DNA of 64,000 nt from an uncultured Planctomycetales bacterium (lineage in GTDB: Bacteria; Planctomycetota; Phycisphaerae; UBA1845; CAIVHJ01): NCBI GenBank assembly GCA_964619935.1, contig CAZUGO010000014.1, forward strand, positions 51,169 through 115,168, given 5' to 3'. The notes beneath the pieces are model-generated. The model did no database searches. It was given only the letters and a program-made list of their open reading frames with translations, and was not told where the DNA came from. This document shows positions 1 through 64,000 of the stretch, one piece after another (positions within the stretch are counted from its first letter, which is position 1; each line of letters begins with the position of its first letter). The translations under genes and the position numbers were made by a program.

Positions 1-1029
1 AAGCGTCAGCATCGCGGCGGTTTCCGCCAGGCCCGGGTCCGTCCAGGGCTGCCGCCGGGTCACGTACCAGCCGACCTCAGCGGGTGCATCCACAAGGTGG
101 GCGGCCACCCGATACCAGGCATAGTCACTGCCCATGTTGTTGCGCAAGTCGAGCACCAGACCCCTGACCTGAGCTTCATCGATCTGCTCGAAGATCCGGT
201 CGATCCGCGCGACGCAGGCCGCGGTGCCGAAGTGCCGGGCCTGCCAGACGGCGATCCCGTCGCGAATGGTGATGTGGTTACGACATTCCTGGCGAGTCGA
301 CTGGAGTTCGGCCTCGAACGCAGGGTCTAGGGTGCGACTCAGCCCCAGGTGGCTGAACCCGGCATTGCGGGCGAACCATAGGAACCCGACGTAAAACTCG
401 ATGTCATCCCGGGCGGCGGCGGCCACGTGCCGCAAACTTCGCAACAACTCGCGGGTCGCAGGCGCTTCCATGAGTTGGGGATTGAACAAATGAGCGGCAA
501 GGGCCTGCTCGATCTCGGTGACCAGTTCGTCATAGGGCGCCGGTGGCGCTGGGTGGTCCGCCGCCACCAGGGTGGCATACCCGAACACCTGCCCGCCGCC
601 TGGGTAGCGAATGACCAGCGGCTGATCCAGGTGGCGCATTTCGGTGCTCAGTTTGATCATGGGCAATTGCAGGGCGCCACGGACCACGTCGCCGCCCTGC
701 GGCTTGGGCGACTGCCACTGCATCACGGATCCGTCAGCCACCCCGCCGAGGCTGAAGGTGTTGATCAGGAATCCCTGGATTCCGCCGATGAGGGCGCCGG
801 TGCCGCCGGGGCGCGTGCGGCCGTGCAATTCGTCAGCGACCGCCTCAATCTCGATGCGACCCGCGATCGAACCACTCCACACCGAATGAAAGGTCATGGT
901 GTACACGCCCGGCTGCGGAGGCTCAGAAACCGCGGTGCGCGGTAGCACCGGCTCGGGAACCAGCATGCTGCATCCCCAGGCCAGCGACCATGGAATTGTC
1001 GTCAGAATCGAACTGAGCTGCCGCGTCAT
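1..1029 (-). CDS. S41-family peptidase-like lipoprotein (partial; 3' end lies beyond window start)
   Basis: Absent from the ORF track because it runs off the edge. My manual minus-strand translation from the ATG at 1029 stays open to position 1 (343 codons). N-terminus MTRQLSSILTTIPWSLAWGC looks like a signal peptide plus lipobox. The block RGLVLDLRNNMGSDY resembles the LDLRNNxGG block of S41 peptidases. Confidence 0.55.
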   Translation of the reverse strand, partial: MTRQLSSILTTIPWSLAWGCSMLVPEPVLPRTAVSEPPQPGVYTMTFHSVWSGSIAGRIEIEAVADELHGRTRPGGTGALIGGIQGFLINTFSLGGVADGSVMQWQSPKPQGGDVVRGALQLPMIKLSTEMRHLDQPLVIRYPGGGQVFGYATLVAADHPAPPAPYDELVTEIEQALAAHLFNPQLMEAPATRELLRSLRHVAAAARDDIEFYVGFLWFARNAGFSHLGLSRTLDPAFEAELQSTRQECRNHITIRDGIAVWQARHFGTAACVARIDRIFEQIDEAQVRGLVLDLRNNMGSDYAWYRVAAHLVDAPAEVGWYVTRRQPWTDPGLAETAAMLTL

Positions 1030-1214
1030 GGTCACAGGGTTCCCAACCGCCCGAGGCACCGGCGAATGGTCGCCATTGTACCATCCTGTCGAATCTCCAG
1101 TAGCGCACTGGGGCCACCGGTTCTGCAGGCCCGGGTCAACCGACGTTTCCCAAGAGCGGTGTGCTGTGGGGGCGGTCGTGCTTGGGTCGCTGTGCCTGCG
1201 ACCCCCGATCGCGG

Positions 1215-2621
1215 CTAATGCACGGCGCCGCCGCCGAACATATCAGCAACATCCTGGTAGGTTTCCGAGAGCGTGGGGTGCGGGTGGATGGTCGCGGCGA
1301 TGTCTTCGGCGGTGGCCCCCATCTCGATGGCCAGCGCGGCCTCGGCGATCAACTCGCCGGCGTGCGGGCCGGTGAGGCCGACGCCGAGCACCCGGCCGCT
1401 GCTGGTGTCGCAGATGACCTTGGTCAATCCGTCGGGCCGCATCAAGGACACCGCCCGCCCCGAACCGCCCCAAGGCATCTTCCGGACGGTGATGTCCAGA
1501 CCCTGCGCTTTGGCGTCGGTCTCGGTCACGCCGGCCCAGGCCAGTTCCGGGTCGGTGAACACCACGGCGGGAATGCAGACGTTGTCAAACGCCGCGCCGC
1601 CGCCGGCAATGACCTCTGCGGCGACCTTGCCCTCGCGAATGGCCTTGTGGGCCAGCATCGGGTTGCCGACCACATCCCCAATCGCGAAGATGCGCTTGTC
1701 GGCGGTCTTCATCTGGGCATCGACCTCGATGAATCCGCGCTCGCTGACGATCACGGCGGTGTTCTCCAGGCCTAGGGAATCGGTGTTGGGCTGGCGGCCC
1801 ACGCTGACCAGCACGGCGTCGAAACCGGTGGTCGACGGGCGGCCGGCCCCTTCGAAGGTCACCTCCACCGCCTCGCCGCGGTCGGACAACTTGGCGACCT
1901 TGGTCTTCAGATGGATCCCGCCGGTGAACTGCTCCTGGAGCCGCTTGTTCAGTGGCCGGGCCAAGTCGCTGTCCACACCTGCCATGAGGGTGTCCAGCAT
2001 TTCGACGACGGTGACGGCGCTGCCCAGCGCCGCGTAGACCTGCCCCAGCTCCAGGCCGATGTACCCACCGCCCACCACCAGCAGCTTGCCCGGCACCGCG
2101 CGCAGCTCCAAGGCCCCGCTGGAGTCGAACACGCGCGGCGAATCGATACTCAGCGCCGGGATGGCCACCGGGCGGCTGCCGGTGGCGATGACGGCCCGCT
2201 TGAAGCGAATGCGATCGACATCGCCGCCGTGCAAGCGCAGTTGCTTGGAGCTTTCGAACACGGCCCGGCCGGTGACCACCTCGACCTTGGCATTCTTGCA
2301 CAAGCCGGCGACCCCCGAGGACAGCTTGTCGATCACGCCCGCCGTGTAAGCCCGCATGGCCGCCAGATCGATCTCGGGTTTTTTGAAGCGCAGCCCTTTC
2401 GGCTCGGCGCCCGCGGCCAGATGAATGATCTCGGCGACGTGCAGCAGGGCCTTTGATGGGATGCAGCCGACCCGCAGGCACACGCCGCCCAGGCGATCGT
2501 GCTCCTCGATGAGCGTGACCTTCTGCCCCAGGGCCGCAGCCCGCAACGCGGCGGTGTAGCCGCCGGGGCCCCCGCCGATCACCACCACATCACATTCCTG
2601 GGTGAACTCGCCGACAACCAT
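1215..2621 (-). CDS. lpdA: dihydrolipoyl dehydrogenase (E3)
   Basis: ORF 1215..2657, start trimmed to MVVGEFTQECDVVVIGGGPGGY (FAD-binding GxGxxG). Redox disulfide motif GGVCLRVGCIPSK and C-terminal HPHPTLSE are present. It is the last gene of the E1a-E1b-E2-E3 cluster. Confidence 0.93.
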   Translation of the reverse strand: MVVGEFTQECDVVVIGGGPGGYTAALRAAALGQKVTLIEEHDRLGGVCLRVGCIPSKALLHVAEIIHLAAGAEPKGLRFKKPEIDLAAMRAYTAGVIDKLSSGVAGLCKNAKVEVVTGRAVFESSKQLRLHGGDVDRIRFKRAVIATGSRPVAIPALSIDSPRVFDSSGALELRAVPGKLLVVGGGYIGLELGQVYAALGSAVTVVEMLDTLMAGVDSDLARPLNKRLQEQFTGGIHLKTKVAKLSDRGEAVEVTFEGAGRPSTTGFDAVLVSVGRQPNTDSLGLENTAVIVSERGFIEVDAQMKTADKRIFAIGDVVGNPMLAHKAIREGKVAAEVIAGGGAAFDNVCIPAVVFTDPELAWAGVTETDAKAQGLDITVRKMPWGGSGRAVSLMRPDGLTKVICDTSSGRVLGVGLTGPHAGELIAEAALAIEMGATAEDIAATIHPHPTLSETYQDVADMFGGGAVH

Positions 2622-2677
2622 GGCTGTCCCTTTCCACAGGCCCGGCCTGCGCCCCACGGCAAGGGGTCTCGAACGAA

Positions 2678-4021
2678 TCAGTCTTCCAGCAGCAGCCGAC
2701 CGGGCACCTCGAGATAACCCTTGATGTCGGACATGAAGCGCGCGGCGTCGGCGCCGTCGATGATCCGGTGATCAAACGACAGGTTCAGCGGCAACAGGTA
2801 GCGGGCCACGATGTCGCCGCCGCGAACCACCGGTTGCATTGCCGCCTTGCCCAGCCCCAGGATGGCCACCTCCGGGTAGTTGATGATCGGCGTCGACACG
2901 ATGCCACCGAGCGAACCGATGTTGGTGATGGTGAACGTCCCGCCGCGCAGTTCGTCAATCCCGAAACTGGGTGTGCGGGCCTTCTCGCCCAGGGCGGCGA
3001 GGGCCACCGCCAGGTCCCGGATCGATGTGCGATCGACGTCGCGCAGCACCGGCACCACCAGCCCGCGCGGGGTATCTACGGCGATGCCGAAGTGAAAGTA
3101 ATCCTTATAGATCATCTCGTTGTTGCTCTGATCGAAGCTGCCGTTAAACTGCGGATAGCGCCGCATGGCGGCGTGGATCGCCTTGATCACGAACGGCAGC
3201 AGCGTCAGTTTGGGGTCGGACTCCGCCCGGCGGGCATTGTGGTCCTTGCGCAACTGCTCCAACATCTCGATATCGGCCAGGTCGTGGTGGGTGACGTGGA
3301 CGTTGCTGGCCTCGGATCGAACCATCTGGTTGGCGATGGTCTTGCGGGTCTGGCTGATCGGCTCGCGGCGGATGGGGCCCCACTTGGTGAAGTCCGGCAG
3401 GTCGCTGCCCGCCGGCAGGGTCGCCGCCCGGGCCGCAGCGCCGGCCGCAGACGGCTGGGTGGCGGGGCGTGCCCCGCCGCCACCGGCGGCCTGCTCCAGG
3501 TCGTCGCGCGTGACCCGTCCCCCGGGCCCGCTGCCCGGGATGGCGGCCAGGTCGACTCCCAGCTCCTTGGCCCGCCGGCGGACCGCGGGCGAGGCCGCCA
3601 CTTTGGCGGGCCTTCCGGTGAGCGCCGCGGCCGGCTCAGGGCGCGGCGCCGCGCTCCTGGGCTCCGGGGCCGATTCTCCGGCCGCCGAGGCGGCTTCATT
3701 TTTCTTGGCGGCCGCCGTCGGCTTCCCGGCCCGGGCCGGCCGGTCGGATTCGCCGGTCTGGGGCTCCGCCGGCTCAGCGGCGGCCTGGTCCGAACCAAAA
3801 GAGACCATGACATCGCCAACATTGACGGTCTGGCCTTCGTGCACATGCACCTTGGTGACCTTGCCGGAGTGCGGCGACGGAATCTCGACGGCGGCCTTGT
3901 CGGTCTCGACCTCCATTAGCGGTTGGTCGGACTCGACGGTGTCGCCTTCCCGAATCAAGACCTGGATGATCTGGGCCTCATGAATCCCTTCGCCGAGATC
4001 GGGGAGTACAAAATCTACCAT
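2678..4021 (-). CDS. dihydrolipoamide acyltransferase (E2) of a 2-oxoacid dehydrogenase complex
   Basis: ORF 2678..4078, start trimmed to MVDFVLPDLGEGI. Lipoyl domain with VETDKAAVEIPSP, Ala/Pro-rich linker, subunit-binding domain SPAVRRRAKELGVDL, and catalytic SFDHRIIDGA motif. Confidence 0.92.
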   Translation of the reverse strand: MVDFVLPDLGEGIHEAQIIQVLIREGDTVESDQPLMEVETDKAAVEIPSPHSGKVTKVHVHEGQTVNVGDVMVSFGSDQAAAEPAEPQTGESDRPARAGKPTAAAKKNEAASAAGESAPEPRSAAPRPEPAAALTGRPAKVAASPAVRRRAKELGVDLAAIPGSGPGGRVTRDDLEQAAGGGGARPATQPSAAGAAARAATLPAGSDLPDFTKWGPIRREPISQTRKTIANQMVRSEASNVHVTHHDLADIEMLEQLRKDHNARRAESDPKLTLLPFVIKAIHAAMRRYPQFNGSFDQSNNEMIYKDYFHFGIAVDTPRGLVVPVLRDVDRTSIRDLAVALAALGEKARTPSFGIDELRGGTFTITNIGSLGGIVSTPIINYPEVAILGLGKAAMQPVVRGGDIVARYLLPLNLSFDHRIIDGADAARFMSDIKGYLEVPGRLLLED

Positions 4022-4074
4022 GACACTTGTCCTTGAGCGCGCCGGGCTCAGGCCCCGGCGGGCAGGTGCGCGGC

Positions 4075-5055
4075 TCAATAATCCAGCACCTGCCGGGCGG
4101 CGTTGACGATGCGCTCCGCATCCGGCAGGTAGATCTGCTCACACGCAAAGTATGGAAAGTGAATATCAGCGCTGGTCAGGCGCTTGACCGGGGCCTCCAG
4201 GTAACCGAACGCCTGCTCGTTGAGCCGGGCGATGACCTCGGCGGCAACCCCGCAGGTGCGGTTGCCTTCATTGATCACCAGGGCCCGCCCGGTCTTGGTC
4301 ACCGATTCGACGAGCGTGGCGGTGTCCATGGGCGAAACGGTTTGCAGGTCGATGACTTCGGCCTCGATGCCGTGGTCCTCGGCCAGGTCGTCGGCGGCTT
4401 CGAGCGTCGGCCGCATGCTGGCGCCGTACGAGATCAGGGTGACGTCGCCACCCTGCCGGACCACCGCCGCCTTGCCGAGTTCGAACGCTTCGGGTTCATC
4501 GGGAACGTCTTCCTTGAAGGCGCGGTACACCGCCTTCGGCTCGTAGAAGATCACCGGATCAGGATCCTGGATGGCGGCATGCAACAGCGCCCGGGCGTTT
4601 CGCGGACCCGACGGCACCACCACCTTCAGCCCTGGAATGTGGGCCCAGAAGGCCTCCTTGCTCTCGCTGTGATGTTCCACCGCCCGAATGCCCCCGCCGC
4701 AGGGAGCCCGCAGCACCATCGGCACGGTGAAGCGCCCGCGGGTGCGGTTGCGAAAGCGGGCCATGTGCTGCTCGATCTGGTGGAAGCCCTGGTAAATGAA
4801 CCCGGAGAACTGGATCTCGGTCACCGGGCGCAGCCCGTAGAGCGCCATCCCGATGCTGGTGCCGATGATGCCGGCTTCCGCCAGCGGTGAGTCCAGTATC
4901 CGGCGATCGCCGAAGCGCCCCAGCAGGCCTTCGGTGACCCGGAACACCCCTTCGTCCTGCCCGACATCCTGACCGCAGACCACCACGCGGTCGTCTGCTT
5001 CCATGTTCTGATGGAGCGCCAGGTTCAGCGCCTTGACCATTGTCATCTCGGCCAT
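4075..5055 (-). CDS. 2-oxoacid (pyruvate/branched-chain) dehydrogenase E1 beta subunit
   Basis: 326 aa with a typical E1-beta N-terminus, MAEMTMVKALNLALHQNMEADDRVVVCGQDVG. It sits between E1 alpha and E2. Confidence 0.92.
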   Translation of the reverse strand: MAEMTMVKALNLALHQNMEADDRVVVCGQDVGQDEGVFRVTEGLLGRFGDRRILDSPLAEAGIIGTSIGMALYGLRPVTEIQFSGFIYQGFHQIEQHMARFRNRTRGRFTVPMVLRAPCGGGIRAVEHHSESKEAFWAHIPGLKVVVPSGPRNARALLHAAIQDPDPVIFYEPKAVYRAFKEDVPDEPEAFELGKAAVVRQGGDVTLISYGASMRPTLEAADDLAEDHGIEAEVIDLQTVSPMDTATLVESVTKTGRALVINEGNRTCGVAAEVIARLNEQAFGYLEAPVKRLTSADIHFPYFACEQIYLPDAERIVNAARQVLDY

Positions 5056-5085
5056 GAAATATCCTTGTGCCGGCCGGCGGTCCGG

Positions 5086-6192
5086 TCAGTTGCCATCCGC
5101 CAGGTAACTCAAAAACTCTTCCTTCTGGGCCTGCAGCTCGGCAGGCAGGGTCGCGAAGGTGTAGTCGAACATCTGCCGCGGCTTGGGCACACACAGCTTC
5201 TCAAAGGCGGCCACGCCGCGCTTGACTCCCTCGTCGGCATCCTTGCGAATGTCCGCGACCATGGCGTCATCGATGATCCCGCCGCGGATCAGGTACTTCT
5301 GGAAGCGCTCGATGGGACACTTCTTTTCCCAGGCCTTGACCTCGGCGTCATCTCGATATTTCTTGGGATCATCGGCAGTAGTGTGCATTTCCATGCGATA
5401 GGTGAAGGCCTCGATCAGCGTCGGACCGCCGCCCGACCGGGCGGTGTCCACGGCGGCCTGGGTGGCCGCGATCATGGCAAAAATGTCGTTGCCGTCGACC
5501 TTGATGCCGTCGAACCCAAAGGCGATGGCCTTCTGGGCGATGGTCTCCGAACGGGTCTGGCGGGTCCGCGGCAGCGAAATGGCATACTGGTTGTTCTCGC
5601 ACACGAACACCACCGGCGCCTGGTAGACCCCCGCGAAATTGAGGGCTTCGAGGACATCGCCCTCGGAGGTCGCCCCGTCGCCGAAGGCGGTCAAGACCAC
5701 CTTCTTGTCGCCGCGCAAGGTCATGGCCATGCCGATGCCGACCGCCAGGATGGGATGCGAACCCACCGGGATGGCAATCGGCAGGTCATTCACGCCGTCG
5801 GGCGTGCGGGCCCCTTCCTCAAACCCGTTCCAATAGAGCAGGATCTGCTCGATGGACCAGCCACGCCACACCTGGGCACCCGGAGCCCGGTAGGACGGTA
5901 CCACCCAATCTTCGGTCCGCATCGGATAGATGTAGCCGATCTGGGTGGCCTCCTGGCCGCGACAGGGCGCGAAGGTCCCCAATTTGCCCTGGCGCTGCAT
6001 GCGGATCATCCGCTCATCGAGCACGCGCGTCAGCACCATGTGACGATACAGCTTGATCAACTGGTCGGAATTGATCTCAGGAACCAGCGCCCGATCGACA
6101 TTGCCGTCGACGTCCATGATGGACAACTCGTCGACTCGAGCAGACAAAGTCAGCGTCTTTCGGGGCACCGCGCCCTCCTCTCTAAGTAGCAT
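5086..6192 (-). CDS. 2-oxoacid dehydrogenase E1 alpha subunit (TPP-dependent)
   Basis: 368 aa. TPP-binding block GDGATSEGDVLEALNFAGVYQAPVVFVCENNQYAIS. First gene of the operon. Confidence 0.92.
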   Translation of the reverse strand: MLLREEGAVPRKTLTLSARVDELSIMDVDGNVDRALVPEINSDQLIKLYRHMVLTRVLDERMIRMQRQGKLGTFAPCRGQEATQIGYIYPMRTEDWVVPSYRAPGAQVWRGWSIEQILLYWNGFEEGARTPDGVNDLPIAIPVGSHPILAVGIGMAMTLRGDKKVVLTAFGDGATSEGDVLEALNFAGVYQAPVVFVCENNQYAISLPRTRQTRSETIAQKAIAFGFDGIKVDGNDIFAMIAATQAAVDTARSGGGPTLIEAFTYRMEMHTTADDPKKYRDDAEVKAWEKKCPIERFQKYLIRGGIIDDAMVADIRKDADEGVKRGVAAFEKLCVPKPRQMFDYTFATLPAELQAQKEEFLSYLADGN

Positions 6193-6314
6193 GCCGATAT
6201 ATGCTTACGTGGGACGCCGGGCTCAGCGTTCAGCGACACCGGGCGCTCAGCCTGACCGGGCCGATTTATAGCACATTACCGCCGGCTTCTCCAGTCGTCG
6301 AAGTTCCCGGGGCG

Positions 6315-6821
6315 TCACACGGCCTTGAGGTGCTCGAAGGTGTTGTGGCACGCCTGACAATAATAGATCATGCGGCAACGCGTCGGCCCGAACGGACTGT
6401 CCAGGCGGGTGTCGATCGACTCGCAGAACGGGCAATTCACCGTTTCGCGCCTGGCGATACTGAGTTGCACCCACTTGCGCTGTGGAACGGTCACGCCATG
6501 GCCCTTGAGACGCGCCCGGCCGGCCGGCGAGATCCGCGCGACACCCCACGGCGGATCGAACACGTGCTCCACGCACACCCGCTCGATCCCGGGGAGCTGC
6601 CGTAGTTCGGACTCGATCTGCCGATCGATGAGATCCAGCGCCGGGCACCCGGTGAACGTCGGCGTGATCCGCACGCAGACCCCACCCGCGATCAGCCGAA
6701 CATCGTCCACGATCCCCAGATCCACGATCGAGATCGGCATCTCGGGATCGTCGATACGCCCGAGCTGCTGCCAGACTCGTTCCAGTAGGGCTGTCATCGG
6801 TGCTTCGGACATCACGGGCAT
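6315..6821 (-). CDS. paaD: 1,2-phenylacetyl-CoA epoxidase subunit D-like (PaaD/PaaJ family)
   Basis: ORF 6315..6968, start trimmed to MPVMSEAPM (alternative ATG at 6812). DUF59-like DPEMPISIVDLGIV and TPTFTGCPA, and a C-terminal Cys cluster CPFCES...CQAC. A TATAAT on the minus strand (6822-6827) abuts the ATG. Confidence 0.8.
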   Translation of the reverse strand: MPVMSEAPMTALLERVWQQLGRIDDPEMPISIVDLGIVDDVRLIAGGVCVRITPTFTGCPALDLIDRQIESELRQLPGIERVCVEHVFDPPWGVARISPAGRARLKGHGVTVPQRKWVQLSIARRETVNCPFCESIDTRLDSPFGPTRCRMIYYCQACHNTFEHLKAV

Positions 6822-6858
6822 ATTATAGCAGGTTTCACGAGCTGCGGCTGGTCCTCGG

Positions 6859-7653
6859 CTACCAGGACGCATCGGGTTCGCACGCGTAGACCTCTGCCAG
6901 ATCGGACAGCACTTCAGCAAGCGCCGCGGTGTGTCGGCCGCTGCGGCCGGCCGGCGGAGGCGCGTCAATCATCGCCGGAACCACGAGCCCGCCCTCGACC
7001 AGCACCGCCGAGACTTGCTGAAACCAAGCGGCGCGCTGGGCGCGATCGTCTCCGGGGTACAGCCCGGCGGCCGCCAAATCCGGTTGACCGGCGACCGGCT
7101 CGAACAGTCCACCCGCGTGCGGCCATAGGACATCGACGGCCGCCTGAACCCGGGCTCTAGATTCGTCGGTGCCCTGCCCCAGCCGGACCATCCAGCCGTC
7201 GAAGTGGTCCTTGTGAAAGGTCACTTCCTGAATCATTTTCGCGGCCAGGTCGGCCAGCGGAGCAAAGCATGATTGCTGCAGACGGGGCAGACGCACGCCG
7301 TCGAAATGATCGAAGAAGAACTGCCGGGCGATGGCCAGCGCCCAGTCGTAGTCGTCGGCCAGCTCCACCAGGTTGGCGTGCCAGCGCTCGGCGGCCCCGC
7401 GGGTGTAGGCCAGACGATTGGCCTGGACCACGACATCGTCGCCTGGGCTGGTCAAACCGGCGGCGAGCTTGTACAGTTCCTGGGCATGGGCGATCTCGTC
7501 CTGGGCGATGTTGGAGAAGGCAATGTCCTCTTCCAAGAAGGGGCCCAGACCGGTCCAATCCCCATTGCGATGGCCCAGAATGAGCTTGTCGTCGGCAATC
7601 GACAACAACAAGCGCACCAAGGCCGGCCGCAGATTGTCGGGAATCTCAGTCAT
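6859..7653 (-). CDS. paaC: 1,2-phenylacetyl-CoA epoxidase subunit C-like (PaaC/PaaI family)
   Basis: 264 aa. LLLSIADDKLILGHRNGDWTGLGPFLEEDIAFSNIAQDEIAHAQELY matches the PaaC ferritin-like fold pattern. Lies directly upstream of paaD. Confidence 0.8.
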   Translation of the reverse strand: MTEIPDNLRPALVRLLLSIADDKLILGHRNGDWTGLGPFLEEDIAFSNIAQDEIAHAQELYKLAAGLTSPGDDVVVQANRLAYTRGAAERWHANLVELADDYDWALAIARQFFFDHFDGVRLPRLQQSCFAPLADLAAKMIQEVTFHKDHFDGWMVRLGQGTDESRARVQAAVDVLWPHAGGLFEPVAGQPDLAAAGLYPGDDRAQRAAWFQQVSAVLVEGGLVVPAMIDAPPPAGRSGRHTAALAEVLSDLAEVYACEPDASW

Positions 7654-7749
7654 CCGAAGTCACCCGCCTGCCGGGCGGGATTCCCGCAGGCCGCGCACAA
7701 TGTAGCAGACCCTGCGCGGGCCAACAACCACTCAGCGGAGTCGCACAAC

Positions 7750-8781
7750 GTGCCCGACGAACCGGCCTCAACTTCAGCGCCCGACGTCCTCACCGCTGAC
7801 GCATTCTGCGCGACCTGCGGCTACAGCCTGCGAACGCTCAGCCCCGCGGCCCGCTGCCCGGAGTGTGGCACGCCGGTCAGTGCCTCCGCGCCCACCGCCG
7901 AGGTCGAACCGGTGATCGACGGCATCAGCCCGGCCTCCCCAGGCACGGTTTGCTGTAACTGCCAGGCGGCGATCGAGGGCCGCCACCGCCATCAGTTCTG
8001 CCGCTCGTGCGGAACGCCCCTGTGGGCGACCATTCCGACGGTCTGGCTGCGGTGGTGCGATCCGCTTTGGCTGCAGCGGGTACGTTCGGCCATCACCTGG
8101 TGGCTGTGGACCCTGCTGATCAGCTTTGTGCTGGCATTCGGGGGAGGCGTGGTGGGCGTCATCTGGGGCGCCCGCGGCTCACCGATCTCGGCCCGGGGCT
8201 CGATGATCAGCATCGGCCTGACCAATGTCGTCATGCTGATCCTGCACCTGGTTGTGGTTTACCGACTGTCCACGCCACATCCGGGCAGCCGCATCCAGGA
8301 CACACCGACACTCCGCGGGATCACCCGCGGGTTCGCCCTTTATGCATTGCTGGCCGCCGCCGCGATGCAAGGGGTCCTGCTGGGCGGCGGATCCGCGCCG
8401 ACCATCACGGCGCTGTCCGTGCTGAGCACCCCGGCGCTGCTGTCCACCATCGGCGCCTTCCTGTATGTTCGCGGGCTGGCCTGTCGCATCCCCAACCGCA
8501 AACTGATCGAGCGCCTCACCCTTTTGATGTGGACCTACGGTTCGTTGATGGTCGCCATGCAGGCTTTGGGTCTGATCTCGCTGCAGGCCCTGGACCTCGA
8601 CGGCGGGATCGCGCCGGCCCCAAGTCTCGGACCGCAAATGCTGGTCGGTTGCGCATCCGGGGTCGTCGGGCTGGTGCTGTTGCTCTGCCAGGGCGCCCTG
8701 GCCGTCCTGCTGTTCACGCTGCGGCGGGTCGTGTTGCAGGCCACCCAATCCGCCCGCGCAGAATCGGAGTCGCGACCGTGA
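7750..8781 (+). CDS. polytopic membrane protein with two N-terminal zinc-ribbon motifs
   Basis: ORF 7273..8781. The part before 7654 is antisense to paaC, so I propose the GTG at 7750 as start (uncertain). Motifs CATCGYSL..CPECG and CCNCQ..CRSCG are followed by at least 6 hydrophobic helices. Confidence 0.55.
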   Translation: MPDEPASTSAPDVLTADAFCATCGYSLRTLSPAARCPECGTPVSASAPTAEVEPVIDGISPASPGTVCCNCQAAIEGRHRHQFCRSCGTPLWATIPTVWLRWCDPLWLQRVRSAITWWLWTLLISFVLAFGGGVVGVIWGARGSPISARGSMISIGLTNVVMLILHLVVVYRLSTPHPGSRIQDTPTLRGITRGFALYALLAAAAMQGVLLGGGSAPTITALSVLSTPALLSTIGAFLYVRGLACRIPNRKLIERLTLLMWTYGSLMVAMQALGLISLQALDLDGGIAPAPSLGPQMLVGCASGVVGLVLLLCQGALAVLLFTLRRVVLQATQSARAESESRP

Positions 8782-8943
8782 GGGCGGCCACAAGTCCTGC
8801 CGGATCAAGGATCGACACAACCGGCCACATAACAACGGCTTGCGCCTCCTGCCGCCTGACTTGGGTGCCGCGCAGGCCGAAGTTTGCCGGAATCTTGTGG
8901 CGGGAATCCCTACTGCCACGCATCTCAACCCATGAGAAGCGCT

Positions 8944-8949
8944 TATAAT
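8944..8949 (+). promoter_or_regulatory. candidate -10 hexamer TATAAT upstream of the YHS gene pair
   Basis: A perfect TATAAT in an intergenic region of a high-GC genome, about 90 nt upstream of the ATG at 9038 (RBS GAGGAGGA). No convincing -35 element. Confidence 0.3.
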
Positions 8950-9037
8950 CCCCGGAATTCGGCGCCCAGCGCCACGAAACGATTTTCTTGACCGCCCGAT
9001 CCGAGTCGGTGCCAACCGCTAGAGGAGGAACTGGATC

Positions 9038-9670
9038 ATGCGAACCCTGTCGGCCCTCATCATTTCTCTGTGCTGTGTCCCGCCAACCGTCGCGCTCGCT
9101 GGAAATCCGGCCGGCGCCACTGAAGCGCTGGTGCTGCCCAACTGCCCGGTAATGGATGAGCCCATCGATCTCAGCATCAGCACCAGGACCGACGACGGCC
9201 CGGTGTTCTTCTGTTGCAGTGGGTGTATCAAGAAGTACACCGCGAACCCACAGAAATATGCCGCTCGGGTTGCAGCCCAACGCACAGGCCTGGAGAACCG
9301 CCCCAAGGTCCAGGTCGCCTGTCCGGTCAGCGGCGAGCCGGTCAAGTCCAGCGTCTCGGTCGAGCACGACGGGCGGAAAATCCTGTTCTGCTGCCCGCAG
9401 TGCGTCGACAAGTTCAAGGCCGACCCCGCCAAGTATCAGGCAGCGCTGGCCAACAGCTATACCTATCAAACCCGCTGTCCGGTCATGGACAAGGCAATCG
9501 ACCCCGCCGCCTTCAACGTCCTGCCTACCGGCCAGAAGATCTACTACTGCTGCAAGGGTTGCGATAAAAAGCTGCTCAAAGACCCTGCAAAGTACGCCCC
9601 CAAGCTGGCCGCCCAGGGCATCCACTTGGACATCCAGAAGCTGCTCGAGGCCGGAGCGTCCGGCGGATGA
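9038..9670 (+). CDS. secreted protein with three tandem Cys-rich YHS/TRASH-like modules
   Basis: Strong RBS GAGGAGGA and a signal peptide MRTLSALIISLCCVPPTVALA. Three repeats of CPV(M/S)xEP...(F/Y)(F/Y)CCxxCxxK(F/Y)xxxPxKY. Confidence 0.8.
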   Translation: MRTLSALIISLCCVPPTVALAGNPAGATEALVLPNCPVMDEPIDLSISTRTDDGPVFFCCSGCIKKYTANPQKYAARVAAQRTGLENRPKVQVACPVSGEPVKSSVSVEHDGRKILFCCPQCVDKFKADPAKYQAALANSYTYQTRCPVMDKAIDPAAFNVLPTGQKIYYCCKGCDKKLLKDPAKYAPKLAAQGIHLDIQKLLEAGASGG

Positions 9671-10434
9671 TCCGGGGTGGCGAAGGCATGCTCGACCCGT
9701 CCACCTGCGGACACGGTGCCACCGTTGGGAGGATCGCCGCCTGGGCGGTGCTGCTGTGCGCCAGCGCTGCCCCGGCGGTGCACGCCCAGCCACTGAACGA
9801 ACGGTGTCCGGTAATGACCGAGGAGCCGGTCGACCCCGCGATCACCGTGGTCTACCAGGGCAAGCCCGTGGCCTTCTGCTGCGACACCTGCCTGGAGAAG
9901 TTCAAGGCCAACCCCGACAAGTACCTGGCCCGTCTACCGCAATTCGCCGCCGCCGCCGCTGACGGCGCTGCAAACGGGCCGGCCACCGAGAAGCACTCGG
10001 CGGTGCCCTGGAGCGGGCGGGTTCATCCCGCCGTGGTTCATTTTCCGCTGGTTGGCATCCCCTTGGCCCTGCTTGGCTACCTGCTGTGGCTGATCACCGG
10101 CCAACAGTCGTTCGCCCGTGCCGACGTGGTTCCGCTGGCGGTCGGAACCCTCGGCGCCGTGACCGCCGTGCTCACGGGCGGCGTGGCCCACGATCACATG
10201 CGCTTCAGCGAAACCCTCCACGAAATCGTCGAGCGCCATGAGTTCTGCTCGACCACCGCCATGATCCTGGCCCTGGCGCTGTCGGCCCTGCGTGCCTGGC
10301 GCTGGAAGCGGCTGTCCGGTGGATGGCGGTGGGTGTACCTCTCCGGCCTGGGTGTGGCCACCATTCTGCTGGCCGTGACCGGCTACCTGGGCGGCAGCCT
10401 GGTCTTCGGCCCCGACCACCTGGCGTGGTCCTGA
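9667..10434 (+). CDS. membrane protein: N-terminal YHS-like module fused to a DUF2231-like 4-TM domain
   Basis: Its start overlaps the upstream stop (ATGA). Fourth copy of the module: CPVMTEEPVD...FCCDTCLEKFKANPDKY. This is followed by HPAVVHFPLVGIPLALL and further TM helices. Confidence 0.75.
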   Translation: MIRGGEGMLDPSTCGHGATVGRIAAWAVLLCASAAPAVHAQPLNERCPVMTEEPVDPAITVVYQGKPVAFCCDTCLEKFKANPDKYLARLPQFAAAAADGAANGPATEKHSAVPWSGRVHPAVVHFPLVGIPLALLGYLLWLITGQQSFARADVVPLAVGTLGAVTAVLTGGVAHDHMRFSETLHEIVERHEFCSTTAMILALALSALRAWRWKRLSGGWRWVYLSGLGVATILLAVTGYLGGSLVFGPDHLAWS

Positions 10435-10504
10435 AGGCACGCGCCTTCTGCGGCCGAATCGCAGCACGTTTGACGTCGCTCAGCACCCCGGCATAGCATG
10501 ACAC

Positions 10505-11980
10505 TTGGACATGGCAATCGACCTGATATACCGGCACTCGCTCGCGCTGCTCACCGACCTGTACGAGTTGACCATGGCCTATGGGTACTGGAAGGAGGGC
10601 ATTGCAGAGCGCGAAGCCGTGTTCCACATGTTCTTTCGCAGGAACCCCTTTCACGGCGGTTTCTGCATTGCCGCAGGGCTGGGCTACCTGGTCGAGTTCC
10701 TGAACCGCTTCCGATTCGATGGCGAGGACCTGCAGTACCTGGCCACCCTGCGCGGCAACGACACCCGCCCGCTGTTCGAGCAGTCGTTCCTTGACTACCT
10801 GGGGGCCCTGCGGTTTCACTGCGACGTGGACGCCGTTCCCGAAGGCACGGTAGTCTTTCCGCACCAGCCGCTGGTCCGCGTGCGCGGCCCGGTGATCCAG
10901 GGGCAGATCCTGGAGACCGCGCTGTTGAACGCGATCAATTTCCAAACCCTGATCGCCACCAAGGCGGCGCGGGTGTGCATGGCGGCCGGCGGACAGCCGG
11001 TCCTGGAGTTCGGTTTGCGTCGCGCCCACGGCGCCGACGGCGGCCTGGCGGTCAGCCGTGCCGCGTACGTGGGCGGATGCGCCGGGACGTCCAACGTGCT
11101 GGCCGGCAAGTTGTTCGACATTCCGGTGCGCGGCACGCACGCCCACAGTTGGGTGATGTCCTTCGCCGAGGAGTTGGAATCATTCGAAGCCTACGCCCGG
11201 GCCATGCCCAACAACTGCGTATTCTTGGTGGATACCTACGACACCCTCGAAGGCGTGCGCCGTGCCGTCCAGGTCGGCCACCAATTGAAGCAGCACGGCC
11301 ATCGCATGCTCGGGGTGCGGCTGGACTCCGGCGACCTGGCCTACCTGAGCATCGAGGCCCGCAAGATTCTGGATCAGGCCGGCTTCCACGATGCCGCCAT
11401 CGTGGCCAGCAACGACCTGGACGAACACATCATCGCCAGCCTCAAGCAACAGGGAGCCGCCATCAGCATCTGGGGCGTCGGCACCAAGCTGGCGACGGCG
11501 TTTGATGAACCGGCCCTGGGCGGCGTCTACAAGCTGACCGCCCTCCGCGAGCACGACGGCCCCTGGCAATACAAGCTGAAGCTCTCCGAACAGGCCGTCA
11601 AGATCTCGAATCCGGGGATTCAGCAGATCCGGCGCTTCCGTTCCGGCGGCGAATTCATCGCTGACGCCGTCTACGACATCGAGCTTGGGATCGCCGACGA
11701 CTGCATCATCGTGGATCCGCTGGACATGACCCGCCGCCGCCGCGTGGCGGTCGGCACGCCGTTCGACGACCTGCTGGTTCCGGTGTTCCGGTCGGGGTCT
11801 GCGGTCTACGAAGTGCCGCATCTCAGCGTCTCGCGCGATCGAGCCGCAGCCCAACTGGCCGGATTTCACGACGGCATCAAGCGGCGGACCCATCCACACC
11901 AGTACCCGGTCGGCTTGGAGAAGCGGCTGTTCGACTTGCGCACGCAACTGATCCTCAGCGCCCGTGGGGTCAGCGCATGA
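10505..11980 (+). CDS. pncB: nicotinate phosphoribosyltransferase
   Basis: 491 aa with [14 protein letters not shown] and [12 protein letters not shown] motifs. Confidence 0.92.
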
Positions 11981-12594
11981 TCGCCCTGGTCCTGGTTGAC
12001 ATCCAGAACGATTTCCTCCCGGGCGGACCGCTGGCGGTGCCCCACGGCGACGCCATCGTCGCGCCAATCAACCGCCTGCTGCCCGCCTATGATCTGGTGG
12101 TCGCGACCCAGGACTGGCACCCACCGAACCACGGCAGCTTCGCCGCGAACCATCCCGGATGCCAGGTCGGCCAGCTCATCGACCTGCATGGGCTCCCGCA
12201 ATTGCTCTGGCCGGTGCATTGCGTCCAGGACACCCGGGGCGCCGCTTTTCCGGACACGCTGAACGCCGGCCGCATCCAGGGCTGCTTTCATAAGGGAACC
12301 GATCCAACAGTGGACAGCTACAGCGGCTTTTTCGACAACGGGCACCGCCAGGCCACCGGACTGGCGGACTTCCTACGGGTCCACCAGGTGGGTGAGGTGC
12401 ATCTGGCCGGGCTGGCCACCGATTACTGCGTCAAGTTCACCGCTTTGGATGCCAGGGACCTCGGCTTCGAAACCGGGCTGCTCAATGCCTGCTGCCGCGG
12501 GGTCGAGCTGCACTCCGGAGACAGCGACCGAGCCATCCGCGACATGGTCGCCAGCGGTGTTCGCCTGCTGGGTGCCGGCCAGCCCACCGCATGA
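11977..12594 (+). CDS. pncA: nicotinamidase/pyrazinamidase
   Basis: Overlaps the pncB stop by 4 nt. [19 protein letters not shown] and [13 protein letters not shown] (catalytic Cys) mark an isochorismatase-like fold. Confidence 0.9.
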
Positions 12595-12616
12595 ACTCGC
12601 CTCCACGCGGGTGGGC

Positions 12617-12668
12617 AAAAAAATGGCGCCCCAACCAGGAAAGATGTGCTCTTTTCCTAGGGGGCGCC
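12617..12668 (-). terminator. Rho-independent terminator (minus strand)
   Basis: Stem GGCGCCCC (12625-12632) pairs with GGGGCGCC (12661-12668), with inner AGGAAA/TTTCCT pairing. On the minus strand the hairpin is followed by a T7 run (plus-strand A7 at 12617-12623). Confidence 0.6.
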
Positions 12669-13034
12669 CTGGAGCAGACAAGTCCTAGAATAGCGGAGCC
12701 GCCGACCGAAAGTCAAAGCGCTGATTGGGATCCGGCGAGCGGCGGTCACCCATCGCGGACCCAACGGATCCTCAATCCCCCATTTCCGGGCCCGCTTCGT
12801 CCGAAAACCAGCCCGCAGTGGACTTAACTATTTGGGAACCATAGAATAACAATGGAGCCCGGGCAGCGACCGAGTCGCAACTGTTGAACTCTTGTGTGCT
12901 TGATCTCCTCACCTGTCCGGGCTCTTTTCTTGCCTCACTCTGACTCCAAGTCTTTGAGCCCCAAATCTTTTTATATCATGGAGACAGCGCCTGCCGGCCC
13001 CCGCGGTCCGCGGTTGGCGCCGGGAGTGTCCCGA

Positions 13035-13574
13035 CTACTCGACGATGGGCCCGATCGAGGCTTCGCCGGTATCGGCGTCGATGGTCAGGGTGATGGAAAT
13101 ACCGTCCAGGGCCAGCGTTACTGTGGCGTCCGTGGCCTGGTCAAGTTCACCGTAGATTCCGAACTTCAGTTCGTCGTCGCCGCCGATACCGACGTCGGAG
13201 ATGGTCACGCCGGCCAGGGCTTCGGCCTCGGCGGTTCCGAACTGGACCGCGTACGGCCCCCCGCTTACCGGGTGCGTGATCGGGGTCGCGGTGTCTGAGG
13301 CGGCAGCGAGGTGGTACGCGCTGATCGACTTGTTGAACACCACCACGCGAACGTCGTTGCGGTGGGCAATCGATTCAATCTGGGCGACCGCCAGATCCCC
13401 CTGCAACAGGTCGGCCGCGCTGCGGAGGATGCTCCGCTGGGTGTCGCCGGCCGTCGGGATGGCCAACAGGACGAAGATCGACAACAGCACGATGACGATC
13501 AGCAGTTCCAGCAAGGAGAACCCCGTTCGACGGGTTCTCCACGACGATGGGGTGATCGCGGACAGGGTGCACAT
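13035..13574 (-). CDS. prepilin-type N-terminal cleavage/methylation domain protein (GspH-like pseudopilin)
   Basis: ORF 13035..13676, start trimmed to MCTLSAITPSSWRTRRTG|FSLLELLIVIVLL. This is the canonical G-F-S-L-L-E prepilin motif. Confidence 0.8.
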   Translation of the reverse strand: MCTLSAITPSSWRTRRTGFSLLELLIVIVLLSIFVLLAIPTAGDTQRSILRSAADLLQGDLAVAQIESIAHRNDVRVVVFNKSISAYHLAAASDTATPITHPVSGGPYAVQFGTAEAEALAGVTISDVGIGGDDELKFGIYGELDQATDATVTLALDGISITLTIDADTGEASIGPIVE

Positions 13575-13745
13575 CACAGCGCTGTATCGGTCAGCACAAC
13601 CCGCCGCGTGATCAGGAGACCGGGACCCGGGCCCTTCCGGACGGGACCGCGGTCCCATAACCTCGCGCGCCGACAACGGCCACTTGCCCGGCCCCGGCTT
13701 GAATCATACCGTTGCCTGGAGAGCTGTCGACGGGAGACAACGTCC

Positions 13746-14234
13746 ATGTTCAAGAAGCGCCGAGCCGGCTTTACGATTGCCGAGGTCCTGGTGGCCTCGA
13801 TCATGCTTGCACTGGTGGTTGCTGCCGTCGGGCAGGCCGTGGCCGCCGCCCAGATGCAGTCACACGCGTCCCTCCGCCAGCAGCAAGCCGCCAGCTTGCT
13901 CGACGAACTGATGGAGGAAGTCCTGGCTCATCCCTACATCGACCCGCAGGGTGACACCACCATGGGGCCCGACACCGGCGAATCCGGTCGTCTCGATTTC
14001 GACGCCGCCGACGACTATCACGGCTTCACCGAATCCGCCGGTGCCCTGTATGACGCCGGCGCAGAACTGCTGCCGGCCGCCTTCCAACTGTTCAGCCGCT
14101 CGGTCAGCATGGTCAGCGGCACCACCGCGGTTTCGGGATTCGCGACCCCAGTCGCCGGGCTGACCATCACCGTGACCGTGCAGGACCAGAACAATCTCAC
14201 CTGGACGACCACCCGTTTCATGATGGAGCCGTGA
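13746..14234 (+). CDS. prepilin-type N-terminal cleavage/methylation domain protein (minor pseudopilin-like)
   Basis: Internal ATG of ORF 13311..14234. MFKKRRAG|FTIAEVLVASIMLALVV is a canonical prepilin leader plus hydrophobic helix. Confidence 0.8.
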   Translation: MFKKRRAGFTIAEVLVASIMLALVVAAVGQAVAAAQMQSHASLRQQQAASLLDELMEEVLAHPYIDPQGDTTMGPDTGESGRLDFDAADDYHGFTESAGALYDAGAELLPAAFQLFSRSVSMVSGTTAVSGFATPVAGLTITVTVQDQNNLTWTTTRFMMEP

Positions 14235-14237
14235 CCC

Positions 14238-14855
14238 ATGGATGCAGCGCGCAGACGTCGATCGAACGCCGGACCGCGCCGCCGGGCGCTAACCCTCATC
14301 GAGTTGGTCATGGGCATGGCCGGCACCGCCCTGGTGGCCTCGGCGCTGGCCGCGATGATGGAACTCACCGTTTACGGCAGCCGGGATATCACTGACCTGC
14401 ATCGCATGGTCATCCGCGAAAAGCGCGTCGGCGATCGCATGGCCGCCACCCTCCGCAGATCCCACTCGGCGCTCGCCAGCGGAACCGATTACCTGGTGCT
14501 GTGGGAAGGCGACACCAACGAGAGCGGCGGGCACAGCCTGTCCGAGCTGGTCCGCATCGAACGCGACGACGGCAGCAGCACGTTGTCTGCATACCAGGCC
14601 CCCGCCACGCTGGACCCGCTCGATGACACCGAGTACGTCCTCGGGACCTCCGACTTCAACATCGAGACGCTGGCGATCAAGGGCACCGCCAACTTCCCCG
14701 CCACCCTCTGGGCTGAAGATGTCACCGCCTGGACCCTCACCCTGAACCACGTCACCCCCCAGAATGCCACGTTGGTGTCCTACCGCCTACAAATCACGAC
14801 TCCCAATGTCACCGACACCGCCATCGGGGCAGCCGCACTCCGCAACCGGGACTAA
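14238..14855 (+). CDS. pseudopilin-like protein with non-canonical leader
   Basis: Lies 3 nt after the previous gene. N-terminus RRRALTLIELVMGMAGTALVASALAAMM is a prepilin-like helix with conserved Glu at +5, but Ala-Leu replaces Gly-Phe at the cleavage site. Confidence 0.65.
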   Translation: MDAARRRRSNAGPRRRALTLIELVMGMAGTALVASALAAMMELTVYGSRDITDLHRMVIREKRVGDRMAATLRRSHSALASGTDYLVLWEGDTNESGGHSLSELVRIERDDGSSTLSAYQAPATLDPLDDTEYVLGTSDFNIETLAIKGTANFPATLWAEDVTAWTLTLNHVTPQNATLVSYRLQITTPNVTDTAIGAAALRNRD

Positions 14856-15018
14856 CTAAGTCCGGGCAGGTGGGTGGACTCGGCCCCTTTGGAAGCGGAC
14901 GCCCTGCGCCTCGGGACGGTGTGGTTGAATTGGTCAACGTCCGCTCCCTGACGCTGCTCCTTGGGCATAAAGAAGTCGCAGGGGTCGGTTGGTATGCCAT
15001 GGTCGCCTCCAGGGGCGC

Positions 15019-16926
15019 CTAACGGGGGGTGGTCTCCGGCCTCGGCGGTTGGGAGATGGCGTTGAGCTGGACTTCGTAGTCGATGGCCCCGATGCACACC
15101 AGGGCGCTTTGTTTGTGCAGTTGCATGCGGACGACGCTGGCGACCTTGCCCATGGCGTCGACGTGCACCGGGTCGCCGGGTCGCAGGTTGTTGATCCACG
15201 CAACCCAGGCCTGGTGGGCGGCCCGCTGGTGGTCGAGTTGCCGCGACTTTTCCTGGTAGGATTCGGTGACGCGTTCGGCCTCCTGGCGGGCCGCCGCCGC
15301 CGACTTGCGGGCCTCCTCGGCCTGGCGGCGGGCATCCAGCGTGCCCTCGATGGCCCGCGACAGGGCCCGGTGCTGGTCGTCGATGTGCCGCCGGGCCGCC
15401 TGAACCACCCGCTCGGGCAGGCCCAGCCGCTGGGCGATGGCCAGGGCATTGCTGTTGCCCGGCTCACCCAGGCGCAGCACGTAGGTCGGCGCCAGGGATT
15501 CCAGATCGAATTCCACCGAGGCGTTGTCCACGCGCGCCAACGTATAGGCGGCGGCCTTGAGCTGCGACGAATGGGTGGTCACGATCGCGCTGCAACCAAG
15601 GTCCAACAATTCATCCAGGATCGCTTGCCCGATGGCCGCCCCCTCATCCGGATCGGTCCCGGCGCCCAGCTCGTCGATCAGCACCAGCGTGCCCGGGCCG
15701 GCGGCCCGCAAGATCCGGCAGATGTTGGTCAGGTGGGCGCTGAAGGTGCTCAGCGATTGCTCGATGCTCTGCTCATCACCAATGTCGATGAAGATCCGGC
15801 GATACAGCGGCATGATCGATCCGCGGTCCGCCGGAATGGGAATGCCCGACTGGGTCATGGCCGCCAGCAGCCCGACGGTTTTCAGCGACACGGTCTTGCC
15901 GCCGGTGTTCGGGCCGGTGATGACCAGAACGTCAAAGTCGTCGCCCAGCCGGATGTCGATCGGGACCACCGCCGTGTCAGACCCCTCGAACAGGTCGACC
16001 AGCACCGGGTGGCGGGCGCCGTGCAGATCCAGCAGCCCGTGGTCGCTGAGCCGCGGGCAAATCGCGGCCCGGCTGAGGGCGTACTTGACCTTCGCCGCCA
16101 GCAGGTCCAGCACGCTGCAGGCTTCGAGGGTCCGCAGAATGTCATCCTGCTGTTGATGGACCTGCCGCGACAGGGCCGACACGATGCGGCTGACCTCCTC
16201 CAGTTCCTTGACCTTCAGCCGAGCCACCGCATTATTCAGCTCGACGGCCTCCGACGGCTCAATGAACAAGGTGGCCCCGCTGTCGCTGCTGCGATGCACA
16301 ATGCCGGGGAGCCGGCCGCGGAACTCGGCCTTGAGCGGCAGCACCACGCGGTCGTTGTGAAACGTGGTGCTCGGATACTGCAGAATCTTCTGATACTTGG
16401 GCTGCCGCAGAATCCGGGTGAACACGGTGCCGGTCTCGTCACGCAAGGTCTCGATGCGCGAGCGGATGGCGGCCAGGCGCGGCGACGCCTCATCGCGGAC
16501 CGCCCCGCGCGAATCGATGGCTTGGTCGATGGTGTCGGCCAGCCCGGTGTGGTCGCTGACCCGGCCGACAAAGGCGCGAAGCAGCGAACGCTCGGCCGGA
16601 ACCCGCGCCAGCCAGCGACACAACAGGCCGGTGGCCGCCAGCGTGCACTGCACCTCCCCCAGTTCCTCGGGCTCCAGACCGCCCGGCTTGCCGGACCCCC
16701 GAACCAGCGGGCGAATGTCGCGCATCCCGCCGATCGGCGGCAGCCCCAGGTCAGGCTCGATGTCCATCAGCTCGCGGACCTGGTCCAGCCAGCGGCGGAC
16801 CTCCGGAGCGTTGGCGCTCGGTCGCAGGCGCTCCACCAACGAGCGCCCCAGCCCGCAAGCGCACTGGCGCGCCAGCGCCTGCCGGACGTGGTCGAATTCG
16901 AGCTTGGCCAGGGTCTGGTCATCCAT
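15019..16926 (-). CDS. mutS2: MutS2-family ATPase lacking a C-terminal Smr domain
   Basis: ORF 15019..17148, start trimmed to MDDQTLAKLEFDHVRQAL. Walker A ITGPNTGGKTVSLKTVGL, LIDELGAGTDPDEGAA and TTHSSQLK are present. The coiled coil and a KOW-like end (PGDPVHVDAMGKVASVV) are followed directly by the stop. Confidence 0.88.
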   Translation of the reverse strand: MDDQTLAKLEFDHVRQALARQCACGLGRSLVERLRPSANAPEVRRWLDQVRELMDIEPDLGLPPIGGMRDIRPLVRGSGKPGGLEPEELGEVQCTLAATGLLCRWLARVPAERSLLRAFVGRVSDHTGLADTIDQAIDSRGAVRDEASPRLAAIRSRIETLRDETGTVFTRILRQPKYQKILQYPSTTFHNDRVVLPLKAEFRGRLPGIVHRSSDSGATLFIEPSEAVELNNAVARLKVKELEEVSRIVSALSRQVHQQQDDILRTLEACSVLDLLAAKVKYALSRAAICPRLSDHGLLDLHGARHPVLVDLFEGSDTAVVPIDIRLGDDFDVLVITGPNTGGKTVSLKTVGLLAAMTQSGIPIPADRGSIMPLYRRIFIDIGDEQSIEQSLSTFSAHLTNICRILRAAGPGTLVLIDELGAGTDPDEGAAIGQAILDELLDLGCSAIVTTHSSQLKAAAYTLARVDNASVEFDLESLAPTYVLRLGEPGNSNALAIAQRLGLPERVVQAARRHIDDQHRALSRAIEGTLDARRQAEEARKSAAAARQEAERVTESYQEKSRQLDHQRAAHQAWVAWINNLRPGDPVHVDAMGKVASVVRMQLHKQSALVCIGAIDYEVQLNAISQPPRPETTPR

Positions 16927-17497
16927 GGCGAACGCACGCTTCCAGCAACAGGTACGGATACCGCGCGGGCTGGTGCACTGGGGCGGTTGGATTGGCGGCG
17001 AGCACCCGACCGTAATAGCCGCCGACCTGGTCGAGCCAGGACCGCACGCGCAAGCCCATGTACGGCTCGCAGACCGCTTGCAGGGCGGCCTGCAGATGGG
17101 CGGCGGCGGTCCGCCGCAGCCGCTGGACGCCTTGCAGATGGCCGACATGGAGCTTCAAGTGGCAGGCCGAGACCTGGATCAGGCCCTGCAGGAAGCGTCC
17201 CTGGGCGGCACGCTTATCGGTGAGCTGCCACAAGCCCTCCCAGGCTTCGTGGGCTTCCCACCAGTAACCATGATTATACAAATCGCAGCCGTACAGGTAA
17301 TCGGGGCTCCGCTGCCAGGCCTCGGGCGGATAGTAAGTCACCGGCGGTGGCGGCGAACCCGGAGCATGGTAACTGTGACCGTCGGGATGGGCCGTGGGAT
17401 GCGGGGCCCTTCCGGGAACAAACCGGTAGCTCGGAAAGGGAACGTCAATGTACCGCAGAGCGGAGAAGGTCATGGGCGCCCCCATGGGCGACAGCAC
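16919..17497 (-). CDS. DUF309 domain protein
   Basis: GCDLYNHGYWWEAHEAWEGLW...RFLQGLIQVSACHLKL matches the DUF309 pattern. The stop overlaps the mutS2 start by 8 nt. The start may be the internal MTFSAL at 17473. Confidence 0.7.
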   Translation of the reverse strand: MLSPMGAPMTFSALRYIDVPFPSYRFVPGRAPHPTAHPDGHSYHAPGSPPPPVTYYPPEAWQRSPDYLYGCDLYNHGYWWEAHEAWEGLWQLTDKRAAQGRFLQGLIQVSACHLKLHVGHLQGVQRLRRTAAAHLQAALQAVCEPYMGLRVRSWLDQVGGYYGRVLAANPTAPVHQPARYPYLLLEACVRHG

Positions 17498-17524
17498 CCC
17501 GCCGGCGCCAGCGGAGCACTGGAA

Positions 17525-17938
17525 TCAAAAACCCTCCTTGAGGTCTTCTTTCTCGTACTCGCGCAGGCCGTCGTCATCCCGAAATTTCCGCCACAATTGC
17601 CGCACACCCTGGTAGTCACGGACGTAGCGGTAGTCGTGCTCGATGGCCTTGTTGATCGGCCCCAACTCACCCCCGGTGCCGCCCAGATGGTCGCGCTGGA
17701 CTGCCCAAATGTGCACGCAGGCCTCGTCCTGCCCGTAGTGCTCGCGGGCCAACTGCAATGCCGTGGTCAAGTCCGGAGCGTGCAGGGCACCCGCGTGGAC
17801 ATGCGGCAAGCCGCGGCGCTTCTGGGTGAACACCTCGTAGACCCGTAAATCCTGCTCCGCAGGCAGAGGCTCATCGGCCGCACAAGCCGCTCCGATGCGG
17901 CGGGTTCTGGAAAGTGCCATCACTCTATCCCCGATCAC
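17525..17938 (-). CDS. paaB: 1,2-phenylacetyl-CoA epoxidase subunit B-like
   Basis: VYEVFTQKRRGLPHVHAGALHAPD...IWAVQRDHL parallels E. coli PaaB (LYEVFVRGKQGLSHRHVGSLHAAD). The start is uncertain because the N-terminal roughly 30 aa are not conserved. Confidence 0.8.
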   Translation of the reverse strand: MIGDRVMALSRTRRIGAACAADEPLPAEQDLRVYEVFTQKRRGLPHVHAGALHAPDLTTALQLAREHYGQDEACVHIWAVQRDHLGGTGGELGPINKAIEHDYRYVRDYQGVRQLWRKFRDDDGLREYEKEDLKEGF

Positions 17939-18079
17939 GCCTGGGCCGTGGCCGCACCGGGACGACGGACCCGAGGAATCCTATCACGGACCGCCGGCAA
18001 TCGACCGCCGGCAGAAGCATGGACTCCGCGCCCCACCGCCTGGGATCGTGAGGGGCCCACGGTGCGGGCCTTGGTCCGC

Positions 18080-18523
18080 TCAGCGGTTCTTTCCGAGCAT
18101 TTCCAGCCGGCGCTCGGCTTCGCGTTTGCGCAGCGAGCGCACCGCGACCAAGGCGGCCAGTTGTTCTTTCCGGGGCTTGGTCTTGCCGCTCTCCCAGTTA
18201 TAGATGGTAATGGGATGCACGCCGACCAACTCGGCATAACGAGGAGCAGACAGCCCCAGCTTCTTGCGATGGGCTTTGAGCCAGGCCGGCGAGAACCGTG
18301 CGCCTTCCGCCAGTTCCTCGGGAGCCTTGTGGGCCACCCGCCTGCGCTCCTGGCTGCGCAGAAAGGACACGTCTTTCTCCAGTGCCGAGAGCTTGCGTTT
18401 GAGTTCGGCGATATCACGCCGATGTTGCGTGGCGGCCCGCTTGGTGGTGGTCACCTGGGCCTTGATCTGTTTTCGCGATATCCTGGCGATCTCGTCCTTC
18501 ATGACTTGGGCGAGGTTGGGCAT
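18080..18523 (-). CDS. XRE-type helix-turn-helix protein with N-terminal coiled coil
   Basis: ORF 18080..18544, start trimmed to MPNLAQVMKDE, preceded by AAGGAGG. HTH segment LSAPRYAELVGVHPITIYNWESGKTKP. Confidence 0.7.
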   Translation of the reverse strand: MPNLAQVMKDEIARISRKQIKAQVTTTKRAATQHRRDIAELKRKLSALEKDVSFLRSQERRRVAHKAPEELAEGARFSPAWLKAHRKKLGLSAPRYAELVGVHPITIYNWESGKTKPRKEQLAALVAVRSLRKREAERRLEMLGKNR

Positions 18524-18638
18524 GGTGAGCCTCCTTCTTGGCAATCACACCGCCCGACGGCGTGGCGTCGGGTTGGGCAGATGATCAGACAATCCTCCTG
18601 CAGCAGCGCGGTTCCGGCGTTCCGGCGGATCCGCTCAC

Positions 18639-19661
18639 TCATCCGGCCTGCTTGAGTGAGCCGAGCACGGCGTTGCGGACCCAGCGGTTCTGTTCATGGC
18701 TGAACCGCCGTAATCCGACGCGCTGCTGGTTACACGGGCCGTTGCCGCGAATGACCCGGTAGAATTCGTCCCAGTCCGGTTCGGTGTAGCCCCAATGCCG
18801 TCCGGCAGCATCGGGAGCGCACCGCGGATCCTCCAGCAGTTCCGGGTTGGGTCGGGCCGAATCGGCGTGGCTGGGACCTGGCAGGTGCACCCGCAGACCC
18901 AAGGCCTTGGCCGCCGGGGCAAAACGATCCACAAACTGCCGCCGAAGCGTATCATTGCTGGCGGTCTTGATCCGCCAGCGCATGAACATGTTGTTGTGTT
19001 TGGACTGCTGGTCCGGCGGGCCAAAGAACATCAGGCAAGGCCACCACCAGCGATCAAAAGCAGCCTGCATCATGTCGCGCTGCCGCGGCGTCCCGCTCAT
19101 CATGGTCAGGACCATCTCTTCACCGGACTTGAAGTGGAAGGCTTCTTCCATGTTGATGCGATTCATGGTCCGCACGTAGGGCCCGTAGCTGCCGGCGGCC
19201 AGCGCTTTCTGGTTCATAATGGCCGCGCCGTCGACCAGCCACTGAATGGCACAGACGTCGGCCCAGGTGGGCGCCGGGTAATTGAAGACGTTGTGGTACT
19301 TGGTGCGGCCTTCGCATAGATCGCGCAGCATCTGCTCGCGCGGTTTGCCCAAATCCTCGGAAACACGATAGAGCATCTGGCCGTGGCCGACCTCGTCTTG
19401 CACCTTGGCCATCAAAGCCAGCTTGCGGCGCAGCGAGGGTGCCCGCGTGATCCACTCCCCTTCGGGCAGCGCGCCCACAATCTCGGAGTTGGCGTGGTGC
19501 TCGGCCATCCGCAGCATGCCCATGCGGTAGTCTTCCGGCTTCCAGTCCTCAAGTTCAACCAATTGGCCCTGGCAGATTCGAGCTTCGAACTCGGCCAGGC
19601 GGTCGGGGTCCTCAGGATGGTTGAGCACCAGTTTGGGATCGTCCCCGCCGCCGCAACTCAT
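18639..19661 (-). CDS. paaA: 1,2-phenylacetyl-CoA epoxidase catalytic subunit A-like (diiron)
   Basis: 340 aa. AEHHANSEIVGALPEGEWITRAPSLRRKLALMAKVQDEVGHGQMLY closely parallels E. coli PaaA. Confidence 0.88.
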   Translation of the reverse strand: MSCGGGDDPKLVLNHPEDPDRLAEFEARICQGQLVELEDWKPEDYRMGMLRMAEHHANSEIVGALPEGEWITRAPSLRRKLALMAKVQDEVGHGQMLYRVSEDLGKPREQMLRDLCEGRTKYHNVFNYPAPTWADVCAIQWLVDGAAIMNQKALAAGSYGPYVRTMNRINMEEAFHFKSGEEMVLTMMSGTPRQRDMMQAAFDRWWWPCLMFFGPPDQQSKHNNMFMRWRIKTASNDTLRRQFVDRFAPAAKALGLRVHLPGPSHADSARPNPELLEDPRCAPDAAGRHWGYTEPDWDEFYRVIRGNGPCNQQRVGLRRFSHEQNRWVRNAVLGSLKQAG

Positions 19662-19706
19662 TCGTGGATCTCCGACAACGCTTCACCAATTCACGAAGGA
19701 CCACCT

Positions 19707-19712
19707 ATTATA
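19707..19712 (-). promoter_or_regulatory. candidate -10 hexamer TATAAT upstream of paaA
   Basis: Plus strand reads ATTATA, so the minus strand reads TATAAT, about 45 nt upstream of the paaA ATG (19661). It sits in a lower-GC intergenic stretch. Confidence 0.35.
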
Positions 19713-19788
19713 GCCAGGATGAGCACAATCACCAGCTTCGTCAAAACTGGCGAACAATTGCTGCCGCCAATTCCTGCGGCGAAGCAAC

Positions 19789-20571
19789 TCACACTGGCTT
19801 ATCGCCATCCAGCGCCGCGATTTCGGAGGCCGCGACCGCCCGCGACTCAGCTTCCTGAATGGCATCGGCATAACGATCGGAACGCGGCACTCCGACGTCA
19901 AGCTTGATCCGCTTGCGAAGCTCGACTCTAAGTCCGCCGCTGCCAGCAAGTTCCGGAGGGATCACACAAACCACTTTTCTCGGAAATATCTGCAAGTACT
20001 GCTGAACACGGTGGTACGGCTCCGTTCCGTCCATTGCCGCAAGGAACACGCCCTCATCAACCCGCGCGCGATTGAACTTGAGGCGGTGGCCGATGAGTTC
20101 CAGTGCGCCGCCGGCCTGGTAGGCCCCATCCTGCCATTGATTCAATCCACCGATGAAACCTCGAACGGCATCGATCTGAGGATCAGCCGGTCGCGACTGG
20201 ACCTGGTCGCGGCTCAAACGGCCGCCGGCAGTCCGGACCTCTTCACGCAATTTGGGCGGAAACACCCACGAAACGGTCAAACGGACGTCCTCATCCAGAA
20301 TCCGCTCCGGCCGCTGATCGAAGACCCCTTTGAGCCCCAACCGAGAACGGCCCAACGGGCCCAATTCACACTCCCGCCCTTCCGCAGCACAGGCCACCAC
20401 CCAGGTCGCCGCCCGCTCCAACACCGCCAGGGCATCGGCCCGAGTCACGGTCGACGACCGCTCGGCAAACGCCAGAAAGGCGTCGAACCCAAGCGCCCCA
20501 GCAGTATGCAGCACCAGCCGATACCGCCCTCCGGCAATCACCGAAGGCACCGAACTCACCTTCACACTCAT
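19789..20571 (-). CDS. HU-like DNA-binding domain plus DUF4469 (Ig-like) protein
   Basis: ORF 19789..20703, start trimmed to MSVKVSS, preceded by GGAGGA. The N-terminal part resembles bacterial HU-CCDC81-type domains. C-terminal GGALELIGHRLKFNRARVDEGVFLAAMDGTE...VVCVIPPELAGSGGLRVELR fits the DUF4469 pattern. Assigned from memory of the family, not by search. Confidence 0.5.
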   Translation of the reverse strand: MSVKVSSVPSVIAGGRYRLVLHTAGALGFDAFLAFAERSSTVTRADALAVLERAATWVVACAAEGRECELGPLGRSRLGLKGVFDQRPERILDEDVRLTVSWVFPPKLREEVRTAGGRLSRDQVQSRPADPQIDAVRGFIGGLNQWQDGAYQAGGALELIGHRLKFNRARVDEGVFLAAMDGTEPYHRVQQYLQIFPRKVVCVIPPELAGSGGLRVELRKRIKLDVGVPRSDRYADAIQEAESRAVAASEIAALDGDKPV

Positions 20572-20806
20572 TCCGCAATCCTCCACAAGCCATTGGAGAC
20601 AAGACCACCAGAACCGCGAAGCCTTATACCTTATATATACCAAACTATCAAACATTGTGTTTGGCTTATGATTGGTTTCGATGTCCGATCTCCAAGAAAG
20701 CATATCACGTATTACTCCTTTAATTAGAACGAGTTACATCGCTACTTGCGCCTTCCTGGCCAGAAGGCCAGTCCCTGATTAAACACGCCGCTGAGATTCT
20801 TGCACC

Positions 20807-21070
20807 GTCGACCGGGTCGTTTCTCCAAGTCGACCGGGTCGTTCTGCCAAGTCGACCAGGTCGTTCTGCCAAGTCGACCAGGTCGTTCTGCCAAGTCGAC
20901 CAGGTCGTTCTGCCAAGTCGACCAGGTCGTTCTGCCAAGTCGACCAGGTCGTTCTGCCAGGTCGACCAGGTCGTTCTGCCAAGTCGACCAGGTCGTTTCG
21001 CCAGGTCGACCGGGTCGTTTTGCCAGGTCGACCGGGTCGTGTTGCCGGATCGACTGGGTCGGGTTAACAA
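20807..21070. repeat. 12 x 22-bp perfect-phase tandem repeat (consensus GTCGACCAGGTCGTTCTGCCAA)
   Basis: Units start at 20807 + 22n. Units 3-6 and 8 are identical and the edge units are degenerate. Each unit contains the palindrome CGACC-N-GGTCG. A 22-nt period is not a multiple of 3, so a coding repeat is unlikely. Confidence 0.95.
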
Positions 21071-21134
21071 ATGACCGGACGGCTGTGGGGTGGCCCCCCT
21101 CCCCCTACGCGATATGGCTCTGGCGGCGTTGCCC

Positions 21135-21380
21135 TTACGGTCGGCAGCAGGCAATGGCTCCCAACCGAGTCAGATCTACAGGTAGAATCGGCGGGTCGCG
21201 ACCGGCAAGGGCCAGGAGGCGGCCGTCTGGTGAAAAAGCAATGGGCCCCGCAACGGATGTGTACCCAAGCCGGGCAACCCTTGCTGCCGGCTGCCGGGTG
21301 CCGGACCGCCAGATGATGTGTTCGGCCTCACGGGTGGCCAAGTCCTTGCCATCCGGGCTGAAACCGAAGTTCGCGCCTTT
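21135..21380 (-). pseudogene. WD40/beta-propeller repeat gene fragment
   Basis: Minus-frame translation gives ...ANFGFSPDGKDLATREAEHIIWRSG...VAGPIAFSPDGRLLALAGRDPPI. These are two FSPDG-type WD40-like blades with no plausible start and no N-terminal part. Confidence 0.45.
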
Positions 21381-21508
21381 TCTGCGGCGGACTGCGCTTC
21401 CAGCGCTTCCTCGCGGGCATCTTTTTTGCCGCCTTTCTTGGTCTCCAGGTTTGCCTTCTTCTTGGCGGCCTCCTTGTACTTCTCCCAGGCCTCCTTGACG
21501 GCCTGGTC

Positions 21509-22146
21509 ACAGGCCTCGCCGGGTCGCATGGCGGTCAGCATCTGCAACCGACACATCGCCGCAACGGGCGGCCGCATGAACGGCAGGGCGGCCGCGACGT
21601 CGTTTTCCGATGCGGGCTGTACGGGAGCGCGTTCAACGGCCAGGCTGCGACCCTTCCGCAGCGGTTCCAGCAGCTTCAACTCCGCAACGACGATGGCGGG
21701 TACAAGATTCTGCTGGGCGCCCCACTTGAACATCAAGATGAGCTAGTGCGGCAGACGCCGTCCGTGATCATCGTTTCCCGGACCGCCCGCAACTCGGCAC
21801 GGCCGAAGTCTGCAACCGGCATGGATCCATACAACGAGACCAACGGCCGCAGTGCAGAGCGGATCCAACTCAGCTCGCCGGTCGGCCGCCCGTCTTTGCG
21901 ATAGTAGACCGTGGCGTGATCCCAGTAGGCCGAGCACAGTTCCGTAATGATGTAGTCCGATGCGTGACGGCGGCGACGTGGGGCTCCGGTGGCGTGTTCG
22001 GCCAGGGCCCTGCGGTAAAGCTCCACACTCTCCGTGGTGCCGTATCTACCCAGGTAGATCCGCCGGCCTTCGATCTCGACGAACGCCCGGGCGGGTTTGC
22101 CCGCTGGCTGCTTGTGGCAACGGTATTTGGGAACTTTCTGAAACAT
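21509..22146 (-). pseudogene. tyrosine recombinase (phage-type integrase), frameshifted and C-terminally truncated
   Basis: 21733..22146 encodes an integrase N-terminal arm/SAM-like region (PKYRCHKQPAGKPARAFVEIEGRRIYLG...ITELCSAYWDHATVYYRKDGRPTGE). After a frameshift near 21736 the homology continues (FKWGAQQNLVP...LQMLTAMRPGEAC) and then stops. The rest of the catalytic domain is absent. It lies next to the 3' end of tRNA-Ala. Confidence 0.7.
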
Positions 22147-22269
22147 GGGTGGGCTCCTTTCTCTTGCCGGAAATCGTGTCCGATTGACACGTTTCTGGCT
22201 GTGAGTTTAAGGGCCGCACCACTTTCGGTGGGTATCGCAACTAGCGATTCGGCACTGACTTACGATTCA

Positions 22270-22342
22270 TGGAGCCAGAGGGACTCGAACCCTCGACCTC
22301 TTGCATGCCATGCAAGCGCGCTCCCAACTGCGCCATGGCCCC
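22270..22342 (-). tRNA. tRNA-Ala (anticodon GGC)
   Basis: Manual cloverleaf fold of GGGGCCA-TG-GCGC-AGTTGGGA-GCGC-G-CTTGC-ATGGCAT-GCAAG-AGGTC-GAGGG-TTCGAGT-CCCTC-TGGCTCC-A. U33 is present and the anticodon is GGC. The G3:U70 alanine identity pair is present. CCA is not encoded. Confidence 0.93.
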
Positions 22343-22523
22343 GTGGGATGCGGCGTCCGGGTAGCGCCGCAAGCGGTATTAAATGGGATGTCGGGTCCCA
22401 AGTCAACAACCGCCGGGAATGGCTGCGGCATTCGCCCTGCGAAGGAGCGGCCAAGGTCCGATCCGGCGACGAGAAGCCTGTCGGGCGGAGCCGAGCGGGG
22501 CTTCAGGACACACGGCGGTCAGT

Positions 22524-25500
22524 CTAGTTATAGTGAGCCGCGCCGTACAGTTCCAGGCTGTCGCGGCCGAGCAGGCCGGTGACTGCGTCGCAAAACGGTT
22601 GGGAGGCGCTGACCGACAAGCCGCGATCGCAGCGGACCGCGGCCAGCAGGTTGTCGGAGGTGGTGATCCGCAGGACCACCGGCTTATCGCCGCTGTACGC
22701 CTTGATGACCGAGTGCAGCCGCTGCATGATGTCGGGCTGATGGCAGCCGCTGGTCAGGCTGATGACCACCTGGGCGGTCAGCTTCTCAGCGGCCTGGTCC
22801 AATGGAATCACCTCCACCACCCGCAGCGCCGGGTCTTCGCGGCGGCGGTCGACCGTACCCTTGATGAATACGGCATTGTCCAGCACCAGATCGGGCCGAA
22901 AACGATCCAGGTCGGACGGAAACACGATGGCCTCGACCGAGCCGCGGATGTCCTCCAAAGTGACGATGCTCATTCGCGAACCGGCTTTGCGGCCGCGCTT
23001 GGTGAGCACGGTGCGAACCTTGGTGATGATCCCACCCATGATGATCTCAGTGTCGGCCGGCAGTTGCCCGATGCGGTCACTGGTCGCCGTGCCGAAGCGC
23101 TGGATCAGGTCGGCGTACTGAGCCAGCGGGTGGTTGGTGATGTAGAAACCCAGGGTGTCCTTCTCGAACTTCAGCAGCTCGGCCTCGGTCCACTGCTCGT
23201 CGTCCGGAATGGTCGGATAGGTGACCTCGGGGATGTCGTCGTCGGCCCCGAGCATCTCCAGCAGCGACATCTGGCCGGACAGGCGGTCACGCTGGGAGCG
23301 CTGGCCGCCCTCGAAAGCCTGGTCGAGAACCACCATCATCGCCTTGCGCATGGCCCCGGTGCAATCAAACGCGCCGCACTTGATCAAGGCTTCGATGGCC
23401 GACCGATTGACCGTGGCGAGATCCACCCGCTCGCAGAACTCAAAGATGCTGGTGAACGGTCCCTGTTCGTCGCGGGCGGCAATGGTGGCCTGGACGGCCT
23501 TCTCGCCGACGCCCTTGATGGCGCCCAGCCCGAAACGGACTTGGCCCCGGGCCGGCGGGGTCGGGGGCGCCAGCGGATTGTACACCGGCGTGAAGTCGTA
23601 GTTGGACACGTTGACGTCGGGCGGCCTCACCGAGATGCCCATGGCCCGGCAGGCCTCGATGTACTCCACGACCTTGTCGGTGCTGCTCATCTCGAAGGTC
23701 AGCAGGGCGGCCATGAACTCCACGGGGTAGTAGGTCTTCAGGTACGCGGTCTGAAAAGCAATCAAGGCGTAGCCGGCGGAGTGGGCCTTGTTGAAGGCGT
23801 AGCCGCCAAAGCGCAGAATGTCCTCGAAAATCTGCTCCGCCGTGGGCCGAGGCACGCCGTTGGCAGCACAGCCGTCCAGGAACGGGCCGCGCATGGCCTC
23901 GATCATCGAGGTCTTCTTCTTGCTGATGGCCTTGGCCAGGCGAAACGCCTTTTTCAACTCAATGTTGCCCAGGCGGTGAACCAGGCGCGAGACCTGTTCC
24001 TGGTAGACCATGATGCCGAAAGTCTCGCGCAAGATCTCGGTCATCAAGGGGTGCGGCGTGTCCCAGGCCTCGCCGTGCTTGCGGGCCACGTAGGCTTCGA
24101 TGTTGACCATCGGGCCGGGTCGAAACAGGGCGTTGGCTGCAATCAGATCCTCGATGCGGTTCGGTCGCATCTTGCGAACCACGTCGCGCATGCCGTCGGA
24201 CTCAAACTGAAAAATGCCCTTGGTGTTGCCTTCGGCGAACAAGGCATAGACCTGCTGGTCGTTCAGGTCCAGGTGCTCCAGGTCGATGGGCGGATGGCCG
24301 GCCTGCTCGGCGAGTCGGCGGGCCCGTTCGAGGGTGGTCAGCGTGCGCAGGCCCAGGAAGTCCATTTTCAGGAGCCCGACCTTCTCCACGGTCGGCCCAT
24401 CATATTGCGTGACGATCTGCTGGTGGGCGCCGCTGCCGTTGCCGCCGGGTGGTTTGTACAACGGCAGAAAGTGGTTCAGCGGTTGATCGGCGATGACCAC
24501 CCCGGCGGCGTGCACCCCGGCATGACGGGCCAGGCCCTCGATCCGCTTGGCGATCTCGATGACCTTGGCGACCTGCGGATCCTCCCGGCAGAGCCGCTGG
24601 AGTTCGGGTTCGATGGACAAGGCCTTGGCGAGGGTCATGTGCAACTCGGCCGGAATCAAGCGCGACAGCCGGGTGGCCCGCTCGAAGTCGATGCCCAGCA
24701 CCCGGCAGACGTCTTTGACCGCCGCCCGGGCCTTCAGCGTTCCGAAGGTGATGATTTGGGCGACGTGGCCGTACCTGCTGCGGACGTAGTCGATGACCTT
24801 TTGGCGGCCGTCCTGGCAGATGTCGATGTCGATGTCCGGCATTTCATCGCGATCCGGATCCATGAACCGTTCGAAGTACAATCCGTAACGCAACGGCTCC
24901 GGGGTCGAGATGTCCAGGCAGTAGCCGACCACGGAACTGCATCCCGAGCCGCGGGCGCAGCACGGGATGCCCAAGCCACGGGCGTGGTTCATGAGGTCCC
25001 AGCAAATCAGGAAGTAGCTGCTGAAGCCCTTGCTGGAGATGACCTCCAGTTCGTACTCGATCCGCTCGCGAAGTTCGTCGGTGATCGCCTCATACTTGCG
25101 GGCAGCGCCCTGGTAGACCCGGTCGCGCAGATACGCGGCGTCGGAGCGGGCGTCGGGAACCGTGTACACCGGGGCGTGTCGCGTGGAGAAGTCCAGCTCC
25201 AGGTCACACATCTCCACGATGCGCAGCGTGTTGGCGAGCACCTCGGGGTGCTCGGGAAATAGGGTCGCCATCTCCTCGGCGGACTTCAGATAGAACTGGT
25301 CGCTCGGGAACTTGAACCGCTTGTCGTCCGAGACCAGGCTGCCGGTGGAGATGCAGCACAGCACGTCGTGGGCCTCGACGTCGGTGTCGTCCAGATAGTG
25401 GACGTCGTTGGTGACAATGGTGCCGACCCCCAGCCGCTGGGCCATGTCGAACAACGCCGGGTTAATCTGTCGCTGTTCTTCAATGCCGTGGTCCTGGACC

Positions 25501-26033
25501 TCGATGAAAAAATGGTCCGATCCGAAGATTTTGAGGTACGCTTCGGCGGCGGTCTCGGCGAGTTGGCGATCGCGGTGGAGCAGGATCTGCGGGAGTTCGG
25601 CGCCGAGGCAGGTCGACGTACAGATCAAGCCGTCACTGAACTCCGCGAGGGTGTCTTTGTCGATGCGGGGCTTGTAGTAGAAGCCCTCCAGATACCCGAT
25701 GGAGGCCAGCTTCAAGAGGTTGCGGTAACCGGTGAGATTGCGGGCCAGCAGCAGCAGGTGGTAGCTATAATCCCCTCCGATACACCTGGCATCGCGGTCT
25801 TGGCGGCGCCCCGGGGCCAGGTAGGCTTCCATGCCGATAATCGGCTTGACCCCTGCGGCCGTGGCTGACGAAAAGAACTCTATGGCCCCGAATAGATTGC
25901 CGTGATCGGTGACGGCCACGGCCGGCATGCCCAGGTTCTTGACCTTGTGCACCAGTTGCTTGATCTCGGTGGCACCGTCGAGCAGGCTGTAATGGGTATG
26001 CACGTGGAGGTGTGCGAAACCAGGCGCGGTCAT
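22524..26033 (-). CDS. dnaE: DNA polymerase III alpha subunit
   Basis: ORF 22524..26063, start trimmed to MTAPGFAHLHVHTHYSLLDG (PHP domain). About 1170 aa with homology apparent across its full length. Confidence 0.95.
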   Translation of the reverse strand: MTAPGFAHLHVHTHYSLLDGATEIKQLVHKVKNLGMPAVAVTDHGNLFGAIEFFSSATAAGVKPIIGMEAYLAPGRRQDRDARCIGGDYSYHLLLLARNLTGYRNLLKLASIGYLEGFYYKPRIDKDTLAEFSDGLICTSTCLGAELPQILLHRDRQLAETAAEAYLKIFGSDHFFIEVQDHGIEEQRQINPALFDMAQRLGVGTIVTNDVHYLDDTDVEAHDVLCCISTGSLVSDDKRFKFPSDQFYLKSAEEMATLFPEHPEVLANTLRIVEMCDLELDFSTRHAPVYTVPDARSDAAYLRDRVYQGAARKYEAITDELRERIEYELEVISSKGFSSYFLICWDLMNHARGLGIPCCARGSGCSSVVGYCLDISTPEPLRYGLYFERFMDPDRDEMPDIDIDICQDGRQKVIDYVRSRYGHVAQIITFGTLKARAAVKDVCRVLGIDFERATRLSRLIPAELHMTLAKALSIEPELQRLCREDPQVAKVIEIAKRIEGLARHAGVHAAGVVIADQPLNHFLPLYKPPGGNGSGAHQQIVTQYDGPTVEKVGLLKMDFLGLRTLTTLERARRLAEQAGHPPIDLEHLDLNDQQVYALFAEGNTKGIFQFESDGMRDVVRKMRPNRIEDLIAANALFRPGPMVNIEAYVARKHGEAWDTPHPLMTEILRETFGIMVYQEQVSRLVHRLGNIELKKAFRLAKAISKKKTSMIEAMRGPFLDGCAANGVPRPTAEQIFEDILRFGGYAFNKAHSAGYALIAFQTAYLKTYYPVEFMAALLTFEMSSTDKVVEYIEACRAMGISVRPPDVNVSNYDFTPVYNPLAPPTPPARGQVRFGLGAIKGVGEKAVQATIAARDEQGPFTSIFEFCERVDLATVNRSAIEALIKCGAFDCTGAMRKAMMVVLDQAFEGGQRSQRDRLSGQMSLLEMLGADDDIPEVTYPTIPDDEQWTEAELLKFEKDTLGFYITNHPLAQYADLIQRFGTATSDRIGQLPADTEIIMGGIITKVRTVLTKRGRKAGSRMSIVTLEDIRGSVEAIVFPSDLDRFRPDLVLDNAVFIKGTVDRRREDPALRVVEVIPLDQAAEKLTAQVVISLTSGCHQPDIMQRLHSVIKAYSGDKPVVLRITTSDNLLAAVRCDRGLSVSASQPFCDAVTGLLGRDSLELYGAAHYN

Positions 26034-26278
26034 GGTCCGAGAGTCCTCACCAGGGGCGGGCATGGGTTCCCAGTGGCGATCGTAAGATCATTCCCCCCCG
26101 GATTCAACGTCCAGTGCGCTGCGACCGGCGCCGGCGATTGTGAGTTATCCGGTCTTCACAGCGACCGCGGGGCAGAAGCGGTCGTGCTTTGCCAGGGCGT
26201 ACGTTACAATACCGCAGGGGTTTGGACGGGGGCCGGCCGGCCGATACAATTGCACCCTTGGCAAAGAGGTCCGTGCGC

Positions 26279-27844
26279 ATGAAGATTGATGGCCTGAAAG
26301 TGTGTGTCTGTGTCTTGGCGTGCGTGGTGCTCGGCGGTTCCGGGTGCGTGGTCGGGCAACCGCCCGGCAAGGGCAAAATGTCGCGCCGGGTCGAAGCCAG
26401 GACCAAGGCTCGGTACTTCCTCTATTTGCCGGAGGATTACGTCAAGTCCGAGGGCAACCGTCCGGCGGATAAAAAGTGGCCGTTGGTGGTGACCTTCCAC
26501 GGAATGCGCCCCTGGGACAGCTCCGGGGCTCAGATTCGCGAGTGGCAGCAGGAGGCCGATCGCTATGGGTTCGTGGTCATCGCCCCCGTCACCCGGATAT
26601 CCGACCTGCTCGGCGAGATTCCGCTCCGGCGGGTCAGCAAGAGCCTGCAAAGCGATGAGATGGCTACCCTGGCCATCATGGACGAGGTGGTCGCCGATTA
26701 CGACGTCGATCCCAAGCAGGTGCTGAGCACCAGTTGGTCGATGGGGGGGTACCTGGCCCATTACATGGTCAACCGCCATCCGGACCGCTTCAGTTGCCTG
26801 GCGGTCCGCCAATCCAACTTCTCCGCGGACATCCTGGACCCGGCGACGGTGCCCAGGTACCGCGATGCCAAGATTGCCATCTTCTACACGCGCAACGACT
26901 TCGCGATTTGCCGGCGCGAATCGCAGCAGGCGGTGGCCTGGTATCAGCAGAACGGCTTTGACGTCACGACCGGGGTGGTCGAGCGGATGGGTCACGAACG
27001 GACTCCGGAGACCGCGGCGGCGATTTTTGCCAAATCCTGCGATGTCGAGCCCAAGACGCCGCCGGCACCGCTGTCGCGAATCAAGCTGACCTCGATTCCG
27101 GCGGACAAGGTGGCCGCGGCGGCGCCCAGGGTCAACCGGCAGCCGCGGCCTGAGCCAAAGCCGCAAACCCCTCCGCAGAGTGCCCAGCCGAGTCGGGCGC
27201 CCCGGCCAACCCGCAAATCGATCCCGCAACCCCAGCAGGATCGGCGGAACGCGAAGCGCCAGGTCCCAGCCCCGGTGCAAGCACCAACGGGTTCTGCTCC
27301 AACGACCCCGGTCCAGGCCAACGTGATGCCGGCGACCCCACCGGTCCAGGTGGCATCGCGGTCGACCCGGCCTCCGCTTACCGAGGCGGCGATGCGGCAG
27401 GGCATGGTTCCAAGCGACGGCCCGTCGAATTCCCCGCCCGCGCCCCGGCAGTCCCCGCCGTACGGCGCGCACGATCCTCGGGTGCCGGTGCGTGCCAAGG
27501 CGATGGTCTCCCCGGCGGACGCCCCAGGGCGGAAACCGCCGGAGCGGCAGCCCCAGGATCCAGCCGCCGCCCCGGCACTGAATATCCGGTTGAGCGCCTA
27601 CATCGGGATCAGCCCGATGCTGGTGAGTTACACCGTGCAGATGCCAGCGCACCTTCGCGACGGTGCCGACGTGTTGTGGATCGACAACGGGGAGCCGATG
27701 TCCCGCGGGATTTCAGGTCAGAAATCGCTCAACACCCCCGGGCAGCACAAGATCGAGGTCTTGGTGGTCGGAAAGGACAACCGCGAGTACCGCAGCAGCA
27801 AGACCGTCACCGTGCTGGAGAGGTTATCGTTGGACAATGACTGA
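26279..27844 (+). CDS. lipoprotein: alpha/beta-hydrolase (esterase/depolymerase-like) domain, Pro-rich linker, C-terminal Ig/PKD-like domain
   Basis: Internal ATG of ORF 26189..27844. MKIDGLKVCVCVLACVVLGGSGC is a lipobox. WPLVVTFHG and the nucleophile elbow WSMGG are present. A disordered P/Q/A-rich linker of about 150 aa precedes a beta-rich C-terminus. Confidence 0.7.
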   Translation: MKIDGLKVCVCVLACVVLGGSGCVVGQPPGKGKMSRRVEARTKARYFLYLPEDYVKSEGNRPADKKWPLVVTFHGMRPWDSSGAQIREWQQEADRYGFVVIAPVTRISDLLGEIPLRRVSKSLQSDEMATLAIMDEVVADYDVDPKQVLSTSWSMGGYLAHYMVNRHPDRFSCLAVRQSNFSADILDPATVPRYRDAKIAIFYTRNDFAICRRESQQAVAWYQQNGFDVTTGVVERMGHERTPETAAAIFAKSCDVEPKTPPAPLSRIKLTSIPADKVAAAAPRVNRQPRPEPKPQTPPQSAQPSRAPRPTRKSIPQPQQDRRNAKRQVPAPVQAPTGSAPTTPVQANVMPATPPVQVASRSTRPPLTEAAMRQGMVPSDGPSNSPPAPRQSPPYGAHDPRVPVRAKAMVSPADAPGRKPPERQPQDPAAAPALNIRLSAYIGISPMLVSYTVQMPAHLRDGADVLWIDNGEPMSRGISGQKSLNTPGQHKIEVLVVGKDNREYRSSKTVTVLERLSLDND

Positions 27845-28082
27845 TTGGGTTCGGCAAGCCCTGCGCGCCGCTTTGGTTGGCGGCGCCACCGTCGTCATCC
27901 GCATGTACCAGACGGCCGTCCGCCCGCTGCTCATCGGATCCTGCAAGTTCTGCCCGAGTTGCAGCGACTACTCGTTACAAGCCATTCAGCGGCACGGCTT
28001 GCGGCGGGGGATCGGTCTGACGGTTCGACGGATTGCTCGCTGCCATCCGTTCGGTCCCGGCGGGATTGACCCGGTCCCGTGA
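27837..28082 (+). CDS. yidD: membrane protein insertion efficiency factor YidD
   Basis: Internal ATG of ORF 27663..28082. IRMYQTAVRPLLIGSCKFCPSCSDYSLQAIQRHG...RCHPFGPGGIDPVP is the YidD signature. It overlaps the upstream stop by 8 nt. Confidence 0.85.
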   Translation: MTDWVRQALRAALVGGATVVIRMYQTAVRPLLIGSCKFCPSCSDYSLQAIQRHGLRRGIGLTVRRIARCHPFGPGGIDPVP

Positions 28083-28189
28083 CCGCAGCAATCCGGCAAC
28101 CGATCCGGACCGGGCTGATCCAGCAGCGACCGCCACACGGTCCTGAGCTGGCCGCGCCGGAATCGCTGCACGACTCCGCCGCCCCGCGG

Positions 28190-28870
28190 CTAGCGGCCGA
28201 GCATGCCCCGCGAACGTTTGGGTCGCGGCTCATCCTCGCCAGACTCGGAGTCATCGAGATCCTTCTTCTGACCGGCGCCTTTGCGGGTGTAGTGGGTGGT
28301 CAGAGCCAGCTCGTAGGCGTTCGGCCCGGTCTGGAACTCCATGGTGAACACCAAGTGATCGTCGTCCTCGATGCGGTAGGTGTGCCGCTCGGACATGGTC
28401 CCGCTGGTGGCGTCTGAACTCTCTGCACGTGAGAAGACGAAGCTCTTGTCGCGGCCCTGATATTGCCCGATGAAGCGATAGGCGTGGCCGTAGTTGTCGA
28501 ACCAGAAGTAGGCGTACTGGTCGTTGGCGGCGTCGTAGGTCCAGACCGCGTGTGCGCTGACGTCGGTGTCCATGGTCTTGGACCGACTGCGGTAGTCACC
28601 GATCAGGGCGGTGCCTTCGAGGGCCTGTTTCAAGACCGCTTCCCCTTTGCCGGTCGCTCCTTGGGGCAGGCCTTCGCTGGCTGGGTACTCTTCCTCGATC
28701 TTCCACTTGCCGGCGAGCTTGAACAGCAATTCGAGCTTGTCGGCACCGCCGTCGGCGGCGCGACCGGGCGCCGCGGAGCGCGTGCCCAGCGGCGCCGGGA
28801 CGCTCTGGGCATCGGCCACAGCAAGCGGCAGCAGGACCATCACGGCGGGCAGCAGTTTCAGTGGATTCAT
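28190..28870 (-). CDS. secreted DUF1579-family protein
   Basis: Signal peptide MNPLKLLPAVMVLLPLAVADA. The core LAGKWKIEEEY...WTYDAANDQYAYFWFDNYG fits DUF1579. The tail is acidic/basic. Confidence 0.65.
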   Translation of the reverse strand: MNPLKLLPAVMVLLPLAVADAQSVPAPLGTRSAAPGRAADGGADKLELLFKLAGKWKIEEEYPASEGLPQGATGKGEAVLKQALEGTALIGDYRSRSKTMDTDVSAHAVWTYDAANDQYAYFWFDNYGHAYRFIGQYQGRDKSFVFSRAESSDATSGTMSERHTYRIEDDDHLVFTMEFQTGPNAYELALTTHYTRKGAGQKKDLDDSESGEDEPRPKRSRGMLGR

Positions 28871-28928
28871 GAGCAGCCTCCTGACCTGGCCATTGGGCGG
28901 CAGGGTGGGTCTTCAGTCCCACGTGACG

Positions 28929-29540
28929 CTACCCGCGAGCTTTCTTGAAGTTCTGGTCGACCTGCTTCCAGTTGATGACATTCCAGAAGGCCGCGACATA
29001 GTCCGGGCGGCGATTCTGATAATGCAGGTAGTAGGCATGTTCCCAGACGTCCAGGCCGAGAATCGGGATCAGGCCTTCCATCAGCGGGGAGTCCTGATTG
29101 GGGGTGCTCAGGACCTGGAGCTGGCCGCCCTTGAATGCCAGCCAAGCCCAGCCGGACCCGAAACGGGTGGCCGCGGCATTGGAAAATTTCTCCTTGAACG
29201 GGTCGAAACCACCGAAGGCATCGCCGATGGCGGTCTCCAGGTCACCGTGCGGCTGACCGCCGCCGCCCGGGGTCATGATCGTCCAAAAGAGTGAGTGGTT
29301 GGCATGACCGCCACCGTTGTTGATCACCGCCTGCCGGATGGCGTCGGGGACGGCGCCGACGTCGCGCAACAGGTCGGTGACCGACTTGGCGGCCAGAGCC
29401 GCGTGACCCTCCAGGGCCTTGTTCAGGTTGTTCACGTAGCCCTGGTGGTGTTTGCCGTGATGGATCTCCATGGTCCGGGCGTCGATGTGGGGTTCCAGGG
29501 CCTTAGGGGAGTAGGGCAGATCGGGTAGCGTGTGGGCCAT
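28929..29540 (-). CDS. sodA: superoxide dismutase (Mn-type signature)
   Basis: ORF 28929..29597, start trimmed to [10 protein letters not shown]. Motifs [23 protein letters not shown] and [18 protein letters not shown]. Confidence 0.92.
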
Positions 29541-29692
29541 GATGTCGAACTCCTGTGAGATCTTTCGTTGTGCTGCTGAACCGGACCGCCGATACAATAT
29601 TCATGACAATATCAGGCCGGTCAAACAGGGTCAAGGTGGGCCGCCCCGAGCCGCTGCCTGCCGAAGCCCTGCACCCGTGGGATGGAGGGCGG

Positions 29693-31279
29693 ATGGGGCG
29701 CAGCTACCAGCACAAGATCGTCAGCCGCGCCGGCTTGCAAGACGTGGTGTCCGGCGCCCGCAGCGCCGGCCGCAGTATCGTCTTGTGCCACGGTTGTTTT
29801 GACATTGTCCATCCCGGTCACATCCGCTACCTCGAGTTCGCCCGCAAGCACGGTGACATGCTCGTGGTGTCGATCACCTCCGATGCGACCATCGACAAAG
29901 CGATCGATCGTCCGTACATCCCAGAGGAACTCCGTGCCGAGAGCCTCGCCGCCCTGGAGTTCGTGGACATCGTGTACATCGATCCCCATGAGTCTGCGTG
30001 CGATGTTCTGGAAACGGTCAAGCCGGAGGTGTACGTCAAAGGCGACGAGTATCAGGTCTCCCAGGATCCGCGGTTTCTCAGCGAGCAGCAGGTCGTGGAA
30101 CGTAATGGCGGCAAGGTCATCTACTCCAGCGGTGACGTCCGCTTCAGTTCCACCGAGCTGATCGAGCGCCTCGGGCGGGACACCGACCTGGAATTGCGCC
30201 GTTTGGGGTACGTCTGCCAGCGCCATCAGATCAACCACGGAACGCTCGGGGCCGTCCTGAATCGTTTTGCCGGTCGGCGGGTGGTGGTCGTGGGGGATGT
30301 TCTGCTGGATCGTTACCTGTTTTGTGACGCCGTCGATGTTGCCCGCGAATCGCCGATGATGTCGCTTCGCGAGCTGGACGAGCGGACCTACCTCGGCGGA
30401 GCGGCGGTGGTCGCCCGCCATCTGGCCGGGTTGGGCGCCACCGTCGAAGTGGTCAGCAGTTTCGGTCGTGACGCCGTGTCGGACTGGGTCCGGTCGGAAT
30501 TGCAGTCCGACGGCGTGGTCACCCACTCCCTGCTCGAACGCCGGGGGTTGGTGGTCAAGACCCGCTATCTGGTGGAAGATCACAAGGTGCTCAAGGTCGA
30601 GCGCGGCGAGCATTGCCCGCTGGACACCCGGGCGGTTCGCCAGGCCGGTGCCGTGCTCCTGGGGGCGGCCACCGATGCCGGGGCGGTGGTGTTCTGCGAC
30701 TTCGGTTACGGGGTGATTACCGAGCGGTTGCTGTCGTGCTGGCTGTCGGAGATCCGCCGCCGGGCCGACGTCATCACCGCGGACGTCAGCGGGAACCGCG
30801 GCACCCTGTTGAGTTTCAGCGATGTCGACCTGTTCTCCCCAACCGAGCGCGAACTGCGTTCAACGCTGCACGATTATGACCAGGGTCTCTCGAGCGTGGC
30901 CTGGCGGTTGATGGGCGCCACCCGCGTGCGTCATTTGATTGCCACGCTCGGCCGTCGGGGCCTGGTGGCGTTTGATCGACCGGTTCAGGATCCAGCGTCG
31001 GCAGACTTTTCGGCCCGGCTGCGCAGCGAGTACCTGCAAGCCCTGAACGCCCGGGCCAGCGATGCGCTGGGTTGCGGCGATGCCCTGCTGGCGGGCTGCT
31101 CACTGGCCCTGTGCTGCGGGGCGTCGTTTGTGCAGGCGGCCTACATCGGCAACGTCATGGCCGCCGCCGAAGCCGCCGAGATCGGCAACATTCCGGTGAC
31201 CCTACGGCTGTTGCGCCGTTGGCTGGACGGCCGGCCCGAATTGCAGGCCACCCTGCCGGCCGCCGTCAAGGTGTCATGA
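29693..31279 (+). CDS. hldE: bifunctional heptose-phosphate adenylyltransferase / sugar kinase (HldE/RfaE-like, reversed domain order)
   Basis: ORF 29555..31279. I propose the MGRSYQHK start, but this is uncertain. N-terminal cytidylyltransferase motif VLCHGCFDIVHPGHIRYLEFARKHGDMLVV. C-terminal PfkB kinase: VVVVGDVLLDRYLF...GGAAVVARHLAGLGA ... GCGDALLAG. Confidence 0.8.
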   Translation: MGRSYQHKIVSRAGLQDVVSGARSAGRSIVLCHGCFDIVHPGHIRYLEFARKHGDMLVVSITSDATIDKAIDRPYIPEELRAESLAALEFVDIVYIDPHESACDVLETVKPEVYVKGDEYQVSQDPRFLSEQQVVERNGGKVIYSSGDVRFSSTELIERLGRDTDLELRRLGYVCQRHQINHGTLGAVLNRFAGRRVVVVGDVLLDRYLFCDAVDVARESPMMSLRELDERTYLGGAAVVARHLAGLGATVEVVSSFGRDAVSDWVRSELQSDGVVTHSLLERRGLVVKTRYLVEDHKVLKVERGEHCPLDTRAVRQAGAVLLGAATDAGAVVFCDFGYGVITERLLSCWLSEIRRRADVITADVSGNRGTLLSFSDVDLFSPTERELRSTLHDYDQGLSSVAWRLMGATRVRHLIATLGRRGLVAFDRPVQDPASADFSARLRSEYLQALNARASDALGCGDALLAGCSLALCCGASFVQAAYIGNVMAAAEAAEIGNIPVTLRLLRRWLDGRPELQATLPAAVKVS

Positions 31280-32038
31280 GCCCGCTGCCGCCAGCCCGCC
31301 GAATAGGGCGCTGCCGATGCGGACCATGGTGGCACCTTCCTCCACCGCCACCGCGTAATCATGGGTCATGCCCATAGAGAGTTCGCAGCAGGTCTCGGGC
31401 ACCCGTTCCGCGGTGCGCAGTTCCTCGAAGATGTCCTTGAGGCGGGCGAACACCGGGCGGGCCTGCTCGGGATCGTCGACCAAGGGCGCCATGCCCATCA
31501 AACCCACCAGCCGCAGGTGCTGCAGGCGGCGCATCTGGTCGACCAACACGTCCACCGCTCCCACGGCGACGCCGTGCTTGTTGCGGTCATCGGCGACATT
31601 GACCTGCAGCAGCACATCGATCGGCCGCCCGCGGCGCTCGGCTTCGCCGTCGAGATCTTCGGCCAAGCGCAGGGAGTCGAGCGAGTGGATGCAGTCGCAC
31701 CATTCCAGGGCGGGCTTGATCTTGTTGCGCTGCAGATGGCCGACCAGGTGCCAGCGCGGTGCCGGCAGAAGGCCGCCGTCCTCCAGCAGGCGCTGGCGGC
31801 GAATGGCCTCCTGGATCATGGAGGCCCGCTGGGTCAGCGCTTGCACGCGGCTTTCGCCCAGATCGGTGAGTCCCGCTTCCAGGGTCAGCCGGATCAGGTT
31901 GACATCGACACCCTTGGTCACGGCCACCAGCCGAACGGATTGCGGTTCGCGACCGGCGCGTGCGCAGGACTCGTCGATCTGCGTGCGGACCCGCTGGATG
32001 TTGTCCTGCAGGCGGCGTTGCGTTGCCGAGGCGGTCAT
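31274..32038 (-). CDS. yggS: YggS-family pyridoxal-phosphate homeostasis protein
   Basis: VRLVAVTKGV (PLP lysine), WHLVGHLQRNK and LSMGMTHDY. Confidence 0.9.
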   Translation of the reverse strand: MTASATQRRLQDNIQRVRTQIDESCARAGREPQSVRLVAVTKGVDVNLIRLTLEAGLTDLGESRVQALTQRASMIQEAIRRQRLLEDGGLLPAPRWHLVGHLQRNKIKPALEWCDCIHSLDSLRLAEDLDGEAERRGRPIDVLLQVNVADDRNKHGVAVGAVDVLVDQMRRLQHLRLVGLMGMAPLVDDPEQARPVFARLKDIFEELRTAERVPETCCELSMGMTHDYAVAVEEGATMVRIGSALFGGLAAAGS

Positions 32039-32101
32039 GGTCGGTCAGCCTCACCAGCCGATTGACTCCGGCGGGTTCATTTGGAATGATGCAGTTGCGT
32101 C

Positions 32102-32716
32102 ATGATCCTGGAAGACATTATCTACAGCCTGCCGGCCGAGCCAAGCGTAATCTGCGTTCAGGAACTCTTCGGCAACAGCGCGGCCCTGGAGCTGGAAATC
32201 GGTACCGGAAAGGGCGGCTTCCTGTTGCAGCGTGCCCAGGCGCATCCGGAGCGCAATTTTCTGGGCATCGAGTGGGCCAACCAATACTTCCGCGCGGCCG
32301 CCGATCGCATGGCCCGCTGGGGGGTCCAGAACGTGCGGCTGGTCCGGGCGGATGCCAAGGGGGTGGTTTGTCGCTGCCTGGCGGAGGCCTCGCTCAGCGC
32401 CCTGCACGTCTATCACCCCGATCCTTGGCCGAAGAAGCGGCACCACAAGCGGCGGCTGTTCGACGCGGGGTTTGTCGATGCCGCCGTCGCCGCCCTTGCC
32501 GATGGGGCCCGGTGGTCGATCCAGACCGACCATCGGGAGTACTATGAGGTCATCCACGAATTGCTGCGGACCCGCGGGGCGCTTGAGGAGACACTGCGCG
32601 CCTGTGACAATGGTACCGGCGGGCCGCAAACCGTGGAGACCAATTATCAGATCAAGTACCGCCGGGCGGGACGCCCGATACACCGGTTGGACTATCGCCG
32701 CCGGCCGCGCCGGTAG
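32102..32716 (+). CDS. trmB: tRNA (guanine46-N7)-methyltransferase
   Basis: LELEIGTGKGGFL (SAM-binding) and HPDPWPKKRHHKRRL. Confidence 0.9.
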   Translation: MILEDIIYSLPAEPSVICVQELFGNSAALELEIGTGKGGFLLQRAQAHPERNFLGIEWANQYFRAAADRMARWGVQNVRLVRADAKGVVCRCLAEASLSALHVYHPDPWPKKRHHKRRLFDAGFVDAAVAALADGARWSIQTDHREYYEVIHELLRTRGALEETLRACDNGTGGPQTVETNYQIKYRRAGRPIHRLDYRRRPRR

Positions 32717-32762
32717 TCCGGCGGCGGGCGGACCGGGCCTTCGGCGGTCCACCGCGGGCCGG

Positions 32763-34190
32763 GTGCTGGGGACTGCGGCGCTGCTTGTGAGCTGGGGGTG
32801 CGGCGCGCAAATCTGTCCGGATCGCCTGCCGCAGCAGTATCAGATGGCCCCCGATGGTCGGGCGGTGGCATATGTCGACCCCGAGATCTTCGCCGCGGTG
32901 TTGGAATGGATGGAGTTGGAGCAGATCGATCCCAACACCAGTTTCGATTGCCTGGTCGATTTCTTTACTGCCCGGTTCGTGAACGACGTCGACATGATCT
33001 TGGTGGTCTTGGATCTGTCGCGTGCCGAGTTCCTGGAGCGCAGTCGCCGCAAGGTGATCTCCAATTTCACAGTGGTCCAACGGCAGTTCGAGGGCGGCAT
33101 CGGGGTGCTGCCGGTTGCGGTGACGCCGCCGATCGGCCCGCCGCGCCTGCGCAGCTACAGCCTGTTGGGTATTCGAGACGGACTGCTGGCGGGGCCGTCC
33201 CTGCATGAGATCGCCCACTCCTGGTGCGCGTACCTCGCCGGTCCGCCGGCGCTGGCGGCCCAACTGCAGCGTGCCCCGCAGAACCATTGGGGGTTCACCT
33301 CTGTCGGCGGCGTGTTGGGCGGCTGGGATCCGCAGCAATTGGAGCCGCTTGGCGAGGGGCGCTACCGGGTCTGCGGCCCGTCCCTGTTCGAGCGTTTTGC
33401 CCCGCAAGGGTATGCGAACAACAACATTCCGTATGCGCCCCTGGAGCTGTACCTGATGGGGCTGCTGCCGGCGGCAGCGGTTCCAAACATTCGCGTGGCC
33501 GTCGACCCGCAGCCGCTGGAGGTGGATGGCGGCTGCGCCGTGTTCTCGGCTCCGGCCCTGCTGACCGTCACCCTGGACGACATCGTTGCCGCCAACGGGC
33601 CGCGTTCGCCGGCGGTTGAGGATTCGCAGAAGGACTTCGACGTGGCCCTGGTTATCCTCGCCGAGCAGCCGCTGACTGAGGTTCGCTGGGAATACTATAT
33701 CGAAGCCATGGGCTGTCTGGAGTCCACCACGCCCTGCCCGACCCTGGCCGGCGGCACGGGCTCCGGCGGTGAGTCGTTCTTGTTCCTGCCGATGTCCTTT
33801 TTTGAGGCCACCGGCGGGCGAGCGTCGCTGCGCTTCAGCACGCTGGGCGAGGGTGGCTCAGGCGAACAATCGGTAGACGATCCAGAGCACCAGGGCGACG
33901 GCCCACATGCCGCCGACGATGGTGACCCACAGCACGGCGCTGGACTTGGCGATGTCTTGCACGTCGGGGGCCTTGATGGTGCGGTATACCACGCTGATGC
34001 TCAGGCAAATGGGCAAGAGCAGCAGCGCGCGTTGCACTCCGGTCAATGGGATTGGATCCAGGAACAGGACGGCCAGTTCAGCCACGGCGCTTCCCTCGCG
34101 GGTCTGGCGGTCCGGTCGACCCCCGGCCGCCGGAGGGCGATCGTGCGGCGGCCGGCAGTCCCTCGGCGCGGGCCAGGGCGTCCAGGATGA
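32763..34190 (+). CDS. hypothetical exported protein with HExxH zinc-metallopeptidase motif
   Basis: Frame of ORF 32232..34190. The 5' part overlaps trmB, so I propose the GTG at 32763 (VLGTAALLVSWGC, signal-like) or the ATG at 32844. It contains SLHEIAHSW. There is no in-frame stop until 34190, which gives a 333-nt convergent overlap with two minus-strand genes. Confidence 0.45.
   Translation: MLGTAALLVSWGCGAQICPDRLPQQYQMAPDGRAVAYVDPEIFAAVLEWMELEQIDPNTSFDCLVDFFTARFVNDVDMILVVLDLSRAEFLERSRRKVISNFTVVQRQFEGGIGVLPVAVTPPIGPPRLRSYSLLGIRDGLLAGPSLHEIAHSWCAYLAGPPALAAQLQRAPQNHWGFTSVGGVLGGWDPQQLEPLGEGRYRVCGPSLFERFAPQGYANNNIPYAPLELYLMGLLPAAAVPNIRVAVDPQPLEVDGGCAVFSAPALLTVTLDDIVAANGPRSPAVEDSQKDFDVALVILAEQPLTEVRWEYYIEAMGCLESTTPCPTLAGGTGSGGESFLFLPMSFFEATGGRASLRFSTLGEGGSGEQSVDDPEHQGDGPHAADDGDPQHGAGLGDVLHVGGLDGAVYHADAQANGQEQQRALHSGQWDWIQEQDGQFSHGASLAGLAVRSTPGRRRAIVRRPAVPRRGPGRPG
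33858..34085 (-). CDS. small two-TM membrane protein
   Basis: 75 aa with two clear hydrophobic helices (LLLLPICLSISVVY, VLWVTIVGGMWAVALVLWIVY). High GC3. Its start overlaps the upstream stop by 8 nt. Confidence 0.6.
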   Translation of the reverse strand: MAELAVLFLDPIPLTGVQRALLLLPICLSISVVYRTIKAPDVQDIAKSSAVLWVTIVGGMWAVALVLWIVYRLFA

Positions 34191-34578
34191 TCAGCAGATT
34201 CAGGAGACCGGCCACTCCGGTGTACACGCTGGCGACGTCTCCCGAAGGCCAGGACAGGTAGTCTGCACGCGGGCTCTTGCTCACCGCATAACAGGTGATC
34301 GCGAAACTGCCGTTGAACACCTGGGCCAAGAACCACCAGGACTGGCCGGTCTCCATCTGCTGGGTCCCGGGCGACGGCTTGGGTGCCGGCTGCAGGCTCA
34401 CGCTGCGCACGCCTCCGATGGCCACCCCGGTCCAGAAGGTCAGTGTGATGGCCACCAGGAAGATAATGCCGCGGGTCTTGTGTCCCAAGAACAGATGGCC
34501 CAGCCCGGGAACCAGCCAGGCCAGCACAACCGCGATGGGTGCTCTGAACAGGCCGCCGTCGGTGCGTGTGTCACTCAT
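34078..34578 (-). CDS. membrane protein (LVPGLGHLFLG motif family)
   Basis: 166 aa with about 4 TM helices. N-terminal APIAVVLAWLVPGLGHLFLGHKTRG. Positioned between the FmdB-like gene and the small membrane gene. Confidence 0.6.
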   Translation of the reverse strand: MSDTRTDGGLFRAPIAVVLAWLVPGLGHLFLGHKTRGIIFLVAITLTFWTGVAIGGVRSVSLQPAPKPSPGTQQMETGQSWWFLAQVFNGSFAITCYAVSKSPRADYLSWPSGDVASVYTGVAGLLNLLIILDALARAEGLPAAARSPSGGRGSTGPPDPRGKRRG

Positions 34579-34587
34579 GAGGCCCGC

Positions 34588-34821
34588 TCAGTCTGCCAGG
34601 CCACAGGGCCCGGCCGGATCGCCACAGCGCCCACATCCGCCTGGAGCCTGGCTCCGCGGCGCGGCAGTCACCGTTTGGGTGGTGTTGAACACGCTGATCA
34701 GCCGCCGCGCGTCGCGGCCGCCGCACTGTGGGCAGACGTTGCGATCGGTGGGGGTCATGGTTCGCACCAACTCCTCGAAGCGCGCCTGGCAATCAGCGCA
34801 ACGGTATTCGTAAATCGGCAT
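34588..34821 (-). CDS. FmdB-family zinc-ribbon protein
   Basis: ORF 34588..34857, start trimmed to MPIYEYRCADCQARFEEL...CPQCGG (CxxC...CxxC). Confidence 0.8.
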   Translation of the reverse strand: MPIYEYRCADCQARFEELVRTMTPTDRNVCPQCGGRDARRLISVFNTTQTVTAAPRSQAPGGCGRCGDPAGPCGLAD

Positions 34822-34986
34822 GGTTGAGGTGTCCTTCGAGTTTCGGTTCCCGGGCAATCATAGCGCCTAATCGCCGGGGTTGCAACCGATGTTCCAGAAA
34901 GGAAATACGGTTGAAAACGGGAGATGGTTGAGCTATCTTCCGGGGCGTTTGTGGCGAACTGGACCCCTTCATCACAGGAGTATGAC

Positions 34987-35382
34987 ATGGGTAGCAGAGT
35001 TCGATGGATGGCCTTGTGCAGCTTGGTGCTCCCGGCCGGATGTGCCTCGATCCAGGGAAAATGGCAATCTGTGGCGGTAGATCCGGCAGACTCGGTCCGC
35101 AACTTCAGTCTCGGCGATGCCACCTTCAATAAAGATGGTACCTACGAGGCCAAGATGATCTATGATGGCAAGGAGCGCACCTCCACCGGCACTTACAAGT
35201 ACGCCTGGAACCACCTGACCTTGATGCCCGATCACGGCGAGCGGCGGATGTACGAGGCCCACGTGGATCGCAACGGCAGGCTGATGCTGGAGTACGACCA
35301 CGGTGATCACGAGTACGAAATGGCGATGAAGAAGGTGGGCTGCTGTCAGGATTGCAGCAAGCCTTGCTGCTGCAAGAAATGA
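34987..35382 (+). CDS. lipoprotein (lipocalin-like) with extremely Cys-rich C-terminal tail
   Basis: Internal ATG of ORF 34924..35382. MGSRVRWMALCSLVLPAGC is a lipobox. GKWQSV...GTYKY suggests a lipocalin-like beta core. The C-terminus is GCCQDCSKPCCCKK. Confidence 0.65.
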   Translation: MGSRVRWMALCSLVLPAGCASIQGKWQSVAVDPADSVRNFSLGDATFNKDGTYEAKMIYDGKERTSTGTYKYAWNHLTLMPDHGERRMYEAHVDRNGRLMLEYDHGDHEYEMAMKKVGCCQDCSKPCCCKK

Positions 35383-35448
35383 GCGGTGGCGCCGCCCAAC
35401 GGCTCAATTCAGCGGGCGCCCTCAGCGCCTGCTTCTTGTTCGTTGGGG

Positions 35449-36192
35449 ATGGACGAATTGGCCGCTGAGCGCCGGACAGTTGATGGGCTGCTGAACCTCT
35501 ACAAGCCGGTCGGCATCACTTCGGCCAAGGCCCTCTACCGCGTTCGGGCACTGACCGGCGTGCGCAAGAGCGGGCATGCCGGAACCCTGGATCCGGCCGC
35601 GGACGGCGTGCTGCTCCTAACCCTCGGCAAAGCCACCAAGCGGACCGAACTGCTCATGGCATTGCCCAAGACGTATCGAGCGACGGCCCGGCTGGACGTC
35701 ACCAGCCTGAGTCTGGATGCCGACTCTCCTCTGGAACCCGTGCGGGTCGACGTGATTCCCGGTGCGCCGCAAGTGCAGGCCGCGACCGAGCGGTTTTGCG
35801 GCGTGATCCAGCAACAGCCGCCAGTCATCAGTGCGCTCAAGGTCCAGGGTCAGCCGGCGTACAAGCGGGTGCGCCGCAACCAGGAGGTGATCCTCAAACC
35901 CCGCCCGGTGACCCTCTACCGGACGACCGTGCTGCGCTACGCCTGGCCCGTGGTCGAGTTTGAAGTGGTTTGCGGGCGGGGAACCTATGTGCGAGCCATT
36001 GCCCGCGACCTGGGGGTGTCCCTGGGGACCGGTGGTTGTCTGACCGCCTTGACGCGCACCGCCGTGGGTCCCTTCACGGCCGCACAGGCGGCGCGACTCG
36101 ATGATCTGGAGACCGGGCCCCTCGAGCGCTACTGCATGTCGCTGCCCGCGCTGGACGACCTGCTGCAGCGCAGCGGGCCGCCCGCCGCCTGA
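35449..36192 (+). CDS. truB: tRNA pseudouridine(55) synthase
   Basis: ORF 35386..36192, start trimmed to MDELAAERRTVDGLLNLYKP. GHAGTLDPAADGVLLL carries the catalytic Asp. Confidence 0.9.
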   Translation: MDELAAERRTVDGLLNLYKPVGITSAKALYRVRALTGVRKSGHAGTLDPAADGVLLLTLGKATKRTELLMALPKTYRATARLDVTSLSLDADSPLEPVRVDVIPGAPQVQAATERFCGVIQQQPPVISALKVQGQPAYKRVRRNQEVILKPRPVTLYRTTVLRYAWPVVEFEVVCGRGTYVRAIARDLGVSLGTGGCLTALTRTAVGPFTAAQAARLDDLETGPLERYCMSLPALDDLLQRSGPPAA

Positions 36193-36237
36193 GGGCGGTG
36201 TTTGGTTCTGCTTCCTGATCGCCGTACAATTGCTGAC

Positions 36238-38001
36238 ATGGCGTCGCGATCGTTGGTGGATGGTTTGCTGCTGGTGGCCGCCCAGGCCCACTGCCGGGCG
36301 GTGCTCAACCGCCTGCTTCGGGCGACCCGGCGGGCGACCCGCGTTCAGGAGGAGATCCTCCTGCAGAAAATCCGCCGCAATCAGGACAGTGATTATGGTC
36401 GCGCTCACGGGTTTGAGCAGATCACCGGTTATCGCGACTTCGTCCGACAGGTGCCGCTGCAGACTTACGACGACATGGAGCCCTACATCCAGCGCGTGCG
36501 CCGCGGCGCATTCGGGGCGTTGTTCGGCGGCGGCCAGCGCGTTCGGATGTTCGCCTTGACGTCCGGGTCCGCGGGTCGCCCCAAGCACATTCCGGTAACC
36601 GATGCCTTCCTCAAGGAATTCCGGGCGGGTTGGAATGCCTTCGGCGTCAAGTCCCTGCTCGACCATCCGAACAATTTTCTGAAGCCCATCGTGCAAGTCA
36701 CCTCGCGGATGGACGAAAGCCACAGCGAGGCCGGCATTCCCTGTGGCGCCATCACCGGACTGATGGCCGCCTCGCAGAAGTATCTGGTTCGCAAGTACTA
36801 CGTGACCCCGGTGTGCGTCGCCAACATCAACGACCCGCTGTCGCGATACTATACCATCATGCGCTTGAGCGTGCCGGTTGAGCGGGTGGCGTTCATGGTC
36901 ACGGCCAATCCGGCGACTCCGTTGCGCCTGGCCAAGACCGCGTCCGACCACGCCGTGCCGTTGATCCGCGACATCCATGACGGGACCCTGCGCCCTGATC
37001 TGCCGATTCCGGAGGCGGTTCGCCAGGGGCTGGCCGGCCGGCTGGCACCCAATCCGCAGCGTGCCCGCCAGTTGCAACGGCTCCTGGACGACCGCGGAGC
37101 GCTGCTGCCCAAGGACTACTGGAAGATGGGCTTCATGTGCAATTGGACGGGCGGAACGTTGGGGCTGTTCTTGCGTGACTTTCCGCGCTACTTTGGCGAT
37201 ACCCCGGTCCGCGACATCGGATTGATCGCCAGCGAAGGTCGGATGTCGATTCCCCTGCAGGACGGCACGCCGACCGGCGTGTTGGAGGTGACCAGTAGTT
37301 TCTACGAGTTCATCCCGGCCGACCAGGTTGACCGCTCTGCCCCCGATTGCCTGCGGAGCCACGAGGTCCAGGTCGGGTCGGAATATTTCATCGTGCTGAC
37401 CAACTCGGCTGGGCTGTATCGCTACTGCATTGGTGATCGGGTGCGGGTGGTTGGTTTTGAAGGGCAGGCGCCGCTGATCGAATTCTTGAGCAAGGGCGCG
37501 CACATCAGTTCAATGACCGGGGAGAAGCTCACCGAACACCAGGTCAGCGCCGCGGTCAACCATGCGTTACTCGGCAGCGGGCTCGATGTTGGAAGCTACG
37601 TGTTGGCTCCGCGCTGGGCCGACCCCCCGTTCTACCTGCTGCATCTGGATGGCGCGGCGGGTCTGCCGGCGTTCCGGGCTTCGGGCCTGGCGACAGCCAT
37701 TGACAGGCAGTTGTGTTCCATGAACATCGAGTATGCGTCCAAACGCGACAGCCTGCGCCTCGGACCGCCTCGGATCAACGTGCTGCCCGGCGGTTACCTG
37801 GAAAGCCGCGACCAACGCCTCAGTCGCCGATATCGCGGCAATAATGAGCAATTCAAACATCAGTTTCTCCTGAACTTGCCCGGGCAGGATGGCGAATTCC
37901 CACTGTCGGAGCACTGCGGGCTGGGGGGCTTGACGGCCAGCGGCAAGCCGCCGACCGTTCCCGGCGGCGGCACGACGCGGTCGGTGAGGACGGCCCAATG
38001 A
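36238..38001 (+). CDS. GH3-family acyl-adenylate-forming enzyme
   Basis: ORF 36202..38001, start trimmed to MASRSLVDG. A TACAAT at 36225-36230 lies 7 nt upstream of that ATG. YGRAHGFEQITGYRDFVRQVPLQTYDDMEPYIQRV and FALTSGSAGRPKHIPVT fit the GH3 family. Confidence 0.8.
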   Translation: MASRSLVDGLLLVAAQAHCRAVLNRLLRATRRATRVQEEILLQKIRRNQDSDYGRAHGFEQITGYRDFVRQVPLQTYDDMEPYIQRVRRGAFGALFGGGQRVRMFALTSGSAGRPKHIPVTDAFLKEFRAGWNAFGVKSLLDHPNNFLKPIVQVTSRMDESHSEAGIPCGAITGLMAASQKYLVRKYYVTPVCVANINDPLSRYYTIMRLSVPVERVAFMVTANPATPLRLAKTASDHAVPLIRDIHDGTLRPDLPIPEAVRQGLAGRLAPNPQRARQLQRLLDDRGALLPKDYWKMGFMCNWTGGTLGLFLRDFPRYFGDTPVRDIGLIASEGRMSIPLQDGTPTGVLEVTSSFYEFIPADQVDRSAPDCLRSHEVQVGSEYFIVLTNSAGLYRYCIGDRVRVVGFEGQAPLIEFLSKGAHISSMTGEKLTEHQVSAAVNHALLGSGLDVGSYVLAPRWADPPFYLLHLDGAAGLPAFRASGLATAIDRQLCSMNIEYASKRDSLRLGPPRINVLPGGYLESRDQRLSRRYRGNNEQFKHQFLLNLPGQDGEFPLSEHCGLGGLTASGKPPTVPGGGTTRSVRTAQ

Positions 38002-38696
38002 CTGATCCAGTCGCCATCGTCACCGGCGCCAGCCGAGGCATCGGGCAGCACATCGCCCGGACACTGGCCGCCCGCGGTGCCCAGGTGGTGGCGGCTGCGC
38101 GCGATAATCAAGGGCTGACCGACACGTGTACACGCATCGAGCGGGCCGGAGGCTGTTGTCGCTCAGTTACCGTCGACGTCAGCACCTACGCCGGGGCCTG
38201 CCGGGCGGTGCAAGGTGCCGTCGCAGCGTTCGGGCGGGTGGACGTACTGGTCAACAACGCCGGGTGCGCGCCGCTTTATCGAATGGAAGATTATGATGTG
38301 GCCGCCTTTGACCGGATGATGGCGGTAAACTGCCACGCAGTGTTCTACCTGACCCGCGCGGTGTGGCCGTTGTTTCAGAAACAGGGCGGCGGGCGAATCG
38401 TCAACATTTCTTCGATGGCAGCCACGGACCCATTCCCGGGCTTTCAGGCCTACGGGGCCGCGAAGGCCTGGGTCAATCTGTTCACTCGTGCGTTGGCGGA
38501 CGAAGGGCGCGAGCACGGCATCTCGGTTTTCGGAGTGGCTCCCGGTGCTGTGGATACGACCATGCTGCGACAGCACTTTCCCGATTTCCCAACCGAGCAG
38601 TGCCTGTCTCCCGAACAGGTGGCCGATGCAGTGGCCTGGATCCTGGAGCCGGCGGCGGGCATCGCCAGCGGCTCGGTGGTCTGCGTTCGCCGGTAG
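37998..38696 (+). CDS. short-chain dehydrogenase/reductase
   Basis: Overlaps the GH3 stop by 4 nt. AIVTGASRGIG, NNAG and YGAAKAW (YxxxK). Confidence 0.88.
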   Translation: MTDPVAIVTGASRGIGQHIARTLAARGAQVVAAARDNQGLTDTCTRIERAGGCCRSVTVDVSTYAGACRAVQGAVAAFGRVDVLVNNAGCAPLYRMEDYDVAAFDRMMAVNCHAVFYLTRAVWPLFQKQGGGRIVNISSMAATDPFPGFQAYGAAKAWVNLFTRALADEGREHGISVFGVAPGAVDTTMLRQHFPDFPTEQCLSPEQVADAVAWILEPAAGIASGSVVCVRR

Positions 38697-38885
38697 CGGG
38701 CCCCCGGGGAGTCTCCCATCGACGGCAGCCCATTGGTACCCAACAGCTTGATGCGCGATCGTTGACCGCTGCGGTCGCCGGGTTGACAATGGACCTCGTT
38801 GCAGGGGCCCCAGGGCGCCTCAACGACCCATCTGTGGTGGGCCAACTGGAATGACGGACTTCACCGGTATTCAGGAGGTGGCATC

Positions 38886-39503
38886 ATGTATTACAGGATG
38901 AGCGCGCTGGTGGGGCTGACGGCAATCGCGGGGACGCTGTTGCCGGCCGCGGCCTCCTGGGCGGGCGGGGACACCGGCGCAGCCCCGAGGCTCAGCGCCG
39001 GATCGCAAGGGTCAACCTATGAGCTTCAGGCCGATAGCTTGCGGGTGGTCGGGTGCACGGGTGAGGGCGATGGCCCGCAGTGTGCCTGTCCGATCCTGGC
39101 TCAGCCGGTGGTCGGGACTTTTGGTCTGGAACTTGTGTCGGCGAGTGATGGCATCCTGGAGTATGCCGTGGTCGATGTCGAATGGAATCTTGCTTCCTTC
39201 GCGGAAGACGGGCCGCCGATTCCGCTCCCGGATTCGGAGATCACCGGACAGGGCTCGTACTTCATTGAGGGCCAGCAACACCGCATGATTCTGAACCTGG
39301 AGGTCCTGGGCGAGCCGGCGACGTTTGACAGTGGGCTGGTGGACGGGGCCGATCTTCCGAATATCACCATTACGGTGTCGCTAAACCAGTTCTCCAACTG
39401 TTGGGACGAATTGTTTGCCATTATCGCCGAGGTGCCACCGCAGCCCATCAGCAGGCCGCAGCAGCTTTCCGACAGTCCCGCGAAGGCCCTGCTGACGGAA
39501 TGA
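38886..39503 (+). CDS. hypothetical secreted protein
   Basis: Internal ATG of ORF 38799..39503. Signal peptide MYYRMSALVGLTAIAGTLLPAAASWA. I recognise no family. Confidence 0.5.
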   Translation: MYYRMSALVGLTAIAGTLLPAAASWAGGDTGAAPRLSAGSQGSTYELQADSLRVVGCTGEGDGPQCACPILAQPVVGTFGLELVSASDGILEYAVVDVEWNLASFAEDGPPIPLPDSEITGQGSYFIEGQQHRMILNLEVLGEPATFDSGLVDGADLPNITITVSLNQFSNCWDELFAIIAEVPPQPISRPQQLSDSPAKALLTE

Positions 39504-39558
39504 GGAGCCGCCACCCCCCAGCGGATTGCCCTGTGGGCCCTCTATAGGTCGGGCGCGC

Positions 39559-40311
39559 TTATTGCCTGCAGACGTCGGTTTGCACCCGACCATCACGCAT
39601 GGTCAGGGTCCGATGACAGCGTGCGGCGACGTCGGCTTCGTGGGTGACCATGATGATGGTCTTGCCGGCTTGGTGAAGCCGATCGAAGATGTCCAGAATG
39701 ATCTCACCGGTGGTGGTGTCCAGGTTTCCGGTGGGTTCGTCCGCCAGCACGATCAGGGGATCGTTGATCAATGATCGGGCGATGGCGGCGCGTTGCTGCT
39801 GGCCGCCCGAGAGTTCGTTCGGCCGATGATCCCCCCGATCGGCGAGTCCGACCAGGTCGATCATTTCCATGGCCTTGGCGAGCCGGTCTTTGCCGGCCAC
39901 TCCCTGATAGAACAGCGGTACGGCGACGTTCTCCAGCACCGATAACTGGGCGATCAGGTTGAAGCTTTGGAACACAAACCCGATGTGCTGGCCGCGAATG
40001 GTGGACAGCTCATCGTCGGACAATTGCGAAATGTCTTGGCCGCCAAGCAGGTATCGACCGGTGGTGGGTCGGTCCAGGCACCCCAGGATGTTCAGCATGG
40101 TGCTCTTGCCCGATCCGCTGGCACCGCAGATGGCCACGTATTCTCCGCTCTCGAAGGTCAGGTCCACGTCGCACAGCGCTTGCACCTGAATGGTGCTACC
40201 CGGCTTGCTGTAGATCTTGCTCAGGCTGGAGAGCTGAACGACGGCATCGCCGCGGGCCGTGTCGGCAAGCGAGGTGGAGACACTCTGAAGATGCGTGGAG
40301 GGTTCGCCCAT
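39559..40311 (-). CDS. ABC transporter ATP-binding protein (MacB/LolD-type, stand-alone ATPase)
   Basis: ORF 39559..40491, start trimmed to MGEPSTHLQ. Walker [10 protein letters not shown], signature LSGGQQQR and Walker [13 protein letters not shown]. Confidence 0.9.
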
Positions 40312-40348
40312 GGGGGGTCCGCGGCCTTTGCCGGCGGCGGTTCCAGAT

Positions 40349-41914
40349 CTAACCTCGGTTGGCCCGGGGGCGCTGCCCGCCGCGACGTTGCCCCCGGCTG
40401 CCTTCGGGGCGGGCTGACGGGCGCGGGGCCCCTTCGGACTCGGCCAGGCTTGCAGGTTGCTGGGCTGCGGGCAGCTTGTGCTTGAGTGCATCGGGGACTG
40501 CGAGCATGACGGTCTGACCGGCGGACAGCCCGGACTTGATTTCGACGAACTCGGTGCTGGCCAGTCCCAGTTCCACTGTCACCGGCTCGGGTTCGCCGCC
40601 GTCCACAAACACGTAGCTCTGGGCGCCCTTGGAGAACACCGATTGCACGGGCACCGCCAACACGTCGGCCAGTTCGTCGACCAGGATCTCCACACGGGCG
40701 GTGACCCCGGGCTTGAGCAACTCGTCCTCTTCGTTGAGGGTGATTTCGGTCTCATACTCTTTCAGTTCGGGGTTCAGCCAGCGGTTTTGTGAGTCGGCCA
40801 GCACCGCGATCTTGCTGATCTTGCCGGTGTAGGTGCGGTGCTTGATGCCTTCGACTTCGATGGTGGCCGGTTGGCCGATCTTGATCTTGTCGGTCTGGGC
40901 TTCGTGAATTCGCAGCACCACCTTCATTTTGGTTGTGTCCGGCAGGCGCATGATGGTCTGCCGTTCAAAGACCTCGACGCCTTCCTTGATCGGCTCGTCG
41001 TTTCCCCAACGGCGGTTGCTGTCACCGCCGTAAACCACCAAGCCGTCGGCCGGGGCCCGGATCTTGGTCTTGGCCATTTGCTCCTCGAGCTTGGTGAGCC
41101 GCTGCTGCTTAAGGTCTAGTTCGGACCGGCGGGCCTGCACCGCGGCTTCTTTCTCGCGTTGCTTGTTGTCGGCTTCCTGCTCGACGCGTTGCAGCTCCTT
41201 TTCGGCTTCGTCCACGTCGGATTCCTTCTGCTGCTTGTCGATGACGCGGGTGTACGTCTCCAGGGATTCTTGATCGCGCCGAGCCTTCGCAACGTTGACA
41301 TCGGCCTTGTACAGGTTGAACTCATTCTCGTCGTATTCGGTTCGGGTGATGAACTTCTTCTCCAGCAGCACCTTGGCGTTCTCAAAGTTGGTCTTCTCGC
41401 GCTCGTACACCATGACCGCTTCGTCCAGCCGGAGCTTGGCGTCTTCCTGCTGCTGCTTCCACTCGCCCTTCTCGTAGCGCTCCAGCTCGAGCTTCTTGAG
41501 TTCCAGATTGAGCGACGCTTTGCGGACATCGCTGGCGTTCTGCGCTTTCAGGATTTCCAACTGGCGCTCCGCGGACTCCAGTGCGGACTGAGCGCTGGCC
41601 ACCTCGATCTTGTGGGATTGCAGTCGTTCATCGATCTCCTCGCTGGCCAATTCCACGAGCAGGTCGCCCTGCTTCACGCTGCTGCCTTCGGGTACCAGTG
41701 AAATGATCGTGGACCGTCCTTCCACCTCCGAATTGATGGTGATCGACTTGGCGGCCTCCAACTCGCCTTTTTCCTGGAGGGTCACCTGGAACGTTCTCCG
41801 CCTGACCTCAAAGTTGGTGGTGGTGGGGCCATCGCCGACGCCGGAGGACGACAGGCTCCACCAGGTGGCCAGCGCGGCCAGTGGCAGGGCTACGATAAGT
41901 ATCAACAGCCGCAT
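40349..41914 (-). CDS. HlyD/MacA-family periplasmic adaptor (membrane fusion protein)
   Basis: 521 aa with a signal anchor, a long heptad coiled-coil middle, and beta-barrel/MP-domain-like ends. Sits between the TolC-like gene and the ATPase. Confidence 0.8.
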   Translation of the reverse strand: MRLLILIVALPLAALATWWSLSSSGVGDGPTTTNFEVRRRTFQVTLQEKGELEAAKSITINSEVEGRSTIISLVPEGSSVKQGDLLVELASEEIDERLQSHKIEVASAQSALESAERQLEILKAQNASDVRKASLNLELKKLELERYEKGEWKQQQEDAKLRLDEAVMVYEREKTNFENAKVLLEKKFITRTEYDENEFNLYKADVNVAKARRDQESLETYTRVIDKQQKESDVDEAEKELQRVEQEADNKQREKEAAVQARRSELDLKQQRLTKLEEQMAKTKIRAPADGLVVYGGDSNRRWGNDEPIKEGVEVFERQTIMRLPDTTKMKVVLRIHEAQTDKIKIGQPATIEVEGIKHRTYTGKISKIAVLADSQNRWLNPELKEYETEITLNEEDELLKPGVTARVEILVDELADVLAVPVQSVFSKGAQSYVFVDGGEPEPVTVELGLASTEFVEIKSGLSAGQTVMLAVPDALKHKLPAAQQPASLAESEGAPRPSARPEGSRGQRRGGQRPRANRG

Positions 41915-42060
41915 GGTTCATGTCCTCGCTGGCGGTGGCGCGCCGAATCGCGGTGCTGCAGTTCCAGTCCCGATCGACTCCCATGGATATTGTAGCCGGA
42001 TTCTCCGCCGGGGGCGACGAACTTGATCATCGGCCGCCGGGTGTTCCCAGTCATGGAGGA

Positions 42061-43836
42061 TTACTCGATCCAGTTCCCCTCGGCGTCAATGCGCAGGGTG
42101 CCGGTGTTCAGCCGAAACACCAGGATCGCCTCGCGCAACTCGGCCTGGGCCTGGGCATAGTCGTCGCGGGCATTGCGGAGATCATTCTGGGCTTCCACAA
42201 AGTCACGGTTCGAGATTAGGCCCTGCCGGAATTTGATCTCCGCCGACTCCCGCCGGATCTCGTTGCTCTCGATGTTCTGCTCCTGAATCCGCAGGCTGAA
42301 GCGCGCCTGTTCGATTCGCCGTTGGGCCCGCCGGACCTCCAGGCGGACCAGATCGACCTCCAGATCGTAGCGTCGCTGGGCCCGCTGCAGGCCGATGAGC
42401 GAGGAGCGGTAGGCGTTGCGCTCCGCTTTGCGATCCAGCGGAATTTCCAGATCGATCCCGGCCGTCCAGGTCTCGCGGTCCTCACGAAAATCCGCCGAGC
42501 TGAGGTGGTCGGGGTTGGTGTCGTAACGAACCTCGCCGCTGAAGTCCAGGTCGGGGAGCAGGTTGTTGCGGGCGATCTGGACGTTGCGCTTGGCATCGTC
42601 GACCGAGTCCAGAACGTTCAGCAGGTCCAACCGTGTCCTGACGGCCGTATCGATGGCCGTGACCTCATCGACCTGTAGCTGCATGAGGTCCAGACCCTCG
42701 TCGACCACATCGATTTGCTGGATGGTCGGCATTCCGATCAGAATCTTGAATTCGTCCAGCGCCGTGCCGTAGCTCTCGCGTGCCAACACCACGCGGTTGG
42801 CGGCCTGGAGGTAGTCGACCTGAGCCCGGTCGGCGTCGAGCATGATGAGCCGGTCGGCATCGGCGAGCGCCCGTGACCGACGCCAGTTCTCCAGGGAGCT
42901 CTCGCGGTTGGCCAGGGCGTTGCGGATGTTGCTCTTGAGATTCAACAGGTTGAAGTACCGGCTGGCGACCGCAGTGACGAAGGTTCGGCGAAACCGTTCG
43001 AACTGGCGGACGGCGTAAATCAAGTTGCGCTCGGACTGGTAGCGGGATTCGTACGCCACCCGTCCCGCGCCTCGGAGCAGCGGGATGTCCGCCTCGAGGA
43101 TCGCCGTTCCTGACTCAGAGTTGGTGACGTGATTCTCCAGGTCGCGGATCATGGTTCCGATCCACTGGGCCACAACCGTGCCGCCGTATGGCAGTCGCTG
43201 TTCGACGGCCACGTTCGCGGTGGCGGCCATGGCCCGGTCGGGATCGGAGTCCTTTGGAAACTCGGTGTAGGTGGCCTGCAGGTTGGACATGAATCGCGGC
43301 GTCCACAAAAAGCGCTCCAGCGACAACGCCAGGCCCTGAAGATAGAGATCCTCCTTGGCGTCCTGGTACTCGCGGGCATTGTGGAAGGCGTAGCCCAACA
43401 CCCGGGTCAAAGGCCAGGGCTCGCCTTCCGGTCCCGCCAGCGGCTCATCCAGGGCCTCGGCGGCCATCGGGCCGGCGGCGTCGTCCACCATCAGGGGGGG
43501 CCCCGCGGCGCCGTCCTCGGCTGGCGGCTCCGCGGCTTTGCGGAAGGCTTCGGGAACTTCCATGTCGGTGGGGTGGGGGACGAAGGAATACGGATCGGTC
43601 CGGTTGGCGACCGGCTGTTGGCTGAGCCGCACTTCGCTGGTCTGCCCGAGTGCCGCCATTTGACGCTGCTCGATCAGCCGGTAGACTTCACGGTCGGCCC
43701 GGGTCTCAAAACAGCCGACGGCCGCGGTCAGCACGGCGACGAAAAGCGTCAGCGTGCGGGTCGCCGAGCGGCGGTCTGGGTCTGCCGCGGTGCGTTGGGG
43801 TGGAAACATAACCCTCTGGCGTGTGGTACGGTTCAC
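42061..43836 (-). CDS. TolC-family outer-membrane efflux protein
   Basis: 591 aa with a duplicated alpha-helical/beta-barrel repeat pattern typical of OEP family proteins. First gene of the efflux cluster. Confidence 0.75.
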   Translation of the reverse strand: MNRTTRQRVMFPPQRTAADPDRRSATRTLTLFVAVLTAAVGCFETRADREVYRLIEQRQMAALGQTSEVRLSQQPVANRTDPYSFVPHPTDMEVPEAFRKAAEPPAEDGAAGPPLMVDDAAGPMAAEALDEPLAGPEGEPWPLTRVLGYAFHNAREYQDAKEDLYLQGLALSLERFLWTPRFMSNLQATYTEFPKDSDPDRAMAATANVAVEQRLPYGGTVVAQWIGTMIRDLENHVTNSESGTAILEADIPLLRGAGRVAYESRYQSERNLIYAVRQFERFRRTFVTAVASRYFNLLNLKSNIRNALANRESSLENWRRSRALADADRLIMLDADRAQVDYLQAANRVVLARESYGTALDEFKILIGMPTIQQIDVVDEGLDLMQLQVDEVTAIDTAVRTRLDLLNVLDSVDDAKRNVQIARNNLLPDLDFSGEVRYDTNPDHLSSADFREDRETWTAGIDLEIPLDRKAERNAYRSSLIGLQRAQRRYDLEVDLVRLEVRRAQRRIEQARFSLRIQEQNIESNEIRRESAEIKFRQGLISNRDFVEAQNDLRNARDDYAQAQAELREAILVFRLNTGTLRIDAEGNWIE

Positions 43837-43851
43837 AATTCGCTCCGAGCC

Positions 43852-44631
43852 ATGTTATCTCATTTGACGCCCATCATCGAGCGGCTGGCAGCGGATATTC
43901 GGGACGCCCGGCGGTTTTGCTGCCTGACCGGAGCAGGCGTGTCCGCCGAAAGCGGCGTCCCGACCTTTCGGGGGGCAGGCGGGCTTTGGGACGGCCAGCG
44001 CCTGGAGGAGGTCGCCACCCCGGAGGCATTTGCCCGTGATCCGGCAACGGTCTGGGCGTTCTACCACCAACGGCGGGTGGCGCTCAGGCGATGTTCGCCG
44101 AATCCGGGACACCGGGCCCTCGCTGAACTGGAACGAAGACGACCGGAGACGGTCCTAGTTACCCAGAACATTGACGGCCTGCATCAGCGCGCAGGGAGCC
44201 AGCGCGTCGTCGAACTACACGGGAATATATGGACGGTTCGGTGCACGCAGTGCGCCCAGGAATCTACCGTCACCGACGCGGATTTCGAGGGCGTCCCGTC
44301 GTGCCCCGCCTGCGGCGGCTTGCAGCGGCCGGCTGTGGTGTGGTTCGGCGAGCCGCTCCCGCTGCAGGCCTTCCAGCGGGCCGAACAGGCCGCCCGGGGG
44401 TGCGAGGTGCTGTTGCTCATCGGCACCAGCGCCAAGGTCCACCCGGCCGCCAGGCTCCCCATGGTCGCCCGCCTCCACGGGGCCCGGCTAGTCGAAATCA
44501 ACCCGGCGGCTACCCCCCTGTCAGCGATGGCTGACGTCTGCCTCCCCGGGCCCGCCGGGGTGATCCTCCCGCGCTTGGTCAGCCGCCTGACGGGCTCCCG
44601 GACGCCGGATCCGCGCATCGATTTGCAGTAA
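43852..44631 (+). CDS. cobB: NAD-dependent protein deacylase (Sir2/CobB)
   Basis: Internal ATG of ORF 43129..44631. GAGVSAESGVPTFRG, QNIDGLHQRAG and the zinc ribbon CTQC...CPACGG. Confidence 0.9.
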   Translation: MLSHLTPIIERLAADIRDARRFCCLTGAGVSAESGVPTFRGAGGLWDGQRLEEVATPEAFARDPATVWAFYHQRRVALRRCSPNPGHRALAELERRRPETVLVTQNIDGLHQRAGSQRVVELHGNIWTVRCTQCAQESTVTDADFEGVPSCPACGGLQRPAVVWFGEPLPLQAFQRAEQAARGCEVLLLIGTSAKVHPAARLPMVARLHGARLVEINPAATPLSAMADVCLPGPAGVILPRLVSRLTGSRTPDPRIDLQ

Positions 44632-44727
44632 ATTCGCCGATCGGGGCCGATCATCGCTAGAATGTGCGGTTCCGCATCCATGGTGGATGCCCGGCAGTCT
44701 TGTGCACATTTTGAAGGAGTTGACCTG

Positions 44728-45342
44728 ATGAGCCTGTTCTGCAAACCGGCCGTACTGGCCCTGGGCAGTTGCCTCGTGATCACCGCGTCGCTGGTGGCTG
44801 CCCCCAAGATCGGCGACGAGGCCCCGGCCTTCAGCCTGGCCGACACCCACGGCAAAACCTACAACTTGGTGGATGTGCTGAAGGACGACAACGTGAAAGC
44901 GGTCGTCCTGGAATGGTTTAACCACGACTGCCCGGTGTGTGCCCGGCATGCCCAAGAGAAGTCCATGATCAGCCTGGTCAACGACTACCAGGCCAAGGGC
45001 GTGGTCTTCCTGGGGATCGACAGCACCAGTTGGCACGAGGGCAAGACTTCGGAATTGAACACCATCATCGGGAAGTGGGAAGTGAACTATCCCATTCTGA
45101 CCGATTTCGACGGGAAGATCGGGCATCAATATGGAGCCAAGACCACTCCGCACCTGTTTATCATCAACAAGCAAGGGCAATTGGCCTACGACGGTGCCAT
45201 TGATGATGACAAACCGGGCAGCAAGCCCGCTGCCGAGCGGACCCACTTCGTGCGCGAGGCGCTCGATCAACTGTTGTCCGGTGAGACCATCGCCCGCTCG
45301 AAGACCCAGCCCTACGGTTGTTCGGTGAAGTACAAGAAGTAG
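44728..45342 (+). CDS. exported thiol-disulfide oxidoreductase (redoxin/TlpA-like)
   Basis: RBS GAAGGAG 8 nt upstream of the ATG at 44728. Signal peptide present. [12 protein letters not shown] is the CxxC motif. Confidence 0.85.
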
Positions 45343-45384
45343 TGCCCGAAGTTCGCCCACCTGCATGACGGTGACCGACGTTTC

Positions 45385-45421
45385 GGCAACGGGCCCGCAA
45401 CCGGGGTCCGTTGCCGTTTTC
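45385..45421 (+). terminator. Rho-independent terminator
   Basis: GGCAACGG (45385-45392) pairs with CCGTTGCC (45408-45415), followed by GTTTTCGG. It lies 43 nt after the redoxin stop. Confidence 0.5.
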
Positions 45422-45502
45422 GGAGGCCTCTTGCTTGTCAGGCACGGGTCCGGCGGCTACACTTCCTCCCGATACACTCGCTGCGCTCCAGATTAACGAG
45501 TC

Positions 45503-46318
45503 TTGCTCTTGGCGCTTCGGTCCACGCGACACACCATTGCTGTATTGGGGCTGGCGGTTCTGGCGACGATGCCCGGGTGCGCCCGGACCCTGGTCACCAG
45601 CTTCGAGGAGGCCCAGCGCCGGGCGACCCGCCTGGGCAAGGCGGTGTTCGTGTTCTACGGCTCCTGGGAGTCGACCGAGTGCGGGGCCATGAAGGCCGCG
45701 ATTCAGACCGGCATGGTCCAGCAGCACTTGAATGACAAGGTGACGTGTGATCTGGATGAAATCTGGGAGCCCAACCAGCAATTCGTTGCCCAGTACGGGG
45801 TCGATCGGTTTCCGGCGGTCGTCGTCATTCACCGCGATGGAACCTATCACAGCCACGTCGGCAAGCTGAACGCCGAGCAACTGGTCGCGTTTCTGGAGCA
45901 GGCCACACCGCCGGGCCGGTCCCCGATGGCCAACCCGCAGATCGCGCGGAAGGTCGACTACCACTGGATCGGGGATTTCGAGAGGGCGGTGGCCCAGGCC
46001 AAGGGCGCCCAGCGGCCCCTGTTCGTATTCTACAAGTCGGTGATCAGCCCCGAGAGCAATGACATGCTGTTCAACGTGCTGGACCATCCCCAGGTCGCCG
46101 GCATGTTCGAGCATACAGTCAACGCGATGTTGGACTGGGGGCACGCGCCCAACCGCCGGTTCATGGCCCGTTATGGCATCACCAACGTACCCGGCGTGCT
46201 CGTGATCTACCCTGACGGCCGGTACCTGGCGCACCAGGGTCGCATGACCGGCGCTCAGTTGGCAGCTTTTGTCCGCCAGGCCAAGAGCGCCTCCGACCCG
46301 CCCGCAGGCGACCCATAA
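45503..46318 (+). CDS. lipoprotein with two thioredoxin-like domains lacking CxxC
   Basis: The track start is non-[17 protein letters not shown] is a lipobox. Two similar halves: [12 protein letters not shown]...[15 protein letters not shown] and [12 protein letters not shown]...[15 protein letters not shown]. Confidence 0.65.
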
Positions 46319-46342
46319 ATGGAATCCCGGCCATCGCGGCCT

Positions 46343-46348
46343 TATAAT
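46343..46348 (+). promoter_or_regulatory. candidate -10 hexamer TATAAT upstream of ribBA
   Basis: A perfect TATAAT in the 70-bp intergenic region, 40 nt upstream of the ATG at 46389. Confidence 0.35.
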
Positions 46349-46388
46349 GAGGCACGAAACGAAACCGTGACTTGTCGAGTACCCTGCC

Positions 46389-47633
46389 ATGAGTGCGCCG
46401 TTCTGTACCATCGAGGAAGCCCTTGCCGAGTTGCGGTCCGGCCGCATGATCGTGCTGGTTGATGACGAGGATCGTGAGAACGAGGGTGATCTGGTGGTGG
46501 CCGCGGAGTGCGTCACCCCGGAAATCGTCAACTTCATGATTACGTACGGCCGGGGCGTGCTGTGCCTGCCGATGTCGCGGAGCCGCTGCGAGCGGTTGAA
46601 CCTGCCCCTGCAAAGTGTCCAGAACACCAGCCGCTTTGGGACCGCCTTCACCGTGACCATTGACGCCCAACCGCACTTCGGCATCACCACCGGGGTTTCG
46701 GCCTCCGACCGCAGCACCACCATTCGCCGGGCCGTTGACGAGCAGGCTCAGCCCGACGACTTCACCCGCCCGGGCCACACGAATCCGCTGGTGGCGCGCG
46801 ACGGAGGTGTGCTGGTTCGGGCCGGCCAGACCGAAGGATCCGTGGACTTGTGCCGCCTGGCCGGGTTCAAGCCGGCCGCCGTGCTCATCGAGATCATGAA
46901 CGCCGACGGCACGATGGCCAGGGTCCCGGACCTGGTCAGATTCTGTGACCAGCACCGGCTCAAAATGTGCACCATTGCCGACCTGGTCGAATACCGCATC
47001 CAGCGCGAGTCCTTCGTGGAACGCGGCGAGCGCGTCAAGCTGCCGACCGAGTTTGGGGAATTCACCCTGATCGAATATCGCACCCCGGTGGATGCCGAGC
47101 CGCATCTGGCCCTGTGCTGTGGCGGGGTCGGCGATCTCGATTCCGACGGTTGTGCCCTTCCGCAACCGGACCCCGTTCTGGTCCGGGTGGAGTCCGAGTG
47201 CCTGACGGGGCATGCCTTGCGCTCTCTCCGCTGCGACTGCGGATCGCAACTGCACCAGGCCATGCAGCGGGTTCAGGAGGCCGGCAAGGGCGTGGTCGTG
47301 TACTTGCGTCAGGAAGGTCGCGGCATCGGGCTGCACAACAAACTGAAAGCCTACCGCCTGCAGGATCAAGGTTTGGACACCGTTGAAGCCAACGTCAAGC
47401 TGGGTTTCGTGGCGGATCGTCGGGATTACGGGGTCGGTGCCCAGATCCTGCGCGATTTGGGACTGCGGCGCATCGCGGTGCTGACCAACAATCCCAAGAA
47501 GGTCCAGCGGCTGCGGGTCTACGGCCTGGAGGTCGAGCAGCAAATCCCGCTCCAGATTTGTCCCAATGAGCACAATCGCAGCTACCTGCTGACCAAGCGC
47601 GACAAGATGGGTCACCAACTGCACATTCGCTAG
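46389..47633 (+). CDS. ribBA: bifunctional 3,4-dihydroxy-2-butanone-4-phosphate synthase / GTP cyclohydrolase II
   Basis: [16 protein letters not shown] (DHBPS) and [21 protein letters not shown] (GCH II zinc site). Confidence 0.93.
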
Positions 47634-47642
47634 GGATCGACC

Positions 47643-48701
47643 ATGGATGCCGGCGGTGAGGGTCACGCCTGCATGCGCATCGCGGACGCCAACACCAACC
47701 GCGCCCGCGAAGCCCTTCGGGTGATCGAGGAATTTTGCCGCTTCGTGCTGGAGGACGCGGCCCTGACGGCGCGGTGCAAGCACCTGCGCCACGACCTGCA
47801 GGCGGTCGCCGGCCCGCTGACCCAGGTCGGTGGGTGGTCCTTCCGGGACACCGCGGGCGACGTGGGCACGGCCCTGAGCACCGTCGGCGAGGAGACCCGC
47901 TGCGACGCTGCGCAGGTGCTGGACGCAGCTTGCGGGCGGCTGGGTGAAGCGTTGCGGGTTCTGGAGGAATACGGCAAGACCGTCGACCCCGCCCATGGCA
48001 AGGCCGTCAAGCAACTGCGGTATGAGTCCTATGGGCTAACCGCCGCCGTGCAGCGACGGGCCCACCCGCGGCACCAAATGGCTGCGGTGAAGTTGTATGT
48101 GTTGTTGACCGAAGCCAACTGCCGGGGGCCATGGCTGGACACCGCTCGCTCGGCCCTGGCCGGGGGGGCGCGGGCCCTGCAGCTTCGTGAGAAAGCGCTG
48201 GCCGATCGCCGCCTGCTGGAGCGGGCCCGGGTGCTTCGGCAGTTGTGCGACGAGTTCCAGGCCCTCTTGATCATCAACGATCGGGTCGATGTCGCCGTCG
48301 CCGCACGGGCCGACGGCGTGCATGTGGGGCAGGATGACGTCGGCGTCGGAGACGCCCGGCGCATCCTCGGGCCGTACGGATTGGTCGGGGTCAGTACGCA
48401 CACCCTCGACCAAGCCCGGGCAGCGCTGGCCCAAGTACCCGATTACCTGGCAGTCGGCCCGATGTTTGCGTCCACCACCAAGCCGCAGGCCCATGTTGCC
48501 GGACCGCAAACCCTGGAGCGGGTTCGGGAGCTGACCACGTTGCCGCTTGTGGCCATCGGGGGAATCACCGCGGCAAATGCCGCTCAATTGGGGGCGGCTG
48601 ATGCCCTGGCGGTGTGCGACGCGGTGGTCGGTGCCGGCGATGTCACGGCCGCCGCCCGGGCCCTGGTTGCGGCAGCGGGCGGGCAGCAGAACCGCTGCTG
48701 A
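47643..48701 (+). CDS. thiE: thiamine-phosphate synthase with an N-terminal extension of about 130 aa
   Basis: The C-terminal roughly 215 aa carry LQLREK, DGVHVGQDD, GVSTH and AIGGI. The N-terminal domain (RIADANTNRAREALRVIEEFCRF) is unassigned. Confidence 0.85.
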   Translation: MDAGGEGHACMRIADANTNRAREALRVIEEFCRFVLEDAALTARCKHLRHDLQAVAGPLTQVGGWSFRDTAGDVGTALSTVGEETRCDAAQVLDAACGRLGEALRVLEEYGKTVDPAHGKAVKQLRYESYGLTAAVQRRAHPRHQMAAVKLYVLLTEANCRGPWLDTARSALAGGARALQLREKALADRRLLERARVLRQLCDEFQALLIINDRVDVAVAARADGVHVGQDDVGVGDARRILGPYGLVGVSTHTLDQARAALAQVPDYLAVGPMFASTTKPQAHVAGPQTLERVRELTTLPLVAIGGITAANAAQLGAADALAVCDAVVGAGDVTAAARALVAAAGGQQNRC

Positions 48702-48760
48702 TTCAACGGGGCCGCCGAAACGGCACCGGCCGGCACGCCCGAGAGGACGATAACTGAAGC

Positions 48761-50635
48761 ATGAGTCGACCACGCTTTCTTGAAGAGCTGTCCGAAACGG
48801 TGCTCGTCGGCGACGGGGCCATGGGCACCGAACTCTACGCCCGAGGGGTGGGCGTCGATGTCAACTTCGACGAACTGAACCTGTCGCGTCCGGCCATCGT
48901 CCAATCGGTGCACGCCGACTACGTGCAGGCCGGTGCTCGGCTCCTGGAGACCAACACCTATGGTGCCAATCGCGGAAGGCTGCGGGGTCACGGTCTGGAA
49001 GGCCGGCTGCAGGACATCAACGACGCCGGCGTGCGTCTGGCCCGGGAGGCCGCCGGCGACAAGGCTTTTGTGGCCGGATCGATCGGGTCACTGCCGGTTC
49101 AGCAGTACGCCGATGATCCCATCGTGTGGACGGCGGACGATGTTTATGAAATGTTCAAAGAGCAGGCCCTGCTGCTGGCGAACGCCGGTGTTGACCTGAT
49201 TCTGCTGGAGACCTTCTCGGATCTCGATCAATTGCAACAGGGGGTTCGGGCGGTCAAGCAGCACACCGATCTGCCGCTGATCGCCCAGTTGACTTTTCAG
49301 CATCGGGCGGTGACCGCCGGCGGTGTGGATGTCTACTCGGCGCTTCAAAGCCTGGTGGACCTGGGTGCCGACGTCGTGGGGACCAACTGCGGGCGGGGTG
49401 TGGCGAACGTGCTGCACATCGTGGAGGAGTTCGCCGCGCGGTCGCAGGCCCGGATTTCGGCGTTCCCGAACGCCGGCTTTCCGGAGGACGTCGGCGGCAG
49501 AATCATGTATCTGTCGTCCCCGGAGTACCTCGCGACCATGGCTGAACGGATGGTCGAGGCCGGCGCCAACCTGGTCGGCGGCTGCTGCGGGACGACGCCC
49601 ACATCCATTGAAGCGATGGTGGCGCGCATCGGCCGGCGACCGCCGGCGGTACGAAAGATCCGGGCCGTGCCGCGCGCCGTCGCGGTGGAACCGCCCGTGC
49701 GACCGCCCAGGAGAACCACCTATCTGGATCGGATCCGCGAAAAGCCGGTGGTGTTTGTTGAACTCGATCCGCCGTTCGGGCTGCAGTTCGAGAAACTTCT
49801 GACCGGTTGTCGGGTACTGCACAACATGGGCGTCGATGCCATCACCATGGGGGATTCGCCGGTGGCCACCCTGCGGGTCAGTAACCTCGCCACCGCCGCC
49901 CTGGTGCAAGGGGAAATCGGCATCGAATGCATCGTGCACATGACCTGTCGCGACCACAATATCATTGGGCTGCAGGCGGCCTTGATGGGGGCCTGGGTCC
50001 AGGGCATCAAGTCGGTGCTGGTGATCACCGGCGATCCGGCGAAATTGGGCAACCAGCCGGGTGCCTCCAGCGTCTACGATCTGAACAGCATCGGCCTGAT
50101 CAAGATCGCGAGCGATCTCAATCGCGGCAAGAACTTCGCCGGAGCCAGTGTGCAGAAGGCCACCGGGTTCAACATCGGCTGCGGCTTCAATCCCAACTTC
50201 AAGAACCTGCAGTTCGAGGTCGGCAAGCTGAAACGAAAGGTGGAAGCGGGGGCCATGTTCGTCCTGACCCAATTGGTCTTCGATCCGCGGCAGTATGCCG
50301 AATCGGTGCGGCTCATTCGCGATGCCGGAATTGACGTCCCGATCTTCCCGGCGGTGTTTCCGTTCACGTCCTTCCGCAATGCCGAGTTCCTGCACAACGA
50401 GTTGCCCGGAGTCCGGGTGCCGGAGGCGCTGCTGCAGCGCATGTCTCGAACCGATACGCACAACAGCCAGAAAGAGGGGCTGGCCATCGCCAAGGAACTC
50501 ATGGAACAGTTCTGGGAGCACGCCGACGGCATGTACATCGTGCCGCCGTTCAACCGCCACGAGCTGGCCGCCGAGCTGGTCGATTATCTCTATTCACACC
50601 TCGCCCCGCGCGGCGTGGCCGGCGGCCGAGCTTGA
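48761..50635 (+). CDS. yitJ: bifunctional homocysteine S-methyltransferase / 5,10-methylenetetrahydrofolate reductase
   Basis: The N-terminal Hcy-binding domain has VVGTNCG and GGCCGTTP zinc cysteines. The C-terminal MTHFR TIM barrel has VELDPP and LVITGDP. The architecture matches B. subtilis YitJ. Confidence 0.88.
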   Translation: MSRPRFLEELSETVLVGDGAMGTELYARGVGVDVNFDELNLSRPAIVQSVHADYVQAGARLLETNTYGANRGRLRGHGLEGRLQDINDAGVRLAREAAGDKAFVAGSIGSLPVQQYADDPIVWTADDVYEMFKEQALLLANAGVDLILLETFSDLDQLQQGVRAVKQHTDLPLIAQLTFQHRAVTAGGVDVYSALQSLVDLGADVVGTNCGRGVANVLHIVEEFAARSQARISAFPNAGFPEDVGGRIMYLSSPEYLATMAERMVEAGANLVGGCCGTTPTSIEAMVARIGRRPPAVRKIRAVPRAVAVEPPVRPPRRTTYLDRIREKPVVFVELDPPFGLQFEKLLTGCRVLHNMGVDAITMGDSPVATLRVSNLATAALVQGEIGIECIVHMTCRDHNIIGLQAALMGAWVQGIKSVLVITGDPAKLGNQPGASSVYDLNSIGLIKIASDLNRGKNFAGASVQKATGFNIGCGFNPNFKNLQFEVGKLKRKVEAGAMFVLTQLVFDPRQYAESVRLIRDAGIDVPIFPAVFPFTSFRNAEFLHNELPGVRVPEALLQRMSRTDTHNSQKEGLAIAKELMEQFWEHADGMYIVPPFNRHELAAELVDYLYSHLAPRGVAGGRA

Positions 50636-50667
50636 CCTGCGATTCGCCCCGGGCGATAACACGACCC

Positions 50668-51537
50668 ATGGCAGGCCACCTTGAGGAAGCCGACAGTGGA
50701 TTGGGCAGCGCGGCGACGACGCTGTTATGGACGGCCGCCAATGTCGCCCTGGCCGCCGGCGTCGGCCAATGGATGGTGATCAGCGGTGGGGTGTGCGCCG
50801 CGCTCGGCGTGGTTGCGCTGGTCAGCGCCGTTGCCCGAAGGCGCGCCGCCGGCAGGGTGCTTGCGGATGCCGTTCTGGTTGGGACGCTGGTCAACTTCAA
50901 CGCCTGGGCCTTTTCTCACCTGGGCAATCTGATGACCTTCCTGGGGTTGTTTTTTTTTGCCCTGTTCGGCCTCATTCTTGGCGCGGCGCTGTTCCGGTTG
51001 CTGTCGCGGTTTCGCCCGCTGCCGCGGTGGCCACTGCGCGGGGCCGGAGTCGCCGTCGTGCTGGTCTCCTGGGCGGGCGGTGTGCTGCTGGAAGCCTCCT
51101 ACCTGCCGGGCGATGTCCTGGACGACTGCAAGCACCACGCCCGCTTGTCCAGTCAGGTGACCGCCCGGGATCTGCAGACCGCCATCCCCCGGCAGGTTCG
51201 CGAGGTGCTGGCCGGTGCCCACCGCGGGCATCCGGCCGTCGCCTATGTGCTGTGGAATCTGCGGCGCGGCAAGATGGACCTGATTGTGCCCGGTCGCGGC
51301 GACGTGCCGCTGATCTATTCCCGACCGCAACGCAGGCTGGGCTTCGCGATCCGGCTGGTGGCCTCGCTGGTGCTGTTGACCTATGCGGTCTTCTCGCAGA
51401 TCCGCTGGTTGACGCATACGCCTCAGCAGGAGCACGATTTCAAGATCGCCCGGAACGCAGCCCGCGAAGGCACCGACCCCTCAGACCCCGCTCATTCCCA
51501 TTCGATTGTGGCGGGCGGTTTCGATGAGATGTCGTAA
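50668..51537 (+). CDS. hypothetical polytopic membrane protein
   Basis: ORF 50632..51537 (a TTG overlapping the yitJ stop). I prefer the ATG at 50668. At least 6 hydrophobic helices. Contains a T9 tract. The 3' end overlaps guaA convergently by 46 nt. Confidence 0.5.
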
Positions 51538-53042
51538 GTGACCCGGTTGATGCCGGGAACCTCGTTCATGATTCGCGATGACAGCCGCGCTAAGACCTCG
51601 TAGTCGATGCGCACCCAGTCGGCAGTCATGAAGTCTTCGGTCTCGACGAACCGCAAGGCCACGATGTGAGTGTGTTCGTAGCTGCGCCGGTCGCCGGTGA
51701 CGCCGACCGTGCTGATCGGCAGCAGGGCGGCAAAGGCTTGAGCGATCTTGCGGTACCAGCCGGCCGCCTTGATTTCATCGATGACGATTTCATCGACGTC
51801 ACGCAACAGCGCCAAGCGCTGCGGGGTGACGGCGCCGATGATTCGCACCGCCAGGCCCGGCCCCGGGAACGGATGCCGCCAGACGATCTCCTCGGGCAGG
51901 CCCAGGTGCTCACCGATGGTCCGCACTTCATCCTTGAACAGGTCGCGGAGCGGCTCGATCAGTTCAAACCCCAGCTCGGCGGGCAGGCCGCCGACATTGT
52001 GGTGGATCTTGATGTTTGCCGCGGCGCCGGTCAGGCTGTGCCCGGATTCGATGACATCGGGGTACAGCGTGCCCTGGGCCAGGAACCGGGCCTGCGGAAT
52101 GGACGTCGCCTGATCGCGGAAGACGGCGATGAACTCATGGCCGATCGCCCGTCGCTTCAGCTGCGGATCGAGCACCCCGTCGAGAACCCGCAGGAAGCGG
52201 GCGCCGGCCTGGACCACCCGCAGATCGATCTTCAGGTGGTCGCGGAAGGTGGCTTCCACCACTTCGCGCTCGTGCTTGCGCAACAGGCCATTGTCGACAA
52301 AGATGCAGACCAGTTGCGGCCCGATGGCCTGGTGCAGCAAGGTGGCGGTGACACTGCTGTCCACGCCGCCGCTCAAACCGCAAATGACGCGGTCGCCGGG
52401 GCCCACGCGCTTGCGGATGTCTTCCACGGCGTCGCGGGTCAGGTTGCCGACGTTCCATTGTCCGGTACAGCCGCAGATGTCGTACAGGAAATTCCGCAGG
52501 ATGCGGCCGCCTTCGGGCGTGTGCGTGACTTCCGGATGAAACTGCAGCCCCCAGAACGGGCGGGTGCGGTGGCGCACGGCGGCTAACGGGCAGGTCGGGG
52601 TCGAGGCCAGCACCTCGAAGTCGTCCGGTAGCGACCGCACTGCGTCCCCGTGACTCATCCACACCACCGCGCTGTCCGGCAAGTGGGCCAGGAGGGCGTC
52701 GCGACGTCGGATCTGCAGATGGGTGCGGCCGTACTCCGCGGATTCGGCGCCGCGGACCTCCCCACCCAAGTGCTGGCAACCCAACTGCATCCCATAGCAA
52801 ATGCCCAGAACCGGGACGTCACCGTTGAGGATTTCAGGGCGGCAGTTCGGGGCCAGACCCTGGTAGGTGCTGGCGGGGCCGCCGGAGAGGATCAACCCGC
52901 GGACCCCCAGCGAAAGCAGCGTGGTCCAGGCGACATCGGGAGCAACCAGAACGCTGTGGACGTGGTTTTCGCGAACGCGACGGGCAATCAGCTGGGTGTA
53001 CTGACTGCCGAAGTCCAGAATGGCGATGGTCGGGCCGGTCAT
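51492..53042 (-). CDS. guaA: GMP synthase (glutamine-hydrolysing)
   Basis: ICYGMQL (GATase Cys), [10 protein letters not shown] (PP-loop) and the C-terminal PPATIEWE. Confidence 0.95.
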
Positions 53043-53053
53043 GCCTGGGCGCC

Positions 53054-53614
53054 TCAGGGCGCGGCGCTGGGGGTCTGGCTGCGGTCGTAGGCCTCAATGA
53101 TGTCCGGCGGGATCGGCACCCCGGTGCAGGGGGTCGTGTCATGATCGGCCGCGCCGCAGCGCTGCTGGCTGATCAAGCCGTCGCTGCACATGACGCTGCC
53201 CGGCGGAGCCGCGATCAGGCTCAGCGGCAGGCCGGCGGTGTTCACAATCTGGCGGGTGGGGCAATACAGGAAGGCCGCGTAATCCAACCCGGTCCAGGCA
53301 AACCGGCCGTCGTCGCTTCCGGAATCCTCCAGGGCGTCGGACCACCACAATGGCCAATGCGAGACGCCCTGGTTCTGGGCCCGCGCGGTTCGATCGGGCC
53401 AGTTGCGGTGCGCTTCTGCAGCCATGATATGGGCTTCGAGAACACGGTCCTTGGAAGCCGTGGTGACCTGGCGGGTGTCCGGCAGGTCGTCCTGGAAGGG
53501 GTTGATGGTCTCGGCACAGCCTGGAACCAGGACCGCCCACGCCAGCCACAACCCCAGGCCGTCCATCCGGCGGGTGTGATGCGATTCAACGATCGTCGTG
53601 TGGTTCGGTCGCAT
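53054..53614 (-). CDS. hypothetical lipoprotein between guaB and guaA
   Basis: ORF 53054..53644 with candidate starts at 53614 (MRPNHTT) or 53566 ([17 protein letters not shown], lipobox). Trp- and Cys-containing, with no family recognised. Confidence 0.5.
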
Positions 53615-55073
53615 AATTGGGCGACTCCTTGGTAATGAACACATCGTGCGGGTGCGACTCGATCATGCCCGCGCCACTCACCCGGCAGAACCGGGCATCG
53701 GTCTGAAGATCGGCCACGCTCGGCGTCCCGCAATAGCCCATCCCGGCCCGCAGTCCACCCACCAGATGATACACGAATTCGGACAAAGGCCCGCGATAGG
53801 GCACGCGGCCCTCCACGCCTTCGGGCACCAGCTTGCTGGACGGGCGGTCGGCCGACTGATTGTATCGATCCGCGCTGCCGCTGCCCATGGCCGCCAGTGA
53901 ACCCATGCCGCGGTATTCCTTGAAGCGGCGGCCCTTGTAAATCACCATTTGCCCGGGTGACTCGTCCAGGCCGGCGAACAGCGAGCCGATCATGACACTG
54001 TCGGCGCCCGCCGCAATCGCCTTGGTGATGTCGCCGGAATGCCGAATGCCGCCGTCGGCAATCACCGGCACGCCGGCATCACGCGCCACCGAGGCGGCGT
54101 CCAGAATCGCAGTGATCTGCGGCACACCCACGCCGGACACCACCCGGGTGGTGCAGATCGAGCCCGGCCCGACGCCAACCTTGACGGCGTCGGCCCCGGC
54201 GGCGATCAAATCAGCGGCCCCCTCGCGGGTGGCGACGTTGCCGGCGATGATCTCAATGTCATGGCGCTCGCGAATGGCGGCGATCGTCCGGCAGACGTTG
54301 TCGCTGTGTCCGTGGGCGCTGTCGACGCAGACGACGTCGACGCCAGCCTGGATCAAGGCGTCCACCCGATCGTAATCAAACACCCCGACCGCGGCACCGA
54401 CCCGCAGCCGACCGCGGGTGTCCTTGGTGGTGTGGGGCAGTGCCGACGACCGCTCGATGTCGCGCATGGTGATCATGCCGACCAGGCGGCGGTCTGAATC
54501 CACGAGCAGAAGCTTCTTGACCTTGGCCTTGCACAGGATCTTGCGGGCTTGTTCCAATGTGGTTCCCGGAGCGCCGGTGACCAGGTGCTCGCGGGTCATG
54601 ACCGCCGAAATCGGCTGCTCATCGGAATCGAGGAACTTGAGATCCCGGCCGGTGAGCACACCCAGCAGGCGATGCTGGGCGTCGATGATCGGCACGCCGG
54701 AAATGTTCTGCAGGCGCATGGTTTCTTTGGCCCGGGCCACCGAATCATCGGGGCCCATGACCACCGGGTCCAGGATCACGCCACTCTCGGAACGCTTGAC
54801 CTTGTAGACCTCGCGGCACTGGGCTTCGATCGGCATGTTCTTATGAATGATGCCGATGCCGCCTTCCTGGGCCAGGGCAATCGCCAGCAGCGACTCGGTG
54901 ACCGTATCCATGGGCGCGGAGACCAGCGGGATGTTCATGGCGATGTTGCGGGTCAGTTGGGTGCGGACCGCCACGTCCCGCGGCATGACCGCGGAGCGCC
55001 GGGGCACCAGCAGGACGTCATCGAAGGTAATGCCATCGCCAATGATCTTGTCGGCTGCGGCGATTGAAGACAT
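53586..55073 (-). CDS. guaB: IMP dehydrogenase
   Basis: 495 aa with a CBS pair insert, the catalytic loop [14 protein letters not shown], and [12 protein letters not shown]. Confidence 0.95.
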
Positions 55074-55193
55074 GCGGGGGGACCTCCAGTCGGACTCGCG
55101 CCCTTTGGCAGATATTCCTACAACGGAGGCGTAAGGTCAAGCGCGGCCCCGAGCAGTGGCCCGCCGGTGGGTTTTGTGTCATCATAGGACCTC

Positions 55194-56114
55194 ATGTCTG
55201 AGCTGCGCTACTCGATCGTGGACGCCTTCACCGCCGAACCGTTCAGCGGCAATCCCACCGCCGTGGTGCTGGAGGCCGGCGGGTTGACCGACGGCCGCCT
55301 GCAGACCATTGCCCGGGAGTTTAACGTCAGCGAAACGACCTTTGTCTCGGAACCCTCGGTTTCTGGAGCGGCAGTGGCCATCCGCTGGTTCACCCCGGCA
55401 GCCGAAGTGAACCTATGCGGCCACGGGACCATCGGGGCCGTTCACGCCCTGATCCGATCCGGACGGTTCGTGGACCTCCCGGACGACAAGGGAACGGTGC
55501 TGCCGATCCAAACCCGCAGCGGCATCCTGACCGTCCGCTGTGAGCGCTTGACGCGGTCCGGCGGCTCCACCTTCCTGGTGTGGTTGGATCTGCCCCAGCC
55601 CCAGCTTCGCCCCAAGACCATTGCCCCGCGGATCTGGGGTGGACTCTTAGGCGTGCCGGTCGATGCGTTTGATCGGGACCTGCCCAGCGCCCAGACCCAG
55701 GACGGAGACGTGCTGGTCTTCTTGCGGTCTTTGCCGCCACTGATGGAAGCAGCGCCGGATTTTCGAGCGCTGGCCAAGTTCAGTCGCCAGCAGAAGGTCC
55801 GCGGCTGGTGTGTCGCGACCACCGCCACCCTGACGCCGTCGATCAACGTGCAATCGCGCTTCTTTGCCCCGGCGATCGGCATCGATGAGGATCCGGTGAC
55901 CGGCAGTGTCCATGGCCCATTGGCCGCGTACCTCGTTGCTGCCGGGCGCGTCCCCCTGCACGGCCGGTCGGCCGCCCTGTCGTGCACCCAGTCGAATCAT
56001 CAAGCCCGAGCCGGGCTGGTCCGCGTGGTGGCGAACCAGACCGATTCAGCGAACTGGGCGGTCCGGATCGGCGGCGAATGCGTGACGGTGATGTCCGGGA
56101 CCCTTCACGTCTGA
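55194..56114 (+). CDS. PhzF-family isomerase
   Basis: YSIVDAFTAEPFSGNPTAVVL, FNVSETTFV and RWFTPAAEVNLCGHGTIGA. Confidence 0.85.
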   Translation: MSELRYSIVDAFTAEPFSGNPTAVVLEAGGLTDGRLQTIAREFNVSETTFVSEPSVSGAAVAIRWFTPAAEVNLCGHGTIGAVHALIRSGRFVDLPDDKGTVLPIQTRSGILTVRCERLTRSGGSTFLVWLDLPQPQLRPKTIAPRIWGGLLGVPVDAFDRDLPSAQTQDGDVLVFLRSLPPLMEAAPDFRALAKFSRQQKVRGWCVATTATLTPSINVQSRFFAPAIGIDEDPVTGSVHGPLAAYLVAAGRVPLHGRSAALSCTQSNHQARAGLVRVVANQTDSANWAVRIGGECVTVMSGTLHV

Positions 56115-56211
56115 ATGGAGCACGGCTCAGGATGGCCTGCGGTATGCCTGCCCGCCGGGGAGGGACTTCCCGGGTCCAGGGGGTGGACCCTGCGCCGGGG
56201 TGAGAGGCTCC

Positions 56212-56362
56212 AAAAATGGTATCTTCATTTTGTTGAAACGGTATCTTCATTTTACCCAAATGGTACCATCGTTTGAACAAAATGGTGGTACCATTTGAAC
56301 AAAATGGTGGTACCATTTGAATAAAACCGTGGTACCATTTGAATGGAACCGGAGTACCGTCC
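56212..56362. repeat. AT-rich array of 7 degenerate units of about 22 bp centred on TGGTACCA palindromes
   Basis: Site starts are 56217 and 56239 (GGTATC variants), 56261, 56286, 56308 and 56330 (perfect TGGTACCA), and 56352 (GAGTACCG). Spacings are 22, 22, 25, 22, 22, 22. The unit is close to AAAATGGTGGTACCATTTGAAC. It lies between two convergent stop codons. Confidence 0.9.
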
Positions 56363-56440
56363 AGCAAGAGGGCCGTCGGGGCGGCTGGACCCTGCCGGCG
56401 GGGCGGTGCCTGGCCCCGGCGGGTCGGGGAACTTCCCGAC

Positions 56441-57733
56441 TCAGCGTCGCCTTGGGGGCCGGAACTTGCTTCCCAGGGTCTTGCGTGGCTTGCTCATGGG
56501 CGCTTCCTCGGGTCCGCCGCCTGCGGTTTCGAACACGGCGCCCTGCAGCCGGGGGGCCCGCCTGGGGGCTTCGGGCGGCTTTTCTCGGGGTGCTGACGGC
56601 TCGAACTGGGGCACCACATGGGGCTCAACCTGCTTGTTGATCAACATCTCGACGGCGGTCAGCAGGGGGCCTTCCTCGCTGGTCACAAAAGTGATGGCCC
56701 GGCCAAAAGCGCCCATCCGGGCGGTGCGGCCGACCCGATGGACGTAGATCTGCGGATCCTTGGGGATATCGTAATTAATGATGTGACTGATGTCCTGGAC
56801 GTCAATCCCGCGGGCGGCCAGATCGGTCGCCACCAGGACTTTCAGCTTGTGGCGGCGGAAGCGGTCCATGACCCGCTCACGCTTGCTTTGCACCAGGTCG
56901 CCGTGGATCTCCTTAACGTCCAGACCCTGACCGTGGAGCTTCTTGGCCAGCTTGCGAGCGGCGTGCTTGGTGTTGGTGAACACAATGGCCAGACTGGGGT
57001 CTTCCCCCTGGATGAGCATCCACAGCAGGCGGTACTTGTCCCACGGTTCCACCGAGCAGTACACTTGGTGGATTTTCTCGACGGTCAAATCGTCCTGCGA
57101 GACGTTGACCTCCCGCGGTTGGTTCATGAACTGCTGGGCGAGCCGCTTGACATCCGAACTCAGGGTCGCGGACACGAAGATCGTCTGGTGGCGGTGCTTG
57201 ATTCGGCCCAGAACATTGCGGATGTCGTCGATGAACCCGATATCAAGCATGCGGTCCACTTCGTCAAGGACCACGTGCCGCAGCTCACCGATATCGATTA
57301 CCCGCCGATTCAGCAGATCCAGAATACGGCCGGGGGTGGCCACAATGATGTGCGTCCGCCGGCCGAGCAGCTTGATCTGGTGTTTCACCGCCTGACCGCC
57401 GTAGACCGGAACCGCCTGGAACACCGTGAAGCAGCTCAACCGCCGGATCTCAGCGGTCACCTGGACGGCCAGTTCACGCGTCGGAACCAGGACCAAGGCC
57501 TGCAGCGGCCTGGACTCGTCCAGTTGTTGCAGAATCGGCAGCGCGAAGGCCGCGGTCTTGCCCGTTCCGGTTCGAGCCTGGCCGAGCACGTCCAGACCTT
57601 CGATTGCCAGCGGAATCATCTCGCGCTGAATATCGGTCGGCGCCTCGAATCCTACCTTGTGCAAGGCCTGTAGCAGGGCCGGTTCGAGGCCCAGGGCAGC
57701 AAAGGCTTCGGGCAGATGTGGATGTGGTTTCAT
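56441..57733 (-). CDS. DEAD-box RNA helicase (motif II = DEVD)
   Basis: ARTGTGKTAAF (motif I), VLDEVDRML, SAT, HRVGRTAR, and a basic C-terminal tail. Confidence 0.92.
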   Translation of the reverse strand: MKPHPHLPEAFAALGLEPALLQALHKVGFEAPTDIQREMIPLAIEGLDVLGQARTGTGKTAAFALPILQQLDESRPLQALVLVPTRELAVQVTAEIRRLSCFTVFQAVPVYGGQAVKHQIKLLGRRTHIIVATPGRILDLLNRRVIDIGELRHVVLDEVDRMLDIGFIDDIRNVLGRIKHRHQTIFVSATLSSDVKRLAQQFMNQPREVNVSQDDLTVEKIHQVYCSVEPWDKYRLLWMLIQGEDPSLAIVFTNTKHAARKLAKKLHGQGLDVKEIHGDLVQSKRERVMDRFRRHKLKVLVATDLAARGIDVQDISHIINYDIPKDPQIYVHRVGRTARMGAFGRAITFVTSEEGPLLTAVEMLINKQVEPHVVPQFEPSAPREKPPEAPRRAPRLQGAVFETAGGGPEEAPMSKPRKTLGSKFRPPRRR

Positions 57734-57745
57734 GGCGAACTTGAC

Positions 57746-58357
57746 TCAAAGAGGGTCGCCGCGGCAAGCGGCCGACGCCTGGAAAGTGAAAGTCGCTGAC
57801 ATTCTAGGGCGGGGGAGACGTTTTCGCCAGCGCGTGGCTAATTTACCCCCGACACGCTCCCGAGGAGGGCGACTGCCGCTCCTGCCAGGCGTTGCGGATG
57901 CAAATCGGCATGGCGTGGCACCAGGCAAGGCAGAGTAGCCCGCCGGGCAGGTGTCCGCGCTGGCGCCACACGGCCGGCACGGGACCGCCGCCGTCACGGT
58001 GGTGACCGTGGGATAACCGCCGGCCACCCGCGTTGCTGAGCTGGTAAGCACGGCCAGGGTGGGGACCCGCAGGACCCCGGCGAGGTGCATGAACAGTGTG
58101 TCCGGGCAGATCAGGGCGTCGAGCTGACTCAGTGCAGCAGCCAGCGCGGTGATGTCGGGCGTCTGGTCGATCAGGTTCAGCAACAACGGCGGCGCCTGCG
58201 GCAGGGTCGCTTGGACCTCGGAGCTGCGGCCCAGCAGGACCACGGACACCCCGCGGCCTAGCAGGTCGCGGGTCAGCGCCAGGACTAGATCCAGCGGATA
58301 GGCACGCATCGTCGATCGGCTGCTGCCGTTGCGGGTTTGCGGTATAATCGCCACCAT
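57746..58357 (-). pseudogene. glycosyltransferase family 9 (heptosyltransferase-like), C-terminal half only
   Basis: Homology to GT9 starts at the very first residues (VAIIPQ...RAYPLDLVLALTRDLLGRGVSVVLLG ... DALICPDTLFMHLAGVLRVPTLAVL ... CRPC). The N-terminal Rossmann half of about 170 aa is missing. Its ATG overlaps the hutH ATG in CCATGG. Confidence 0.5.
58343..58348 (+). promoter_or_regulatory. candidate -10 hexamer TATAAT 7 nt upstream of the hutH ATG (possible leaderless mRNA)
   Basis: Sequence is GGTATAATCGCCACCATGG. A perfect TATAAT ends 7 nt before the ATG at 58356. There is no Shine-Dalgarno and no good -35 element. Confidence 0.4.
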
Positions 58358-59894
58358 GGTCGAGTCCAGCGCCGCACCGGTATCACTCGGAGATCAGCCG
58401 CTTTCGCTGACTGATCTGGAACCTCTGCTGGATGTTCCCTTCACCGCTTCGATCACACCGGCCGCTTGGCAGCGGCTGCGGGCCTCGCGACAACGAGTCC
58501 TGGATGTGCTGGCCCGCGGAACGGTCCATTACGGCATCAACACCGGCTTCGGTCGCCTGAAGTCGGTGGTCGTGTCCAGCGATCGCCTGGAGCAGCTCCA
58601 GAAGAACCTGATTCTGTCGCATTGTGTCGGGGTCGGATCGGACGCCACCGACGGCACCGTGCGTTGGATGATGCTGCTCAAACTGCAGGGTCTGCTCCAG
58701 GGCGGCAGCGGGGTCTCGACCGTGGTCGTCCAACTGCTGCTGGACCTGCTCAATCATGATTGCCTGCCGATCGTTCCGACCCGGGGATCGCTGGGGGCCA
58801 GCGGTGACCTGGCGCCGCTGGCGCACATGGTTCTGCCCATGATTGGGCAGGGGCAGGTACGACACCGCGGCCGGAGGTGCCCGGCGGGCGAGGCCCTGGC
58901 CGAGTTGGGGCTCAGCCCGTTGACCTTGCATGCCAAGGACGGCCTGGCACTGGTGAACGGGACTCAATACATGGCCGCGATTGCCGCGGCGGCGGTGGTT
59001 CGCGGCCGGCGGCTGGCACGTCTGGCGGACGTCATCGCGGCCATGTCGCTGGAAGCGTACAGCGGCAGCATTGCCCCGTTCGACGATCGCTTTCATCAGG
59101 TCCGCCCGCACCCCGGGGCCCAGGCGGTGGCGGCCAACCTGCGGCTGCTGCTGGCCGACAGTGATATCCTGAAGTCACACGAACACTGCGGCAGGGTGCA
59201 GGATCCGTATTCATTCCGCTGCGTGGCACCCGTTCACGGCGCCTCGCGGACGGCCTTGGAGCACGCCGCCGAGGTGGTTCAGATCGAAATCAACAGCGTC
59301 ACCGACAATCCAGTGGTGTTTGACAACGGCGATGTGCTCAGCGGCGGCAATTTCCACGGCCAGCCGCTGGCGCTGGTGCTGGACTACTTGGCGCTGGGAA
59401 TTGCTGAACTGGCCGGCATCTCGGAGCGGCGCACCTATCTGCTGCTGGGCGGCGGAGACGGGTTGCCGACCATGCTGGTTCGCGAGTCCGGCATCAACAG
59501 CGGCCTCATGATGCTGCAGTACACCGCGGCGGCACTGGTCAACGAGAACAAGGTGCTGTCGACTCCGGCATCGGTCGACTCGATTCCCAGCTCAATGGGG
59601 CAGGAAGATCATGTCAGCATGGGGGCCACCTCGGCCAACAAGCTGCTCCAGATCCTGGATAATGCCGAGACCGTGCTGGCCATCGAGTTGCTGTGCGCCG
59701 CCCAGGGGCTCGATTTCAGAGCGCCGCTGCGGGCGGGTGTCGGTGCCCGCGTGGCCCATGAGCACATTCGGGCTCGGGTCTCGCACGTGGATGAGGATCG
59801 CCGTTTTGACCAGGACATTCAGGTCGCGTTGCAGTCGCTCCGAGCGCAGGACTTGCTGAACGACGTGACTGCCGCGGTCGCCGGTCTGCGTTGA
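58356..59894 (+). CDS. hutH: histidine ammonia-lyase
   Basis: ORF 58329..59894, start trimmed to MVESSAAPV. GSLGASGDLAPLAHM carries the MIO-forming Ala-Ser-Gly. Confidence 0.93.
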   Translation: MVESSAAPVSLGDQPLSLTDLEPLLDVPFTASITPAAWQRLRASRQRVLDVLARGTVHYGINTGFGRLKSVVVSSDRLEQLQKNLILSHCVGVGSDATDGTVRWMMLLKLQGLLQGGSGVSTVVVQLLLDLLNHDCLPIVPTRGSLGASGDLAPLAHMVLPMIGQGQVRHRGRRCPAGEALAELGLSPLTLHAKDGLALVNGTQYMAAIAAAAVVRGRRLARLADVIAAMSLEAYSGSIAPFDDRFHQVRPHPGAQAVAANLRLLLADSDILKSHEHCGRVQDPYSFRCVAPVHGASRTALEHAAEVVQIEINSVTDNPVVFDNGDVLSGGNFHGQPLALVLDYLALGIAELAGISERRTYLLLGGGDGLPTMLVRESGINSGLMMLQYTAAALVNENKVLSTPASVDSIPSSMGQEDHVSMGATSANKLLQILDNAETVLAIELLCAAQGLDFRAPLRAGVGARVAHEHIRARVSHVDEDRRFDQDIQVALQSLRAQDLLNDVTAAVAGLR

Positions 59895-59986
59895 TCGGGG
59901 TGCCGAACATCCCATACACTGGTCATCAGCCGGTCCGCTGCGGGGCGACCGCCTCCTAGAACCTCCGGCTTGAGGGAACCCAGGCG

Positions 59987-61666
59987 ATGACGCCCACCAA
60001 GACGCCCATCGGAGTGCCCCGGGAAATTCACGCGCCGCGCGGCGCGCAACTGCACTGCAAGGGTTGGCTGCAGGAAGCCGCCATGCGCATGCTGATGAAT
60101 AACCTGGATCCGGCGGTCGCCGAGCGGCCGGATGACCTGGTGGTCTACGGTGGCAGCGGCAAGGCGGCGCGCTCCTGGGCGGACTTCGATGCGATTGTCC
60201 GGGCGCTGCAAGCGTTGGAGAACGACGAGACCTTGCTGGTGCAGTCCGGCCGTGCCGTGGGCATCGTCCGGACGCACGGCGACGCGCCGCGGGTGCTGAT
60301 CGCCAACTCGCTGCTGGTGCCCAAGTGGGCCACCTGGGACGAGTTCCGCCGTCTCGAAGGCCTGGGCCTGACCATGTTCGGCCAGATGACCGCCGGCAGT
60401 TGGATTTACATCGGAACCCAGGGCATTCTCCAGGGGACCTACGAGACGTTCGGGGCCCTGGCCCGCAAACAGTTTCAGAGCGATCTGAGCGGTCGGTTGG
60501 TGGTGACCGCCGGGCTGGGTGGCATGGGCGGTGCCCAGCCGCTGGCCGTGACCATGAACAACGGCTGCGTGCTGGCCATCGAGGTCGATGAGCAGCGCGC
60601 CCGCCGGCGTGTCGAAACGCGGTATTGTGACCAGGTCACCGGCAGCCTCGATGAGGCCTTGGGGCGGCTGGAACGGGCCCGCCAGGCCGGACAAGCCCTG
60701 TCGGTCGGGCTGATCGGCAACGCCGCCGATGTGCTGCCCGAACTGCTGCGGCAAAACCGGGTCCCCGACGTGGTCACCGATCAAACCTCGGCCCACGACG
60801 CCCTCAACGGCTATGTGCCCAACCGGATGCCCTTCGCCGACGCTGTGGCCTTGCGCGCCTCCGACCCGCAGCGCTACATCGCCGAATCCATGCGCGCCAT
60901 GGGCGAGCACATGAACGCCATCCTGGAACTGCAGCGCCGTGGGGCGGTGGCCTTCGACTACGGCAACAACCTCCGTGGGCAAGCCCTCGAGGTCGGGGTG
61001 GCCAACGCCTTCGACGTTCCCGGGTTTGTGCCCGAGTATATCCGTCCCTTGTTTTGCGAAGGGCAGGGACCGTTCCGCTGGGTGGCGCTCTCCGGCGATG
61101 AACGCGACATCGCGGCGACCGATCAGGCGGTCCTGGAGACGTTCCCCGATCATGAGCACTTGTGCCGCTGGATCCGGCTGGCCGGTGAGCGGGTGGCGTT
61201 CCAGGGACTGCCTGCCCGGATTTGCTGGCTGGGCTACGGCGAGCGGGCCCGCATGGGGCTGGTGTTCAATGAACTGGTGCGCTCCGGGCGGGTTGCGGCG
61301 CCGATCGTGATCGGCCGCGACCATCTCGATTGCGGCAGCGTGGCCTCGCCGAATCGCGAAACCGAGGGCATGAAAGACGGTTCAGATGCCATTGCCGACT
61401 GGCCGGTGCTCAACGCCCTGTTGAATACGGCGTGCGGTGCCAGTTGGGTGTCGGTGCACCACGGCGGTGGGGTTGGCATCGGATATTCGCTGCACGCCGG
61501 CCAGGTGGTGGTTGCCGACGGCACCGAGGCCGCGGCCCGCCGCCTGGAGCGGGTGCTCACTGCCGATCCGGCCATGGGTGTGTTCCGGCACGTCGATGCC
61601 GGTTACGCGCGGGCCGCAGAAGTGGCCCGCGAGCGCGGCGTCAAGATCCCCGGCAGAACCCGCTGA
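59987..61666 (+). CDS. hutU: urocanate hydratase
   Basis: 559 aa with [16 protein letters not shown] (NAD site), homologous along its full length. Confidence 0.95.
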
Positions 61667-61701
61667 CTTCCGGCCGGCGGCGGATCCCTGCGGTTGGAGC
61701 C

Positions 61702-62979
61702 ATGACAATCGTGGTCATCAAGAACATCGGTCGGCTCCTGGCGGTCCCGCCCGGCCCGCTCAGCGGTTCGCAAATGCGCCACGTTCCCGTCATCCAGTCG
61801 GCGGCGCTGGCCGTTGGCGACGGCATCATTCGCTGGTTCGGGCCGGAGTCCGAACTGCCCGCCGAATTCAATCTCGCCGCGGGATCGGAGGGTGACAACG
61901 GCGACAGGCTCGTGGATGCCGGCGGTGGCTGCGTGATTCCCGGACTCATCGACTGCCACACGCACACCGTGTTCACCGGATCGCGCGAGCACGAATTCGT
62001 GCAGCGCATCGAGGGCCGCAGTTACCTGGAGATTGCCCAGTCCGGCGGTGGGATTCGCAGCACCATGCAGCAGGTTCGGGCGGCGTCCCGGCAGTCGTTG
62101 ATGGACCAGGCCCAGGTCCGGTTGCGGACCATGCTCGCCGGTGGGGTGACCACCGTCGAGATCAAGAGCGGCTATGGACTCACCGTGGACGACGAACTCA
62201 AGATGCTCGAAGCCATCGCGGATCTCGATGCCCAGGTGCCGACCGAGCTGGTCGGGACCTACCTGGCCGCCCACACCGTACCGCCGGAGTTTGAAGGCGA
62301 TCCTGACGGGTACCTCGACCAGGTCCTGGCTCCCGCCGTCTTGCAACGCATCGCCAACGAGGGTTGGGCCGAATTCAGCGATGTCTTCTGCGAGCGCGGG
62401 GCGTTCGATATCGAGCGCTCCAGGCGGGTGTTGACCACCTGCCGGGCGTACGGACTGCTGCCGCGGATGCACGCCGATCAGATCACTCAGATGGGGGCCT
62501 CGCGCCTGGCGGCCGAGGTCCGGGCGGTCTCCGCCGACCATCTGGAATGCATCGATGAACCCGCGTGTGCGGCGCTGAAGGCCGCCGGGACCATTGCCGT
62601 GCTGTTGCCGGCCTGCAGTTTTTTTTTGGGGGTCCCCCCAGCGCCGGCTCGGACCCTCATCGACTCCGGAGTCCCGGTGGCGTTGGCCACCGACTACAAC
62701 CCGGGGTCCAGCATGGTGATGTCGTTGCCGTTAACCTTGAGCATCGCCTGCACCCAGATGCGGATGACCCCGACGGAATGCCTCACCGCCGCCACCGCCA
62801 ATGCCGCCGCGGCGTTGAACCGCCAGGGCCGCATCGGGGCCATCGCGGTCGGCATGCAGGCCGACCTGGCGATTCTGGATGCCACCGGGTTCGAACAGTT
62901 CTGCTACGAAGTCGGCTGCTACCGGCTGCGCTGCGTGGTCAAGAATGGCCTGGTGGTGTTCGATGCCTCGATGCCTTGA
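61702..62979 (+). CDS. hutI: imidazolonepropionase
   Basis: Internal ATG of ORF 61330..62979 (the upstream part overlaps hutU). IDCHTHTVFTGSR and LATDYNPGSS. Confidence 0.92.
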   Translation: MTIVVIKNIGRLLAVPPGPLSGSQMRHVPVIQSAALAVGDGIIRWFGPESELPAEFNLAAGSEGDNGDRLVDAGGGCVIPGLIDCHTHTVFTGSREHEFVQRIEGRSYLEIAQSGGGIRSTMQQVRAASRQSLMDQAQVRLRTMLAGGVTTVEIKSGYGLTVDDELKMLEAIADLDAQVPTELVGTYLAAHTVPPEFEGDPDGYLDQVLAPAVLQRIANEGWAEFSDVFCERGAFDIERSRRVLTTCRAYGLLPRMHADQITQMGASRLAAEVRAVSADHLECIDEPACAALKAAGTIAVLLPACSFFLGVPPAPARTLIDSGVPVALATDYNPGSSMVMSLPLTLSIACTQMRMTPTECLTAATANAAAALNRQGRIGAIAVGMQADLAILDATGFEQFCYEVGCYRLRCVVKNGLVVFDASMP

Positions 62980-63072
62980 CGCCGGACACGCGGCAAGGGC
63001 TGGCCGGCGTTGCGGTCCGTTCCGCAGCGGCGTGTGGTCTCAAGCGCCGGGTCAGAGCGCAGCCTGGGGTGT

Positions 63073-63681
63073 TCACGCCCCGCGCGCCGCCGTTCTGTTG
63101 CAGTGAATCACGCCGGCCGCTGTGAGCGCTCCCAAGGTGTTAAACACCATGTCCAGCGAGGTATTGCCATACCCGCCAACGCCCGTTTCCGGAAACGTCA
63201 ATACCGCGATGAACTCGACGATCTCGTTCAGCGACCCCAGCCCCATGCCGATCAAGACCACCATGGGATAGACCACTGCGTATCGCGCTCGATCGTTCAA
63301 GTAATGTCGGAGCAGGTCGTAGGCCAGCAGGGTGGTCACCCCGAAACCCCAGAAATGCACTACCTGGTCGAACTTGAGAACGAACAGTTCGTCACCGCGA
63401 TCGAAGATGGGAATCAGCCGTAGTGAATAGAGTACCGCCCCGTTCACGACCAGGCCGCCGCCGGCCATGTGCAGCAGCCCCCACAGCGACATGCCCACCA
63501 GCACCGCGTAGCTGAACCGGGTGCGCTGCAGGGTTGCGAACATCAAGGCGAAGACCATCATCACCACCCCGACATAGAGCAGGAACTCCCGGTTGCCGGT
63601 TTGGATGAAGTACACGGAAAACGCCACCAGGTAACCCAGGGTGAAGATGACGATGCCGATCTCTCCGCGACGGTAGGTCAT
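63073..63681 (-). CDS. polytopic inner-membrane protein (possibly DUF2238/YjdF-like)
   Basis: 202 aa with about 6 TM helices. The family assignment is tentative and from memory only. Confidence 0.55.
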   Translation of the reverse strand: MTYRRGEIGIVIFTLGYLVAFSVYFIQTGNREFLLYVGVVMMVFALMFATLQRTRFSYAVLVGMSLWGLLHMAGGGLVVNGAVLYSLRLIPIFDRGDELFVLKFDQVVHFWGFGVTTLLAYDLLRHYLNDRARYAVVYPMVVLIGMGLGSLNEIVEFIAVLTFPETGVGGYGNTSLDMVFNTLGALTAAGVIHCNRTAARGA

Positions 63682-64000
63682 GGCGCGTCCTTTGAAACTG
63701 ATGCCGCTGCGCTCGACACGGTATCCGATTTGCAGGCAGCTTCGTCGGGGGAACTTCCCGGCGGTCCGCGCAGCAGCCGTGTACCGAGCACAATACCAAC
63801 GGCGGGTCCACGCAGCGAGCCGCCCGAGTTCAGTGTGCGTGACGGGCCCCTCGATTGCCGCGGACCCTTGGGGTCCACGCCGGCGCGCTTTCGAGGGCGG
63901 GATTGCAGAAGGCCCGCACCGGCTGCCTTTTGCGTCCGAGTCGGGCCATGCTACAATCTCCGCCGTCGGGCAGCAGGTCAGGAGATGCCATTCGCCCGGG

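Follow-up and report, generated by a model that had tools for sequence, protein, structure and literature searches.

Operator arrays through which small dimeric repressors control their own synthesis include OR1 to OR3 of phage lambda, the heptad arrays of the omega protein, and the parC site, which serves ParR as both operator and centromere. The gamma origin of R6K carries seven 22-bp direct repeats that are bound by the pi protein, and iterons are typically asymmetric. Plasmid centromeres are built from repeats as well, namely, 12 copies of a 43-bp repeat, each with an inverted repeat, in sopC of F, 11-bp repeats in parC of R1, and 20-bp repeats in parC of pSK41.

Proteins of the HU-HIG family, in which an HU-fold domain is joined to an Ig-like domain, were described as a Bacteroidetes expansion (Burroughs et al. 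2017, PMC5499826). From the structure 4FMR, it was argued that the HU clasp is covered by the Ig domain, and the family members were considered unlikely to be sequence-specific transcription factors; for Ig-fused members, binding to RNA or protein was suggested (Burroughs et al. 2017, PMC5499826). Our literature search found neither published binding data for the HU-HIG family nor mention of a phased palindromic array in front of HU-Ig genes. Here, we describe such an array in a 64-kb stretch of DNA (the window). Considering its sequence and that of homologous loci, we think it probable that the array arose by tandem amplification of an operator or loading array that belongs to the adjacent HU-Ig gene, the product of which would bind to it.

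The repeat array and its surroundings

The array occupies positions 20807 to 21070 and consists of 12 units of 22 bp with the plus-strand consensus GTCGACCAGGTCGTTCTGCCAA. It lies upstream of a minus-strand gene (19789 to 20571), at a distance of 236 to 499 bp from the start codon. Tandem Repeats Finder (TRF) reported a period-22 array at 20807 to 21040 (10.6 copies, 95% matches, score 382), a score that no other repeat in the window approaches, and cutting the sequence at 20807+22n gave 12 exactly phased units. The unit table bears out the original prediction of phased units that diverge outward from a homogeneous center: units 3 to 6 and unit 8 are identical to the consensus, units 2 and 7 differ from it at 1 base, units 9 and 10 at 3, unit 1 at 4, unit 11 at 5, and unit 12 at 8, while the flanks are unrelated to the unit (12 to 18 mismatches). 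When up to 3 mismatches were allowed, matches to the 22-mer within the window were confined to the array, and shuffled sequences gave none. Two long open reading frames (ORFs) that cross the array (20720 to 21154, minus strand, and 20800 to 21498, plus strand) had been proposed to be artifacts; they exist, but the repeat is read in all three frames, and the GC3-based gene call selected neither.

Between 20809 and 21039, the array contains 11 perfect 11-bp palindromes, CGACC-N-GGTCG, with starts at 20809+22n (n = 0 to 10), which we presume to be dimer-binding sites. A palindrome had been claimed for every unit; this holds for 11 of the 12, the one in unit 12 (21051 to 21061) being degenerate (CGACTGGGTCG). 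The sequence CGACCNGGTCG is present in 11 copies in the array, compared with 0.26 copies expected across the whole 64-kb window. Between units 1 and 11, half-sites carry no substitution (0/110), compared with 13/121 elsewhere (p=2e-4); the variation falls in the spacers and in the central N, a position that also varies across the wider site family described below. If a helical turn is taken as 10.5 bp, a 22-bp period spans approximately 2.1 turns, which leaves adjacent sites nearly in phase. The proposal that all palindromes lie on one DNA face is thus correct for neighbors, but the drift over 12 units amounts to about one full turn, and the sites are not strictly on one face.

The stretch from 20837 to 20959 (123 bp) is perfectly periodic, and an independent short-read (Logan) contig ends within the array. 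For these two reasons, the count of identical units in the center depends on the assembly, and the copy number of the array may have been misassembled. In single-stranded form, the DNA of the array folds more stably than shuffled sequences do (z=-5.8), an excess that is expected from any set of palindromes.

Outside the array, the window holds three further CGACCNGGTCG sites, all of them isolated and with coding-like flanks (Asp-Leu-Val), and no other phased pair; we therefore rejected a regulon within the window. A dispersed satellite, named in the original prediction as a finding that would overturn it, was not seen either: among 185,579 species-representative genomes, a palindrome pair at 22 bp was found at only two loci, both in Actinomycetota metagenome-assembled genomes (MAGs), with one match each. 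The second array reported at 56.2 kb does exist and does have a 22-bp period, but its unit is unrelated, its flanking genes are convergent, and the window contains no HU-Ig paralog, so that the parallel does not extend beyond the period.

Between the array and the gene lies an AT-rich spacer (20572 to 20806; 46% GC, minimum 33%). Its AT-rich core had been pointed out previously, correctly so: positions 20600 to 20760 have 42% GC, compared with 65% for the window overall, and include the lowest 100-bp GC value (33%) of the whole 64 kb. Read in the orientation of the gene (minus strand), the spacer contains a promoter-like pair, TTGATA (20651 to 20646) and TATAAG (20628 to 20623) separated by 17 nt, and a Shine-Dalgarno sequence, GGAGG (20584 to 20580). 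The promoter-like pair is a consensus match made by eye and is absent from the list of a promoter scanner, which applies a stricter rule. An inverted repeat, CTGGCC-TTCT-GGCCAG, is located between array and gene at 20756 to 20771. The array lies approximately 155 bp upstream of this sole promoter-like match and overlaps no recognizable promoter in the window. GACC-type sites contain no -10-like hexamer; therefore, the autoregulatory geometry of the relatives described below is not preserved here.

On its other side, the array adjoins a nonsyntenic segment (21071 to 22269, minus strand) that is absent from the syntenic position in two related loci (L057 and L058). It contains two orphan ORFs (21733 to 22146 and 21176 to 21736) without a Pfam, PHROG, or PDB match, and a search of 5.8 billion proteins with an orphan ORF returned only the ORF itself. 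The segment is bounded by a tRNA-Ala (GGC) gene (22270 to 22342, minus strand; ARAGORN; Rfam tRNA, 65.1 bits), the only Rfam match in the window, which is followed by dnaE (22524 to 26063, minus strand). Of the decayed tRNA-linked island that had been postulated for this region, the tRNA gene and the nonsyntenic segment stand. An integrase remnant at 21176 to 22146 would be putative at most: we found neither an integrase signature nor homologs, and the integrase-like "RPGE" box is a by-eye impression; an att-like direct repeat of the tRNA-Ala 3' end was not found, and the homologous HU-Ig loci showed no linkage to tRNA genes.

The HU-Ig gene and the sites upstream of its relatives

The product of the adjacent gene (260 amino acids), which we presume to be the binder of the array, had been assigned as an HU-like DUF4469 protein, and Pfam, a profile match to 4FMR, and Foldseek all agree with that assignment. 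In Pfam, the protein scores 24.3 bits for DUF4469 (PF14734), above the cutoff of 22.6 bits, and 24.3 bits for HU-HIG (E=3.4e-5), just below the cutoff of 26.2 bits; a clade I homolog (P0003) reaches 26.3 bits for HU-HIG, just above it. A profile of the family aligned with PDB 4FMR over its full length (residues 10 to 227; E=1.1e-10). The AlphaFold2 model (pLDDT 86.5) consists entirely of beta structure beyond approximately residue 130, where pLDDT values are mostly above 90. Foldseek returned 4FMR as its best match, again over the full length (E=1e-13), followed by HU proteins, to which the N-terminal domain of the model aligned with target TM-scores of 0.65 to 0.76. The protein hence combines an N-terminal HU/IHF-fold domain of the HU-HIG type with a C-terminal Ig-like DUF4469 domain, the same two-domain architecture as that of the known HU-HIG/HU-plus-Ig proteins (PF18291 and PF14848 with PF14734; 4FMR is BVU_2165 of Bacteroides vulgatus), with which it aligns in full. 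The gene is intact and full length and retains the invariant residues of the family.

The family profile matched approximately 2,800 clusters at 50% identity, and within one assembly (SDBT01...), copies are spread over about 20 different contigs. HU-Ig genes stand alone, without conserved operon partners, and have multiplied in a lineage-specific manner. The hosts of the clade are Planctomycetota-type and other environmental genomes.

Relatives of the gene at 36 to 59% identity (clade I) carry three to six palindromic sites just upstream of the start codon, with a motif family of ATTY-GAYA-N-TRTC-RAAT and a center-to-center spacing of 21 to 22 bp. The positions are stereotyped, typically -139/-117/-96/-74 from the start codon, and in one subgroup, all sites are 21 bp apart. 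Defining a strict site as GAY-N3-RTC and a chain as three or more such sites at 21- or 22-bp spacing, we found chains in 10 of 17 nonredundant clade I upstream regions, compared with none of 405 control windows (225 from the same loci and 180 from the 64-kb window, with no chain in either set). The association with DUF4469 genes that the original prediction had proposed to look for is thereby present. We used this motif test with its controls because an unbiased search for palindrome chains, while recovering the family arrays, was noisy in GC-rich DNA. TRF found the arrays at three loci (L006, L011, and L035) without being given a motif, and relatives checked after the pattern had been defined showed four sites, one of them degenerate (P0022, locus L049), and three sites (P0024, locus L050).

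By sequence, the unit of the window is a GACC half-site variant of the clade I motif. When scored with a site matrix that was derived only from the homologous loci and excluded the window units, its copies reach 8.5 to 14.5 bits, and GACC is the third most common half-site (15 of 122). Perfect palindromes account for 25 of the 61 sites; half-sites vary largely independently of each other, and C..A combinations are common. At the locus of the closest homolog (P0002, L046), four sites follow one another at exactly 22 bp, and their core is shifted to AYA-N-TRT. Across the family, the motif changes with protein divergence, from GATA, GACA, and GACC in clade I to CATA at L046 and CAYT-N-ARTG, spaced at 22 bp, at the more distant L035, a covariation that is confounded by shared descent.

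In several relatives, the sites overlap or adjoin promoter-like hexamers, as judged from consensus matches made by eye. At seven loci (L004, L015, L017, L019, L024, L031, and L033), a TTGAC[G/T]-N17-TAnnnT element has its -10 hexamer inside site 1, and at three others (L011, L013, and L022), TATAAT abuts site 4. In clade II (PF14848 type, approximately 30% identity), arrays are absent from 9 of 10 loci, as well as from P0023 and P0025. The exception in that clade is L035, with a motif of its own; the array is otherwise clade specific.

Across these homologs, the sites are conserved in linkage with the presumed regulator gene. The clade loci share no tRNA and no recurring partner gene; their neighbors differ at every locus. 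Because the neighbors are not conserved, it is the gene and the array alone that travel together in the loci compared, and the binder should therefore be either the HU-Ig product or a factor universal to all hosts. A universal host factor would not explain why the motif drifts with the protein. The suggestion of an operator array or protein-loading platform, also part of the original prediction, is strongly supported by this recurrence of one phased palindrome family before relatives of the gene in unrelated contexts.

Alternative explanations for the array

The array might have descended from the family operator and yet be a purposeless relic, a neutral slippage product that was displaced from its promoter by a rearrangement or insertion. 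Its position at a synteny breakpoint among orphan ORFs, the loss of overlap with a promoter-like element, the identical central units, which indicate a very recent expansion, and the copy number of 12, an outlier compared with 3 to 6 at other loci, all fit such a history. We nevertheless regard it as unlikely, since the older outer units have mutated only in their spacers and central N, leaving the half-sites free of substitutions, and since the neighboring gene has kept its full length and the invariant residues of its family. A quite unlikely scenario, in our estimation, is that the sites are real operators recognized by another protein, encoded elsewhere, that represses the HU-Ig gene. A blockage of the HU clasp by the Ig domain, as argued for 4FMR (PMC5499826), and the failure of our literature search to find an experiment tying the family to sequence-specific binding would be in line with it. 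Such a regulator would have to be universal and yet codiverge with the HU-Ig protein, as the loci stem from diverse organisms that differ in GC content, the motif shifts in step with the protein, and no cotraveling regulator gene was seen at loci whose neighbors differ everywhere. The palindromes could also act at the RNA level, as leader hairpins that are bound by the HU-Ig protein or serve as attenuators. Relatives with a -10 hexamer in site 1 would indeed transcribe sites 2 to 4, RNA or protein has been suggested as a ligand of Ig-fused members (Burroughs et al. 2017, PMC5499826), and the array shows the folding excess described above, though any palindromes would be expected to do so. We find an RNA element hardly credible given that half-sites vary independently, with 25 of the 61 sites perfectly palindromic and nonpairing C..A combinations common, that the strict spacing of 21 to 22 bp fits the helical repeat of B-DNA, and that the array matches no Rfam family.

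The original prediction had recognized in this layout an iteron-type replication origin or a plasmid centromere, and neither was supported. An origin, whether chromosomal or integrated, in which the 22-bp repeats load an initiator beside an AT-rich unwinding element would account for 12 direct repeats that adjoin the lowest-GC spot of the window and for a minimum of the cumulative GC skew at 21,891. Still, a Rep-like, DnaA, DnaN, or ParAB gene was not found nearby, and Pfam and PHROGs showed no Rep family among the neighboring ORFs; the DnaA box TTATCCACA, with at most 1 mismatch, occurs three times in the window and not once within 10 kb of the array, and no DnaA-box cluster was found at up to 2 mismatches. 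A viral, plasmid, or phage derivation was rejected as well, as viral contigs contain no relative of the protein, and searches of 72,556 plasmids and 50,697 phages gave no match to the DNA or to the protein. Moreover, the units are palindromic, whereas iterons typically are not, and the same site family lies over putative single-gene promoters at more than 20 unrelated loci. As for the skew, which was computed within the 64-kb window alone, the plus strand switches from negative to positive between 21000 and 22300, with negative values in 11 of 11 2-kb bins to the left and positive values in 17 of 21 to the right, and the sign holds for genes on either strand. This switch coincides with the synteny break; since the paa operon continues at this place in relatives and the skew there stays as it was, the switch may be explained by the end of an inversion, and a synteny breakpoint would account for the minimum more simply than an origin. 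An iteron-type origin thus appears very improbable to us, and we give equally little weight to the related possibility that the array and its AT-rich neighbor form a working origin of this planctomycete chromosome, or an origin-associated nucleoprotein platform, organized by the HU-Ig protein rather than by DnaA alone, with the minimum at 21.9 kb marking the true origin and not an inversion scar. Phased tandem repeats with inverted repeats beside the gene for a small DNA-binding protein would also suit a partition site of the parC/sopC type, with the HU-Ig protein as the centromere-binding protein. The chromosomal setting between housekeeping genes, the lack of plasmid homologs, and the absence of a ParA-, ParM-, or TubZ-type NTPase gene beside the array and at the homologous loci make a centromere extremely improbable.

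A model for the array and comparison with known systems

Taken together, these considerations favor a cognate operator or loading array of the HU-Ig gene, and the array most likely represents docking sites of that protein rather than a replication origin. We propose that each palindrome is occupied by one HU-Ig dimer. With a spacing of two turns, neighboring dimers would come to lie on nearly the same face of the DNA and could polymerize cooperatively, perhaps via their Ig-like domains, into a short filament that covers the promoter and the early transcribed region. Such a filament over the promoter would allow the gene to be switched off sharply by its own product. Slippage or unequal exchange may have expanded the array of this genome to approximately 12 units, most recently in its center, and the array now sits 236 bp upstream of the start codon, from which it is separated by an AT-rich stretch that has promoter-like elements of its own. 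The array of the window is therefore probably a high-capacity upstream platform for loading or titration and not a classical operator overlapping its promoter.

For the function of the HU-Ig family, the conserved array provides the first concrete and testable candidate for a target sequence of such a protein, and the two-turn spacing suggests that binding may be cooperative and filament-like. Because it naturally offers the site in high copy number, the 12-unit array is convenient as a substrate, and it suggests that operator arrays can expand in the manner of minisatellites.

With the gamma origin of R6K, the array shares the 22-bp length, the tandem arrangement, and the adjacent AT-rich segment. 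In contrast to that origin, neither an initiator gene nor a DnaA box or an IHF-site context was found; the units contain a perfect palindrome, similarity to plasmids is missing, and homologous arrays overlap putative promoters of single chromosomal genes. The array resembles plasmid centromeres in that its 12 or so phased repeats contain inverted repeats and lie beside a gene for a DNA-binding protein, and in that the phasing is slightly off an integer number of turns, so that bound dimers would be coiled into a gentle superhelix; a partition NTPase gene and a plasmid context, by contrast, are missing.

The autoregulatory operator arrays resemble the loci of the relatives most directly, in that several similar sites, spaced by the helical repeat, appear to overlap the promoter of the presumed binder's own gene and are palindromic, as expected for dimers. 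The differences from classical repressors are the combination of an HU and an Ig fold and a set of three to six sites whose 21- to 22-bp spacing is stereotyped across the clade; the array of the window departs further from operator arrays, with 12 units that are detached from the promoter. As for the HU-HIG proteins as published, they are encoded by stand-alone genes with many divergent copies per assembly (PMC5499826), and the clade represented in the window follows the same pattern. What sets this clade apart from the published Bacteroidetes expansion is its origin from Planctomycetota-type and other environmental genomes and the conserved array of phased palindromes that precedes its genes.

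Structure of the array and its adjoining gene

By far the strongest repeat of the window in Tandem Repeats Finder (TRF) was a period-22 array at positions 20807 to 21040 (10.6 copies, 95% matches, score 382), and cutting the sequence at 20807 + 22n yielded 12 units, reaching to 21070. Units 3 to 6 and 8 are identical (GTCGACCAGGTCGTTCTGCCAA), mismatches per unit climb toward both array ends (1, 3, 3, 4, 5, and 8), and the flanks are unrelated to the unit sequence. TRF and the unit table therefore confirm the twelve phased units with diverging ends of the original prediction. With three or fewer mismatches, the 22-mer had no copy in the window outside the array. The palindrome CGACCNGGTCG, said to occur in every unit, is present in 11 copies rather than in all 12 units, compared with 0.26 expected in the whole window. 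Likewise, the proposal that all palindromes face one side of the DNA holds for neighbors, as 22 bp correspond to 2.1 turns (at 10.5 bp per turn) and place adjacent sites nearly in phase, but not for the whole array, across which the phase drifts by about one turn.

The identity of the central units argues for a recent expansion by slippage or unequal exchange. An independent Logan short-read contig (L003, from SRR10083321), whose first 50 bases correspond to window positions ~20805 to 20854, stops inside units 1 to 3; its end confirms the proximal edge of the array, which is not resolvable by short reads. Because of this break and the perfect periodicity of 123 bp at 20837 to 20959, the count of identical central units depends on the assembly.

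The start of the HU-Ig gene (19789 to 20571, minus strand) is 236 bp away from the array, and a GGAGG motif precedes the ATG by 8 nt. Against Pfam, its product scored 24.3 bits both for DUF4469, over the cut-off, and for HU-HIG, slightly under it. A profile of the protein and its relatives matched PDB 4FMR, a Bacteroides vulgatus HU + Ig-like protein, over its full length (E=1.1e-10), and a search with the AlphaFold2 model (pLDDT 86.5) returned 4FMR as the best hit (E=1e-13), followed by classical HU proteins. These results confirm the predicted HU-like/DUF4469 neighbor, which belongs to the HU-HIG / HU + Ig family. The predicted AT-rich stretch at 20600 to 20760 was also borne out, having 42% GC versus 65% in the window overall and containing the window's lowest-GC 100 bp (33%). 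Together with an inverted repeat (20756 to 20771), it separates the array from the gene, and it carries a promoter-like TTGATA-N17-TATAAG (20651 to 20623).

A second 22-bp array, suggested as a parallel, does exist at 56213 to 56366, but its ~7 units (AAAATGGTGGTACCATTTGAAC) are unrelated to those of the first array, and the window contains no HU-Ig paralogue. The genes on either side, one PhzF-like (55194 to 56114, plus strand) and one for a DEAD-box helicase (56441 to 57733, minus strand), point their 3' ends toward it, and, at 35% GC, it is the second lowest-GC spot of the window. Its best-conserved units carry a GG insertion, and the more diverged unit 3 has an intact 14-bp palindrome (AAATGGTACCATTT).

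Phased sites at homologous loci

Close relatives of the HU-Ig protein are few (clade I, 36 to 59% identity), and their loci were gathered from metagenomes and MAGs. With no motif supplied, TRF found 21- to 22-bp periodic arrays upstream of three HU-Ig genes (loci L006, L011, and L035). Using the pattern GAY-N3-RTC, we found three to six sites at 21/22-bp spacing before clade-I genes, compared with ~12 in the window array. Relative to the start codon, typical positions are -139, -117, -96, and -74, and in one subgroup all sites are 21 bp apart. Chains of at least three strict sites occurred in 10 of 17 non-redundant clade-I upstream regions, versus 0 of 225 control windows from the clade-I loci and 0 of 180 from the window. 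In most of the other upstream regions, this array is also present, but one or two of its sites are degenerate; L010 has a single site above threshold. Two further relatives came from an exhaustive profile search, and their upstream DNA was inspected only after the pattern had been defined: L049 has four sites, one of them degenerate, and L050 has three. The closest homologue (P0002, at L046) is preceded by four sites at an exact 22-bp spacing, their core being shifted to AYA-N-TRT, and the more distant L035 has a 22-bp array of five to six sites with a different palindrome, CAYT-N-ARTG (~600 to 870). Most clade-II relatives examined (~30% identity, strong PF14848 match) lack such arrays.

Neighboring genes differ at every HU-Ig locus (sulfatase, DUF4276/AAA pair, transposase, TIR-TPR protein, ion channel, and others), and no tRNA was found near the homologous loci. 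Only the HU-Ig gene and the array co-occur, with the motif drifting as the protein diverges. This comparative evidence strongly supports one option of the original prediction, an operator array or protein-loading platform tied to the adjacent gene.

The window unit itself, judged by its sequence, belongs to the clade-I site family. A site matrix built only from loci other than the window (consensus ATTCGATACTATCGAAT) carries information at G-A-Y-A and T-R-T-C but not at the center. Ten of the 12 window units, read as AAAC-GACC-N-GGTC-GACT, score 8.5 to 14.5 bits on it, and GACC is the family's third most frequent half-site (15/122), after GATA and GACA. Substitutions between window units fall in the spacer (13/121) and spare the half-sites of units 1 to 11 (0/110; Fisher p=2e-4), and the central N also varies; thus, the positions important across the family are protected within the window array.

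Several loci have additional features. At L006, the two arms of a perfect inverted repeat of 17 bp (CGACGCAAATCTTCCTC ... GAGGAAGATTTGCGTCG) enclose the four-site array (2797 to 2916), and a long hairpin-forming element lies between array and gene. At L035, a TCATTCG heptamer repeat (4.7 copies) directly precedes the start codon (gene start near 891). On each of about 20 contigs of one metagenome assembly (L010 to L033; SDBT01.../SDBS01...), a different clade-I HU-Ig gene is found together with an array, which looks like a lineage-specific multiplication, as described for Bacteroidetes HU-HIG genes. HU-Ig genes also often lie beside conflict-type genes, such as a NACHT-HEAT protein gene directly upstream (L055, 410 to 3705), transposase and TIR-TPR protein genes (L045, 3111 to 5941), and a DUF4276 + AAA_21 pair (L004, 11008 to 12871), which would fit the published "biological conflict" idea.

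Function of the sites and competing readings

By consensus match by eye, seven loci have TTGAC[G/T] followed, after 17 nt, by a TAnnnT hexamer within site 1, and at three others TATAAT abuts site 4. We propose that a dimer of the HU-Ig protein binds each palindrome and that the two-turn spacing would bring adjacent dimers into contact, perhaps via their Ig-like domains. An array spanning the promoter and early transcribed region could then mediate cooperative negative autoregulation. Variation in one half-site is largely independent of that in its partner; perfect palindromes account for only 25 of the 61 sites, and C..A combinations are frequent. This pattern fits a symmetric dimer on double-stranded DNA and opposes a reading of the sites as RNA hairpins. 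The window array, being detached from its gene and having GACC-type sites without a -10-like hexamer, probably serves upstream as a loading or titration platform of high capacity. Alternatively, it may be on its way to becoming a relic; its half-site conservation favors continued binding.

The original prediction also placed the array in a tRNA-linked island. A tRNA-Ala(GGC) (22270 to 22342, with dnaE next) is indeed present, but the two ORFs between array and tRNA, a putative integrase remnant, have no Pfam, PHROG, PDB, or protein-database relatives, and no att-like repeat was found. In two Phycisphaerae-type relatives (L057 and L058), whose PaaA is 80% and 84% identical to that of the window, PaaA is immediately preceded by the remaining paa operon genes, for thiolase and enoyl-CoA hydratases (8719 to 10000 and 8617 to 10000, respectively). 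The window contains none of these genes, and at 19662 to 22523 the HU-Ig gene, array, orphan ORFs, tRNA-Ala, and dnaE replace them; judging from this synteny breakpoint, the segment is foreign to its position next to PaaA. An Xre-type HTH gene (18080 to 18544, minus strand; its PHROG matches are phage repressors) separates PaaA from PaaB, a gap of only ~22 bp in the two relatives, and looks like a small insertion within the operon.

Within the limits of a 64-kb view, a true replication origin at the array and skew minimum is highly improbable. In its favor, cumulative G-C skew across the window is lowest at 21,891, less than 1 kb from the array. Plus-strand skew is negative in every one of the eleven 2-kb bins before 22 kb and, beyond that point, positive in 17 of 21, and this origin-type switch (~21000 to 22300) holds for genes of either strand. 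However, its position is precisely that of the synteny breakpoint, and in the relatives the skew does not change sign along the intact paa operon, making an inversion end the simpler account. The suggested iteron origin and plasmid centromere both lose ground on further evidence: we looked for Rep, Par, DnaA, and DnaN genes and found none, no DnaA boxes were found nearby, neither DNA nor protein matched 72,556 plasmids or 50,697 phages, and relatives of the HU-Ig protein were not found in viral contigs. Moreover, the units are palindromic, and the same site family lies over promoter-like sequences of lone chromosomal genes.

Relation to known systems

HU-HIG genes have been described as stand-alone and rapidly diversifying, and a role as sequence-specific regulators was thought unlikely, as the Ig domain narrows the HU clasp in 4FMR (Burroughs et al. 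2017, PMC5499826). Our literature search returned no paper with "DUF4469," and beyond that study, the only other mention of the family was a Treponema denticola transcriptome paper in which the HU-Ig-type gene TDE_2259 was differentially expressed (PMC12724145). A conserved phased operator array for one clade of the HU-HIG family therefore appears to be undescribed. The array offers the first concrete candidate DNA target for a large and enigmatic protein family, one open to simple experiment.

The 22-bp iterons of R6K and the 12 repeats with inverted repeats of F sopC resemble the window array in layout only, as the defining Rep gene and partition NTPase, respectively, were not found here. 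The general kind is a familiar one, a DNA-binding protein that controls its own gene through several operators; given the predicted binding, it would appear here in a new fold family and with an unusual minisatellite-like expansion.

Follow-up and report, generated by a model that had tools for sequence, protein, structure and literature searches.

What kind of element is the AT-rich, regularly phased array that lies where two genes of a high-GC bacterium converge? The window analysed here, the whole stretch of 64,000 nt, is chromosomal DNA, and its proteins have their closest matches in metagenome-assembled genomes of Phycisphaerae (Planctomycetota). As originally predicted, a gap of 326 bp separates the stop of a PhzF-family gene (56114) from that of a convergent DEAD-box helicase gene (56441). 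Further neighbours of the array are IMPDH, GMP synthase, a GT9-like protein and histidine ammonia-lyase, and other housekeeping genes lie around them (urocanase, riboflavin and thiamine synthesis, and the pyruvate/2-oxoacid dehydrogenase complex), with dnaE further upstream. Both genes flanking the array are full length, as in their homologues: helicase homologues have 428–435 aa, and PhzF homologues have the same length as the protein encoded here (306 aa). Pfam scans covering part of the ORFs of the window detected no rep, par, integrase or transposase genes among the ORFs scanned, and the HTH- and HU-type genes detected, which include genes for an XRE-type HTH protein (18080–18544) and an HU-HIG protein (19789–20703), were all located at least 35 kb from the array.

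Anatomy and composition of the array

The array was resolved into seven units in a strict 22-bp register (56214 + 22k) over positions 56214–56367 (Table 1). Each unit is composed of a 17-bp dyad that is prone to form hairpins, AAAyGG-N5-yCrTTT (6-bp arm, 5-bp centre and 6-bp arm, the arms carrying A or T tracts), and a 5-bp spacer, and five unit columns (A2, A3, G6, C13 and T15) are invariant. Equivalently, the array can be described as 14 half-sites, the orientation of which alternates every 11 bp.

Table 1. Positions in the window of the array, its component units, its flanks and the two convergent genes
Feature	Position	Strand	Description
PhzF-family isomerase gene	55194–56114	+	306 aa; Pfam PF02567, E 1.8e-62; GC3 0.81
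Left GC-rich flank	56115–56208		Hairpin GGGTCCA-GGGGG-TGGACCC at 56172–56190; repeats at 56162–56172 and 56184–56200
Left arm of the array	56209–56274	-	Three inverted 22-bp units (56209, 56231, 56253)
Unit	56214 (start)		Left arm AAATGG, centre TATCT, right arm TCATTT, spacer TGTTG
Unit	56236 (start)		Left arm AAACGG, centre TATCT, right arm TCATTT, spacer TACCC
Unit	56258 (start)		Left arm AAATGG, centre TACCA, right arm TCGTTT, spacer GAACA
Unit	56280 (start)		Left arm AAATGG, centre TGGTA, right arm CCATTT, spacer GAACA
Unit	56302 (start)		Left arm AAATGG, centre TGGTA, right arm CCATTT, spacer GAATA
Unit	56324 (start)		Left arm AAACCG, centre TGGTA, right arm CCATTT, spacer GAATG
Unit	56346 (start)		Left arm GAACCG, centre GAGTA, right arm CCGTCC, spacer AGCAA
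Sigma-70-like promoter match	56249–56277	-	TTCAAA-17-TAAAAT; consensus match only; reads towards the phzF 3′ end
Right arm of the array	56258–56345	+	Four 22-bp units (56258, 56280, 56302, 56324); consensus AAATGGTGGTACCATTTGAACA
Central perfect palindrome	56260–56269		ATGGTACCAT; overlap of the innermost left (56253–56274) and right (56258–56279) units
Degenerate edge unit	56346–56367	+	GAACCGGAGTACCGTCCAGCAA; GC 0.59; in register
Right GC-rich flank	56368–56440		Repeats at 56386–56403 and 56427–56437; two hairpins
DEAD-box RNA helicase gene	56441–57733	-	430 aa; Pfam PF00270 and PF00271

The original prediction described seven tandem sites with starts spaced by 22, 22, 25, 22, 22 and 22 bp. 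The 22-bp steps were reproduced but the 25-bp step was not, all seven units being exactly 22 bp apart; the longer step is only apparent and does not represent an indel, because it arises when TGGTACCA cores are counted across a flip in orientation. Nor are all the sites direct, the three left units being inverted copies of the four right units. Compared with the reverse complement of the 56280 unit, the left units starting at 56209, 56231 and 56253 were identical at 15/22, 17/22 and 17/22 positions, respectively, and in direct orientation none of them reached 14/22 in any register. In the register 56214 + 22k, the direct identity of units 56214 and 56236 was 12/22 by hand count. The right units 56258, 56280, 56302 and 56324 matched the 56280 unit at 17/22, 22/22, 21/22 and 18/22 positions, and the identity between neighbours was 21/22 for 56280 and 56302 and 19/22 for 56302 and 56324. 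The edge unit 56346 was identical to the other units at 8–11 of 22 positions. Unit similarity drops towards both edges of the array, within which units diverge by up to approximately 30%.

As a whole, the array forms an imperfect palindrome of approximately 115 nt with its symmetry centre at 56266. The arms 56209–56265 and 56267–56323 are complementary at 39 of 57 positions, and an inverted-repeat search returned arms of 47–61 nt at 74–77%. Four perfect TGGTACCA cores, extended in places to AAATGGTACCATTT, had been expected. The four cores are indeed exact, all inside the array and none elsewhere in the window (0.22 expected), and this number of sites was reached in one of 100 shuffles; the extension was not found, AAATGGTACCATTT having no exact occurrence and a best match, AAATGGTACCATCG, with two mismatches. 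Likewise, the second of the predicted TGGTATCTTCATTTT-type units actually reads CGGTATCTTCATTTT. The degenerate dyad AAAYSG-N5-YCRTTT detected six sites in the array and zero elsewhere in the window (0.11 expected; 0/100 shuffles). Avoidance of a restriction site was set aside, with GGTACC observed 15 times against 12.6 expected and hence not depleted.

The predicted tandem organization with a phasing of approximately 22 bp was borne out by Tandem Repeats Finder, which reported a period of 22 for the array with 0% indels and scores of 73–123, and 94% matches with no indels for the right arm. In addition, the autocorrelation at lag 22 was 0.74, compared with a background of approximately 0.25. 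These observations indicate a periodicity well beyond chance. The strikingly AT-rich stretch of approximately 150 bp was also confirmed: the GC content of 56200–56349 is 0.37, and the 150 bp starting at 56201 have the lowest GC content in the 64 kb (0.373, compared with a mean of 0.649 and an sd of 0.048), which places the GC content of the array 5.7 sd under the window mean. The array is real, and the AT-rich island is extreme for the window. Small ORFs in the island have a flat GC content over the codon positions, compared with a GC3 of approximately 0.8 in genes, and carry no coding signal; furthermore, a period of 22, not being a multiple of 3, cannot encode a peptide repeat. The array is non-coding.

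With respect to folding, the single-unit hairpins have energies of -1 to -4.7 kcal/mol, not better than those of shuffles, and their U-runs are consumed inside the stems. On either strand, the whole spacer folds far better than shuffled sequence does (z -6.8 and -6.4), and the array as DNA has a z of -5.7. Strong fold z-scores of this kind are expected of any palindrome.

Flanks, relatives and the search for further copies

The four flanking repeats reported previously were all recovered (Table 1). Aligned locally in direct orientation, the two flanks gave a best match (56139–56172 with 56403–56438) that eight of 1000 dinucleotide shuffles reached, and the best inverted alignment was without significance. 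The 10–15-mers of both flanks recur at many sites of the window, including TGGACCCTGC at 8107, GACCCTGCCGGCGGG at 3408 and GGGGAACTTCCCG at 63748. The flanking repeats are close to the chance expectation for GC-rich sequence and constitute weak evidence. We rejected their reading as a target-site duplication or att footprint because these k-mers are common in the window, the repeats lie 13–27 bp off the array, and their order is mirrored while their orientation is direct. The left-flank hairpin (z -1.1) is not more stable than shuffles. The same holds for the two right-flank hairpins (z -0.7 to -1.6), one with the arms GTCCAGC/GCTGGAC (approximately 56359–56390) and the other directly after the helicase stop (56423–56440).

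Next to the window itself, one Logan contig, L004 (SRR10083321), contains the array; it is identical to the window over 361 nt, including the spacer. Other relatives are distant, with the best PhzF protein 68% and the best helicase 71% identical. Among them, locus L139 keeps the convergent helicase/PhzF pair (protein identity of 70 and 63%, respectively), and its spacer is only 75 bp long, without the array, and consists of a hairpin (-17.3 kcal/mol, z -3.3) and then a T/C-rich tail. The array is also absent from nine other related loci; L008 has two extra genes between the helicase and PhzF genes, and in L005–L007 and L140–L143 the neighbours differ from the helicase/PhzF pair. Because L139 has the same gene pair with a 75-bp spacer and a plain hairpin, it follows that the array, along with most of the 326-bp spacer, is a lineage-specific addition. 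This comparison of orthologous spacers for presence or absence, together with the full length of both flanking genes in the window, supports the insertion or duplication event suggested in the original prediction. At a different convergent gene junction, L005 carries, exactly on the junction (7011–7090), a hairpin with heptad repeats and 36-nt arms that are 94% complementary, which is analogous to the palindromic array.

A search for a multi-copy element had been proposed. Within the 64-kb window the array motif has no second copy, and no credible homologue was found in the genome and metagenome collections. The unit-pair pattern, scanned as GGTACCATTTGAA-N8-12-GGTACCA, gave three unrelated matches in 185,579 representative genomes, approximately the chance expectation, and eight matches in the metagenome collection, again at about chance level. 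Both scans missed the source contig, so that absence from them is uninformative on the copy number in this genome. Viral contigs yielded only noise with a loose two-core pattern and no matches with the specific patterns, and blastn against plasmids and phages returned nothing. A literature search for TGGTACCA and GGTACCATTT returned titles without an evident link to such an operator, which we assume to be matches to KpnI cloning primers.

On inspection the matches proved unrelated to the array, some of them being isolated pairs. L012 resembles a satellite of eukaryote type: its 34 x 25 bp repeats lie next to microsatellites, and there are hardly any ORFs. In L011, which we also read as eukaryote-like, a 383-bp tandem repeat contains a nested 21-bp array. 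Upstream of a DDE transposase, L016 (a contig of 33% GC) carries four direct GTGGTACCAT units, without an inverted set at the other end. L014 has two units at a site that looks like a promoter. All three multi-copy matches carry an extra 5′ GT (GTGGTACCATTTGA).

Logan assembly uses a graph of k=31, so that a contig breaks where 31-mers are shared. Both the 116.8-kb contig listed for the two flanking genes and the Logan contig run unbroken through the array, which argues against other copies sharing 31-mers and is indirect evidence for a single copy.

Interpretation of the array

Based on these observations, our best explanation, which we put forward tentatively, is that the array is a lineage-specific, single-copy, non-coding palindromic minisatellite in a terminator-type convergent spacer, any effect of which would be structural. 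The spacer was probably short before the array was added. An AT-rich dyad would have arisen at the shared 3′ end of the two convergent genes, a position that, unlike any other in a 65% GC genome, normally accommodates A/T tracts and hairpins. Slipped-strand mispairing or unequal exchange would then have multiplied the dyad, with a single inverted duplication in addition. Slippage or unequal exchange would account for the near-identical inner right units and the decayed edge, where the rightmost unit has decayed towards the genomic GC content. The similarity gradient of the units is typical of arrays homogenized by unequal exchange. Such a minisatellite would have no dedicated trans-acting partner, and its effect, if any, would come from structure: of all blocks in the region, the array may melt most readily and be most prone to form cruciforms and hairpins, a transcript entering it from either gene would fold into a long AU-rich hairpin, and the array could thus buffer the two converging units against each other, both physically and in transcription. 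The role of a transcriptional buffer is one that we infer and that the array could have; the spacer contains no canonical intrinsic terminator, and the unit hairpins are weak.

Bacteria do have non-coding satellites, which have been attributed to replication errors; one example is the planctomycete Rhodopirellula baltica, with 29 of them (4.06 per Mb; PMC6749651). Like the array, prokaryotic non-coding satellites and VNTRs have short head-to-tail units, an intergenic location and a species-unique sequence, and the near-identical inner right-arm units and decayed outermost unit of the array have their counterpart in these satellites, for which slippage has been held responsible (PMC6749651). 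The head-to-tail, non-coding repeats typical of this class are present in the array. Unlike prokaryotic satellites, the array has dyad-symmetric units, half of them inverted so that the whole is a palindrome, and an extremely low GC content for its genome. The only other copy, that in L004, is identical in unit number, and the next relatives are no more than 71% identical in the flanking proteins. Some observations speak against a minisatellite. The low GC content together with a unit divergence of up to approximately 30% could reflect long-term constraint or a foreign origin instead of neutral drift, and the conserved symmetric arms (AAA..G / C.TTT) are as expected for contacts with a dimeric protein; in seven related units, however, such arm conservation is statistically inseparable from shared ancestry.

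The same symmetry leads to a different reading, which we consider possible but doubtful: a cooperative protein-binding platform akin to iterons or type Ia/II partition centromeres, in which a putative dimeric protein would coat the 14 half-sites. With similar doubt, the protein would be a dimeric or dimer-of-dimers DNA-binding protein that is encoded elsewhere and contacts half-sites on one face of the helix. The nucleoprotein block formed in this way could act as a roadblock or insulator, as a titration site or as a chromosome-organizing site. The dyad-symmetric units, their exact 22-bp phase (approximately two helical turns) and their conserved symmetric arms are consistent with such binding, although phasing and arm similarity are automatic in a tandem duplication. 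Protein binding is also consistent with an array that stays AT-rich in a 65% GC genome, but its edge units are decaying, and the orthologous L139 spacer has no array. There is no further site in the 64 kb and no homologous array in the collections searched, and the Pfam scans detected neither a rep or par gene nor an adjacent regulator, the HTH and HU genes being distant.

A point in favour of protein binding comes from elsewhere in the window, where a second, unrelated array with a 22-bp period was detected 35 kb away, at 20.8 kb. It is composed of dyad units (CGACC-A-GGTCG) and adjoins a gene for an HU-HIG DNA-binding protein, which hints that such arrays may be more than accidents in this genome. 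There is a slim chance that the two arrays belong to a set of 22-bp-phased dyad arrays on which an uncharacterized DNA-binding protein of this Phycisphaerae lineage docks cooperatively. Close to the point where the GC skew of the contig is lowest, such a set could work as a non-canonical centromere, titration or chromosome-organizing system that manages without par or rep genes next to it.

Comparison with the known platforms gave a mixed picture. Iterons of 22 bp are found in R6K and pPS10, and dyad-symmetric iterons in ori-lambda, at plasmid and phage replication origins. Like the array, iterons are units of 17–22 bp that lie in AT-rich surroundings, in several copies and in helical phase, some with an internal dyad; tandem phased repeats of this length are present here, though three units are inverted. 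Unlike at such origins, we found no initiator gene in the window (no Rep family among the ORFs scanned), no DnaA-box cluster and no plasmid or phage similarity. The DnaA box TTATCCACA, allowing up to one mismatch, occurs three times in the window, compared with 4.0 expected, and none of these sites is near the array. The GC skew has no local turning point, and the cumulative skew rises steadily through 56 kb. A chromosomal oriC was rejected on these grounds, with neither a DnaA-box cluster nor a turn of the GC skew at the array. The motif TACCACC resembles, as we take it, the Thermotoga 12-mer DnaA box, a reading that was set aside since the GC skew does not turn here.

The partition centromeres F sopC, R1/pB171 parC and pSK41 parC are composed of tandem inverted- or half-repeat units at a pitch of approximately 10–11 bp, which are bound cooperatively on one helix face. 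The array resembles them in its tandem units with inverted or half-repeats at this pitch, that is, in its tandem dyad-containing repeats, but differs in its chromosomal housekeeping context and in having no adjacent parA/parB or parM/parR; no ParA, ParB, ParM or ParR was detected among the window ORFs scanned. A GntR/FadR-type operator, which the array presumably also resembles, was discarded after no GntR-family gene was found among these ORFs.

An element acting at the RNA level is rather unlikely in our estimation. It would be either a bidirectional 3′-end element, for termination or 3′-end protection, or a small or antisense RNA starting in the array. The location between convergent genes, where L139 has a hairpin and then a T-rich tail, and the strong fold z-scores on both strands agree with this reading. 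Furthermore, the one minus-strand promoter-like match inside the array agrees with the consensus at nine of 12 positions, compared with 0.1 such sites expected. Scanning of 56115–56440 detected no canonical intrinsic terminator, that is, no G+C-rich stem-loop with a U-tract; no other termination signal is identified in the spacer. Bidirectional intrinsic terminators share with the array the position between convergent genes, the symmetry and the A-tract/stem/T-tract motifs on both strands, but the array differs from them in its AT-rich, weak stems, with U-tracts inside the stems. These shuffle-like unit hairpins, none of them followed by a U-tract, argue against an RNA element. Rfam detected no family at threshold for the spacer (best MIR5070, 36.5 bits compared with 100), the sub-threshold matches being generic plant and animal miRNA-hairpin models, and at the gathering threshold the scan of the window returned tRNA-Ala only. 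Of the serial RNA hairpins envisaged earlier, the individual hairpins did not hold up, being weak and without an Rfam family, and what stood was a long global hairpin (z -5.7 to -6.8).

The earlier suggestion of a MITE-like or att-like footprint found no support, given flanks close to chance, a single copy in 64 kb and the lack of an integrase or transposase. In this reading, which is unlikely and to which we assign a low probability, a foreign, AT-rich element would have entered the spacer and duplicated its target; its terminal inverted repeats would be long and imperfect and would consist of subterminal repeats. The array is indeed a small, AT-rich, imperfect palindrome that is absent from the orthologous spacer, and flanking repeats are present, with a best alignment that few shuffles reached. 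However, the contigs run unbroken through this one copy, the window ORFs scanned include no transposase or integrase gene near the array, and the phage, plasmid and viral collections gave no matches. Regarded as terminal inverted repeats, the arms are 68–77% complementary and the boundaries of the element cannot be defined; no target-site duplication abuts the ends, and the candidate repeats are displaced, direct but in mirrored order, with k-mers common in the window.

ERIC/IRU, Correia elements and other MITEs, and REP/BIME likewise include imperfect palindromes of approximately 115–135 nt in transcribed or 3′ intergenic regions, often between convergent genes. These families are multi-copy by definition, in contrast to the array, which is single-copy in 64 kb, and internal 22-bp periodicity is not a feature of the ERIC, Correia and REP/BIME families. 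REP/BIME are defined as high-copy palindromes of 20–40 bp with conserved GTAG/CGTC heads (PMC3733652). The array sequence contains no GTAG/CGTC heads and occupies a single locus in the window. Nor is it a CRISPR, as its units abut and there are no spacers in the CRISPR sense.

An assembly artefact, whether through chimerism that created the palindrome or through collapse or expansion of the repeat, is very improbable: palindromic tandem repeats are hard for short-read assemblers and the two assemblies with the array may derive from the same reads, but the window and L004 are identical over the shared region, the longest exact repeat in the array (28 nt) is shorter than the Logan k-mer, so that the unit number should be resolvable, and the two flanking genes are uninterrupted and keep their synteny with relatives.

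Implications for the Planctomycetota

The array is an orphan, with no homologue in any collection searched. If it is only a minisatellite, it illustrates well how, in the convergent spacers of a high-GC genome, AT-rich seeds prone to hairpin formation can develop into palindromic arrays, and it could be used as a marker for strain typing. What might lend it more weight is the second, unrelated 22-bp array at 20.8 kb, beside a gene for a DNA-binding protein. To our knowledge, chromosome organization, segregation and termination signals are almost unstudied in Planctomycetota. Should the array prove to be a platform for protein binding, it would be a sign of a hitherto unknown DNA-binding system in this phylum.

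Short motif at the helicase-side flank

The near-palindromic 13-mer GGGGAACTTCCCG, located on the helicase side of the main array, recurred as an exact copy upstream of a DUF2238 gene (Table). Further sites of this type were detected at the outer flank on the opposite side of the array and, with 1 mismatch, at a more distant position. When up to 1 mismatch was allowed, GGGAACTTCCC gave 5 matches in the window versus 1.35 expected (1/100 shuffles). GGGGAACTTCCCG/GGGAACTTCCC may represent a short genomic motif with no relation to the main array.

Table. Coordinates of the motifs, repeats and genes
Feature	Sequence	Coordinates	Strand
GGGGAACTTCCCG	window	56426-56438	
GGGGAACTTCCCG, second copy	window	63748-63760	
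GGGGAACTTCCCG-type sites	window	56162-56172; 43552	
19-bp unit x2	window	3394-3430	
2-oxoacid dehydrogenase E2 gene	window	2678-4078	-
HU-HIG / DUF4469 gene	window	19789-20703	-
Genes of the same region, further coordinates	window	21176-22146; 22270-22342	-; -
Low-GC island	window	20600-20790	
Second 22-bp array	window	20807-21040	
GTGGTACCATTTGA arrays	L011	469-620; 852-1003	
GTGGTACCATTTGA array	L012	5158-6016	
GTGGTACCATTTGA array	L016	3623-3715	
Heptad hairpin	L005	7011-7090	
TGGAGCCAGAGGGACTCGAACCCTCGACC	L141	4270-4310	

Repeats in metagenome contigs, in relatives and in coding sequence

Three unrelated metagenome tandem arrays with periods of 21-25 bp (contigs L011, L012 and L016) had the core GTGGTACCATTTGA in common. 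Its 5' GT was present in all three, though not demanded by the search pattern, and is probably a coincidence. L012 looks eukaryotic, with microsatellites and almost zero ORFs; L011, in which the 21-bp array is nested in a 383-bp tandem repeat, was likewise read as eukaryote-like. The L016 array is abutted by a DDE (IS240/IS66-like, SWIM) transposase gene.

In L005, a locus of a related Phycisphaerae-like MAG (GCA_044345325.1), we observed a hairpin with arms of 36 nt (94% complementary), composed of heptad repeats (TTCGTRR x5 and the complement). The hairpin lies exactly at a convergent dihydroorotate dehydrogenase/dihydroorotase junction and overlaps both gene ends. In another relative (L141), TGGAGCCAGAGGGACTCGAACCCTCGACC, found 3' of the helicase gene, looks like a putative tRNA-gene 3' end on the opposite strand.

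Within the window, a duplicated 19-bp unit lies in a stretch of GC 0.77-0.84 of the E2 gene, in the part for the lipoyl/E3-binding linker; it probably represents a low-complexity repeat in the linker's coding sequence.

Second 22-bp array and its gene neighbourhood

The window contains a second tandem array with the 22-bp period of the main array. Its unit, GTCGACCAGGTCGTTCTGCCAA (10.6 copies, matches 95%), is GC-rich and unrelated to the main-array unit, and the dyad CGACC-A-GGTCG is present in every unit. Viral contigs searched for this array gave zero matches. Immediately adjoining it is a low-GC island (GC 0.39-0.44), the sole one of the window besides that of the main array. Cumulative GC skew reached a sharp minimum at ~20.8 kb (-4.26) and then climbed to +2.3 by 64 kb, which could reflect a replication origin, or merely a change in gene orientation; no DnaA-box cluster was detected across the whole 64-kb window.

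The array is abutted by the gene for a DNA-binding-type protein (HU-HIG / DUF4469), of which the GC3 of 0.65 is atypically low versus ~0.8. This gene is followed by two ORFs, with zero Pfam matches, and by tRNA-Ala(GGC). One possible reading of the HU-HIG gene region is a small integrated island for which the second array would serve as the binding array.
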